Virus record (IMG/VR): IMGVR_UViG_3300009376_000001 | Strand: one strand, 5' to 3' | From: a virus | DNA: 64,000 nt | Shown: positions 1 to 64,000 of the stretch, one piece after another | Layout of the letters: each line of letters opens with the position of its first letter | How positions within the stretch are numbered: position 1 is the stretch's first letter | The notes under the pieces: model-generated | The model's input: only the letters and a program-made list of their open reading frames with translations | Told to the model about the DNA's origin: nothing | Databases searched by the model: none | Position numbers and translations under genes: made by a program

Positions 1-1681
1 CTGCATTGTAAGTAATTCCGGCATCAGTCTTGGGAGCTAGATCTCCGGTAGCACTCTCAAATAACGCTACGAAAGAAGTAGTATCAGTAGTATCAGCAAC
101 CGTAATCGTAGCGGGTACAATGTTCGCTGAACCGTCAAAGGATGTACCTCCAATCGTCCTAGCCGTCGCCAAAGCAGTCGCTGTGGCTGCCAAAGCCACT
201 GATATATTTGCGGAACCATCAAAAGATGTTCCACCAATAGTCCTTGCTGTCTCTAAAGTGGTAGCGGTAGTAGCATTACCTTCTAATGCAGCTACTATTG
301 TTCCCGCAGAACCAGAAAATACTTCAGAACTGTTCGTAGCATCGGGAATAAAAGTAAATTTGCCAGTAGAATCATCAAATCCGAAGAAACCTACTTTAGC
401 TGCGCTCCCATTATGCCATCTAAATTCAATACCACGGTCTTTATTATCATCAGAACTAGGGGCAGAATCACCACCTATCGTAAAAATAGGGTCATCAACG
501 GTTACTGTTGTAGAATTTACCGTCGTTGTAGTCCCATTAACCGTTAAATTACCCGCAGTAATGGTTCCTGTAGTAGTAATAGCACTGGAACCTACGTCAA
601 TAGACCCAAATCCACTAGTAATACTGCCTGCATCTAAGGCTCCTACAGTAGTTACGTTAGATAATGTATCTAAAGCAGACTCAAAATAGGTTTCAAAGTC
701 TGTAAGAGCCACCTGAACCATTGTTCCGGCATCATTGACTACTACTCTATCCGCATCAGCTAATGTAGTAGAAGTAGCAGAAGTATTTCCATCTATAATA
801 TTTAATTCAGCGGTAGTTACTGAAGCTCCATCAAGGATTTCTAACTCCGCCTCAGTAATTACTGCACTTCCAATAGTAAAACCACCCGCAGTCACAACTC
901 CTGAAGTGGTAATAGTCGAAGATCCAACGTTTATGGAGCCAAAATTAGAGGTAATCGATCCAGCATCTAAGGCTCCAACCGATGTAATATTGGTCTGAGA
1001 AGCAGTTTGCAGTGTTCCAGCTAGTTGAGTAGCAGTTAATCGTCCTGTGGAGGGATTATAGTGAAAATCCCCATCCATTTCTAAACCATGAGTGCCTGTA
1101 GCGGTAGCTGCACCTGCAACAAAGGAGATTAAATTATTTTCATTAGTATTTTCATTATCAGTAACTGTAACTGTCGATGAAGAAGAAGACGCTGCAATAG
1201 TAACTGTATCTGTACTAGCATTTGTAGTCAGAGTAATGTTAGTTCCTGCTGCCAACGTCAATGTATCAGTTTCAGCATCTGCTACTACAGTACTTTGCCC
1301 TGAAACGGCAACATTGGAGAAAGCGTTCTGGTTGGCTTCACCTCCTTCGGATTGACCTTCAGTTAAGTTATATTCCGTCCCACCATCATTTTTAAAGTAG
1401 ATTTTACTATCGCTAGACTTAATATAAATAGCTCCAAACCCACTAGCAGGAGTACTTGGAGCCGAAATTTCCGCAACAGTCAGATGATCTGAAAAGGTCT
1501 TATTGCTTAATGTTTGGGCAATCGTATTACCAGCAACTATGTTCCACGAATCACTATCCCAGATGTATAAATCATCGGTATTAGTCTCATGGAACGTAGT
1601 ACCCGTAATAAGGTTACTTGTAGGCTTAGTATCACTACTAAGCCCTGTCATTCGGTTTCCTGCGTATCTAGTTATTGCCAT
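1..1681 (-). CDS. Tail/head fibre-like virion protein (partial, runs off window start)
   Basis: Open minus-strand frame from ATG 1681 (MAITRYAGNRMTGLSSDTKP...) to the window edge; absent from the ORF track. Thr/Ser/Gly/Ala-rich with ARTIGGTSFDGSANI repeats; N-terminus paralogous to 1668..3869. Confidence 0.75.
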   Translation of the reverse strand, partial: MAITRYAGNRMTGLSSDTKPTSNLITGTTFHETNTDDLYIWDSDSWNIVAGNTIAQTLSNKTFSDHLTVAEISAPSTPASGFGAIYIKSSDSKIYFKNDGGTEYNLTEGQSEGGEANQNAFSNVAVSGQSTVVADAETDTLTLAAGTNITLTTNASTDTVTIAASSSSSTVTVTDNENTNENNLISFVAGAATATGTHGLEMDGDFHYNPSTGRLTATQLAGTLQTASQTNITSVGALDAGSITSNFGSINVGSSTITTSGVVTAGGFTIGSAVITEAELEILDGASVTTAELNIIDGNTSATSTTLADADRVVVNDAGTMVQVALTDFETYFESALDTLSNVTTVGALDAGSITSGFGSIDVGSSAITTTGTITAGNLTVNGTTTTVNSTTVTVDDPIFTIGGDSAPSSDDNKDRGIEFRWHNGSAAKVGFFGFDDSTGKFTFIPDATNSSEVFSGSAGTIVAALEGNATTATTLETARTIGGTSFDGSANISVALAATATALATARTIGGTSFDGSANIVPATITVADTTDTTSFVALFESATGDLAPKTDAGITYNA

Positions 1682-3869
1682 TTACAGGACTCCATTGCAT
1701 AGGTACTTCAAAAGAATGTCCACACCAAAGGTCTAAGACCATAACTCCTCGTTCAAAATCATATAATGGGTCTTTCGCTCCGTCTTTACGCCCACATTGA
1801 GCACACACTGCTCTAGGAGAGGTGATTTCGACCTCTTGAATCGATCCACCCTTCTGTAATTTCACAGCCATAGCATTATTATTCGCATCAACCTGCTTTA
1901 AGTACATACGAGCATATTCAGTACTAGGATCGGCAGCAGCAGCTTTCTGTTGAAACTCTAAATACGCCCCATTATCCGCAGTACTGCCAATAATTACACC
2001 ATCAGTTCCCTTACTCTTTAACGTAAGCGCAATATTCGTATCATCCCCAGTGGCTGAAACACTGGGACTGCCATTAGCTGCTGTATTTGCAACCGTAAGT
2101 TCATTAACTGCCGAAGAAACCGAATCAAATATCAGTACTTGAAGTCCCGCTGCATCGGCAATGAAGCCTCCATCAGCAAATTTAGGAGCAGTTAGAGTTT
2201 TAGCAGTCAATGTTTGCGTGGCTGACACTGTAACTATGTCTGCGCCACCTACGGTGCCAGCATCCGCAGTCAGAGTATCGATATTAGCAGTACCATCGAT
2301 AAATAAATCTTGCCATTCTAAAGAAGCTGTGCCTAAATCTCTAGCACCATCACTAGATGGGACTAAATCACTATCAAATCTACCTGTAGCAGTGATTGTG
2401 TCACTAGTAGCGTTACCTAAATCAATGTCACCATTGAGAGTTGTAGCTCCTGATACTGTAATAGCTGATAAAGTTCCTACAGATGTGATGTTAGCTTGAG
2501 CAGCTGTAGTCAAAGTTCCAGCAATATCACCAAATGTGGCATTTATTACTGTTCCAGAGAACACTTCAGAGCTATTAGTCGCTCCGGTAAACCCTGTAAA
2601 TACTCCTGCGGAGTCATCATAACCAAAGAAACCAACCGCTGCAGCCGATCCTGTATGATAACGGAACTCAATTCCCCTATCTTTATCATCATCTGAGCCA
2701 GGTGCAGAGTCTCCGCCAAGGGTAAGTACCGGATCATCAACTGTTGTTACTGTCGAATTTACCGTAGTAGTGGTTCCATTTACTATTAAATTACCAGTAA
2801 CAGTTAGAACACCGCCTACTGTGACGTTATTAGGCAATCCAACAGTAACTGTTCCACCCGATTGAGCCACAGTAGTTTCATTTGCTGTAGCTGCGAAAGT
2901 TAATGTACCACCTGGAGCAATATTTGAAGCAGTAGACCCATCCGTAACTGCTATTGAAGGACCAGAAAGCTTACCATTAGCTATACTTCCCGCCAACATT
3001 GCATTAGTCACGCCCGAAGCTTTTACACGGATAGCATCACTATTGGTTTCAATAGAACTATCATCCACATTTATAGCTAAAACTTGGGAAGATAAAGCTA
3101 ATCCATCACCTGCAACCGCAGATTTTAGCCTCAAACCACTAGAATCTTCTATAGCAGAGGTACTTGCAAGTTGAACGGCTGATCCTGAAACCTTATTTCC
3201 TGTAGTAATAGTAGCTAATTTAGTATCAACTATCGCTGCAGAAGCCTTAATATCTGCATTTACGATATTAGTAATAGTATTACTATCAGAATCTATAGTC
3301 TTATTCGTTAATGTGGCAGCAAACGCATTAAAAGTGAACGTGTCATTTCCCGTAAGCAACGGTAATGTTACTGTCCTATCAGCTGCTAGTTCATTAACTC
3401 CAAAAACATACTGATGATTAGCCGAAGTGTCATTAATCTGAGGGGTAGTCAGAACAGGACTAGTTAATGTTTTATTGGTTAATATATCAGTAGTGGCTTT
3501 ACCGACTAAAGTATCAGTTGCATCAGGTATTGAAATTGTTCGATCACCTGTTGGATCTACAACAGTTAATATCGTTTCATTAGTATTGTCTGTAGCACCT
3601 TCAAATATGATGGTTGCATCTTCTAACATACTTAAAGATGTACCCACCGTAGGTGTATTTAGAACAGGACTAGTTAATGTTTTATTAGAAAGAGTTTGAG
3701 CAATTGTATCTCCAGCAATTACATTCCACGAATCCCCATCCCACTGATACATATCATCTGTATCAGTCTCAAGGAATGTAGTTCCGGTCAACAAATAGGT
3801 TGTTGTTAAACTAGCCCGATCACTGGCTAATCCCGCAATATTATTACCAGCTAGATACGTGATAGCCAT
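1668..3869 (-). CDS. Fibre-like virion protein, 733 aa, C-terminal CxxC...CGH domain
   Basis: TLTNKTLTSP repeats and a GNLIVNGTTTTVNST-VDDP module typical of phage fibres; lies in the structural operon. Confidence 0.7.
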   Translation of the reverse strand: MAITYLAGNNIAGLASDRASLTTTYLLTGTTFLETDTDDMYQWDGDSWNVIAGDTIAQTLSNKTLTSPVLNTPTVGTSLSMLEDATIIFEGATDNTNETILTVVDPTGDRTISIPDATDTLVGKATTDILTNKTLTSPVLTTPQINDTSANHQYVFGVNELAADRTVTLPLLTGNDTFTFNAFAATLTNKTIDSDSNTITNIVNADIKASAAIVDTKLATITTGNKVSGSAVQLASTSAIEDSSGLRLKSAVAGDGLALSSQVLAINVDDSSIETNSDAIRVKASGVTNAMLAGSIANGKLSGPSIAVTDGSTASNIAPGGTLTFAATANETTVAQSGGTVTVGLPNNVTVGGVLTVTGNLIVNGTTTTVNSTVTTVDDPVLTLGGDSAPGSDDDKDRGIEFRYHTGSAAAVGFFGYDDSAGVFTGFTGATNSSEVFSGTVINATFGDIAGTLTTAAQANITSVGTLSAITVSGATTLNGDIDLGNATSDTITATGRFDSDLVPSSDGARDLGTASLEWQDLFIDGTANIDTLTADAGTVGGADIVTVSATQTLTAKTLTAPKFADGGFIADAAGLQVLIFDSVSSAVNELTVANTAANGSPSVSATGDDTNIALTLKSKGTDGVIIGSTADNGAYLEFQQKAAAADPSTEYARMYLKQVDANNNAMAVKLQKGGSIQEVEITSPRAVCAQCGRKDGAKDPLYDFERGVMVLDLWCGHSFEVPMQWSPVNGNN

Positions 3870-5200
3870 TAACTAACCCTCCGCCATTCAGGTAAATCAA
3901 TTTCGTATTCATGACCACACCACAAATTCACCCTCATGACACCTTTTTGGAAGTCATACGTGGGGTCCTTGGCTCCATCATCACTCCCACATTCAGCGCA
4001 AATCGCACCCGGAGAAGTGAGTTCAACTTCAACTATGTTTGAAGCTTTTTGTAATTTAATTGCTAAAGCATTATTAGCAGCATTCACCTCTTTCAGATAA
4101 AGCCGACCTTGTTCTCCACCTGGATTAGATGGAGCAGATATTTTTGAAAATTCTAAATAAGTCTGATTGACCCAAGCACTTCCTGTATACTGTAAAAAGT
4201 TATCATCAGCAGCAGAAGAGATGGTCACATCATCCATTTCAGCTAATGTATCCTGAGCAGCAGCGACTGTATCTACATACGCTTTAATACTTTGTTGTGA
4301 AGCTAAGTGTGTAGCTGAATTGGAAGCCATATTATCTTCATCTTTAATCGCCGTACCGCTAATGCCTGTAGCATTAAGAGTGAAGGCTGCAGTTGAAGAT
4401 AAAGTCATTGCTCTCTGAAAGGCCATAATTCCATCAGTCCATACTAACTGACTAGTAGCCCCGACAGTAATTCCTAATGAATTGTCATTATGTGTATAGG
4501 TAATCTGTCCAACGTTATTATCTGCAGCATCTCCAAATAGAATTCCACCTTGTGTAGGAGCTAAGATGGAGATTAAAGCTGTGCCACTATCTTCTAAAGT
4601 TAATAGGGTATTAGTTGCAGCAACAACAGAACCAGCGGTAGCACCCCATAAATGTAAAAGAGTGTCAGGACTTGGAGCACCTGTACGACCTAGAATTACA
4701 TCAGCCGTGCCTGGAACTATCCATTTTATATCAGTTCCATCAGACGATAAATCTGTATCGGCTCCACTATTTCCTAACTGGATAGAAACATTGTCAGGTA
4801 GAACAATATCTCCACTAGAAAAACTAGTGGTTACATTACCTGCAGAAGAAGAACTAATTTCCCATACGTCAGTTAGAGTATTACCTGTTTGAACCGCCCA
4901 AACTACTTTAGAATCTTTAGTATTAGAAGTAACATCATTCGCCGTCCAAGTCATACGAGCAAATTCAGATTGTGAACCGCCTGAATCTTCTAATGTATAC
5001 GTTATATAACCATTATCCCCATCCGCAGCGGTGCCTCGATTAGCTCCCTTAAAAATAGCTACTTGATTAGATGCAGCATCATTAGCATTTTGTACCGATA
5101 AAGCTGCACCAGTTGAGTTAGCCGTAGCAGTTAATGATGGCTCACTATCAGCAAAGGAAAATACCCGTAAGGGATATATTTGTCGAAGTTCTGATGGCAT
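3869..5200 (-). CDS. Fibre-like virion protein, 443 aa
   Basis: SQQSIKAYVD and LAEMDDVTIS..FLQYTGSAWVN fibre motifs; C-terminal domain shared with 1668..3869. Confidence 0.65.
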   Translation of the reverse strand: MPSELRQIYPLRVFSFADSEPSLTATANSTGAALSVQNANDAASNQVAIFKGANRGTAADGDNGYITYTLEDSGGSQSEFARMTWTANDVTSNTKDSKVVWAVQTGNTLTDVWEISSSSAGNVTTSFSSGDIVLPDNVSIQLGNSGADTDLSSDGTDIKWIVPGTADVILGRTGAPSPDTLLHLWGATAGSVVAATNTLLTLEDSGTALISILAPTQGGILFGDAADNNVGQITYTHNDNSLGITVGATSQLVWTDGIMAFQRAMTLSSTAAFTLNATGISGTAIKDEDNMASNSATHLASQQSIKAYVDTVAAAQDTLAEMDDVTISSAADDNFLQYTGSAWVNQTYLEFSKISAPSNPGGEQGRLYLKEVNAANNALAIKLQKASNIVEVELTSPGAICAECGSDDGAKDPTYDFQKGVMRVNLWCGHEYEIDLPEWRRVS

Positions 5201-5214
5201 TTATTAGCCCCTTA

Positions 5215-5910
5215 TTAGAATGAACGGGCATCGTCAAAGCCTCGGTAGAAGACTCTACAGAATCCTAAATCTACTGTAGATGCTCCCCCGGCTTCTGATG
5301 CGTTATAAATCATGAAATACGGCTGGATATCAGGCAAATTAGTAGTATGCGTAGCTACCTGATTACCATTAATCCAAAATTCTACTTGATTCTCAGTAAT
5401 AGAAATCTTAAATAGATTTCTATCAGTTAATGTAATAGACGAAGGTAAGTTAACTGTTTCAGTTCCAGCACTATCAGTAACTGTCTGAATAGCATCACTG
5501 GACAATCCAAAACCAATAAGATCATTGGTAGTACGTAGTCCCGAAGTAGAGTCACTAAATCCCATAAAAAACGTTGAATTATTGATATTAGCAACGTTAG
5601 CGAACTTCGCCTCCCATTCCGCAAACACACCACGAATCATAGATGTATTATTCTGATAGGAGAACTTACTAGGAGTAACTCTAAATTGAAATAAAGTACG
5701 TAAACGAGCAGTATCACTAGCTGGAACCGTCAATGCCACTTTAGGCATATCAGCGTCGCTAGTTACACGCTCAATAGTAGAATTAGATCCAGTGTCTCTA
5801 TTCCACGCACCTGTAAACGTATTATCAGAAGAAGCCCATTGTTCCGTTAAATATTGGAAATAATCTGACAGATACGAATTAGACGTTGTATAAACGTTGA
5901 AAAAACCCAT
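5215..5910 (-). CDS. Putative virion protein, beta-sandwich/lectin-like
   Basis: 231-aa ORF in the structural operon; VEFWINGNQVATHT resembles ConA/LamG strands. Confidence 0.45.
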   Translation of the reverse strand: MGFFNVYTTSNSYLSDYFQYLTEQWASSDNTFTGAWNRDTGSNSTIERVTSDADMPKVALTVPASDTARLRTLFQFRVTPSKFSYQNNTSMIRGVFAEWEAKFANVANINNSTFFMGFSDSTSGLRTTNDLIGFGLSSDAIQTVTDSAGTETVNLPSSITLTDRNLFKISITENQVEFWINGNQVATHTTNLPDIQPYFMIYNASEAGGASTVDLGFCRVFYRGFDDARSF

Positions 5911-5948
5911 ATCTATATTTTATACCCTACCTAAAATTAATTCTAGGA

Positions 5949-6908
5949 CTAGATTCCTCGGACGTAACCTATTATGTTACAGGTTTCACCATTTGTATTA
6001 TTTCTAAAACTAATACTATGTTTCACTATATGTCGTAAATTAATAGCGTTAGCTACGCCAGCTTTTAACACAAAACCAACAGCATCGCCTGTATTCGTAG
6101 CCGTTCTATTAAAGTCAATTACTGCATCGTTAGTTAACGAATACAAATAAATATCATGAATTTCCGACATACCAGGTTCACGAATCGATACTGACGCATC
6201 TTCCGTTCCTATCCAACGAGAAAATCGCTCAATAAGAGGATCTACAAACGTAGTAACCTGAGATGTGGGAGGGTTAGGATCATTTGTTCCTGCCATACCC
6301 ATTACATACGCCCAGGCAGGTTCAACCTGAGCATCGTCTACCAAGAATGTAATATCTTGTTGAGAATCAGTAACAACATAAAAATCTAAAGTAGCATTAT
6401 CTGTTGTAACTTGATGATTGACAGTAACTCTACCATTCCAGTTATTACCCATAGTGACTTGCGGACCATTAACAAAAGTAGTGCCACCGTCACTAGTAGC
6501 TCGTCCAATCACTGTTCCTCCGCCACTATGACGCACATAAGCGGAACATGAATACCATCCACGTGGTAAGCCTGTAACACTATAGTATGCGCCCTCGTTA
6601 GCAGCAGCGTCAGCAGTCACACATCTCATACTATAGGTACCAGTACGAGGTGTAGTAGTCTGACGGGTCATCGTTGAACCACTCGCTGTCCACCCAGTAG
6701 GAGGAGTTCCTATTTCCATGCTAGGATTTGTAATTAAATTCATAGCAGGAGGAGTATTATTCTCTAAACTAATCAAATCTTCTGCCGTATTAGCAGAAGC
6801 TAATGTCTTATTAATAGGAATAAACTTAGAAAGAGTACCTACGGACTCACGAACTGTTCGAAATTCATGCTCTGAAAACCTGTACTCAAATCCTCGGTCA
6901 ATTGGCAT
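5949..6908 (-). CDS. Virion protein with carbohydrate-binding (CBM4/9-like) domain
   Basis: NLITNPSMEIG..GW..RTGTYSM and FLVDDAQVE motifs; RBS AGGAG upstream. Confidence 0.55.
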   Translation of the reverse strand: MPIDRGFEYRFSEHEFRTVRESVGTLSKFIPINKTLASANTAEDLISLENNTPPAMNLITNPSMEIGTPPTGWTASGSTMTRQTTTPRTGTYSMRCVTADAAANEGAYYSVTGLPRGWYSCSAYVRHSGGGTVIGRATSDGGTTFVNGPQVTMGNNWNGRVTVNHQVTTDNATLDFYVVTDSQQDITFLVDDAQVEPAWAYVMGMAGTNDPNPPTSQVTTFVDPLIERFSRWIGTEDASVSIREPGMSEIHDIYLYSLTNDAVIDFNRTATNTGDAVGFVLKAGVANAINLRHIVKHSISFRNNTNGETCNIIGYVRGI

Positions 6909-6931
6909 TAGTATTCTCCTAAATTACAGGG

Positions 6932-7267
6932 CTAACGTCCCCAGATTGCCCCAATTATTCGTCCATTAGCTTGATTGGCCCGAATAACAGAAATAGATCC
7001 ACTAAAAGAAATACCTGTTTCTGTATAACCAGTTCCAGCAGGCATTAACATAGAACTACCATCAGCAGTCGCATCGCCACCTAGATTGACATATAAGTCA
7101 TCACGGTCAACCACAAGAGTAATGCGATTTGCTTCTTCCATATAATCAGACACTGTTAATATAGTAGAGGCATCAGCACTATTAGTCGTTAATGTAAAAG
7201 GTTTAAATTTAGTATACGGTTGAACTAATTCAATTGTTTGTCGTAATTTAGCCACTACCTGCCCCAA
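6932..7267 (-). CDS. Small virion protein, paralog of 7255..7587
   Basis: Shares MEEANRIT...DGSSML.PAGTGYTE...IWGR with its neighbour. Confidence 0.65.
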   Translation of the reverse strand: MGQVVAKLRQTIELVQPYTKFKPFTLTTNSADASTILTVSDYMEEANRITLVVDRDDLYVNLGGDATADGSSMLMPAGTGYTETGISFSGSISVIRANQANGRIIGAIWGR

Positions 7268-7587
7268 ATAGACCCACGAATACGACTATTCGTAGTACCC
7301 GCTCTCATAACAGAGATAATTCCAGTAATTTTAATATTTTCTTCGGTGTAACCAGTACCTGCAGGAACTAACATAGAAGAACCATCACTAGTAGCTGTTC
7401 CACCAAAATTAATATACATATCCCCAAATTCTACAACAAACGTAATACGATTAGCTTCTTCCATTAAGCTGGATACTGTTAATACCGTAGCAGCATTAGC
7501 ATCAGAAGTAGTAAACGTAAATCCTCTAAACTGAGGCAACGGTTGTTCTAATTCAATCTGGGACCTAAGTGACGCTATTGTTGTCAT
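7255..7587 (-). CDS. Small virion protein, paralog of 6932..7267
   Basis: Tandem duplicate; overlapping gene ends. Confidence 0.65.
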   Translation of the reverse strand: MTTIASLRSQIELEQPLPQFRGFTFTTSDANAATVLTVSSLMEEANRITFVVEFGDMYINFGGTATSDGSSMLVPAGTGYTEENIKITGIISVMRAGTTNSRIRGSIWGR

Positions 7588-7783
7588 TATCTTGTCCTGA
7601 TAGCCTAGCCAAAGTTAAAGAATCAACATAGAACAATTTAGGCTGCCCAATATGCTGATGTCGATATCCAACTATCGGCAACTCATGGTCGCCGAATTGA
7701 ACTACGCCAAAATCATATTGCCCTAATTTCTCTCGTTTGACCCGAATCATGAACCAAGTAGCTAATTTACTTAGTAAATTCAC
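7565..7783 (-). CDS. Hypothetical protein
   Basis: Tightly packed in the operon with GGAGG RBS. Confidence 0.5.
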   Translation of the reverse strand: MNLLSKLATWFMIRVKREKLGQYDFGVVQFGDHELPIVGYRHQHIGQPKLFYVDSLTLARLSGQDNDNNSVT

Positions 7784-7785
7784 TC

Positions 7786-7968
7786 TTAGTCCTCCAACTT
7801 GTCAAATACGCCCAATTGCTTTCCAATTCTTGCCCATTCGGTAGGTTTAATCTGCCCATCGCCCATCGCAGCAATAATAGAATTTAATAATTCATCTCGA
7901 TTTTCCACATTCTTAAGTCTTTTAAGAACAGCCTTACCTAATTTAATTGCTGTAAATATTTCAAACAT
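7786..7968 (-). CDS. Hypothetical protein
   Basis: Packed in the operon, RBS present. Confidence 0.5.
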   Translation of the reverse strand: MFEIFTAIKLGKAVLKRLKNVENRDELLNSIIAAMGDGQIKPTEWARIGKQLGVFDKLED

Positions 7969-7971
7969 TCC

Positions 7972-8223
7972 TTACCTCTCTCCTGAACCACGCTCAGTCT
8001 CTAAAATTTTGCCTGCCAAATTGGAGATAGCAACGATACTACCAACACCAGCTGCGCTGATAATACCTTCCATTTCCATTTGCCAACCAATCCAAGATAC
8101 CCCTAACCCCAACACCGCAATGATAATCATCCCTAACATTATGTTAGGTCTAATTCGCTTAAGTATGTCGCCTATACCATTTAAAATCGGACTCATAAGA
8201 CCCCGCTGTACGTCTTTCTTCAT
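7972..8223 (-). CDS. Small two-TM membrane protein (holin-like?)
   Basis: Two hydrophobic segments. Start moved to ATG 8223 (GGAG RBS) because the longer start overlaps a terminator. Confidence 0.5.
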   Translation of the reverse strand: MKKDVQRGLMSPILNGIGDILKRIRPNIMLGMIIIAVLGLGVSWIGWQMEMEGIISAAGVGSIVAISNLAGKILETERGSGER

Positions 8224-8237
8224 AGAATTACTCCATG

Positions 8238-8269
8238 AAAAAAGGGTAGTCAAACTCGACTACCCTTCT
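8238..8269 (-). terminator. Rho-independent terminator
   Basis: AAGGGTAGTC-loop-GACTACCCTT followed by a T-tract on the minus strand. Confidence 0.75.
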
Positions 8270-8341
8270 CAATTACAGAATAAATTCTAAATTTTGAACA
8301 ACAGTCGAGCTGACTCGTACTACCGTTTAAATTTTAAACTA

Positions 8342-8695
8342 TTAAAAGCCGACTATCAATGCCCTGATACGAACACCAGTCAGGTCAACAGCGTTAGCAA
8401 CCTGAATACTCGGACCGTCAGCCGAAGCGTTAAGGTCAGAATAGGTCATTATCAGTTTATTATTAGTGTAATCAAACGTAGGACTGTGTCCTAAGTCTGC
8501 AGCTGCATCCTCATCAGAAGTATTACTGATTGACTGAGGAGTTAGCAAGACTATGTCAAACCCAATCAATCCCATATCCGCAGGAGTCAAAGACTCACCA
8601 GCAGTGGGATAACTGGAATCCATATCAATGTCTGCAGTAACAATTCTCTTGTTACCGAAAACTGAACGGTGAATTTCCGTAATAGTTAGTGCCAT
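8342..8695 (-). CDS. Putative head decoration/cement protein
   Basis: 117 aa, directly downstream of the capsid gene; DSSYPTAGESL motif. Confidence 0.5.
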   Translation of the reverse strand: MALTITEIHRSVFGNKRIVTADIDMDSSYPTAGESLTPADMGLIGFDIVLLTPQSISNTSDEDAAADLGHSPTFDYTNNKLIMTYSDLNASADGPSIQVANAVDLTGVRIRALIVGF

Positions 8696-8780
8696 GTTAA
8701 TACTCCCTTACTGGATACCACCAATCCCGCCCTCAGAGGTTTCCCTCTTACTTCCAGCATCAGAATGTGTTTATAGATAA

Positions 8781-8813
8781 ATAGGGAAGTCAGTACAAGA
8801 CTAACTTCCCTAT
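8781..8813 (-). terminator. Terminator-like hairpin after the major capsid gene
   Basis: ATAGGGAAGT...ACTTCCCTAT inverted repeat. Confidence 0.6.
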
Positions 8814-8838
8814 ATTATGTACCGACTGAAGGACTAAA

Positions 8839-10143
8839 TTAGGCGTTCAGGTCAGTAATCTTGGCGTGTGCGTCCAAACGCAAGGATCGTAGTTCACCGA
8901 TGGTGTAGAACAATCCACGAAGGACGAATGCGTTTGCCTGGAAGAAGTCTCGGTTGTCGATATACTGCGTAGGAGCAGCAATAGCGAGTTCCAAGTACCG
9001 TGTATCCATGACATAGACATTGCTACCAAGGTTAGCATCTGCAGCCGTGAACGAACCCTGAACATCAGGATCGACAATGACTGGGATACCCCTATAAGTA
9101 GCCACCTGGAAGCCAGCGTGGGAACCTGGAAGAGTGGATTCGTCGCCGACTTTGACAACAAATTCGCCCCAGTCCAGATAACGTTGCTGAGCTTGCAACA
9201 GGGAAGATAGACGGTCAAACTGGTCATAACCCATCAGAATTACGTCAGGGTCAGCACCGTTTACACGAACTTCACGAATGGCCTGGTCTAGCAGGGCCAA
9301 CGTGAGGTTACGCCCAGTACCACTATTACCAAGAACGGTAGCAGCAGCATTGTGCGCTCCAGCAGCACGAGTAGTTTGGTTATATACGTCTACGCCGTTA
9401 GTAACAGTCACGCCAGCTACGACACGAGCATCTTGTTCGACGATGTCGTCAAGAGAAGTGAAGCCAGCACGGCTCTTTACATAAACAATCTCACCGTCAG
9501 TCAAGTTTCCGCCACCTGTCCAAGTAGCGTCACTCTGAGCGTCAAGACCGCTATAAGTAAGAGCAGTATCACCGATGGTGGTTCCACCGAAAGTGTCACC
9601 AACACGGAGAGTGTTACCAGCGGAGATTATTTCACCAGTACCAGAGGCACCAGCAGTCGAGGCGATGGTCATCGAGCGAAGCAGGAGTTCCTGGTTCAAC
9701 TCTTTTATGTGGTCCCTAGCAGCAGCTTCTTGCTCAACTGCCAGGTTGTCCCCCATACCACCTTCCAGACCGCTCATGATCTGGGACTTGAGTGAGACAC
9801 CGAAGTCAGTAGCTACGATACGAGGAGCAGAGTCCACGTTGACGTAATTGCTGACATCGACAGTGGGAAGCGCACCAGTTTCAGTTACGGGACGGGAACG
9901 GCTATCGCCCCTATCTGACCGCAAACGCCAACCAGTGGTGGGTCCCCATTGTACTTTCCGAAGAATGTTCCAAAATCGTGTCTGGTTGTTCAATGCGTCC
10001 CAGACTTTACGTCCGTAAGTTGCAGTGAACACATCTGATACCTGAAGGTACGTTTGCTTAGCAAAGTAACCAGGTGGCATCAGTGAGCTACGCAGATTTC
10101 GCTCCGCAGAAGATATATACTGCGCTATGCTTAGATCAGCCAT
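8839..10143 (-). CDS. Major capsid protein (HK97 fold)
   Basis: Follows protease and scaffold; LTLALLDQAIREV..GADPDVILMG and YRGIPVIVDP motifs; GC-richer codon usage than neighbours. Confidence 0.85.
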   Translation of the reverse strand: MADLSIAQYISSAERNLRSSLMPPGYFAKQTYLQVSDVFTATYGRKVWDALNNQTRFWNILRKVQWGPTTGWRLRSDRGDSRSRPVTETGALPTVDVSNYVNVDSAPRIVATDFGVSLKSQIMSGLEGGMGDNLAVEQEAAARDHIKELNQELLLRSMTIASTAGASGTGEIISAGNTLRVGDTFGGTTIGDTALTYSGLDAQSDATWTGGGNLTDGEIVYVKSRAGFTSLDDIVEQDARVVAGVTVTNGVDVYNQTTRAAGAHNAAATVLGNSGTGRNLTLALLDQAIREVRVNGADPDVILMGYDQFDRLSSLLQAQQRYLDWGEFVVKVGDESTLPGSHAGFQVATYRGIPVIVDPDVQGSFTAADANLGSNVYVMDTRYLELAIAAPTQYIDNRDFFQANAFVLRGLFYTIGELRSLRLDAHAKITDLNA

Positions 10144-11159
10144 TAGCTAGACCTCCCATTTGAAGGTCGTGGATAGTAATACAAGGTCTGAGGAGTAAGC
10201 TCACCAGACTGATTACGCATCCCGTTTACCAGTTTGAAATGCCCTCGGAGGTCATTAGCATCCGTCTGTTTGACGATTTGTTCGATGCCGTCAACGAATT
10301 GTTCAGCAACTTGCTCTTCATCAGACTTTTGGAAAGACTCACCTTCTACACCGATGCGCTGGTCTGGCATCATTTGTGTAGAAACGGCTTCAGCTTGCTG
10401 CTCTTCACCATAAATGGGAGTGCGAGTAGCCATATCACCGTGAGAAGGATTAAGATTGAAGCTCTTCAAGCCTTTGCGTATGCCATCTTTGACATCTTTA
10501 GCAACGGACTTTTTGAGTTCAGAAATCTCGCCTTGCATTGAAGCATAATGTTGCTTTTCTTGCTCACGAGAACTTAGAAGACCTTTGATGTCCTTTAGAA
10601 GTTCGTTGATGCCATCGGCACTGCGGGCCATGTAATTCTTTTCCATGTCCTCGTCTTCTTCGTCCATCATTTCTTCATCGTCGGCAACATCTTCTTCGAT
10701 ATCTTCGACTTCGTCTTCCATTATGTCTTCGTCATCACCATTCTCATGATGATCTTTTTCTAGACCTTCTGGAATCCGACTGGAATCGCCAGGATACGAG
10801 TATCCTCCGGCTCCATGCATGCCATCAGCCCGTGGGCCACCAGCTTGCACTGCTTGTCCATCAACCATATGTTTTGCGAAGTCAGCCAAAATAGCTTCAA
10901 GATCGCTCTTATGGAGGTATGGATCAGTTCCCTGAGCACCAGCTTTGGTAGAATTGGTACCAGATGAACCCATCTGATTCCGACCTACTGTATCGCCACC
11001 ACTAAGGGGATTTAACTTGTCCACCCAATCATCCGGCAATGCTTTCTGAGAGGCATCTTCGCCACGAACATGGGGTGGATAATTCACTCCATACTCTTTG
11101 ACGATATACTCTCGCAAAGCCTTCAAGATGGGCAGAAGTTCTGAAGTATTGGAAGCCAT
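10143..11159 (-). CDS. Capsid scaffolding protein
   Basis: Acidic and coiled-coil; between protease and capsid; strong RBS. Confidence 0.65.
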   Translation of the reverse strand: MASNTSELLPILKALREYIVKEYGVNYPPHVRGEDASQKALPDDWVDKLNPLSGGDTVGRNQMGSSGTNSTKAGAQGTDPYLHKSDLEAILADFAKHMVDGQAVQAGGPRADGMHGAGGYSYPGDSSRIPEGLEKDHHENGDDEDIMEDEVEDIEEDVADDEEMMDEEDEDMEKNYMARSADGINELLKDIKGLLSSREQEKQHYASMQGEISELKKSVAKDVKDGIRKGLKSFNLNPSHGDMATRTPIYGEEQQAEAVSTQMMPDQRIGVEGESFQKSDEEQVAEQFVDGIEQIVKQTDANDLRGHFKLVNGMRNQSGELTPQTLYYYPRPSNGRSS

Positions 11160-11249
11160 ACTTTGCCCCTCCTAATAGGACTAACTATTATAATAGTATA
11201 AAATATTATAGGTGTCTATATTTTTACCAAAAAATTGCAATAATTATTT

Positions 11250-14162
11250 TTATCTAGGTCGTAAACTTGAATCAAACTCTAATTCTTTAATGTTATAACA
11301 TTCTGGACAAATCATAGGATCTGGTTTTTGTATGATATCTGTAATATATGATTTAGGATTCATTGGAGTAACACACAACGTTACTTCATAAATCTCCAAA
11401 TCAGTTACTTCCGTCCAACATTTACCATGTTCACAAATAGTTTTCTTATCTTTTGCATTACCTGCAATAGAAAATCCTCGCATTCCGCCTTTTAAGACCT
11501 CAGCCATAGCTTTTCTAGAAACTTCTAAATCAGTTCTAAACGCTGCAACCACAAACAGTCCTTCAGGTCGAACCTCGGTTTTCCATTCTTTCCCCGTGGC
11601 ATCTACAAATCTACGTAGAATTTGACCAACCTGGATGCCCGAATGGAAAATGTTCATATTGGCAAATTCTTTTTTACCTAAGAATTTATTCATAGCCCGT
11701 CGCATGCCATCCAAACCAATACGATGACCTTCACGGTCTACAATATAATAATTACCCCATCCAGCAACCACTAAAGTACGACCTGTATCCATTTTTTGAA
11801 TGGAATTCTCAGTTAATACTTTAAACGCTTCATGCTCTCCCAAAGATTCTGGCGTATCACCCTTACCTAACACATAGCTACCTAAATCTTGAGACAATAA
11901 CGCCAAATTGGTGTATTGTTCCGCTGCATTATCATTAATACTGCGTAATCGATGGTCTTCATCTATAAATTGTCTAGTAGCTCGTTCATGTTCTGGTTTC
12001 TGAGATATTGCCGTAGGAGCATATGCTTCTTCATCGTCAGCAATCACATAACTACTAGCTTGATCTAGTCCAATAGGCTGCTGTTCTTTCGGAATTTGAT
12101 GTTCCTGATCTGAAGCTCTTTGCTCCGCATCATCATCTTCGGAATCTCCAGGCTTATGTCGCTCTACAGAACGAGGAGGACGAGTATTATCATCAGATGG
12201 ATATGGAAGTTGAGATACACCTTCATAAGATCCAGCATCCATTGAGTCTTTCAATTGTAAAGCTGAATTATATTTACGTTCTCGTCCAGTACGTCCACCA
12301 TGTGTAGCGGTATGAGTTGCATCTCCTCCGCTTCCTCCAGTGGACATAGCAGTACCTCCACTAAATCCTCCACCGCCTCCGTCGCCTCCAGCACCTCCGC
12401 CTCCACCTGCGCCACCTCCGCCCCCACCTTCTTTCAAAACAGGAGTACGATTAATAGGCTTTAAATTAGAATCATAATCAGATTCTAAATCGGTATCTGT
12501 AGCATCAGCAGGAGCAATCATGGTAACACTGCCATCACCTCCGCCTTCAACCCCCTCTCCGCCCGTACCACCAGAAGCTTTCGTATTTACATCTACTCCA
12601 TCAGTTTCTTCAGGAGAAATATCTATAACAGCACCAGATGAAAAAGCTTGTGTTCCTGTACCAGTTTCTGCACTGGAAAGAGCTTCTCGTCCATCCTCAT
12701 CAGGATCAATAGGCTTTTGAGCATCCCTTTCATTATTAGCATATGCCTTCATAGCTAAGGAGGATTTTTTATTTTCCTCCTCTTCTTTTATCCGACGATA
12801 ATGCTGAGAAGAAGCCATTGTTCCGTCATTTAAAGCTTCAGGATCGTCTACGCCTAATCCACCTTCATTAGATTGCTTTTGTATAGGCTTAGAAGGAACC
12901 CGACCTTCATCTATATCTGAATATTCCAGATTTTTAAAGTTATCATGTTGAGCTTTAATACGACTCGGAACGGTAGCAGTGCCTAATTGATTAGGTTTAC
13001 GGTCATTTTTATTTGATTGCTGGATGCCCTGATCATCATCTCCTGTGCTGAAAGAAGAAGTTGCTCCCTCAACAACATTACCAACTGCACTGCCAATACC
13101 TGATGCAACAGCCCCGACTCCACGAGCTACTCCTCCAGCAATTGCACCCAAAGCAGGAAGAATCTTTTCTATTTCTTGTCCACGGACCTGATGAAGCTTA
13201 TCTTGCCCCTCTACATCATCGCCTTCTTTAAGCTTTACTTTATTAGGAGTAAATACATCCCCAACAGAACTAAAAGGATCTCCTAAATCAGAAACATCTC
13301 GCTGTTTACTAAAAGCGAACCATTCTCCATCTTGTTGAGTTAATCTAATCTCAACTCCGCCAGCATCAGCATTCTTAACTAAGAAAGCAAAACCTTCTTC
13401 CGCATCATTAGGAATATATTCCCGCATGATAACGTTAGGTTTCTTTTCATCAGTTTTATAATTAGCAGGACTCTCTAAATCTTCGTCACTGGTATAGATA
13501 AGGTCACGTACATCTTTTTGTACGCCCTCTATTTCTTCTTCTTTATGTTCTCCGGCTTCCCACGGCTGTTCAGAAACTTCTGCCCATTTTTCGTTCCTCT
13601 CAGCCATAGGTACAGGCTTAAAAAGATCACAATACATCTCTTCTTTGACAGGAAGGTCTATCTTTGTACAATATCCGCCTGCAGCAAAAAAGATACAGGT
13701 ATGACATTCTTCAGCTTCTTTCTCAGAAGGACGATAATTAATAAAATCTAAAACGTCTAAATTACTACGATTATGTTTAATTAGGTTGAGAAAACTCTCT
13801 TCAGAAAATTCTTTAACTAATTCAATACCATCTAAAGACGAAGCTAAATGATCATGTCCTATAGCTGCTAGCATATCCCTAACATGGTCATTACGTGCCT
13901 GAAGAATTTCCCTTAACGCAGCAAAAGAAGGATCAGAACCTTTCTCTTCATCGTCATGAATCTGAGCAACTTGATTATAAAATACAGAAGCTGCTTTCTC
14001 CCCATCAGGACCAGCATAAAGATTATTTCCGTCTAGACGCACAAAAAACACATCATTATGATGTGCTAATTCCACAGCATGGGATTGATCTTGATAAAGA
14101 CTGAGGATATCAATATCCTCTAATTCTTTTATTAATGCATCTAAAGCGTTTAAGTCAGTCAT
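11250..14162 (-). CDS. Prohead serine protease with about 790-aa N-terminal extension
   Basis: C-terminal domain VVAGWG..VDREGH..NIFHSG..GFSIAG..EIYEVTLC..PMNP; N-terminal part has a HiPIP-like Cys motif and Gly-rich low-complexity tracts. Confidence 0.8.
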   Translation of the reverse strand: MTDLNALDALIKELEDIDILSLYQDQSHAVELAHHNDVFFVRLDGNNLYAGPDGEKAASVFYNQVAQIHDDEEKGSDPSFAALREILQARNDHVRDMLAAIGHDHLASSLDGIELVKEFSEESFLNLIKHNRSNLDVLDFINYRPSEKEAEECHTCIFFAAGGYCTKIDLPVKEEMYCDLFKPVPMAERNEKWAEVSEQPWEAGEHKEEEIEGVQKDVRDLIYTSDEDLESPANYKTDEKKPNVIMREYIPNDAEEGFAFLVKNADAGGVEIRLTQQDGEWFAFSKQRDVSDLGDPFSSVGDVFTPNKVKLKEGDDVEGQDKLHQVRGQEIEKILPALGAIAGGVARGVGAVASGIGSAVGNVVEGATSSFSTGDDDQGIQQSNKNDRKPNQLGTATVPSRIKAQHDNFKNLEYSDIDEGRVPSKPIQKQSNEGGLGVDDPEALNDGTMASSQHYRRIKEEEENKKSSLAMKAYANNERDAQKPIDPDEDGREALSSAETGTGTQAFSSGAVIDISPEETDGVDVNTKASGGTGGEGVEGGGDGSVTMIAPADATDTDLESDYDSNLKPINRTPVLKEGGGGGGAGGGGGAGGDGGGGGFSGGTAMSTGGSGGDATHTATHGGRTGRERKYNSALQLKDSMDAGSYEGVSQLPYPSDDNTRPPRSVERHKPGDSEDDDAEQRASDQEHQIPKEQQPIGLDQASSYVIADDEEAYAPTAISQKPEHERATRQFIDEDHRLRSINDNAAEQYTNLALLSQDLGSYVLGKGDTPESLGEHEAFKVLTENSIQKMDTGRTLVVAGWGNYYIVDREGHRIGLDGMRRAMNKFLGKKEFANMNIFHSGIQVGQILRRFVDATGKEWKTEVRPEGLFVVAAFRTDLEVSRKAMAEVLKGGMRGFSIAGNAKDKKTICEHGKCWTEVTDLEIYEVTLCVTPMNPKSYITDIIQKPDPMICPECYNIKELEFDSSLRPR

Positions 14163-14171
14163 TAACTAAAG

Positions 14172-15359
14172 TCATCCTATACTTGGTTGGATGGCACGTT
14201 GTGTGGGAGCCGATGGACTAGAACCCCCAAATAGCGGAGCATGACGTGCGCCTGTCTCTCTCATTGCGGTAGCTTCATTTACATTACCAGGAAGAGCACG
14301 TGATCCTCCGCCTGGAGTCATAGCATAGACCTGCTCGCCTCCCGTCTGCTTCTCTATTCCCTCTTGTTCAGGAGACTCCTGAACATTATGAGAGGGTCAT
14401 TTATCGCAGTCTTCGTCTTCAGGACCTGTCTCCAGACCATCGGCAGACATGCCCAAACCATCTATGGCGGAGCCTCCACTACTATTAGGCATCATTTCCA
14501 AATCTTGAGAGACAGCGTTAGCTTTTTCCACCGACAAAAAATCAGATAATTCAAAAACATCTGGCTCATAGTATAGGAAGGCGGATAAAAAGGCAGGTTC
14601 GTTCACTGTATCTATACTTTTCGCTATATTCATACTAGATTCCCACCAATCTTTAGTAGGACGTGTCGATCGATTTGTTAGCATCTGATGAACTATTGTT
14701 CCTTCGACCAAATCTTCTGCATTAATACTTTCATCTAAATCAAATGATTTTAAAATACTAATATCATCAACTAAAGCAGTATCGCCATCCTGTTTAGGCA
14801 ATACACGATCCACGGAACCCCAAATTTTCAGAATATCAATAGATTTAGCATGAGTACGGACTACAGAACTCACAAAATCATTTGATTTTGTAACATCATT
14901 CGTCTCATCTTCGTCATCTTCAGTAGTAGCGTATCGATTTAAAAAGGGTTCAGCAATACTGGATTCAGAATTTTCCTGCTCATGTCTCTCTAAGTTAGTA
15001 TTCTGATCATATTCCCCTTTTTCTACATCATCACCTTGAATCTTTGAAGATATTTTATCTCCAATAGCTTCTCCAATAGCAGGAGCAGCTGCTCTAGCTA
15101 CTGTACCCATTAAGCCAGATTTCTCTACTTCGTTTTCAGACTGATAAGGATCATCCCCGTTAGTACTATCCACATTTACATGCACAGACGGAGCTTTAGC
15201 AGGCTGGTGGTCTGACGTATGCCAGTGCATAACATCAGGACACCAATGGTCAGCCTCAGGCAATTCATCTTCGGTCTTCTGCAAATGCGAAGACTCAATA
15301 GAATCAATCATTAAATGTAGGCCATTTACGAAATCTAAATCAGCTTGGGACTGCGTCAT
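14172..15359 (-). CDS. Head-module protein: 320 aa to the UGA at 14397-14399, 395 aa with readthrough
   Basis: Track ORF 14397..15359. The same frame stays open for 74 more codons after TGA and ends 10 nt before the protease start. Confidence 0.6.
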
Positions 15360-15666
15360 TTTGCCAAACCTCCGGCGGTGCCACCAATATCACAGGTGGA
15401 TGATATGCATTACAAAGATGATAAATAGTAGAAGACGATGCTTCTCTCATAGCCATTATCTTGAATACTTCAAATAATTCAATATCCACAAATTGTACTG
15501 CTGGGCCATCAACACCTACATCAATCGCTGCCCAACGATTTGGATAATTCTCAATTAAATCAGACCTATTGCTCAATAACCATTGCACATTTGCTGACCG
15601 ATTAATTTCAACTTCTGCTTTCATTTTAGCCTTACCTATCTCCTTCCTTACCTTTGACAAAACCAT
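15340..15666 (-). CDS. DUF5678-like protein
   Basis: WLLSNRSDLIENYPNRWAAI resembles the DUF5678 pattern. Confidence 0.45.
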   Translation of the reverse strand: MVLSKVRKEIGKAKMKAEVEINRSANVQWLLSNRSDLIENYPNRWAAIDVGVDGPAVQFVDIELFEVFKIMAMREASSSTIYHLCNAYHPPVILVAPPEVWQNDAVPS

Positions 15667-15680
15667 ACCTTACCTTACCA

Positions 15681-16106
15681 TTACCCAAGATATTCTTGAT
15701 TATAAGAATTTAAAGACTGTAGTCCAGGATCTGGACACGTATTATTTATCGGTGTCGAATTCTTAGGAATATAATATTTATTAGTCGCATCTAAAAATCG
15801 TTCATATAAATAATACCAAAGATTCTCAGAAAATTCCTCTACTGTACAACCACGTGTTTGAGCATCTCGTCCGGCTTCTGCCTTCCAACGTTCTAAAACT
15901 CGTAATTTCCAATCATTAAAATCTAAATTATATGAGTTCTTTGGTTCAATAACTTTACCTGGCGTAGGCATACGAGTTTCTCCATAGCCTCCTACGTCAG
16001 CATAATAAAAATCATCAAACGCATCCCATAATGCGTCTTGAAATTCATTGTAATTATGGAATTGTCTAGAAACAACTAATCCAGGCTGATGCTTAGTCTG
16101 TTTCAT
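15681..16106 (-). CDS. Hypothetical protein
   Basis: 141-aa ORF in the operon. Confidence 0.6.
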   Translation of the reverse strand: MKQTKHQPGLVVSRQFHNYNEFQDALWDAFDDFYYADVGGYGETRMPTPGKVIEPKNSYNLDFNDWKLRVLERWKAEAGRDAQTRGCTVEEFSENLWYYLYERFLDATNKYYIPKNSTPINNTCPDPGLQSLNSYNQEYLG

Positions 16107-16167
16107 TTACGGCTCTATAGGAGCTATTTTCTCTATTTGGTTTGGACACCAACGAGCAGGCTCAAAA

Positions 16168-16620
16168 TTAGGTTCCGGATCCGGCTGAATCCGTGGATTC
16201 GTCTTTGGTACTACTGTCGGTTTCGTCTTCGGTGATGTTGGCATCTATCTCTATCTCCTTAGCAAGGAATTTATATAGTTTTAATTTTAAATCGTATCCC
16301 GCATCTGATCCTGTTCCCCAACGAAAAGTCGTAGGAACAATAGCTAACAGTGTTCTTGCTAAAAATTCATCAATGGGCAAAGACTCAGTAAGTGAAGAAA
16401 TCTGAGTAGGTTGCCCTTTCTTTTGTCTAGTTAAAGAACTAATTCCTCTCCAAACATCATATCTAAAAGATGACCAATTGGTGACTAAATCTTCTAGAGG
16501 AGCATTCGGTATTAGTCCTGAGCCAGAACACATAACCCAATCCAAAAGAAGAAGCTCTTCTTCTGTAACCGTAATGTTTTCTACAACTGGAAGTTCCCAG
16601 CCGTCATCCCCTAGTACCAT
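16168..16620 (-). CDS. Hypothetical protein
   Basis: 150-aa ORF, GAGGT RBS. Confidence 0.6.
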   Translation of the reverse strand: MVLGDDGWELPVVENITVTEEELLLLDWVMCSGSGLIPNAPLEDLVTNWSSFRYDVWRGISSLTRQKKGQPTQISSLTESLPIDEFLARTLLAIVPTTFRWGTGSDAGYDLKLKLYKFLAKEIEIDANITEDETDSSTKDESTDSAGSGT

Positions 16621-16657
16621 ATACTACCTCGCATGCCTACGGCAGCTAAATACCGCC

Positions 16658-17200
16658 TCAAGCAGCTTCTAAATGACTTGGATCGCCTTTTTTATGCTTA
16701 CATTTAGCACGAGATTGTTTATCCAAATATCTATTAATTAACGTAACAGGGTCAGCAGATCGATTAAAACCGCCTTCCTGTGGGCCATAGGTCGCAAATG
16801 AAGCAGCAGATGGACCCGTACTGCCTCCCCCTGATCCCGGCTGTGAGGTAGCATGGATACCCATTGAGCCGCCACCAGGAGCACTACCCCAATTAGTAGT
16901 AGGAGCCTGATATACAGTACCAGAACGTCCAATAGTGCCTGAAGCTCCTACTGCCCCACACATATTCTGAGTACACGCTTTGCCTATTTCAGAGCCTTTT
17001 TCATGCCCACAAGGAAAAGTATGTTCATGTTTTTCTACATAACCATCGATAGCTTTCTTAATTAATGAAACTATCATAGATTTAGACGCAAAATCACTAA
17101 GCTTGTCTTCACTCATGCTAGTTTTAGTCTTCTTACCAGCACGAGCACGAGCAAGCTCAGCACCCATAAATCGACGTTGTTTCTCTGATTTAGCTGGCAT
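16658..17200 (-). CDS. Putative internal head protein (MPAKSEKQRRFMG N-terminus)
   Basis: N-terminal motif common in small phage proteins; Gly/Ser-rich; LIKK/VEK motifs. Confidence 0.55.
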   Translation of the reverse strand: MPAKSEKQRRFMGAELARARAGKKTKTSMSEDKLSDFASKSMIVSLIKKAIDGYVEKHEHTFPCGHEKGSEIGKACTQNMCGAVGASGTIGRSGTVYQAPTTNWGSAPGGGSMGIHATSQPGSGGGSTGPSAASFATYGPQEGGFNRSADPVTLINRYLDKQSRAKCKHKKGDPSHLEAA

Positions 17201-17838
17201 TTATCCTTGATAAGACCAAGAGCGAGAACCTTCTTCTAAATCATCACTCTTAAGTATTTTACGAGAAGCTACATCACTAGTAGGAGTACGAGGAGGTGTC
17301 AAAAAACGTTCACCTGTCTCAGTGTCTACCGCATGTCCCATCTCACTCTGATGGCCTTCACCGATATTAGTTTTAGCCTCTTCCTCATCGGCAGCACTCA
17401 TCATGCCATGAGCTTGTGAAATTTTTCTAGATTCCGGCGGGCCTGAGCGATTCCGTTTGAAATCAGGAGCCATCTTCGGAGATCTAACACCACGTGTCTC
17501 GCTACCCATCTGAGCGTCATATGGCTCTTGCAAATGACCATATTCCGCATCGTAGTCAGTTTCTTTCTCTACATATTGTTCAATGGCTTTGATTAAAGTA
17601 GCTTCTTCCGACTCATCATCAGAGAGAACTATTACAGGCTGTTGAGAAAGAATCGGAGAATCATAATTATTAGTTGCGCCCTTTACAGGCTCCAATATCT
17701 GATCTTTAAGACCAGGTTCTCCTTTAGGAGAATAAATATCAGTAACAGCTAAACGATTCATACCGCTGTAATCACCGATACGAATCTTGTCATCCGCCAC
17801 TTCGGGAAAATCCTTCCTTCCTTTAAAATCAGGCATCA
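17201..17838 (-). CDS. Putative internal head protein
   Basis: Likely start at MMPDFK after GGAGGAG; LIKA/VEK/ILKS motifs. Confidence 0.55.
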
Positions 17839-18038
17839 TTCTCCTCCACGCTAAACTCTTCCACAAGTTCTCTTTTTAAATTATCCGTAATATTATAGAT
17901 AGATTTACGAATTAGCCGTCGCAATGCATTACGCTGACCCGATTCAACGTAAAAACCTTCTACAATAGTTAAGGTTTCCCTAACTATAGCAGAAACAGCC
18001 TTATCGTACTTAGCGTCCCAGCTATTCGTATCTTCCAT
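17829..18038 (-). CDS. Hypothetical protein
   Basis: 69-aa ORF overlapping the next gene start. Confidence 0.55.
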   Translation of the reverse strand: MEDTNSWDAKYDKAVSAIVRETLTIVEGFYVESGQRNALRRLIRKSIYNITDNLKRELVEEFSVEENDA

Positions 18039-18079
18039 TAATTTAACTCATGTAAAACAATTTTACCACATTCTGAGAA

Positions 18080-18229
18080 TTAATTCACGTAAAACTCAGA
18101 TTGGCAGTCTTCAGAGCAAAAGGTTTCTCCAGAATCTCCATCTACCACACATATATCACATACCATAGACTCACAGTAATCACATTCTATGGCATCTTCT
18201 GTCCAATCGCTACAAATTGTACATCTCAT
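18080..18229 (-). CDS. Small Cys-rich zinc-finger protein (49 aa)
   Basis: MRCTICSDWTEDAIECDYCESMVCDIC...FCSEDC; ATGA overlap with the upstream gene; not in the track. Confidence 0.55.
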   Translation of the reverse strand: MRCTICSDWTEDAIECDYCESMVCDICVVDGDSGETFCSEDCQSEFYVN

Positions 18230-18813
18230 CGTATAAGCTTGACCACTGAGGTAACATTACCTCTAACTCGACTAGAATATTTAGGCAATGCTGATTGGTT
18301 ATGCTGAATAAAAGAACGTACATGCTCACAACGTTTACGTTGTGTAACGTTTATATCGCAATCTAAATGATGTACTACTAACTTATGTTTTACATCCATA
18401 TATTTAAAAAGCCGATATACATATTCAAAATCTTGAGTTAATACTGTAATCTCTCGTAATTGGTACGTATCATAAAATGGACGACTAGACTTAGTCTTAG
18501 ATACCGTACACGGCATACAATACGTCTTATCTACTTTAATTAATTTCCCACACTCACAATAGTTATCAGGAACTTTAACCGTAACCCATAATTCTTCTTG
18601 AGTAGGATTATGCCTAATTAGACATTTAGCTCCTTTCCAAGTTTGAAATTTATGTTTAATACGAGTATGTAATCGACATTTAGAAGAAGAATTACCCGAT
18701 GTGTGCCACTTATCTAAATCATGCCTAATTACATAAGTTTTATTTTCTACAGCCCTATACCATTTTTTCCATTCAGGATCTGTATCAATATTCACAGTAG
18801 TTAATTCAGGCAA
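18226..18813 (-). CDS. Hypothetical Cys/His-rich protein
   Basis: 195 aa with CECG...CMPC and a SWIM-like C-terminus. Confidence 0.55.
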   Translation of the reverse strand: MPELTTVNIDTDPEWKKWYRAVENKTYVIRHDLDKWHTSGNSSSKCRLHTRIKHKFQTWKGAKCLIRHNPTQEELWVTVKVPDNYCECGKLIKVDKTYCMPCTVSKTKSSRPFYDTYQLREITVLTQDFEYVYRLFKYMDVKHKLVVHHLDCDINVTQRKRCEHVRSFIQHNQSALPKYSSRVRGNVTSVVKLIR

Positions 18814-19953
18814 TTACCATTCCTCAATGTCTGAATCTACAGCTACTTCTTCGAATATTTCCTCATTGTGGTCAGTAAATATATCACATACTGTCAACTC
18901 TAAGGATAATAAATCATCACTATTTGATTTTTGTAGCTGAGTGAACATAGTAGCAATTCTAGAAAGCTTACTTTGTTTCACATTCTTAGAAATTTCTTTT
19001 AATCGTTCAACCGTATCAGATGGGCGATAAACTGTCAATTCATTCATAATATACATACAATCTGCTGCCAATTTAACCATAAATTCAGCAACTTCTACCG
19101 GATTAGCCCCTAAATCCCATAATTGTCTAATAAGTAAGAACCCTTCAGTTAATGTACCAGTACAGCAAATTTGAAACAATTCAAGCGATACTTGCTCAAT
19201 TTCACCATATAAAAACTTAATTACCTGCTCTGGAGGCTCTGAATCAGATAACGTAAGCACCATATCTAAAATATTTTCCGCATCTCTTAAAGAACCATCA
19301 GATTTTCCGATAATACTAATTAAAATATCACGAGACACAGTTCGTTGCTCTGATACGCAAATTCTAGCCAACTTATCTAACATTGCTTTAGGTAGAACTT
19401 TTTTAAACAAAAGAATCTGGCATCTAGAAGATAATGTAACGAATGCTTTATCAGTATCTGTCTCCGACGAAGGATTCTCTGTTGTGCAGAAGACAAAATG
19501 AACATGCTTAGGAGGCTCTTCAACTATTTTTAATAGAGCATTTAATGCTGCTGCAGTTAATTGATGAGCTTCATCGATAATAATAAATTTCTTATCAACA
19601 TGCTGGGGGCGAAGATGTACAGTCTCGATTAACTCACGAACTGCTTCTATTCCTCTATTCGATGCTGCATCTATTTCCATAGCGTCGTGTATTGCGAATT
19701 TACATCCCACACATGTACCACATGCTGTAAATCCTTTTAATTGCTCGCAGTTTGCAACTTTGCACAATATTCTAGCTATTGATGTTTTCCCACTTCCACG
19801 TGGCCCACGAAATAAGTACGCACCTGCAAGTCGTTGTTTTAAAACAGCATTGGATAGAACACGAGAAATTGCATCTTGTCCAACAATTTCATTTAAATTC
19901 TGAGGTCTATATCTATTAAATAAGTTTACCTGGGTGACCATCATCAATCTCAA
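18814..19953 (-). CDS. dnaX: DNA polymerase III gamma/tau-like clamp-loader ATPase
   Basis: RYRPQ..EIVGQ, Walker A GPRGSGKTS, Cys cluster, EIDAASNRG, IIDEAHQL, NALLKIVEEPP, SRCQ, GSLRDA. Confidence 0.92.
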   Translation of the reverse strand: MRLMMVTQVNLFNRYRPQNLNEIVGQDAISRVLSNAVLKQRLAGAYLFRGPRGSGKTSIARILCKVANCEQLKGFTACGTCVGCKFAIHDAMEIDAASNRGIEAVRELIETVHLRPQHVDKKFIIIDEAHQLTAAALNALLKIVEEPPKHVHFVFCTTENPSSETDTDKAFVTLSSRCQILLFKKVLPKAMLDKLARICVSEQRTVSRDILISIIGKSDGSLRDAENILDMVLTLSDSEPPEQVIKFLYGEIEQVSLELFQICCTGTLTEGFLLIRQLWDLGANPVEVAEFMVKLAADCMYIMNELTVYRPSDTVERLKEISKNVKQSKLSRIATMFTQLQKSNSDDLLSLELTVCDIFTDHNEEIFEEVAVDSDIEEW

Positions 19954-20410
19954 TTATTTGACGTTTAAATTCTTCAACCTTATCTAATACTTCAGTATTT
20001 TGACCGATGCGAGCAATATGTTCTAAATGATCAATACGTTCATACATTTTATTAAGACGTTTTGTGTACCCCCGCTTAGTCTTCATATCAGTGGCTGAAG
20101 CTTTAGCATCTTCCAAAGCTTCTAATTTCACGTTAACTTCTCGCATCACATCGGAGATAAATATGTTGTACGCTTCCACCAATTCCTCAATATCGTCTTC
20201 TTCAACATCGGCTTTAACCACGAATAGATTTTTATCCAATGTTTTAAGGGACTTAAAACTATTCGACGAATACGGCATGCAGTACACGCTTTGATTACGT
20301 AAGGCTGCGCCAACACGCCGTAAACCACGAAGCAACCGCACCCTACGGGCCGATTCTTTTGACCCCATGTCGAAAAAGACAAAGCTCCACTCCTTTAATT
20401 GTGTGTCCAT
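19916..20410 (-). CDS. ChrB_N/PaaX-like (Cas2-fold) protein
   Basis: WSFVFFDM..SARRVRLLRGLRRVGA...QSVYCMP pattern. Confidence 0.5.
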   Translation of the reverse strand: MDTQLKEWSFVFFDMGSKESARRVRLLRGLRRVGAALRNQSVYCMPYSSNSFKSLKTLDKNLFVVKADVEEDDIEELVEAYNIFISDVMREVNVKLEALEDAKASATDMKTKRGYTKRLNKMYERIDHLEHIARIGQNTEVLDKVEEFKRQIIEIDDGHPGKLI

Positions 20411-20464
20411 ACCTTTACCTTGTACCTTTCTTTGATTAGATGTTATAAGTATACCAAATTTAAA

Positions 20465-20686
20465 TCACGAAGTCAATACTGAGTTTAATCGTTCTAGAGG
20501 GGTAGTCCCCGCAGAAAAGGTACATCCGTCCCATTTCCAATCACAGCGTAAACATCGATGAGGAAGATTGGGAGTCATAGTAGCATCCTCAAAATGTGTG
20601 ACTCCAATTGAACCACACTGAGGACAACATTCGTGCTGAGTAGTACCGTCTGTATTCTCATTTACCGAAAAATAAACCTGAACCAT
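20465..20686 (-). CDS. Small zinc-ribbon protein
   Basis: CPQCG...RCLRCDWKW; AAGGAG RBS. Confidence 0.55.
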   Translation of the reverse strand: MVQVYFSVNENTDGTTQHECCPQCGSIGVTHFEDATMTPNLPHRCLRCDWKWDGCTFSAGTTPLERLNSVLTS

Positions 20687-20854
20687 ACCATTTCTCCTTT
20701 TACCATAACCTAAGATTGTATCTATATATATTAACTATATATTACTCATTTAAAGACATATATCTTTATATATCTACATAACGCACTTGATAATTTCTAC
20801 AAAAAGTTAGATGATATATCAAGTGCGTATAATTTAACGCATTTGGAGGTATAT

Positions 20855-21427
20855 ATGAGAATAGCATCGTTTGATATTGAAACGACGGACTTGAAAGCTA
20901 ACATGGGAATTGTACTGTGTGCAAGTTTTCATGAAATTGTTCCACCTGGTTATTATTCTAATCATCACGATACCCCAAATAAACCCTATACCTTAAAACT
21001 AAAAATAGAGGACCCCTACGATCCTAATCCTGATAAAGCGTTAGTAATAGCTATTAGAGATGAAGTAGAGAAATATAACGGTATCGTTACATGGAATGGG
21101 AAAATGTTTGATGTTCCTTTCATCAACTCCCGTTTAATGTTCCACGGCGAGCGTCCGGTAAAACCACAATTTCACATAGACGCAATGTACTATGCCGGAG
21201 GTACTGCAAATAGAATTGGTAGCCGACGATTAATATCAGTTCAACAATTCTTAGGTATTAATCCTGAAGAAGGTAAAACTCCGCTAACTTGGGATACATG
21301 GAAATCCGCCATGCGGGGCAGTCCTAAAGCTATGAAAGATGTTGTTAAACATTGTGAAATGGACGTAGTCGTTCTTACTAAGGCGTATTGGGCCTTACTG
21401 CCTTATATAGCTAACATACACAGATAG
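20855..21427 (+). CDS. DEDD/DnaQ-like 3'-5' exonuclease (RNase_H_2-like)
   Basis: FDIETT, TWNGKMFDVPFI, HCEMDV; GGAGGT RBS. Confidence 0.8.
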   Translation: MRIASFDIETTDLKANMGIVLCASFHEIVPPGYYSNHHDTPNKPYTLKLKIEDPYDPNPDKALVIAIRDEVEKYNGIVTWNGKMFDVPFINSRLMFHGERPVKPQFHIDAMYYAGGTANRIGSRRLISVQQFLGINPEEGKTPLTWDTWKSAMRGSPKAMKDVVKHCEMDVVVLTKAYWALLPYIANIHR

Positions 21428-21511
21428 GGATTGCATTTCAAGTTTACGCTTGGTATAATTATACAAACTCACTGTTTTAAGTAAGATACTAAAAGTATCA
21501 CAAGGTGAAAG

Positions 21512-22402
21512 GTGGCATTTTTGGTAGAGCTAAACACACGCCAAAGTTTAGAAAAATACCTAGTTGATAACCCTACAGGAAGAATAAATACCGCAGAACT
21601 TAGCAGAGCATTGGGAGTTTCTCGTCAACGTATATGTAATCTATTAGATACAATGGGAGAAGATAGACATCATAGACTCCCTGCTCTGATTAATCATTGT
21701 AAAACTTGCAAAAAACCTATCAGTAAGCATGCAACGTTCTGTAGAACTCACGCTAAAATTATTGAACGACATCCTGGCGCATACTACCAATGTAGAGTAT
21801 GTCAACAACATAAAGTATTAGAACAATTTGCTAAGAGTAATATTTCATCATCAGGATATGAAACTCGTTGTTTAGATTGCAGAGCTAAGTGGCAACGTAA
21901 TTATTACAAAACGGAGAGAGGTAAACAGAGTCACATTAAAACAACTCGTGCTCTATCTCAGAAACATCCTGAACGACAACGAGCATATTATCAAGTTTAC
22001 AAAGCATTAAAAAATGGAATTATCTCTAAGCAACCTTGTTTTAGATGTAACGCTTCAAAAACCCAAGCAGTACATTCAGATTACCGTAATCCTTTAGACA
22101 TTACTTGGGCATGTTTAACATGCCGTAGTGAATTACCTACTCCTGAAACCTATACTGCAAATCCGCTAGAAGATGGATTCAGGGAATTTATTCGAACTAG
22201 AATAGGTAAAACTAATGGACTAGGAAGATGGTTAGAAATTATTAAACAGCATTACAACATTACATTCTTAACCACTAATATCTTCTTAACGTCCATTAAA
22301 GAATATAAAGAAATCGAAGGATTAGGCCGACAGTACAGAGTCTTAGCATCTCAATATGCTAATGAACTTCTCATCGAATTATCTCCCGAAAACCATACCT
22401 AA
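21512..22402 (+). CDS. HTH + zinc-finger + degenerate HNH-like protein
   Basis: AELSRALGVSRQRI HTH; several CxxC; PCFRC...AVHSDYRNPLDITWACLTC resembles phage HNH (AHHxDYxKPLxVxWLCxxCH) with His substitutions. Confidence 0.55.
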   Translation: MAFLVELNTRQSLEKYLVDNPTGRINTAELSRALGVSRQRICNLLDTMGEDRHHRLPALINHCKTCKKPISKHATFCRTHAKIIERHPGAYYQCRVCQQHKVLEQFAKSNISSSGYETRCLDCRAKWQRNYYKTERGKQSHIKTTRALSQKHPERQRAYYQVYKALKNGIISKQPCFRCNASKTQAVHSDYRNPLDITWACLTCRSELPTPETYTANPLEDGFREFIRTRIGKTNGLGRWLEIIKQHYNITFLTTNIFLTSIKEYKEIEGLGRQYRVLASQYANELLIELSPENHT

Positions 22403-22410
22403 ATGACGTA

Positions 22411-22439
22411 TTGACTTCATCGATTATATTTGGTATACT
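22411..22439 (+). promoter_or_regulatory. sigma70 promoter of the tasA-like gene
   Basis: TTGACT-17 nt-TATACT with extended TG. Confidence 0.75.
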
Positions 22440-22497
22440 ACTGCCATGTCCTCAGAAATGGGGTCAAATTCAAAAGTCAATGTAAGACTATAACTGC

Positions 22498-23598
22498 ATG
22501 GAGAAAGGTATGGTAAAAGCACAGGAGATGGTTACCGATATCATGGGAGACGATGAAGAGTTTTCTCTGGATATGAATAGTATTCGATCCTTTCAGATAG
22601 AACTTGTAAATCGAATCACTAAGGATGCTCTCGATAAAATTGGTTCGAATCCTCAAGGTATGTCAAAGGATGAAATTCGTTTTCTAGTTAGTTCTTATTA
22701 TGGCGTTCAAGAACTACGTAAGCTACTAAAGAATCGAGTTTCGGCTCTCTCAAAGCAAGATGATCCTGCTTCTATGTTCTCTTTTGTTTCTGATGGTATT
22801 GAAACTACCGAGAAAAATATTCAAAAATTCCTAGCAGTTGCTAGCGGTCAGGAAGTAATCGGACAGTGGGCAGAGTCTATACGAGGCATTGGGCCAGTTA
22901 TTTCCGCAGGTTTACTTGCTCATATTGATATGAATAAAGCTCCTACGGTTGGACATATATGGCGGTTTGCGGGATTAGACCCAACATTGGAATGGCTAGG
23001 ACGAGATAAGTCCTCCAAGTTGGTATCTGAACTCATAGAAGGCCGTGGAGCCGAAGTTACTGAAGAACAGTTTGCTCAGATTGCTACTGCAGCTAATCGC
23101 AAAGCAGATACTTTCATGGAACAAGTTCAGAATTTTGCTACTTCAACAGGAAAGGGTTCTTACTTAACCAAAGATAATATAGTTAAAACCCTTTCAAAGC
23201 GTCCTTGGAATGCTGATTTGAAATTAATATGTTGGAAGTTGGGTGAATCCTTTGTAAAGGTTTCAAACCATCCAGAAGATATATACGGTAAAGTCTACCA
23301 AGCACGAAAAATGCTAGAGACTCAGAATAACGAATCGGGTAAGTATGCAGAACAAGCTGCTAAGAAACTGGAACGTGTAGGACGTTCTACCGATGCATAT
23401 AAGTCGTATGTATTAGGTAAACTACCTCCTGCTCACTTACATGCACGAGCTAAACGGTATGCTGTAAAACTATTCTTGGCACATTGGCATCATGTAAACC
23501 ATGAAGCAACATTCGGCACACCTCCGCCAAAGCCATATATCTTGAACCAAGAAGGCCATACGCATTATATTGCTCCCCCTAATTGGCCTATGGCGTAA
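22498..23598 (+). CDS. tasA: TasA-like Nop/IS110-related RNA-binding protein (no RuvC/HNH domain)
   Basis: Coiled coil YYGVQELRKLLKNR, then IRGIGPVISAGLLAHID..GHIWRFAGLDP, KRPWNADLK and HLHARAKRYAVKLFLAHW. No N-terminal DEDD domain. A TIGR-like array is present in the window. Confidence 0.75.
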   Translation: MEKGMVKAQEMVTDIMGDDEEFSLDMNSIRSFQIELVNRITKDALDKIGSNPQGMSKDEIRFLVSSYYGVQELRKLLKNRVSALSKQDDPASMFSFVSDGIETTEKNIQKFLAVASGQEVIGQWAESIRGIGPVISAGLLAHIDMNKAPTVGHIWRFAGLDPTLEWLGRDKSSKLVSELIEGRGAEVTEEQFAQIATAANRKADTFMEQVQNFATSTGKGSYLTKDNIVKTLSKRPWNADLKLICWKLGESFVKVSNHPEDIYGKVYQARKMLETQNNESGKYAEQAAKKLERVGRSTDAYKSYVLGKLPPAHLHARAKRYAVKLFLAHWHHVNHEATFGTPPPKPYILNQEGHTHYIAPPNWPMA

Positions 23599-23603
23599 AT
23601 CAA

Positions 23604-23635
23604 TAGGCCACCTCATTGAAAGGTGGGGTGGCCTA
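23604..23635 (+). terminator. Strong hairpin after the tasA-like gene
   Basis: TAGGCCACCTCATT-GAAA-GGTGGGGTGGCCTA; no U-tract. Confidence 0.5.
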
Positions 23636-23648
23636 GCTAGGATTAACT

Positions 23649-23828
23649 ATGGCTGAGAAAAAAGAATATCAATGTCCAAGAGGACATACTTTTGCAACGG
23701 AATCTCCAATTATCATCGCAGTAGAAGATGACCCTGAATACAATTCAGGAGTAGTGTGTCCATACTGTTATGTGAATTGGTTTAGATTAAATATAAGTGC
23801 AGAGGAATCCTCTAGCCACTCCGCCTGA
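23649..23828 (+). CDS. Small zinc-binding protein (59 aa)
   Basis: CPRGH...CPYC; not in the track. Confidence 0.55.
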   Translation: MAEKKEYQCPRGHTFATESPIIIAVEDDPEYNSGVVCPYCYVNWFRLNISAEESSSHSA

Positions 23829-23844
23829 TTGGTCAGAAAGAATG

Positions 23845-23889
23845 AGTGACCCTAGAGAAACTAGAGTACCATTTGAATCGAGTCAGTAT
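23845..23889 (+). repeat. Single degenerate TIGR-like unit
   Basis: AGTGACCCT-agagaaact-AGAGTACCA-tttgaatcg-AGTCAGTAT; the loop repeat matches the main array exactly. Confidence 0.55.
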
Positions 23890-23954
23890 TGACTTAGTCT
23901 AGAAAATATGGTATAGTACTAAATACAAACTAAAGTAAAGGAGTTTTCGCATAA

Positions 23955-24407
23955 ATGCTATCACGTAGACAAACTTTTCCTAGAAGACGGCCTCTCTTTT
24001 CTAATCTAATTGAAGAATTTCTATCTCCGACGGTCAACAAGGACTCATATACGTCTCAACCTTCTGTCTTTGATGTAGTTCAAAAATTAGATGAAGAACG
24101 AGATATAGCACTTACATATATGTTCCTACCAGGTGTTACATCCGATCAAGTTGATGTCTCAGTAAATTCAACTGCTCACGTTATTAATATAGTAGTTAAT
24201 GTGAATGAGACAGATACTAATGACGTACTAACGCATGTATATGCTAATCGAGTACAAAAGTCATTTCGTATGACCTCAGATTATGATATCGAACAGACGA
24301 CGGTAGATTTGTCTAATGGAATATTAACCCTTACGACACCTCGTCTATCGAAATCCCCCGAATCTATAAAACTACCTATCAATACAAAAACAGAAAAGAA
24401 AAAGTAA
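23955..24407 (+). CDS. Hsp20/alpha-crystallin small heat-shock protein
   Basis: FLPGV..DQVDV and KSFRM..LSNGILTLTTP; own TTGACT/TATAGT promoter at 23889. Confidence 0.75.
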   Translation: MLSRRQTFPRRRPLFSNLIEEFLSPTVNKDSYTSQPSVFDVVQKLDEERDIALTYMFLPGVTSDQVDVSVNSTAHVINIVVNVNETDTNDVLTHVYANRVQKSFRMTSDYDIEQTTVDLSNGILTLTTPRLSKSPESIKLPINTKTEKKK

Positions 24408-24499
24408 GGTTAAGAAACATCCCCCCGAAGGCGGAAGCCGTGCTCCTGTGCGGATTGATTGAATATATGACGAAGCCTAGGGGGGTCTAAAATATTATT

Positions 24500-24811
24500 A
24501 TGTCACTACTAATACTAGCTCTAACAATAATTTTAATAGTCATTCTTTGGTCAACTTTTTGGAAAATTCTAGGATTTATGATATCCTTATTTAGAGGACT
24601 TATAGGACTTCCATATCGTTGGTTAATGAATAAAACAGAATGGGGACGCTTTGATAGAGAGCCTTCGCCATTTACTCCAGAAGATCCATCCTCTATATGG
24701 GTATCGGGCAATAACGGAACCTATTTTAGATATAACATATTAGCTGAAGGAGATGATTGGGATAATCAGGTAGATAATCTCAATTCATTTTATAGGGAAA
24801 ACGGTAAATAA
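24500..24811 (+). CDS. Membrane protein
   Basis: N-terminal hydrophobic helix. Confidence 0.55.
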   Translation: MSLLILALTIILIVILWSTFWKILGFMISLFRGLIGLPYRWLMNKTEWGRFDREPSPFTPEDPSSIWVSGNNGTYFRYNILAEGDDWDNQVDNLNSFYRENGK

Positions 24812-24828
24812 AGGTTAGGAGAACGACG

Positions 24829-25059
24829 ATGTTCGGACTATTTGGCGGAAAAAAGGCTACTACTACTACGGAATCCCCTCTCAAAGATAATGCATACGCA
24901 TTACGCAACGAAATTCACCGCATACAAGAAGAACTGTCCACAGTCTTAGAATCTAAGGGACGTGCAACGAAAGATGAACGTACTGTTATCGTTACGTCTT
25001 CTTTAGATGCGTTTAAGAAAGTAGACAACTTCCTTCTTAAATACATGACAGTAAAGTAG
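24829..25059 (+). CDS. Hypothetical protein
   Basis: AGGAG RBS. Confidence 0.6.
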   Translation: MFGLFGGKKATTTTESPLKDNAYALRNEIHRIQEELSTVLESKGRATKDERTVIVTSSLDAFKKVDNFLLKYMTVK

Positions 25060-25066
25060 CTCACTA

Positions 25067-25435
25067 ATGTTTGAATATTTTTGTAAAGTTACTCGTGTTG
25101 TAGATGGCGACACTATCGATGTGAATATCGATTTAGGATTTCAAATCTGGCATAAAGCTCGTGTGCGAATGCTAGGGATAGACACTCCTGAAAGCAGAAC
25201 ACGTAACAAAGCAGAAAAAGCACTAGGCTTGGCGAGCAAGCAGCGTCTAAAAGACATGCTTAAAGGCCAAAAAGTTAAGATTGCATGTAGCAAAGAAAAA
25301 GGTAAATTTGGTCGAGTTTTAGCTACCGTTATTACTGTAGCTGAAGATGGTACGGAAACTGATTGTAATAATCAATTATGTATCGAAGGACATGCTCGAC
25401 CTTATTTTGGTGGTAAAAAAATCCCGTGGGTATAA
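25067..25435 (+). CDS. Thermonuclease (SNase) family protein
   Basis: RVVDGDT, RVRMLGIDTPE, GKFGRVLA. Confidence 0.88.
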   Translation: MFEYFCKVTRVVDGDTIDVNIDLGFQIWHKARVRMLGIDTPESRTRNKAEKALGLASKQRLKDMLKGQKVKIACSKEKGKFGRVLATVITVAEDGTETDCNNQLCIEGHARPYFGGKKIPWV

Positions 25436-25447
25436 GGTAAAAGATTA

Positions 25448-25942
25448 ATGACTAGAATAACTCCACAATATTATCAAGAGAATAGCGCATCTAGAAGTAG
25501 ATTAGAATGGCTTAAAAAGTTAGTAGAAAATCAGGGACGTACTATTCCTGATGATTTTGATGTTGATGAAATTAGTTGGGTAACAGATCGCCTAGGAATA
25601 ACGGATTTTGAAGGTAGTGAAGAATCTGTACTACAAAACTATTTCACTATTTGTGTTGCTGGAGAATTAGATTCTTCTGCCCAAATAAAAGCTGACTTAG
25701 ATCCGTATTCAGGACGAGTTACCGACGATTTAACAGAATTAGCAGCATTGATACATAAAGTACTTACAGAATCTGATGATTCAAAAGTAGTTGTACACTG
25801 CGCTATGGGAATGGAACGCAGTCCTCTCACAGTAGTGTGGTATTTACACACTTATCATGACATGTCTATTGATGACGCATACGACCTAGCCATTCAAGCT
25901 AGACCAGTAGTGTGTGATCGTCGTGAGTGGATTGATTCTTAG
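25448..25942 (+). CDS. Dual-specificity/PTP-like phosphatase
   Basis: VVVHCAMGMERS (HCx5R). Confidence 0.85.
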   Translation: MTRITPQYYQENSASRSRLEWLKKLVENQGRTIPDDFDVDEISWVTDRLGITDFEGSEESVLQNYFTICVAGELDSSAQIKADLDPYSGRVTDDLTELAALIHKVLTESDDSKVVVHCAMGMERSPLTVVWYLHTYHDMSIDDAYDLAIQARPVVCDRREWIDS

Positions 25943-25954
25943 AGCAGGAGAAGA

Positions 25955-26116
25955 ATGGGTAAATTAATTGAAGCAACATGTCCATATTGTAAAGAGATAC
26001 GTACTATTCAAAAAAGAAATCAATATGACAATGCAGAACGACCCTGTAGACCCTGTTCTATACAAAGAGCAAAGCATTTTCTAAATAAAAATATGTTTAG
26101 GAAAAATGACCGCTGA
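25955..26116 (+). CDS. Small zinc-finger protein (53 aa)
   Basis: CPYC...RPCRPC; AGGAG RBS; resembles 27318..27557. Confidence 0.55.
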   Translation: MGKLIEATCPYCKEIRTIQKRNQYDNAERPCRPCSIQRAKHFLNKNMFRKNDR

Positions 26117-26453
26117 TATTATAAATATCAAACGTATTGAATTTAAAGATGGTACTTTTATAACGTTTGAGCAAGCAGCTAGACGCATACAAAAAGAAAA
26201 TAGACTCGCTAAAGGCTATTGGATTAAAAATGATTTACGTCCTGCAACAGGTGTACTAGAAGAATGGACTCGATGTGGAGATGAAGACTGCATCGAGCCT
26301 TATCTTTGTTACACCCCTGTGAAAAAACGTAGACTTGCTAATAGCTGGTTTGCAGTGTCTATATCAGCTAACAATGATAAAGGCATCGAGGAAACAGCTG
26401 AAGAGCATTGTGTTCGAATGTCTCAATGGTTAAGAAGCTTTAAACGAGGATAA
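26106..26453 (+). CDS. Hypothetical protein
   Basis: Packed ORF. Confidence 0.55.
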   Translation: MTADIINIKRIEFKDGTFITFEQAARRIQKENRLAKGYWIKNDLRPATGVLEEWTRCGDEDCIEPYLCYTPVKKRRLANSWFAVSISANNDKGIEETAEEHCVRMSQWLRSFKRG

Positions 26454-26455
26454 TA

Positions 26456-26854
26456 ATGTTTGCATTAGTAAAATTCGTTGTAGCAATTCTTATAATGTTT
26501 AAGTTGATTCCTAAAAGTCAGTTAATGACTCAACATGATATCACTATTCTAGAAGATGAATTACAACAATTAAGTAAAGTAAACCTTCGGCATTCTGAAA
26601 ACTTAACGAATGCTAAAAAAGAATTAAAAGATATGGAAAAACGATATCAAGATTCTTTTCTCGCAGAAAATGAAGCGAAAGAAAACTTGAAAGCTGCAGA
26701 AAGTCGAATTAAAACTCTTTACCAAGAAAAAACAGAAGCTGTAACAGCAGAAGAAGTAGCTACCCAACAATATTCAGCATTACAAACAGAAATGTTAACT
26801 GCGACAGAGTTATCCACTAAACTAAAAGAGGCATTATCGAAATGGATGAGTTAA
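26456..26854 (+). CDS. Membrane-anchored coiled-coil protein
   Basis: N-terminal hydrophobic stretch followed by a heptad-rich region. Confidence 0.55.
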   Translation: MFALVKFVVAILIMFKLIPKSQLMTQHDITILEDELQQLSKVNLRHSENLTNAKKELKDMEKRYQDSFLAENEAKENLKAAESRIKTLYQEKTEAVTAEEVATQQYSALQTEMLTATELSTKLKEALSKWMS

Positions 26855-27318
26855 TAAGTAACTTAGAACATTGTCTAAGTATATTTGAGGCTCCTACGGT
26901 TGCCTCTACAGAACAAAATGGATTCTTTGTTCGTTCCAGTATTACTCAATTCGGATTAAATTATGCGAATAAAAAAGGCATTACATATGGAATGGACATC
27001 TTTGCACTAGACAATAAGTATCAAGTAACCACCCAAAAAGATATGAGAAAGATTATTGATTGGGATTGGACAGATAATAAAAAATACGTCGCAGAAAAAT
27101 ACGACTGTGACAACTTCGCATTTAGTTTCAAAGCAATGGTTGACAGAAGATTTGGAATAAATAATGTTGGACTAGTTGTGGACTATTCTGGTGGACATGC
27201 TTACAACATTATGGTCTTTAATGACGGCTCAGTGCGTTTATTTGAGCCACAAACGGATCGATGGGCGAGGGTTGGGACAGGTCAATATAAATTTGAAGAA
27301 GGAAAGATTTTAATCTAA
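26842..27318 (+). CDS. Papain/transglutaminase-like cysteine hydrolase
   Basis: YDCDNFA...GHAYN...FEPQTD putative triad. Confidence 0.55.
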   Translation: MDELISNLEHCLSIFEAPTVASTEQNGFFVRSSITQFGLNYANKKGITYGMDIFALDNKYQVTTQKDMRKIIDWDWTDNKKYVAEKYDCDNFAFSFKAMVDRRFGINNVGLVVDYSGGHAYNIMVFNDGSVRLFEPQTDRWARVGTGQYKFEEGKILI

Positions 27319-28199
27319 TGCCTATTGTTGGTGATGAAATAAGAGGAAACGAAATAGGGTATACCACTAAGGGTTCTGCACGAATTTGGTTTGTTTGGGT
27401 TCAATGTCCTGGTTGTTTAGAAGAACGATGGGCTAGAAAAAAATCAGCATTGAATCCAGTAAATAATACGAAAAGACTATGCTCTCCTTGTGCTGTCAAA
27501 CAAGCTAAGACTTTCCGTCTTAATACGGCAAAAGCAGCCGTAGAGGGACGCATTTAAATGAGCAAAGGTAAACACCAAGATCCTACACCTGATGTGGTAG
27601 ATGTAATCTTATATTATTTTGACGAAGGTAAGTGGTTCACTCAGGAGCCTCAACCTCGTCCAATTAGGTTCCATATCATAGGGAAAACTATGGGTTCAGC
27701 TAGATGGCGACCTCATCTAATACAACATAAAGACCCATTGCCTCCTATGAGAAAGAAAAAAGAATATGATGGAATGCTTGAAATACTAAGAGAGGGAATC
27801 TCTCATCAAGTATCGTTAGATTGTGCAACAATAACTAAAGACTTACTTGATGATATTAGCGGAGAGGATGAATAAATGCCCGATAGGCAAGGTAGGATTC
27901 CAGAAGTATATAAATGTATATGCGGAGTAACCATTGCGGATAAACGTAAAAGTTTAAAAAAACATCTTACAACTAAAGCACATTTAGCTTTTGCTGATTG
28001 TCCTCCACATCATTTTCAAATTGGTGTGTCTAATGGGCCACTAAGTGCAGGTTCTTGTATAAAATGCGGTCTAACTAAACAATTTGAAAATTCCATAAAT
28101 TATGGATGGGGTGGCTACCAGCAACGTCAATATGAAGAAGAACAAAAACAGAAAGAACAACAAGAACAATTAGTAGAACAATTAGTAGCTACGGAATGA
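27318..28199 (+). CDS. Three small hypothetical genes (27318-27557, 27558-27875, 27876-28199), two with zinc-finger motifs
   Basis: Abutting ORFs; CxxC and C2H2-like motifs. Confidence 0.55.
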
Positions 28200-28212
28200 A
28201 CGTGAGGGAATT

Positions 28213-29046
28213 ATGCTATCAGTACAAGAGGTACACGATAAAGTTTTATACCCCGTAGTCAGAGTACGAACTGGAAATTCTGGCGGAAGTGGAGTTTTAG
28301 TATATAGTGAGCCGGATCCAAAAGACCCCTCACGATATATTAATATTGCATTAACATGTCAACACGTAATAGATGCTGCTATTAAAATCAGAGAAGAATT
28401 TGATCCCGTCTTAAAACAACAACGAAAAACTGACCACTTTGAAGAAGTTTCAGTTGAAATATTTGATTATGAGGGATCTACGTTAATATCAAGCAATTCG
28501 TCACAAGCTGATATTATCGCCTATGATAAGAATCATGATTTAGCTGCAGTTCGTTTAAAGAATTTTAGAAAAATAGAACACATAGCATCCGTAATTCCAA
28601 ATGATGAAATTAAAGATATGAGGGTTTGGGAACCAGCAATTACCTGCGGATGCAGTCTTTTACATGACCCATTCCCTAATCCAGGAAATATCACTTACCT
28701 TAGAGAAATTATTGAACAAAAAGCATACGTAATGGCGAATGCTCCTAGCATCTTTGGAAATAGTGGTGGCGGATTATTTCATGGAGATACTGGACATTTG
28801 TTAGGATTAACCAGTCGTGTCACTGTGAATCAACTAGGATTCGGATTAGATGTCCAAACATGGATGAATTTTTCTACACACCCTGATAGATTGTATGAAT
28901 TTTTCGAACATCAAGAATTACAATTTCTATATGATGATTCTGATGATTATTATTCAGCGATTGACCGTAGAGAAGTTAAAAGGAAGAACGCATTGCGTTC
29001 AATCTTATTTGAAGATTATGGCGTAGAGCCATCTCCTAATATCTAA
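28213..29046 (+). CDS. Trypsin-like serine protease
   Basis: GSGV, LTCQHV (His), HDLAAV (Asp), GNSGGGL (Ser). Confidence 0.85.
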   Translation: MLSVQEVHDKVLYPVVRVRTGNSGGSGVLVYSEPDPKDPSRYINIALTCQHVIDAAIKIREEFDPVLKQQRKTDHFEEVSVEIFDYEGSTLISSNSSQADIIAYDKNHDLAAVRLKNFRKIEHIASVIPNDEIKDMRVWEPAITCGCSLLHDPFPNPGNITYLREIIEQKAYVMANAPSIFGNSGGGLFHGDTGHLLGLTSRVTVNQLGFGLDVQTWMNFSTHPDRLYEFFEHQELQFLYDDSDDYYSAIDRREVKRKNALRSILFEDYGVEPSPNI

Positions 29047-29072
29047 TTGGTTAAGTTACGAAGGAGTAATGC

Positions 29073-29619
29073 ATGCCAGTATATGATTACCGAAGGACCG
29101 AGATGAATGCCAGCGATTTGCCGGATCAAATATGCATTGTATTAACGCCACAAGCATCAAAATCAGGTGATGGACAGATAGGACAGTCAGGCGCAGTTAC
29201 TCTAGAGACTATAGATATAACTGCGTATTTACCTATTTACACAGATTATCAAATAGCCCTGCAAGAAAACCCAAACTGCCCGATATATGTAATGAGCTTA
29301 GTAGACTTTAAACGTAGATTAGGCATGCCCATATAAACTAAATATATAAAGAGGTGCGAGCATGGATTCCCAATTTAGCATAATTACGGTAGCCGAGCGT
29401 CAACACGCTATGAAAATACTACATGATTATGCAGATACTACTCATTTTCCAGAACAGCTGGATAGGATATTACATCATCTTTTGCAGAAACAAATGCTCC
29501 ACACCTTACATGAAATTACCGACAAAATCTTACATTGCGGATACGTGATAGACCAAGTTAAACATATAGCCAATGAATTAACCGATCAACATGATACACA
29601 CTTGACTTCACTCACTTAA
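29073..29619 (+). CDS. Two hypothetical genes (29073-29336, 29362-29619)
   Basis: Each preceded by an RBS. Confidence 0.55.
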
Positions 29620-29659
29620 ATATGGTATACTACTAGTATCATATTAAAGGAGTACATAA

Positions 29660-30016
29660 GTGAGTCACCCAGAGACTTTCGAACAAGCCATGGATCTCAT
29701 ACTCGCAGAAATGCGAGAACTAATGTTAGATAGGCAGTATAAGTACGGGCCAGAAAACATTAGGGGTATGGGTATTCATGGCTTAATTGTTCGTATTAAT
29801 GATAAATTAGCTAGGATTAAAGAAGACCATAAAAATTGCTCTTTCTTAGGTGAATGTTCATTACGAGAATTACCTGACGAAGCTCGTGAAGACGCATGGA
29901 AAGACTTAGGAAACTATGCAGGAATTATCGCCTTAATGGTGATGCGAGATACTTGGGGATTACCGTTAGAGTATGACCCTACGATGGGTGCAGAAAATGA
30001 CTCCCACTCCGACTAA
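29660..30016 (+). CDS. DUF1599/Nmad1-like nucleotide-modification-associated protein
   Basis: KYGPENI..VRINDKLARI..DAWKDLGNYA; promoter TTGACT/TATACT at 29602. Confidence 0.65.
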   Translation: MSHPETFEQAMDLILAEMRELMLDRQYKYGPENIRGMGIHGLIVRINDKLARIKEDHKNCSFLGECSLRELPDEAREDAWKDLGNYAGIIALMVMRDTWGLPLEYDPTMGAENDSHSD

Positions 30017-38215: not shown

Positions 38216-41200
38216 ATGACCTCACAACTCTGGACTAAGAAAGCAACCCAGGGAACCCTCAAGGAACTCCGACACGCAGGATTCATCGTAAACAAGGTCA
38301 ATAGCGGGTACGAAGCATTCGACACGGACTTCGACGGCAACCAAGAAGAATTGGTACTCAAGGCAATGATGGGTCTGGGTGGATACCTGGTACGCTACGA
38401 GCCACGACTATTCGCTGAGTAGTAGCACACCAACAACCGAGCAGCGTCAAGTCCCTAGAACAATCGTTCTAGGGATTTTTTTTGGCATGACGACGCAGCG
38501 CACTCCTCCATCCCGCAGCGCGATCCCCCTACAGCTTTTCCTTATGGACCCTGGTCCTGTGTGGACCCGCAGATGGACCTGCAGTAATACTTGACAACTA
38601 GGTAACACTGTGCTATACTATGTTCATCAAGTTTAACAGAGGTGACCCAATGCTAGCCGAAACCAACATCAACCCTTCCAATATCTGCTCCGAGTGCGAG
38701 GCCGACACCTTTCCAGTTCGCTGGCACGGTGGCGACTCCCGCCGTGCGGATGGCTCCGAAATCATGGAGGTCTGCTTCTGCGACTGCCATGAGGAGGACG
38801 ACGACCTCCCGCAGTATCCCGCTCACGGCGTGGACGGGTTCCACTTCCTTGAGGACTTCGGGGACGGCCCTCAAGGCTGGTAAGCCTCGCTCCTCCCGAT
38901 GCCCCCTATCCTCTCACAATGTGGGAGGATTTTTTTTGTGCAACAAATTATCCTTTATAGTAGCTTTTCCTTATTGCCAACACTGTTCCGCCTCCTCTAT
39001 ACTCCTGCCAGCAGAAGGATGTAACTACAAACGGGGAAGGGGAGCGGGGTTCACATCCTTCTGCTACTTTTTTGTGATATAGTTAACACTCTTCGGGACT
39101 TCTACATCACCTTTCAGACTTGAGTGGCCTTAAAACGACTTACAGAACGATTTCTAGTATTTTGAACGTGGAATAAACGTGATATAGTTAGTTGACACGG
39201 CTCCTAGGCTAAGGTATACTAAGAATATCAAACTATATAGGAGCATCACTATGACTGACTCACAACTAATCGCTAGCATCTCCACCACGGAATCCCACAA
39301 CGACCCAGCTACCGTAGACTCTGTCTACAACCACTGCGCCACAGTGATGGCAAAATACGACTCCGAAGTCGTAGCACAGGAAATCCACGGATGGGAATGG
39401 GAAGCGGTACTACTGCTACTCACGGACACTCATCCTGAGTACCAAATCCTCGCAGAGGAAGCACAGCATCGAGTAGCTGAGGACATTCGTGGATTCTACG
39501 CCTAATCCACGGTAACTCTCCCGAACCTCCACGTTTCACCTCCGTGGAGGTTTTTTTGTGCCTCACACCGCCTGCGGGTCCTGCAGCAGCTTTTCCTTAA
39601 GGGTCCTTACTATATCACACCACCAGTAGAGCGCAGGCAACGCCTTGACAGACGCAGAATACTCTGGTATACTAAGAGCATCAAATCAAACAGGAAGTGA
39701 CTGGAATGAATCCCAACATCGACGGCATCTCTGAACTGGCAATCATCCTCAACGGTGAGTGCGTAGAGGATGCCTCTCACACGGGAATCTCCGCAGACCT
39801 ACAGTACGATGCCGAGAATAGGCTAGAACATCTGACTTACACTTGTGCGGAATGTCTGGAAATTCTCAACGCTCCTTGGCAAGCAGAGCAGTGGGAAGGA
39901 GTGGTGATTCCCACAGAGCGACACTACACATGGCTATACGATATAAATGTCCCACGGGACATTAGTTCCACAGAGCGTGAGGCTCTGGACTATCTCAATC
40001 CTAAATGGTGGACACGGGAGGTGACCTGGTAAAACTTACAATAGGCCGTGCCTGAGGCACTCTCAAATAATGGTCGGGCATTATGCGTACCCTGTCACTT
40101 CGACAGGGTATTTTTTTGCCTCCCGCGCTCTGCTAGTGGTGTGTTAGCTTTTCCTTACTATACTAGAGATTATATTGGTACTTGACAGATGTCTAGAAGT
40201 ATGCTATAATGATTACATCAAATAAAGACAGGGCGGTGGTCACAGATGGCAAGGAACATTCACACAGCAGTAGAATTCAGAGGCACACCAGACGCTATTC
40301 GTAAAGCGAAAAAAGACCTGAAGCAAATTCGCAATCGTTGGCTACACGAAGCTACTAACATCCTAGTCATCCGACGAGACAAGCACGACCTATGGCGTAA
40401 GATAGCACGAGACTTTAAATTGAAAGTACGGATTGTGCCTTGGGACATATAAGCTAGGCACAGACCTACAAATGCCGCGATGACACGTATAATAGATATA
40501 TAAGAAATTAAGTTTGAAAGTGTGGAGGTACTTTCAGACTGGCACATTAACAATAGAATAGGCAATCTGTTGGCAATCATAAAACGTACTCTGACCAAAC
40601 TTTAATTTAAATTAATATCGGAGATTACGAATATGACCAACAAAAAAACCATCCGTGGTATCGAACTAGGAACAGCCTTACAGGCTCACCTAGAGGCCAT
40701 ACGCCTACTCGGAACAGATGGCGTGGAAGACCGCCTGAAAGACATCCGTGAGGCCACATTCAAGCGCATGGCAGAGCACAAGAACAATTCCCTAACATGG
40801 GAACAAATCTGTGCTCACGTGCCAGAGCGTTACGAGTGTCACGGACACTGTGACGGTGTCACATGCACCAATAGGTGCAAAATGACTCCAGCGTAAGCTG
40901 GAGTTTTTTTTAACCTGCTGTATAGCTTTTCCTTACGCCTATAGACCTTGACAGATGTTTAGAAGTATGGTAAAATAAGTTATCAAATCAAAAGAGGCAG
41001 GAGAAACAACATGAACGGAACGACTAACTGGGAAGGCTTGGTAGAGTTAGCAGTCGAAGCATACATCGACAAGTACTACTCTGACCTGAAGGAGGAGGAG
41101 GCACTCTCCACGACACACCTCTACGAGGCCAAGCAGGACATCATCAAGCACCTGCTCTCCGTTGGTGTACGCTGGGGGCAGGTGGCATCTCTGAAAGGGA

Positions 41201-41706
41201 TGTAACCTCACCTGGCATAAACCTCCATCCGGCACTACAAAACCACTGTATTTTTCACAGTGGTTTTTTTGTTACCTTTTTTACTCAATTCTAGCTTTTC
41301 CTTACCCCTTCCTGGTTGACTTATATCATAACATATGCTATACTACTAGTAGATTAAATACACAGGAGATATCACAGAAATGTCCAACATTAAAGTAAAT
41401 ACCATTCACATCGAAGGCAAGACTTGGCTAGGTTGTACATCCGCTGAAGAATACATGAAGGATATGCTACGTTACGATAACGGAATCATAGCTGAACTTC
41501 AGCAGGAAGAAGGCAACTCTGAATTTACAGCCACGATAGTTGCCACACGATATACGCCAGAACGTTGGCTGTCATTCGGCCTCTGTCCTACACTAGTAGA
41601 AGGAACTCCTAAAGCGTGGCGAACTCAAATGGGACTAACGCAACGTATTCCTCTAAAGGATGTGCAAACGTGGGTGGATAATTCAGATAACGTTTCTGTG
41701 ATATAG
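38216..41706 (+). CDS. Eight small early cassette genes (38216-38422, 38650-38883, 39251-39505, 39697-40032, 40246-40452, 40633-40896, 41011-41205, 41380-41706)
   Basis: Most have their own promoter, RBS and downstream hairpin plus T-tract; functions unknown. Confidence 0.65.
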
Positions 41707-41926
41707 TTTCCACATTTGAAGCTAAAGGATTGACTTGCCACCGATATTCGTGGTAAAGTTATCACACTGTTCTCCACAAAATCCCCGCTTGACGGGGATT
41801 TTTTTTATACACGCTGCAGCGATCCCCGGCAGCTTTTCCTTAACAGTCCTGGGGTCCCGCACTTCCTCCAGGTAGTTCTTCAGGGATACTTGACATCACT
41901 ACTACTGTGTGGTATACTATTAGTAC

Positions 41927-42014
41927 GTTGAGAGACACCCAGATGCCTGAGGGCTTCACTCTACACTCAAGCTAGCGGGTGACGAGTCCCACGGTGTGAA
42001 GGCAGTCTCTCAGC
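41927..42014 (+). ncRNA. Putative structured leader or small RNA
   Basis: GTTGAGAGAC pairs with GTCTCTCAGC and CTTCAC with GTGAAG; starts 8 nt after a -10 box. Confidence 0.35.
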
Positions 42015-42036
42015 AACCCAAGGCCGGAGATAAGAA

Positions 42037-42186
42037 ATGACTAAAGCAGACAAGCGAGCGAATAAACGCTTCAAAGACCGTTACGGTCATTTCGGAGCCG
42101 GAGCATCTCACACTCGTGAGGCTAGCGAGGCCGAGGTGCTAAAGCACATCGAGAAAGCCAAGAAGAATCATCGTCCACGACGGTGA
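42037..42186 (+). CDS. Small basic protein (49 aa)
   Basis: MTKADKRANKRFKDRYGHFG...; GGAG RBS; not in the track. Confidence 0.55.
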   Translation: MTKADKRANKRFKDRYGHFGAGASHTREASEAEVLKHIEKAKKNHRPRR

Positions 42187-42342
42187 TTTTTTTTATCCCA
42201 CTCACGACGGGAGATTTTGTCTCCCGTTTTTTTTTGCCTGCAGCAGTAGCTTTTCCTTAATGTAGGGGATCTCGTACAACCTTGACATCAACATAGATAT
42301 CTGCTATACTGTAAGTATCAAATAAAAAGCAGGAGAACTAGA

Positions 42343-45300
42343 ATGTTTCCAATAACTTTTATTAAAGACGAAGAAGGATATGTATCCGAGTGCTGTTTCG
42401 CATATCCGGCATTTGAACTGGATATGTCATCAGTCCCTTACGGAGGCCCATCAGGGTTCTGTAGTCGCTGTCAGGACAACGCCATATTCTTAGTAGAAGA
42501 CACTGGAGAACCATTCGACACCAAGGGGGAAAAATATGGTGAAAGGTGAACTGATTACAATATCAATATTTCTCATCCTACTCGTAGGATGGGTGGCTCC
42601 ATAGGAGTGGAAATTAATCCACTCCTATTTTTTTGTCCCTCCTCCTCCACCACCTCCACTCGCATCACCTCCCTCTCCTCTCCCTCCACTCAGCTTTTCC
42701 TTACAGTCATCTCTGCTACAAGTGTAAAACTCAACCTTGACAATAGCCCCTAGACATGCTAAAATACATATATCAAATAAATCAGGGGATACGAAATGCA
42801 GACGCAAGACGGAGTCCGAATCACTGTTAAAAAGAACCTTTTAGGCCCAGGAATACGAGTAATCCGTGAATGGCTAGGTGGGATAGAAGTTCTGTCAGAT
42901 GTACCTACCTGGGAGTGGGCCTGGGAGAAAGCCTGGGAACTGAGCGTATACAACAAGGATTAAGGAGCAACATAAAAATGACGGACGTAACTTACAACGG
43001 CTGGAAGAATTACGAGACTTGGAATGTGGCATTGTGGTTATTCAACGAATACCCTCTGTACTGCGTCGCTAAAGGCCATAAAGGCTACGCTACGCCTTAC
43101 AAGTCCCTTAGAGACTCTCTGCATCACACCTTTGGATATATCAAGACGACAGACGGTATAAGCCTGTGGTCACAGAACTTAGACATCGAGGCATTAGACG
43201 AAGCTATCAACGAATCTTAATCTAATCTCTCAACTAATTTTTCCAAGTACTCTAACGAAAGTTAGAGTATTTTTGTTACCACTCCCACATTCGTACTTCA
43301 CCGCCTCCTCCACCTCCTCCACTATCTTTTCCTTAAGATCCATCTCTGTTCCAGGTATAAAACTCAATCTTGACAATAGACCTTAGGCATGCTATAATAC
43401 ATCTATCAAATAAATCAGGAGATACAAAATGATTAGCAACCTTATCGACCCACAGGAACTTCTAGATGCAGCTGAGGAATCCATGTTCGGAATGGAGTCC
43501 ATAGGCTTCTGCCTAGGATGCGGTGCAGAGAACTACGCCGTAGAGCCGGACGCTCGCAAGTACGAGTGTGAAGAGTGCGGTGAGTACGCCGTATACGGCG
43601 CACCAGAGTTGATACTCATGGGATACGGTGGGTAACCACCGAAGGAGGTTAACATGGTACGATTCAACGACCTGTGGATGCGTTGCAAGAACTGTCAGAA
43701 GGGCTTCCGATTCCTGTCCTTCCTCGACCACCCCGGACACCCCGTCCACTGTCCACATTGCGATTTCAACAATCGCTAAGCCAGCGTCCCCCGTGAGAGC
43801 GGGGGATTTTTTTTTACCTGGAGTATTATCTTTTCCTTAGGCTTCTTTAGAACAAAGTATCTAAAAAACTCGTACAGATTCGTGCCTAGACGAACTTGAC
43901 AGTTTTTTACTAGATATGATAAGATAGACCTATCAAATCAAGAGAGACAGGAGAAACAACATGGTTTACCTAAACGGCAACTACGACTACGAGGCACTGG
44001 CAGAACTAGCCATAGACGCATACATCCACCAGTACTACTACGATTTGGAGGCCGAAGGCGCACTCACCCACGCACATGTTCACGAAGCCAAAGAGGACAT
44101 CATTAAGACTCTCCTCGCACTTCGTCCGTCCTTTCTAGTTAAATAGAACCCCTACTCGTAGCCACACCTCTTCAATACCTTGTTCATCGACAAGGTATTT
44201 TTTTGTCCTCCTTTTTACTCAATCTCAGCTTTTCCTTACTGATCCCCAAAAAATTGATTACAAATTGGTACTAAAATAGTATTGACTTCGTATACGATAC
44301 CTGCTATACTATTGGTACAACATAAAAACAGGAGAAACCAATATGACTACACTAGATGGCACAAAAATCGAGGAATTCGCAATCAACGTAGCAGAGTATC
44401 TGCAACGTCAGGCAATCGCCAAGGAAGCGGAAAAACGTCTCAATGAGACAAAGGACGCTCTCAAGGCGTACATGGCAACTGAAGGACTCACCGAGGCCGA
44501 AGTAGGCGAGCATATCGTCAAGCTGATAGAAGTCTCTCGTGAGACTGTGGACACTAAGGTTGCTAAGGTTGTCATTCCTAAGAAGTACTTAGCGGAAATC
44601 CTCAAGACCACGGAATACCAGCAACTGCGGATTGACCGTAAAAAGGACTAAGCCTAGTCCGGCTCTCCGCAAGAAGATTCTCTAACTCGCATTGAGTTAG
44701 GGAATTTTTTTTCCACCCCGCATATTATCTTTTCCTTACGGATCATCGGACCTCTGTCAGACCTATTTTAAAATCCATTGAAATTAGGTAGATTTTGGTA
44801 GGTTTTGGACTTGACAAATAGCGAAAAGTATGGTATAATATAAGTAGAACGAATAAATAAAAATAGTGAGATTAAAAAAAACATCTAAAAAATTGGTACG
44901 GTTTAGGGGTTGACTTACTGCCATAGATGTGTTATAATATTATTAAGAAATAAAAAGTGAGATTAAAAAATATGAACAACCAACTACATACCAAAAACAA
45001 TAACCACAACGAAATACAAATAGGACTTGACCAACAATTCGGATTCACTTCACTGATAGCACGGGTGATTCTAGAATCAATCAACGACTTGGGCGTAGAT
45101 GCACTTGAGGATGAAGGGACACGTTACTGGATAGATGAAGCCACTGACGTTAACGTTGAGGCACTCCGAGTCGCAATTGGGAATATGCCAACCAAAAACG
45201 GAAAAGTAGACGCTAAACCTGCCATACGCCATATCATGGAACAATTGGATGCACGTGAACAAGTGGAACGGGATATGGTAGATGTAGAAATACAATTTGA

Positions 45301-46176
45301 CCAAGTACCATTATCTGAAGTTGAGGAACCAACTATTGCGGAATTAGCTAAAATTGAACCAGTCGCAGAATTACTAGAATGGGACGACGACTGGCAACCA
45401 GACTGGATAAAAGCGGAGTAATAGCTATACAACTGAATAGGCAACCTAATATCAAATAAAACGGAGAATACTTATAATGACTTTAGCAACTTTACTAAAC
45501 ACCTGCCCCAACGACTGCCTAGCAGAATTCGTTACTTCTGAGGCACAATACTACGGCGATGTTTTGGACTACTTCGACTTTTACTGCGATGAGTGCGGAT
45601 ATACCGCTAAAATATTCGCTGATGGCGAAGTCGAAGTAATAATCAACCCTATTCGGGAAGATTATTTCGGTCTTAACGCTGAGTTCGATAATGAACCAGA
45701 GTTAGACGACTTATATTTCGGAACTCGCTAAAAGCGAGTTTTAATATAAAAACAAGCACCCGCTCCGGCGGGTGTTTTTTTTGCACTGTATATGATCTTT
45801 TCCTTACCTGCTGCCAGGGAGATAAACCTTGACATCCACGTTTAAATATGGTATACTAATAGAGTAATAAATAAATAGGAGAAAAAACATGGAGCACGGA
45901 TTTAATCCATTTATACCAGAAGAACTTATCGACCATTTAAAAGACGAAGCTTATTCCGAACTATGTGAAGTTGGCGAAATACAGATGGCACTTAATCAAC
46001 TGGAAGGTAAATTCCACCGTAGAATCCGACGTATACAACATCATATGCGCCAATGCGGAACTTGTTTATCTCAACAAATAAAAACTGGTATACTAGTGGA
46101 GTTACCAGAATATTGGGAAATGCAACAACAATCAGGAGGTGGACGGTATCCAAAATTACATTATCAGGTGAACTGA
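42343..46176 (+). CDS. Small early cassette genes (42343-42549, 42796-42963, 42978-43220, 43429-43635, 43961-44146, 44343-44651, 44957-45421, 45477-45731, 45889-46176)
   Basis: Promoter/RBS/terminator context; several Cys-rich; 43961 is a paralog of 41011. Confidence 0.65.
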
Positions 46177-46697
46177 TGGCAAAAAAATGTAAGAATAAAT
46201 ACCGTTTCAGAATCTGGAACGACGCACAACGCTTTGCGGAACAATACAGAGACGACGTATCCTTACTATTTAGTCCAATACGTCCATACTGGTGCCACAA
46301 ACATGAACTGTGGCACATAGGTCACGATACTAGAGATAAGGTGGAATACTTAGGTAATGGCATCAGAATTCTTCCAAACACAAATGGGACAAAGGTTTTA
46401 TCAGAAAACAATGCCAGATATAGCAACAGAACTACAGAAGATAAATCAGAATTTGACAATCCTAGCCGACTTACTTAAACAAAGCTTAGAGATAGATAAA
46501 GAGATTAGAGATAAGAATAAAACTCAAGTCTGGTAACATAGTCCACTTCCTTAGAAAGAGTCAGATGGCCTCCAACATCTGGCTCTTTCTTTTTACCACT
46601 GTATAGATCTTTTCCTTAAAGCATCTCCAGGTTCATAGACTTGACATCAGAGTATATCTATGCTATACTACAAGTATCAAATAAAGAAGGAACCAAC

Positions 46698-47048
46698 ATG
46701 TTTAAAAATACTCCTTACGGCTTTCACATGGACTTCACCAATGGCTGGTTAATTTCAGTACAGTGGGGGCCACACAATTACTGCTCCACTCGTACTGACG
46801 AGCAATACGCAGACGACAATCCTTTCGACGGAAACTTCCACGAGTATGCATCTAATACTGCTGAGATTGCAGTATGGCATAAGGATGCTGACCGTTACTA
46901 TCCTCTGTCAGATACGGACGATGTTAAAGGTTGGGTATCTACACAAGAAGTAACCGAGTATATCGAGTGGGTGTCTCAGTTGGATAGCAACTACGTTACA
47001 GTCTTGGAAAATGCTCCATACAAAGGCTTACACGGAGTCTCTGACTAA
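46698..47048 (+). CDS. Hypothetical phage protein
   Basis: The track start 46641 is the -35 box; likely ATG at 46698 after AAGGA. Confidence 0.6.
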   Translation: MFKNTPYGFHMDFTNGWLISVQWGPHNYCSTRTDEQYADDNPFDGNFHEYASNTAEIAVWHKDADRYYPLSDTDDVKGWVSTQEVTEYIEWVSQLDSNYVTVLENAPYKGLHGVSD

Positions 47049-47297
47049 TCCTCCATATAAAGGAAACGAAAAGATATATAGGAGCTAGAAATAGCTCCTA
47101 TTTTTTTTGTGGACCATATTATCTTTTCCTTAGATCCGCAGGACCGCCAGGAGATGGAGGAGGAGGTGAAGTTAGAATATGTGATTGGTAACCAAGTCGA
47201 ACAGAACTTCGTTATATATAATAAGAAATAAGAATGTATTGACTTCAATCTAGTAGTATGGTATAATCGAATTATCAAGAAAACAGGAGACACCACT

Positions 47298-47843
47298 ATG
47301 AACACCCTAGTCGCAGGCGCACTCAATTCCGAAGCAAAATTCACGGACTCACAAGTCACGCCTGACCTGCGTGAAGCTAGCCTCGCCTATCTGGCTACCT
47401 ACGAGGGTAATTTCACCTACCTCGTTGACCTTAAACGGCGTAATCCTGACAACTTGTCCGTAGGACAGGTTCGTGGCATCCTCAATTGCATACGAGCGCA
47501 GGTACTGCGTGAGCGTGACGCAGGTGAGCAAGTCAACGTCGTTGATGGTCGTTATGCCGTATGGATGGAAGGTAAGCTTCGGTTCTTCCGTGTGAACACT
47601 CCTACTGAGGGTCGCTGGTCAGGATTCACTTTCGTCACTGAACAATTCGGTGGAGGCGGTGTCCGTGCCATAAAAGGCAATGCTCGCAACCTCATCCTCT
47701 CAGCCATAGCTGATGATTCTGATGCTCTCGCACGGTTTGGTCAGGAACTTGGCAAATGTGGCAAATGTGGTCGTGACCTCACGGATGAGGAATCCCGTCG
47801 CATAGGTATCGGGCCTATCTGTCGGGAGCAATTAGGAATGTAA
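47298..47843 (+). CDS. DUF6011-like zinc-ribbon protein
   Basis: C-terminal CGKCGRDLTDEESRRIGIGPIC. Confidence 0.7.
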   Translation: MNTLVAGALNSEAKFTDSQVTPDLREASLAYLATYEGNFTYLVDLKRRNPDNLSVGQVRGILNCIRAQVLRERDAGEQVNVVDGRYAVWMEGKLRFFRVNTPTEGRWSGFTFVTEQFGGGGVRAIKGNARNLILSAIADDSDALARFGQELGKCGKCGRDLTDEESRRIGIGPICREQLGM

Positions 47844-47967
47844 TTCCTAATTCTTCTATACCGAAAAGATGAATCCTGGGATAAAACCCAGGATTTTTTT
47901 ATTCCGGCTGCAATCATCTTTTCCTTATCTATATAACATAGTAGCTGCTGACCAGGTGCAAGAGGAA

Positions 47968-48126
47968 TGTAACCGAACTAAATGCATATTCGTCTATGTA
48001 AGTACAACGCAAAAATGGAAATCAAAATAGTGTAACTAAGTACCTACCATCTGCGTTATATAAAGTGAGGAACAAAAATAAAGGAGAAAAAACAAGATGT
48101 AACCGATTAGATACTTTCAACGTCTT
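47968..48126 (+). promoter_or_regulatory. Three tandem ECF-sigma-type promoters
   Basis: TGTAAC-N17-CGT(C/T) at 47968, 48031 and 48098; also at 47187 (GGTAAC), 53061 and 56889. Confidence 0.65.
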
Positions 48127-48159
48127 ATAAAATACGAAACAAAAATAAAAGGAGAAAAA

Positions 48160-48582
48160 ATGGAAATCAAGATTACCCCACCACAGGAATTCATCAAACT
48201 GGTAAATCAAATTCTAAAGGAGAACAAAATGGAAAAGACTTGGCCTCTGGCTCCCAACTTCACGGATTCCAACATTGTCATCAACCAACGGATGATTCAT
48301 CATCTGTTGGAACGTAAGGGAACTCCACAGAATCGGGATATGCAAGCCTTGGGAATCGAAGTATCAGAACTTCGTGATGAAGCAGGATTATCTCGTAAGG
48401 AACTTACTGCGCTCTCTGGAATCGATTGTGCTTTCTTAGCACTATTAGAAGAGGGATATGCCTTACCCTCTGAGGTAGATAAAGGAATCCTAGCCCGCCT
48501 CGCTTGTACCTTCATGTATGCGGAACTTCCTGCATATCATGTACAGGAGGCATTTTGGAAATATAAGAAACTATTGACTTAG
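48160..48582 (+). CDS. XRE-family HTH protein
   Basis: LGIEVSELRDEAGLSRKELTALSGIDCAFLALLEEG; second in-frame RBS/ATG at 48229. Confidence 0.7.
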   Translation: MEIKITPPQEFIKLVNQILKENKMEKTWPLAPNFTDSNIVINQRMIHHLLERKGTPQNRDMQALGIEVSELRDEAGLSRKELTALSGIDCAFLALLEEGYALPSEVDKGILARLACTFMYAELPAYHVQEAFWKYKKLLT

Positions 48583-48632
48583 ACTCTTACAAGTGCTATA
48601 ATACATTTATCAACTAAAGACACAGGAGACAA

Positions 48633-49490
48633 ATGCGAACTTACACACGAACCCCATCAAAGTACACAGTCCACCTAATGGAATTCACCCATCTTAATGA
48701 TTCCGCTTTGGAACACTACAATAAAAACCGTGAAGAAAAGGCAACGGCTTGTAAGACCATGTATCGTCACGGCTTCATCATCACTGATGATGGAATGTTT
48801 GTCCTCTGTGATGAGGGTGTCGGCAACAAAAAACCAATATCTGAGGAGCATCCTTATCAGTTAGAGTTCTTCAACGAGCGTAAAGAAGAGGGAACAAATG
48901 TGACTCACATGGGAATTGGCCCATGCCTCTTTATGCGAATGGAAGAAAAGGACTTGCGAGAATGTGCTACTGGCGACACTGAGCCTCTCCATGAATTCAT
49001 CCGCACTTTCGGAGATAGACTAGATACCAACTACATGAACTTTGAACGATGGCTGGATAACTACGCCACTCGTTGGGAAGGTGAGTAATGACACCAGCCG
49101 AACTATTATCTATAGAAGAGGGAATTTGTATCATCTGTAGTGGTGATGATGTGGAGTGTCTTGAGGATTGCACAGTTCATAAATGCGTAGACTGTGGATA
49201 TACGTTAACCGCAACTGAAATGAAAGAAATCAAAGGTGAGGAAGAACATGACTAAAGAAGACTATGAAGATAAATATGGAGAAAAAGTTATCTATTGTAG
49301 AGTACATCATGTTACTGGTATAGATGGATGTATTGCTTGTGAACAAGAGGAACAGGATGATGCGGATATGATTTTAAAGAATGATGGAGATGATGTGATG
49401 TCTATATACAATGATGTTTTTAATAAAATGAATATTGAACGTGAGAAATGGGAAACCATAAGAACTAGTAAGTATCGGAAAAAAACCTAA
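48633..49490 (+). CDS. Hypothetical genes (48633-49088, 49236-49490)
   Basis: Promoter at 48574; RBS present. Confidence 0.55.
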
Positions 49491-49510
49491 CTCACGGTTA
49501 GAAATATCAT

Positions 49511-49596
49511 GCAGGGGTGGCGAAACGGTAAACGCATTGGACTTAAAATCCAACACCTGTAAAGGTTTGAGGGTTCGATTCCCTCCCCCTGTACCA
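49511..49596 (+). tRNA. tRNA-Leu (anticodon TAA)
   Basis: GCAGGGG/CCCCTGT acceptor stem, TTGGA-CTTAAAA-TCCAA anticodon arm, long variable arm, GTTCGATTC T-loop, encoded CCA. Confidence 0.93.
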
Positions 49597-49812
49597 AAAT
49601 AGATAAATCTCTAACTCGTAGTCTCCGACGAGTCTCAGTAATCCCCTCGATGTTGGTTGGTGCATCGAGGGGATTTTTTTATCCCACATCTCATCTTTTC
49701 CTTAGGCACCAGGAGGACCCGCAGGCGGAGAAGTGCGAATATGGGATTGGTAAGATACTTGACTTGAGGTTAGTGATAGTGTATAATAGGGATAGATTAA
49801 AGGAGAAAAGAA

Positions 49813-50303
49813 ATGAACGTAAGAGATTTCCAGGCTAGTAGTAGAGGACGTTTCATCCAAGCTCAAGCACTTTACTATACGATACAACGACTATCGGAGG
49901 TAGAGGGGGCAATAAGAGAAGTATCCAACATAGCAGATATGCAATTCTTACTCGATGAATTGTATCCTGGGTATGAAGATATTTTTCGTCGCCTAGACCA
50001 GCAACGCTGTACGTTACAGCATGGTGAAGAAGTACATAACCACATAGGGGGATAGCTACTAAAATGAAAAAAACATTTCTCATTTTTTATTACGTTCTCA
50101 ACGGACAGGAATATGTGGAAGCATATCCTATCCATAGTTTGAAATATCCTTATGATTCTTTATTGCCTAATGATTGTCCTCATGCCTTTATGGTTTGTAG
50201 TTCTCGTAATCAGGCTCGTAAAGAAGCATACAAGTTATGGATTGATTCCTCAGGTCGTGGATTTAATAAAATGCCTCACCCTAGGTCACACGCCTTACAC
50301 TAG
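49813..50303 (+). CDS. Two hypothetical genes (49813-50055, paralog of 51849-52064; 50064-50303)
   Basis: Shared AQAL...EVSNIxDMxxLL motif with 51849. Confidence 0.55.
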
Positions 50304-50365
50304 GGTATTGACTTAGGGATAAATAAGTGGTATAATACTAGTATCAAATAAATCAGGAGACACAA

Positions 50366-50968
50366 ATGGTAACACTATCCAAATGTTGCGACGCAACACC
50401 ACTAGGCAAGGACTTAGACTCTACTTCATCCTTCGGAAAATGCTCTGACTGCGGTGACTACGAGTTCTTCTATCAGTCTGAAACTCCATCCTCTGCGATG
50501 AAAGCATTGATGACTGAGACTTCACGAGACACTTTGCTACTCATCGGGCCAAAGTGCAATCTACCAGAAGAAGTTTATACAACCTTTAATCCAGCAGTAA
50601 TAAGTTGGGTTGCGGAGCGTATTGGAATTACTTCTAGAGATGGAGTTGAACAGGCTTTACAAGACGGTCACTTCGTAATCAACGTAGCTGACGAAATCTA
50701 CAATGATGCTCATGTCAAAATGCCTATCGAACCTGGAACTGGTACAGTTCTGAATAGCTTAAACTCAATAGCTGATGTGATGGAAACAATCCTAACCACC
50801 ACTAATCAGAAAATAGTTGTTCACTGTGCGATGGGTATGGAACGGTCTGTACTAGCAGTAGTATGGCTAATGGCTTCTAAATGGCGTATGCGACTAGAAC
50901 AGTCATATGCTCAGATTAAGAAACATCGTCCAATAGCATTAGACCGCTTAAACTGGATAACTATGTAA
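50366..50968 (+). CDS. Dual-specificity/PTP-like phosphatase with N-terminal zinc motif
   Basis: IVVHCAMGMERS; SKCCDA..CSDC. Confidence 0.85.
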   Translation: MVTLSKCCDATPLGKDLDSTSSFGKCSDCGDYEFFYQSETPSSAMKALMTETSRDTLLLIGPKCNLPEEVYTTFNPAVISWVAERIGITSRDGVEQALQDGHFVINVADEIYNDAHVKMPIEPGTGTVLNSLNSIADVMETILTTTNQKIVVHCAMGMERSVLAVVWLMASKWRMRLEQSYAQIKKHRPIALDRLNWITM

Positions 50969-51370
50969 TGTGGGAACGTAAGATATGCGTCATATGTCGA
51001 AATGATTTCGGCGTTCATCCAAACGCCAAATCATTTACGACTAGACAGTTATGTCTGGTATGTCGAAAATCAGATTGGATATCTAAATTCACAAAGGAGG
51101 AAAATGGTAGACGATAAAGTTACTGGTTTGTCCATTAGAGTAGTGTGTAAACTTAAACACCTACAACAAGAAATAGCCAATGCATGGTTTATGGCTAGCA
51201 AGAAGTACCCCCGCTAGGGGGTATTTTTTTTACCCCCCATCTCATCTTTTCCTTAGCCCGCTGCAATGGTCGCGGGAATCCATAAGTCAAAATATTGGTT
51301 TTTTTAAATACTTGACTTGGGACTTAGACTAGTGTATAATAAAGGTAGATTAAGAAAAGGAGGTAGTACG

Positions 51371-52465
51371 GTGACTAAGGGAGAACGGCGAGAACAGAAG
51401 CAAGAGCGAGCATTCGCTAAACGGCGACGAGCGAACAATCGCAAAAACCTTGAAGTAATCATCGAGGCACAACGTCAACGAATGCGACGTGGTTACTAGG
51501 GGTTGACTTAGGTTCTCTAACATGGTATACTACTAACATCAAATAAAGGAGACAGGATATGTCACAACTAAATGATAGCGTAGCGGAACTGGCGAACTTC
51601 TGGGAAGACCTACATCGTGAGGATGTTGACTTGACCCTCAAGTTGGAAGAACTACTGGGTACGGAAAAATCGGAGCAACTCCAAGGATATATCTCAGAGT
51701 TGGAGAACTACAACGACGAGATTGACGTTGATACCGCTCTCAACGAGATTCAGGATGCTCGTTACCAGCTAGAATCCATAGAATCCGCAATCCAAGATGC
51801 GGTCAATGCTCTAGACACTGCAGAATCTGAAGTAGAGGACTTACGATAATGATTAAAGACGAAACCACTCTCACCTTTACAATGCGTGAGCGATACATCA
51901 TCGCTCAAGCGTTAATACTAGGAATCAAGGAATTAGAAAAAGTTCCTGGTGCTATGAAAGAAGTTTCCAACATAATGGATATGGAATATCTCTTAGAGCA
52001 TCAATTCGCTGATATGGCTTCTCCAGCACGGCTCTCAATCAATCTAACTAATGAGGTTAAATAAGAATGGGTCAATATTTCGTCATAGCTAATACAACTA
52101 AGAAAGAATACCTACATCCACATAGATTTGGCGAAGGTCTTAAATTCATGGAATTCACTATGGATAGTGCTGGTATCTTACATGGTTTTGCTCATCTAAT
52201 GGCACAATCATCTGAGGGTGTTCACGTAGATTGTGAAGCAGTCACAGGACGTTGGATAGGCGACCATGTTCTCATCGTAGGCGATTATGATAATTCAGAA
52301 ATCTTTGATGAAGCTTATAAATCCTACAATGATATATCAGAAATGGTTATTAACCATATAGCGGAAGATAGATATGTTCGGGAGATTCTATCCAATCGAA
52401 CACGCTGGGACGGCGACCATAAAAAGCCAGTATATCAAACTGCAGAGGAGATTGAGCATGCCTAA
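51371..52465 (+). CDS. Hypothetical genes (51371-51499 basic, 51559-51849 acidic coiled-coil, 51849-52064, 52067-52465)
   Basis: RBS and promoters present; 52067 begins MGQYF...GRWIGDHV, a common phage hypothetical pattern. Confidence 0.55.
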
Positions 52466-52970
52466 TTGGTGTTTTAATAGAGTTACTTTTACAGGTACAT
52501 CTGGTGATATTGAAAATCTAATAACACAACTGGCTAGTGAGAAATCTCACTTTGACTTTAATCAAGTCATTCCAATGCCGAAAGAACTAGAGGGACTATG
52601 TGCACCAGTAAAAGCCTTTAAGACCAAGGCTGAAGTTGATGAATACAATAACCAAGAACTCCCTGGTGGCTATGAAATTGGCAAGGCTATCACTAATGCC
52701 AAACACAAGGCACTACTTAAAAAGTATGGTCATGCGGAATGGTATAGCTGGTCAATTGAGACATGGGGTTGCAAATGGAATAATGGTGATGAAGTCGAAG
52801 TAAACGACGATAGTGAACATGGTTGTGCCTCTTATAGCTTTGATACTCCTTGGGGGCCACCCGAAGGAATCTATCTAGCCTTGCGAGAACAATTTCCAGA
52901 AGTACATATCTCATGGTTCTATGATGAACCAGGAATGGAAATCTCCGGCTACCTCTCTAACGAGTATTAA
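52458..52970 (+). CDS. DUF1281/YubB ferredoxin-like protein
   Basis: MPNWCFN, FDFNQVIPMP, WGCKWN, FDTPWGPP, YDEPG. Confidence 0.75.
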   Translation: MPNWCFNRVTFTGTSGDIENLITQLASEKSHFDFNQVIPMPKELEGLCAPVKAFKTKAEVDEYNNQELPGGYEIGKAITNAKHKALLKKYGHAEWYSWSIETWGCKWNNGDEVEVNDDSEHGCASYSFDTPWGPPEGIYLALREQFPEVHISWFYDEPGMEISGYLSNEY

Positions 52971-53169
52971 CTCGTAAGTCATTAAATCCTCTGGGACGAG
53001 TATTAACTCGCTCAGAGGATTTTTTTTATCCCCATCTCATCTTTTCCTTACCCCCCTAAATGTAACCAATTGGTAATTTTCTTCGTCTATAAAAGTGATA
53101 CCTTTAAATACTTGACTTGGAATGCCTAACCTGTTATAATAGAGGTAGAAATTAAAGAGAGGCAAAAAA

Positions 53170-53916
53170 ATGCAGTTACACATCCAACCTAAAAACGACA
53201 AACTTGGAAAAATCTGGAATATCTCATTACCAGCAGTAGAAACTTGTGGCGGAATGTCAGCATCGTGTGCGGGTGAAAATGGGAAGTGCTACGTTCTAAA
53301 AATATATAAGCGTCGTCCTAACGTACTAAAAGCGCATAGAAATACTTACGTGGATATCCTCAACGCCTTAGAATACGGCGAGGAATTAGAATTACCATCT
53401 AAAGTCAAAGATGGTGACATATTCCGCATCCACGTAGCAGGTGATTTCTTTGCGCCTACTTATGTTTATGCTTGGATTAAGCTTATAACTAATAATCCTA
53501 ATGTTATGTTTTTTGGTTATACTCGCTCATGGCGTATGTCCGATATGGAAGATTCACTGAAAGAATTAGCATCACTACCTAATATGGAATTATTGCTATC
53601 AGTTGACCGTGATACTGGATATCCTAATAAGTCCATATGGACTGATTTTAGGACGGCCTTTATGATGGTTGATGATAATGATATGTACTTAATTGAACCT
53701 GATACTCATATAGTATTTCGGGATAATAGGCATGATATACTTAAACAAGTTAATGGCAACTTAGTTTGTCCGACTGAAAATGGTATTTCTAAAACCACTT
53801 GTGAAAAGTGTAAATGGTGTTTTAAGGATAATCCCAACAAATTAGGTTTAAAGGTGGCGGATAGTGACGACGCGGGAAAAGTATCGGTTGAACGGAACTT
53901 GTCTATGGTGTCCTAA
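53170..53916 (+). CDS. Gp88-like (radical-SAM-related) protein
   Basis: SLPAVETC..C..CY, FRIHVAGDFF, GYTR, C-terminal CP..CEKCKWC. Confidence 0.7.
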   Translation: MQLHIQPKNDKLGKIWNISLPAVETCGGMSASCAGENGKCYVLKIYKRRPNVLKAHRNTYVDILNALEYGEELELPSKVKDGDIFRIHVAGDFFAPTYVYAWIKLITNNPNVMFFGYTRSWRMSDMEDSLKELASLPNMELLLSVDRDTGYPNKSIWTDFRTAFMMVDDNDMYLIEPDTHIVFRDNRHDILKQVNGNLVCPTENGISKTTCEKCKWCFKDNPNKLGLKVADSDDAGKVSVERNLSMVS

Positions 53917-54136
53917 GCCTAGGCATACCGTAGACGATAAGGTTTATGCTCTATGCACTAAACATATGCATGAACTTAAGAACAATAATGCCAAACGTGC
54001 TGAACGTCCCAAACAAGGTTTATGTCGCAGGTGTCGGAATCCAGTGGTTATGAATCGTACAATGTGTGAATATCATCTAGCTTATGAACGGAATAGAACA
54101 CAAGCAAAACGGATGACTAGTAGCATTACTATTTAA
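53864..54136 (+). CDS. Cys-rich hypothetical protein
   Basis: Two CxxC...CxxH repeats. Confidence 0.5.
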   Translation: MTTREKYRLNGTCLWCPKPRHTVDDKVYALCTKHMHELKNNNAKRAERPKQGLCRRCRNPVVMNRTMCEYHLAYERNRTQAKRMTSSITI

Positions 54137-54787
54137 TACCTGTTATACTATTAATGCAACTGCCTCGGCCCAGGATAGTTGCTTTCACAAAAAATCCCTG
54201 AAGTTGCCTCGCTTCGGGGATTTTCTTTTTTCCAATATCCTCATCTTTTCCTTAACTAGCTGCAGACTCTCCCGTGTCGTAGTCGTCTAGCTCTTCATCT
54301 CATCTTTTCCTTAGGCTCCCGTGAGTGAGCTAGAGGTGTGAGATTGTGAAATAAATCACTCTAGCTTCGATTGAATAGGTTTTGACCCTGTACATCATTA
54401 CTCTCCCTACTGTCAAGGGTAGGCTCGGCACATCCTGTGTGGGATGGCCTCGCATCTCTAGACTGGCAGACTCTGCGACGGATAAACAATAAAATATAAA
54501 ATTGGCAATAAGACAAAGGGGTAGTTATTATCAGGTGGATATGTATTTAAAAATAAAGTAGAAAATACAGTAGCTGACTAGGCGTGGATAGAGATGCTTG
54601 ACTTGGGTAAGTATAATAGGTAGACTACTATCATACGAGGGGAAATAGACGGTAATCAAGGTATACTACTAACAAAGAATAGACGATTGTAAAGACTTAT
54701 GATTCATGCTTATGGTTATGGATGTCTTTATGGTTATGGTTTATGATTGTTAATGGTTATGTTAATGCTTATGGTTACTGAAGGGGT

Positions 54788-55423
54788 ATGGTTATGACTA
54801 ATATCCTTATGACTATTATCCTTATGATTAGTATTGTTATAACTGGATGTACTAATCAGCCCCCACCGCTTATGACTCCTGAGCCTATACCTACTCCTTC
54901 ACCTACGGTTATGGTTGTTAATGATAAGGCTATGGTTATGGAGTCTCTTAATGAATTCAATAATCTTAATAATAGCGTAGTAGATTTTCTGAAATCTACA
55001 CAAGATATCAGTACTCTTGAGGCTCATGTATATCATAGGAACTATGTATCATCTAAAGTAATAATAAAAGGATTAGGTATATATAAAGAAGGGATAAATA
55101 ATTGGAATCCCCCCATTAATGAATATCAAGATGAATTAATCGAGATTAAACAAGCAGAATTATATAGAATAACTCATTTTATTGAACTATCAGAATTCTT
55201 AATGACCGCATTATTATCAGGTGATGAGGATTTAGTTGCGAAAGCCCATAATAATTTCGCTGAATGGCGAAATCATGCAGATAATAGGAAGCCAGCAGAT
55301 TTGCAAAATGATATACTAGATAGATTAGCAATAAACCCTGATTCAGTAAATTTTAGATATACCATCTCTGAGAAGCTTCCCGAATTGCCAAAGCGATTCC
55401 AAAAAACAGAAGGATTAAGTTAA
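54788..55423 (+). CDS. Putative lipoprotein
   Basis: Hydrophobic N-terminus ending ITGC (lipobox), then a Pro-rich linker. Confidence 0.6.
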   Translation: MVMTNILMTIILMISIVITGCTNQPPPLMTPEPIPTPSPTVMVVNDKAMVMESLNEFNNLNNSVVDFLKSTQDISTLEAHVYHRNYVSSKVIIKGLGIYKEGINNWNPPINEYQDELIEIKQAELYRITHFIELSEFLMTALLSGDEDLVAKAHNNFAEWRNHADNRKPADLQNDILDRLAINPDSVNFRYTISEKLPELPKRFQKTEGLS

Positions 55424-56873
55424 TGGAAGATAAGCCTAAAGACCTGATTGAGATGATTGGAGTCTCTCAAGAACAATTAGACGATGTGATAAAAAATAGT
55501 GAGTATGGGAAACAAACCATGCAATTTGTTCAAGAATGGACAGAAGTCACTACATTATCCTTGCGGGCTAATAGATTAATTATTGCTAACTGTCTTACAC
55601 CAGCTTCTGATGGCGAGCATATCATGTGCAGATTCTGTGGAGAAGGTATACCGAATTGGAAATTAGAAAATTCTAGAGAACATGCCAGTGATTGTCCTAT
55701 AAATACAGTAGGAGAGGCTTTACTAGCGGTAAAGAAGCTACGAAGTGGCATATTAGGAATGGAAAAAAATGTCAAAGATAACCCAAATCCGTTGTCAGGA
55801 AGAAGTTTCAAGTAGTAAACGTACATATCAACCAATGCATGGAGAACCATATACACACCCTGATGAACAGGACTCCCATCAATGCACGTTCTCCGCACAA
55901 TATTTAATTAAAAGCATTGATTTATATGTCTGTAGACAACATGCAGTAGGGGTCGATAAAAAACAATTATTAAAAATAAAATAGGTGTACGTGTGTGGAT
56001 AAAATAGTATTAGGGTCAGGAAGAAGAAAAAAACAAGATTTTCAATATTATAAACAAGTAAAAAGTCACTTAGAAGAAATAGAAGGGAAGGTAAATAAAA
56101 GTATGGTGCGAATAGGTAAAGCTGACGTAGATAAATTTCCACATCAATGTAGATATTACAAACCCTGCCAAGAAATAGTCATTAACCCATCTGGTAATTA
56201 TGGACATTTCAAGCGTGTACATCCTTGGACTGAAGATGAACAAGAATTTCTACTGACATTATTTGAGGAATCTCCCACAGGAAAGAATATTTATTTATTG
56301 TCAGTGCTATATGGACGGTCTGAGGAAGAATTAAGGAACTTCTTTAAATCGCAGAATAAAAAATTACCTAAATGGGGAAAGCGAGAAAAAGAAATTTCAG
56401 AAGTACATGAAGTACTTAATACCCAGATACAAGAAATACGCACTAACAATAGAATAAAGATAGTAAAGGATAAAAATGATAATTTAATGGATAGGTATTG
56501 GGAGAATGAGGTTCAGGTAGGAATGTCTACTGTGGTATCTGAATCGGAGTCAGATTCCTTCTCAGAATTAATTAATCCCTTTCCAGTTAATCCCCAGGAA
56601 ATTCAGTCTCAGAACTATTTAACTGCTACGCCTACGCCACCAGATGCTATCGGCTCCAAGGATTTTTATAAAAATACCGTGGACGCATTATTAGAGAAGC
56701 ATAGATATTGGATAGCAGAGGAACAGCGATTAAAAAATAGAATCCAAGAATTAGATAATCAGATTATCGAATTAAGAAATAAATTAGATGAGAAAATAAA
56801 CGAGCCAGAACTTTCAGAAGAGGAGATAGCTGACTATAAAGAACAGATGAATTCAATATATCAAGGATTTTAA
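55423..56873 (+). CDS. Hypothetical genes (55423-55815, 55995-56873 coiled-coil)
   Basis: Long ORFs co-oriented with the region. Confidence 0.55.
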
Positions 56874-57006
56874 TTAAAAAACCGCCTCTGTAACTACGCA
56901 CCTATAAAATGCGTCCTATACAATAGGCGGTTTAATTTTGCCCTAAGGGTTGACTTGAAGCAAGTGGTAGTGTATACTAGAGTAACACGGTAAAAAGAGG
57001 AGCGAA

Positions 57007-59520
57007 ATGGAAAACGAGGGACTATGTGAAATGGCGGGATGTGAGGTGGAACTGGAAAATATTATGGGAGATTCGCTTATCTACGGCGATACGATAGGTC
57101 GATACATTCGTTGTTGTGCGGAGTGCCATGAAGAATATACAGACCTAACAGCATACGGTAGGCCAGATTACGCTACACAATGGCTAAAGAAAACTCAAGA
57201 ATATTTAGGAAAATAAAAATGAAAATACGAAATGCATCAGTAACCTTGAAGCCAGAAGAAATTGAAGAAATCACTTTGTTAGGATTTAAATTCCAAAAGG
57301 TGATGCAAAACCTTCTCGATACTATCGTAGAAGTGCATGACAATGGGGAAAACTGTCCTATCTGTGGAGAGGAATACGAAAACATGATGCCAACCTTAGA
57401 TATGATGTGCTTCAACGAAGATTGTGCCTTTGTGCAAGCCCAAAACTTGATAGAGAAATCTCGTATGTCTTTGGGTACTTTTAGACTTGCGTGTCTAGAT
57501 GTAGGTTCAGAGGACAATTTCTACAACCCTATTGACTTGAAGTAACTACTATGGTATACTAAAGGTAATCAAAAATAACAGGAGATAAAAAATGGAATTT
57601 ACAGGAAAACTAGCTAAGGAAATGGCAACCATTGCAGTCCAAACCCTTAACGAGAAATTCGCAGAACTAGGATATGACGTTACCCTAACTAATGGTGGGG
57701 GAAAATATGGGCCACAAGAATTTACGATGAAGTTAGTCGTTGGAATGAAAACTGAAAATGGCGAAACTCAAGCAGAAGTAGACTACAAACAATACGCTAA
57801 TCTCTATCAGTTGCCTTTGGACATGTTAGGCTCTACTTTCAACTATAATGGAAAATTCTTTACCGTCACTGGATTGCTTCCAAATCGACGCAAGAACGAT
57901 ATCCAAATAGAGGATGCCAAAGGCAAGACCTTTATTGCACCACATGAGTCTGTAGTACGTGCCTATAAGCTACATACGGCAAAGTCACAATTCGATGGCA
58001 ATCCTATTCCAGCGGTGACAATCTAATGTCACCAGAAGCGAATCTACTTAGACTAGCCTACATTCAGATAAATGCGCTACTAGATGCTGGCTTTGAAACC
58101 AATGCGGATGAGTTGGTAAAAAATCATAGAGAAGCATTAGGCTCTCAAGTAATATACGGTTTCGTATTAGATGGCGTGGCTAAAACATTAACTGAGATTA
58201 GAGATTTTTGTGGAGCGGATGATATATGACTGTAGATGAATTTATAGACCAACTTGATGCGTTTTGTAGGTCTACGATTGGAGATAAATGGCAATTTAAT
58301 TACGAATTACAAGAAGACGATGGATTAGAATTTAAATCATTTGTAGCATGGGGATTTGAAGAACCTTGTTATAACGATGATAGATGCGAATGTCCCCGAT
58401 GTTGGAAGGAGAATGAAAATGCCAATATTTCAGATTAAATATACCGAAATGCAAGAACGACTATGGACAATCAACGTACAAGCTGAATCATTAGAAGAAG
58501 CAGAGGAACTGTTTGAATCCAATAGTGAAGACCCTTGGCGCATGGTAGACGGTCAAAAGGCTACTTGGGCGTGGGATTCGGGTGAAGAGGGTGATGCCGT
58601 AGACACTTATGAGACAAATTGGGAAATAGAGGAGACTGAATAATGGGTGCAGAAACATTTTATCAAACAGAAAAAGGCAAAAACGCTCAAGAAGCATTTA
58701 ATAATGCAAAAGCAGATGCATATTGGATACATGGTCACGGTGGCTATTCTGGGTCAATCGCTGAAAAGCAAGGATTTACAGAATTTCAACGTCCTAAAGG
58801 AATACGAGAGAAGACGGTACGCACTTTGATGCATGATTTAGTTGATTTTCACTTTGGAGATGATAAAAAGAAAAATAAAATAGCGAAAAAATATCCTAAG
58901 TTCTCCACCTATACGCTTACAAAGATGGCTAACACCTTTGAAGATAAGTGGGGGCCAGCAGTCTGTATGGAAGTAAAACCTAACACATATTATTTTTGTG
59001 GATGGGCCTCTAGTTAAACTATTGACTTAAAGTAATTAATATGTTATAATAACAATAGATTAAATAAGGAGATGCGTATGAAACATATTATGACTACTGA
59101 GGATTATTGGGACTGCGAGTGTGTAGGGTCAATCGAAGAATACATACACCCAAAATCACAAACTATGTGCATAGAATGTGGACAACAGCAGGAAAATATG
59201 CCTGACTCTAGAATCGATGAAGTCGAAAAAATATATGGAGCAATAAAATAATGACAACACCATTAGAAAAAGCACAAGAAAAACAAGCACAACGTAGACA
59301 AAAAGAAATGGATTTCTATACTAAATATTACACTCAACTGGTTGGAGCCAAAATAACTGGATTTGAATTAGTCCAAGATGAGTATGACGAGAATACTCTA
59401 TGGCCTACATTTACAGCTACCAAGGGCAAAAACACCTTTACTCTTGAAGTTTCTCAAGATGAAGAAGGAAATGGTCAAGGTTTTATATTTGGACTACCTA
59501 CTCCTCAAGCAGAGGAGTAG
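57007..59520 (+). CDS. Run of small hypothetical genes (57007-57216, 57219-57545, 57592-58026, 58026-58229, 58226-58438, 58419-58643, 58643-59017, 59078-59251, 59251-59520)
   Basis: Overlapping stop/start codons, RBSs and promoters. Confidence 0.55.
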
Positions 59521-59620
59521 GGAAAATAGGAACTATTGAGTACTTGACTTCAATCTAACTTAATGATATAATTACAGCATACTAAAACAGGAGACATTAA
59601 ATGAATTTTCACACTGAATT

Positions 59621-61163
59621 AACTTCTTATATACGTGCAGGATATCCAATACTTTATGTAACAGCACTGGAACCAACACGTGCTATTACTGCTATTGAAA
59701 AAGTTTGTGAAGAAATCGCTGGTGGCCTTTCTTGTCATGTTTGGAAAGTTACTAATGGTTGGGACAATAGTGGCAATGGTGATGACCCTGATGAAGTTTT
59801 CTCAGCTATAGACCAATTTGCCAACAACTCCGTATCAATCTTATGTAACTACCATGCATTTATAGGGGAGAACCCAGACCCTGTACGAGTACAGTCTATG
59901 ATAGATGCATATTCTAGATGGAAAGGCGTAGGAACTAATCGTACTGTGATTATTCTATCTCCAATTTATAAGATTGCTCCCGAACTAGAACGTTTTGTAC
60001 AGAATCTCACATACACTTTGCCTGATGTGACTCAGATTACTGGCATCGTAGACAAGTTTGCGGATGAGTACAAAGATACTTGTACATGGGAATCTATTGA
60101 ACACCATGACCGTGTTGTGGCAAATGCCTCAGGTATGACTGAGGATGAAGTAGAATCCTCTCTGGCATTATCTTTGGTAAAGTCTAAATCTAGTAATGGT
60201 GAACCTAAAATTGACCCTGATATCATTATGAATGAAAAAGCCAAGATTCTAGAAAAAACTGGTTACCTAGAGTACTGGCCTTATCCAGATAGTTTGGATG
60301 CTGTTGGGGGATTAACAAACCTTAAAGCATGGCTTAATGAGCGTAAGAAGGCTGTTCTTAGTCCTAAGGCTAAAGAATTCGGTCTACCTAACCCTAAAGG
60401 ATTATTCCTACTTGGGCCTCCAGGCACTGGAAAATCTCTATCGGCTAAATGTTTATCACGAGAATGGGGCTTGCCTCTAATCCGATTCGACTTGGGCAAG
60501 GTATTCGGTTCCTTGGTAGGCCAGTCTGAAGAACGTATGCGTATGGTTCTTGCTCAGATTGAAAGCCTTGCTCCAGCCACGGTATGGATTGATGAAATCG
60601 AAAAAGGTATGGCTGGTGCAGATTCTAGCGGTAGCATGGACTCTGGTGTTACCAAACGTGTATTTGGACAACTACTTACATGGATGGAAGAGCGTCCGAA
60701 AGACAAACTCATATATGTAATCGCTACAGCGAATGAGGCTCTTAGCCTACCGCCAGCCCTGTTACGCCGATTTGATGCTCTATTCTGGGTAGACTTACCT
60801 ACCACTAGCGATAGATTTGAAATCCTTAGAATCCAACTATCTAAAAACAAGCAAATGTCCGATGAGGTTGAACAAGGACTAGGTGAGGTAGTTTCGTTGA
60901 CTACAGGATTCTCAGGTGCAGAGATTGAACGTGTTGTTCACTCTGCCATGTTTAAAGCCTTTAATGATGATGTAGATAAGATAACCTTAACTCATCTTAT
61001 TGAATCGGCTCAGAAAATCGTTCCTCTGGCACAACTCCGTAAAGAGGATATTGAAGCCTCACGAGCATGGGCTAAAGAACGATGCGAATTCGCTCAAGAT
61101 GAGGAACCTGTAGATTTGAAAGCGATAAATCGAACAATGATTAGGTCGATAAATTTAAACTAA
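59621..61163 (+). CDS. Ycf46-like AAA+ ATPase
   Basis: YIRAGYPILYV N-terminus; Walker A GPPGTGKS, Walker B WIDEIEK, ATAN..LPPALLRRFD. The ATG of MNFHTEL is counted at 59621 in the printed sequence (ORF track lists 59601). Confidence 0.88.
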
Positions 61164-61224
61164 CATATTGACTTAAATAATAAAATTTGATATAATAACA
61201 ATACATTCAAAAAAGGATAAGGTA

Positions 61225-62100
61225 ATGACTACAAATCTTCTAAATACTATAAATAATACTAACGGCACTGACCCATTCAATGTTATAACTCCAGCTACTA
61301 ATAACAATAAACAGGGGCTATGGCGTAAAGGAGTCTTGGTTCAAATTCAAGGTGGCGTATGGTCTATGGAAACTAGACTGACGGCTGATGATTTGAACAT
61401 GGGAGCAAATCAAATCCCAGGATTTGCAACTCTGGGTAAAAAGCGATTGCTTGACCCGAAATACAAGAATCAATTCCTTAATGTTATTGGTAAGGCTAGG
61501 TCTGCTGCTGAACGATTAGGTTTCGGATTCGTTCTCACTGGCTCATACTTTGTGCCTTTCGGTAACTTTGACCGCCTCAAGGAAACCATTGATAAACAAC
61601 AATCTCGTTTTGACTATATGACTGATAGGTTTATTGAAGGCTATACAGAACGTAGGGCTGAATTCCTAGAGAAATATTCAGAACATTGGGAAAAACTTGA
61701 CCCATACTATCCTAGTCCTGATTACGTGCGTAGCAAGTTCAATATGAAAGCTATCTATTATGTAGCTTCCATGTCTGGAACAGTCACAGGGGAAGACGGT
61801 GCGGATGATATGTATGTCCAGTGGGCGATGGAATCCATGAATGGATTGCGGTCTGAGGCTCGTGAAGTAGCATCCTCTATACGTAAATCGTCTAATGAAG
61901 GTAATCTAGACGGACGCACAATGCGTAGGGTTCAAACCCTAATTGATAGATTAGAAAATATGGACATGCTGGAAGACGTTAACCTGCGAAATGCTGCTTT
62001 GGCTTTAGCCAATGATGCTTCAGTAGCAAATGCAGATGTTCTTACTCAAGTAGCTACTGATGTAGACATGGAGTCCATACGTGCGGTTCTGCTCGATTAG
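61225..62100 (+). CDS. DUF3150-like protein
   Basis: LGKKRLLDP..F...GFGFV..GSYFVP..YPSPDYVRSKF pattern. Confidence 0.5.
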   Translation: MTTNLLNTINNTNGTDPFNVITPATNNNKQGLWRKGVLVQIQGGVWSMETRLTADDLNMGANQIPGFATLGKKRLLDPKYKNQFLNVIGKARSAAERLGFGFVLTGSYFVPFGNFDRLKETIDKQQSRFDYMTDRFIEGYTERRAEFLEKYSEHWEKLDPYYPSPDYVRSKFNMKAIYYVASMSGTVTGEDGADDMYVQWAMESMNGLRSEAREVASSIRKSSNEGNLDGRTMRRVQTLIDRLENMDMLEDVNLRNAALALANDASVANADVLTQVATDVDMESIRAVLLD

Positions 62101-62157
62101 AGCAGACCGCCACAACCTTACTAAAAAAATAGTAACAAAAGAGAAGAGTGACTCAAC

Positions 62158-62403
62158 ATGGTAATGAAAATTCTGGCACAGATAGAAAGTGATAATACCG
62201 ATAAGATTTATGAAATTAGAGTAGGTAATGATTTTCGAACTTACTGTACCTGTGCTTCATGGAAGTTTTCAAAGTGTACGCCTAAATCTTGTAAACACTT
62301 AGAACGCTTTATGGTTGATGGTGCAGACTTTATAGGCACAGTACCTAATAATCCAGTCCAAGACAAACAAGGTTTTGTAGTACGTGCGGTGCTACTCGAT
62401 TAA
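62158..62403 (+). CDS. SWIM zinc-finger protein
   Basis: YEI...YCTCASW...CKHL. Confidence 0.7.
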   Translation: MVMKILAQIESDNTDKIYEIRVGNDFRTYCTCASWKFSKCTPKSCKHLERFMVDGADFIGTVPNNPVQDKQGFVVRAVLLD

Positions 62404-62463
62404 AAGACCTTGACTTCAATCCATAGAAATGATATAATACGTACCAAAGGAAAGGAGAATAAT

Positions 62464-62715
62464 ATGCCCTGCTATGTAACATATAAAATTCGGACTCAAA
62501 TAAAAGCCACTGATGTCGAACTGTTCAAAGCTATCGCCAAGGAACAAAACTTGCGGTACACCTTAGAACGAATAGACGCAAACACTTTCAATATCGTAAC
62601 CACAACTCCGCCAACTAATGCGATGGAAGAACTTACGATTCGGAAGATAACCAAGGAAGCTAAGAAGCGTAATTGGAAAGTCAAAGAAATTAAACAGGTA
62701 CAGGTGAAAGGATAA
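62464..62715 (+). CDS. Ycf35/DUF1257-like small protein
   Basis: MPCYVTYKIRTQIK..ELFKAI; AAGGAG RBS; near a Ycf46-like ATPase. Confidence 0.4.
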   Translation: MPCYVTYKIRTQIKATDVELFKAIAKEQNLRYTLERIDANTFNIVTTTPPTNAMEELTIRKITKEAKKRNWKVKEIKQVQVKG

Positions 62716-62717
62716 TC

Positions 62718-62933
62718 ATGAAAACTCTAATACTTACTGAAGGCAACAAAGAAGTTCATGTCACTATTGATGGTGAATCCGTAACCGTAGAATTAGTCAA
62801 AGGCTTTCCTGCTGGCGCAAAGGCTGAAGATATAGCCGATGTCATGCTTAAAGATATAGCCACTAAAGATAAGGTTTCTCATAAGCCACATATCCACACA
62901 TCAGAAGGCGCAGTCATTTATACAGGAGCATAA
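62718..62933 (+). CDS. DUF2997-like small protein
   Basis: VHVTIDGESVTVELVKGF; typical Ycf46 neighbour. Confidence 0.35.
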   Translation: MKTLILTEGNKEVHVTIDGESVTVELVKGFPAGAKAEDIADVMLKDIATKDKVSHKPHIHTSEGAVIYTGA

Positions 62934-62935
62934 TC

Positions 62936-63516
62936 ATGGAATTATATGAAGTTGAATCAACACGATGGTATTACTCATCCGTATTTTATAGAGTTCTTGC
63001 CGATAGTCACCAAGATGCTTGGCAACGTGCCGATAAAATGGAAAGAGGTGTAGTAGAAACTTCTGCTACAGACCCAGAATGGAACGGTGAAGAAGAATAT
63101 TTAAATGCAGTGATAATAGAAACGGCACATGATTTATTCCCCTCTGATGATATCGAGTATGACCATACTAATTGTCAATATATTGGAAATAATCTATGGA
63201 ACTGTGGTCACTCTGATTTACCGGACTTAGGGGAAAATGAATGGATACAACTACCGTTATTTAAATATCCGGGGGAAGCATAATGGAACATCTATGTGAA
63301 GAACCTACATGCAAATATATAGGGGTTATGAATAACCAAGACACATGGATATGTAGCCATTCAGATAATCCTAAAGCCCCAGGAATAGTGAGATACGCTA
63401 AAAAGCCTGCTATATCGCCTGCTACATGGAATGAATGGTTCGAAAAATGGTCAGTATTACTGGACGGCACAGCTTTAGAAGAAGCTAATTTACTATATAA
63501 CAAAACTAATGTATAA
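62936..63516 (+). CDS. Two hypothetical genes (62936-63283, 63283-63516)
   Basis: Translationally coupled ORFs. Confidence 0.5.
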
Positions 63517-63629
63517 ATTATTAAAAAAAAGGAGTTCTATGTTTAATACTTGGATGATGGTCACTAATGCTGTAATTATGTTAGGAGTATGGACAACTTT
63601 TATCTGTTTAATCACTGGAGTTATCTAAT

Positions 63630-64000
63630 ATGGGACGACCTAAAGGTTCAAAAAATAAACCAAAAGAACCACAAATTGACCCTAATGCTAAGAAACGAGG
63701 ACGACCAGTAGGTAGTAAAAACGTGGTCTTACCTCCGAAAGCAGAAGGAACTATAGAACCGATACATGGCTTTCAAGAAGTTATGAAAGCGTTTGGTCTT
63801 ACAGAATATATGAACTACGCTAATATTCCTGATATGGAATTAAAGCCTGATGATATGGAAAAGGCTGTAGAGCGATACCATGAACGGTTCTCAACACTAC
63901 CTAAACGAGTAGTAATACATGAGCGTAATGAACATTTATTGCCGTATCTCTATTCACATGTACCTGATATAGAAGCAGGACTTGTACTTAGTACTGCAAT
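63630..64000 (+). CDS. AT-hook protein (partial)
   Basis: MGRPKGSKNK...KKRGRPVGSKN; open to the window end; GGAG RBS. Confidence 0.6.
   Translation, partial: MGRPKGSKNKPKEPQIDPNAKKRGRPVGSKNVVLPPKAEGTIEPIHGFQEVMKAFGLTEYMNYANIPDMELKPDDMEKAVERYHERFSTLPKRVVIHERNEHLLPYLYSHVPDIEAGLVLSTA

Follow-up and report, generated by a model that had tools for sequence, protein, structure and literature searches.

TIGR-Tas systems bind DNA under RNA guidance, need no PAM, are very compact and are in active development as tools. The proteins TasA, TasR and TasH carry 36-nt tigRNAs and recognise their targets through tandem spacers (PMC12045711). TasA has a Nop-type RNA-binding fold and a helix-hairpin-helix (GIGP...) in common with IS110/IS621 recombinases and archaeal Nop5, and a published survey describes the Nop core of dual-repeat TasA proteins as compact, with minimal variation. 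Target binding by TasA proteins has been demonstrated in EMSA, as has a reversible repression of transcription (10.64898/2026.09.09.750476), and the orientation of the target follows from an outer junction that holds the first paired spacer base (10.64898/2026.08.11.744272). In SpTasH, residues Y289 and H296 process the pre-tigRNA, and the wedge loop together with a beta-hairpin forms the docking surface of the HNH domain (PMC13421893). The locus described here resembles FpTasA from Flavonifractor plautii (PMC12045711), likewise a solo Nop-domain protein that is nuclease-free and is accompanied by a dual-repeat array of 36-nt tigRNAs. It also resembles SpTasH of the Salicola phage CGphi29 (9W03, 9W04, 21KL; PMC13421893), which is likewise encoded by a phage and combines dual repeats with 8-nt heteroduplexes.

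The window analysed here, 64,000 nucleotides in length, is the minus strand of bases 46145-110144 in a 141,341-bp IMG/VR record with direct terminal repeats, rated as complete. The features of the locus are collected in Table 1. The open reading frame at 22498-23598 very probably encodes a nuclease-free TasA that belongs to the dual-repeat TIGR-Tas system of a tailed marine phage. Its likelier start is the ATG at 22510 rather than that at 22498, because a GGAG lies 8 nt before it and the closest homologue, the 93%-identical P0001, begins at the matching residue. The gene is the single Tas gene of the complete 141-kb phage genome and is present in a single copy. A comparison of its core with that of a related phage (L005) reveals 101 synonymous and 5 non-synonymous codon differences, which corresponds to strongly purifying selection. 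Searches of the INPHARED phages with tasA (blastn, tblastn) gave no match, and no relative was found among viral contigs by a single-sequence search.

Table 1. Position of the gene, its protein elements and the associated non-coding features in the window.
Feature	Position	Strand	Detail or basis
Promoter-like site (TTGACT, 17 nt with TG, TATACT)	22411..22439	+	3' end 58 nt upstream of the listed tasA start
tasA	22498..23598	+	366 aa as listed; 362 aa from the likelier ATG at 22510
Coiled-coil helical hairpin, residues 57-117	22666..22848	+	AF2 helices 57-86 and 92-117, pLDDT >90
Wedge module, 67 residues (167-233), four-helix lobe in the wedge loop	22996..23196	+	alignment, AF2
Y347...H354 dyad	23536..23559	+	aligned with SpTasH Y289/H296
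G+C-rich hairpin just past the tasA stop, without U tract	23605..23634	+	sequence
Relic single TIGR unit with degenerate edge and intact loop TAGAGTACCA	23840..23880	+	repeat scoring
Promoter-like site of the same class as that of tasA	32976..33004	+	~545 nt upstream of the array, followed by three small ORFs
Dual-repeat TIGR array, ~53-56 units of 36 nt	33549..35807	+	36-nt periodicity, repeats

An earlier note on this DNA had taken the protein for a nuclease-less, TasA-type RNA-guided DNA binder and not for a transposase, and profile and structure comparisons with Tas and IS110 proteins point in the same direction. The NCBIfam TIGR-Tas model NF052498 gives TasA 169.1 bits against a curated cut-off of 100, whereas the IS110 model NF033542 stops at 26.6 bits with a cut-off of 140. 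The NF052498 match spans residues 60-333 but just 213 model positions, and an insertion of about 60 residues is therefore visible already at this level. Among solved structures, the only significant matches in a sequence search were TaTasR (9MTY, E 2e-14) and SpTasH (21KL and others, 2e-8). The sole Pfam match at E<=10 is a partial one to Transposase_20 (residues 126-172, 25.7 bits) that covers the helix-hairpin-helix part only, and DEDD_Tnp_IS110 gave no match at the same threshold.

The partial Transposase_20 match could also be read as the trace of a degraded or domesticated IS110-family transposase that is unconnected with the array. The 'transposase' label of PHROG 4285, which TasA matches, and of several homologues' source annotations favours that reading, as does the occurrence of the IS621 and ISCro4 recombinases among the weak fold matches. 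This origin is nevertheless extremely improbable: the IS110 score lies far under its cut-off while the curated TIGR-Tas model is passed, the DEDD/RuvC domain is absent, the guide-processing dyad is conserved, and the gene sits as a single copy at a fixed syntenic position in related phages, thus showing no behaviour of an insertion sequence, and is under strong purifying selection. The expectation that pipelines would label the protein a transposase proved right for PHROGs and for several sources, but not for the 2026 NCBIfam, which would return 'TIGR-Tas RNA-guided endonuclease'. The latter product name would be misleading for a nuclease-free TasA.

An AlphaFold2 model of TasA, built from 64 homologues, displays the Nop architecture with a pLDDT of 88 and a pTM of 0.83. 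The best ten matches of this model in Foldseek are all TasH or TasR chains, with SpTasH first, and IS621 and ISCro4 come after them at weak E-values. The motifs that had been quoted for the protein are all found in the translation (GIGP at 130-133, IWRFAGLDP at 154-162, KRPWN at 234-238 and HARAKRYAVKLFL at 315-327). The coiled coil that had been noticed by eye corresponds to two confidently modelled helices that align with the coiled coil of TaTasR and SpTasH, and is predicted to be the dimerisation element of the Nop fold; a structure prediction for two TasA copies reached a score of 0.26, with the mark at 0.42. The 56 residues that precede the coiled coil consist of an acidic, disordered stretch and a single helix of low confidence. 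Neither Pfam at E<=10 nor the AlphaFold2 model reveals an HNH, RuvC or DEDD domain in TasA, as the earlier note had claimed, and no Cys/His or acidic catalytic motif is present in the wedge module. In contrast to a nuclease centre, the residues that would serve guide processing are kept. H354 is invariant in family alignments of 18 and of 64 sequences, and Y347 is invariant in the former and nearly so in the latter. Likewise, W246, which pairs with the junction aromatic Y238 of TaTasR, is invariant in the family.

The array begins 9,951 nt past the tasA stop codon, which bears out the separation of 10 kb given previously, and is the only 36-nt-periodic region of the whole phage genome. Because this genome holds only one Tas gene and only one such array, the two are taken to belong together. 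Each unit comprises an edge repeat (RAATGAATCA), an 8-nt spacer A, a loop repeat (RANAGTAYCA) and an 8-nt spacer B (10+8+10+8 = 36 nt), with a spacer A that is occasionally 9-10 nt long. The units are arranged in three blocks (33549-34325, 34486-34557 and 34603-35807) that are separated by repeat-free stretches of 160 nt and 45 nt, and they include 53 recognisable loop repeats plus three degenerate ones. The spacer pairs of the 42 strictly parsed units are all distinct. No long ORF was found within the array, and no Rfam family matched within 20000-37000. The orientation assigned to the array is a probable one that rests on the gene context and on repeats ending in YCA. Upstream, a unit-like sequence of good score on the + strand (33140-33175, TAATGAACCA-8-GAGAGTTCCA) lies 400 nt before the array, and two adjoining weak ones, also on the + strand (31335-31405), overlap ORFs at 31.3 kb; these could be further relics or chance matches. 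On the other side, after a small ORF behind the array, two 75-nt direct repeats on the + strand (36042-36178), each with a GGAGTC...GACTCC hairpin, may mark the end of the array transcript, although they have no U tract.

The proposal that the gene has its own promoter agrees with the promoter-like site upstream of tasA, which belongs to a recurrent class. The pattern TTGACTN16-18TATANT occurs in 21 copies in the window, where 0.32 would be expected by chance, and 20 of the 21 lie on the + strand. These sites, which run from 20448 to 62438, have the form of an extended -10 promoter (TTGACTT...TGnTATAnT), and the 20 + strand copies fall within the 20-64 kb block. The motif probably marks early/middle transcription units of the phage. 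A site of the same class stands ahead of tasA and ahead of the array, and we therefore infer that the two are separate transcription units under one promoter class. The sole tRNA of the window, a tRNA-Leu with anticodon TAA, is located at 49511-49596 on the + strand.

A common gene order surrounds tasA in relatives whose TasA is 51-93% identical. The clamp loader and AAA genes lie on one strand, and the other carries the HTH/zinc-ribbon gene, tasA and the genes for Hsp20, a staphylococcal nuclease (SNase) homologue, a phosphatase, a methyltransferase and a deaminase. In the window, the gene directly upstream of tasA (21512-22402, +) encodes a protein of 296 aa that starts with an HTH and contains several zinc ribbons of the CxxC type. 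One of these ribbons is HNH-like (CFRC...VHSDY..PL..W.CLTCR) with R/K at the expected last His; this protein shows 54% identity in relatives, where it also adjoins tasA. An RNase H-superfamily/PolB-exonuclease-like protein (20843-21427, +) recurs only in L005, L006 and L007. The SNase homologue (25067-25435, +) and a dual-specificity phosphatase (25448-25942, +) recur in all relatives read (L002, L005, L008). A 59-aa zinc-ribbon ORF (CPxxH...CPYC; 23649-23828, +) lies between tasA and the relic unit and is absent at the corresponding place in the 93%-identical relative L005.

The distal position of the array is conserved, the array being located 7-9 kb downstream of tasA in all relatives that are readable far enough (L002, L005, L007, L008). 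In L002, whose TasA is 71% identical, a 13-unit array follows directly after tasA in addition to a middle and a distal array. The three L002 arrays (11043-11615, 16646-16950 and 18260-20194) are on a single strand and were parsed into about 62 units altogether. A hairpin comparable to the one 3' of tasA in the window is found in both L005 and L002, and the adjacent array of L002 begins right behind it. At the place of this adjacent L002 array, a single degenerate unit whose loop repeat is intact remains in L005, and another in the window. The adjacent array thus appears to have decayed in the lineage of the window, so that the distal one became the main array. One spacer pair is identical between the window and L005, whose tasA is 81% identical at the nucleotide level, and several differ by single changes; one pair is common to the window and L002. 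Judged from these comparisons, array turnover is fast. An array about 10 kb from its tas gene and under its own promoter sits at the edge of the 10-kb flank used in the published array finder, so that some Tas genes counted as "array-less" may in fact have their array at a distance.

A working scheme can be drawn up by analogy with the characterised Tas proteins. The tasA gene and the distal array would be transcribed separately from two copies of the recurrent sigma-70-like promoter. TasA would dimerise via its coiled coil, bind the edge and loop repeats of the array transcript, and trim this transcript with Tyr347/His354 to 36-nt tigRNAs. Each of the two 8-nt spacers of a tigRNA would base-pair with a different strand of an uninterrupted 16-bp target; the target sequence would consist of spacer A and then, in reverse complement, spacer B. 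Lacking a nuclease, the complex would stay on the unwound and bent target and block transcription or replication there. We infer RNA binding, RNA processing, DNA binding and repression by TasA from its likeness to characterised relatives; repression has been shown for stem-loop TasA proteins, whereas that of the window is a dual-repeat one.

Targets were sought with 49 guides in both arrangements, A+rc(B) and rc(B)+A. None was found in the array-masked phage genome at 0-1 mismatch, and at 2-3 mismatches the self-target counts (3/47 and 2/62) were on a par with the 4/73 and 4/45 of same-strand controls. No guide thus matches the phage's own genome, which points to foreign targets; a competing phage or mobile element, or alternatively the host, is the likeliest candidate. 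In IMG/VR, the 16-mers of two guides that are kept in relatives occur in 110 and 16 contigs; a same-strand control gave 79 contigs and the other arrangement 24. Once the matches had been grouped by their flanks, about 49 independent sites of these two guides compare with 55 for the control, and there is no target enrichment. The published survey likewise found short spacers in general to be without target enrichment over controls.

These results also bear on the possibility that TasA is not a repressor but a structural or recombination aid, which would use RNA-guided bending for replication, packaging or recombination. TasR imposes a bend of about 180 degrees on its target, and Faure et al. 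raise the idea for TasA (PMC12045711); moreover, tasA heads the early/replication region, beside clamp-loader and exonuclease genes. Guides that match nothing in the phage's own genome cannot, however, direct TasA there, and the published tests show repression (10.64898/2026.09.09.750476), which makes such a role very unlikely. A repressor directed at foreign DNA is the reading that we retain.

This TasA is remarkable for its wedge. The gap between W166 and K234 contains 67 residues, close to the 65 extra residues estimated earlier, compared with 4 in short homologues of 267-285 aa. According to the published partition, the wedge of TaTasR is G210-K230 (21 aa), which corresponds by alignment to G159-N238 of TasA, a stretch of 80 residues. 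The module folds in the AlphaFold2 model into four helices and two short bridging strands, with a pLDDT above 90 within the whole TasA and of 81 when predicted alone. Superposition with VIA-align retrieved EF-hand pairs (Z 5.0-6.4, rmsd 2.8-3.9 Å over 65-81 residues), values that fall in the chance range for helical domains, and an atlas search placed its own Tas family on top, with EF-hand proteins at TM 0.52-0.63, again within the chance range for such domains. Foldseek found nothing at E<=0.001 in the PDB for the module, and its language-model look-alikes are unnamed viral clusters with scores below 0.9. The loops that comprise residues 180-191 and 216-227 are devoid of the acidic calcium ligands of the EF-hand pattern (DxDxDG...E). 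The module may thus weakly resemble EF-hands, and in topology only. An intragenic guide array of the kind seen in BlTasA was rejected, as the tasA coding sequence contains no scoring TIGR unit.

The module is not confined to this phage. When a profile of the module alone was compared with 1.84 billion representative proteins, at least 123 clusters matched at E<=0.001. Almost every one conforms to the Tas pattern, with a length of 320-480 aa and the module located around residues 135-260. A considerable group of dual-repeat TasA proteins bears a folded module at the DNA-unwinding wedge. A few long proteins with several short module matches look spurious, and ten atypical matches gave no nuclease domain when compared with Pfam. 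One module-bearing TasA homologue of 779 aa (P0233) contains an intein downstream of the module, with Hint, LAGLIDADG and intein-splicing Pfam matches.

Long and short forms are interleaved in a tree of the TasA core, calculated by a quick IQ-TREE search after removal of the module columns, and its well-supported branches demand at least three changes between them. The flanking DNA of P0043 (long) and P0110 (short) is about 90% identical, and P0110 has a 25-nt linker-coding stretch in place of the roughly 205 nt of P0043. The short forms have the linker 'xKGxK' in common. The pattern looks like two old wedge alleles that were lost or exchanged repeatedly. Within the module, 33 synonymous and 10 non-synonymous codon differences separate the window from L005; by these counts the module is under purifying selection, yet it evolves faster than the core. 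Both a module-bearing system (L009) and a short one (L010) have GAGCGAGCCA/GAGAGCACCA repeats and 8+8 spacers, and the lobe does not co-vary with guide format. Natural short alleles have arrays of equal format, so the module should not be needed for guide handling, and it is best regarded as an optional accessory rather than a part of the core mechanism. The long and short wedges represent a natural allele pair in which the role of the wedge in R-loop stability or partner recruitment can be addressed.

What the module would do is a matter of conjecture. The wedge of SpTasH helps to dock the HNH domain, and an enlarged wedge in a nuclease-free TasA could therefore plausibly stabilise or shield the open junction, or offer a docking surface, the earlier note having suggested a partner-docking domain. 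In a more specific version, which is rather unlikely, the module would be a swappable adaptor, the short 'xKGxK' linker and an EF-hand-like lobe of 60-90 aa being two ancient alleles that recombine between TasA genes, and the lobe would dock a phage or host factor at the unwound target or guard the complex against an inhibitor. If this were true, TasA would turn from a passive roadblock into a recruiter, and the long/short polymorphism would reflect an arms race. No partner protein for the wedge module was found.

TasA could also be the targeting half of a two-part nuclease and recruit a separate nuclease, possibly through the wedge module, the candidate partners being the HTH/zinc-ribbon protein encoded at 21512-22402 and the SNase homologue encoded at 25067-25435. 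An EF-hand-pair fold often binds helical peptides, and the module has an EF-hand-pair-like topology, but this resemblance falls short of the noise level given for helical domains. The upstream protein matches PHROG 2340 'endonuclease' (E 1.3e-15), yet it has no Pfam or PDB nuclease match, and its HNH-like motif has R/K at the position of the last metal-binding residue, which in the HNH consensus is a His. The upstream gene adjoins tasA across the relatives with TasA proteins of 51-93% identity; this synteny, however, represents one phage lineage, and the module-bearing L009 and L240 have different upstream genes. Although the wedge loop and beta-hairpin of SpTasH offer a precedent for nuclease docking (PMC13421893), such a division of labour is distinctly improbable for the present system, and a TasA that acts by binding alone is preferred.

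With regard to the described systems, TasA itself, dual-repeat phage arrays, flexible array positions and repression by TasA are already published, TIGR-Tas having been known since 2025. We found in the literature neither a folded wedge module in a dual-repeat TasA, with its long/short dimorphism, nor an array with some 55 units placed at the 10-kb limit of the detection flank. Arrays usually have 5-15 units and lie beside the gene (PMC12045711), in contrast to the ~55 units at 10 kb in the window. The array of FpTIGR has 18 variable nt per unit and thereby differs from the 8+8 format found here, whereas SpTIGR, with 16 variable nt, has the same 8+8 format. From IS110/IS621 recombinases and Nop5, the TasA of the window differs in several respects: it lacks both a DEDD/RuvC domain and a fibrillarin-type partner, it does not pass the IS110 model, and it is not mobile.

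At the protein level, the coiled coil and the Nop core are common to TaTasR (9MTY) and the TasA of the window. TaTasR, however, combines a RuvC domain (about 110 aa) with a wedge of 21 aa and spacers of 9 nt, compared with a 56-aa N-terminal region and an 80-aa wedge in TasA. The region before the coiled coil shortens from about 110 residues in TasR and about 85 in TasH to 56 in TasA, and SpTasH combines an N-terminal HNH domain with a short wedge, neither of which is present here. MbTasA, BlTasA and PlTasA are nuclease-free like the TasA of the window and bind target DNA, and MbTasA represses transcription (10.64898/2026.09.09.750476, 10.64898/2026.08.11.744272). These three are stem-loop proteins, whereas the system of the window is of the dual-repeat type and keeps the loop. 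The wedge coding region of BlTasA holds tigRNA units, unlike that of the window. Nonetheless, the stem-loop TasA proteins have, as does the TasA of the window, accessory elements around the unwinding junction, the position of the wedge included.
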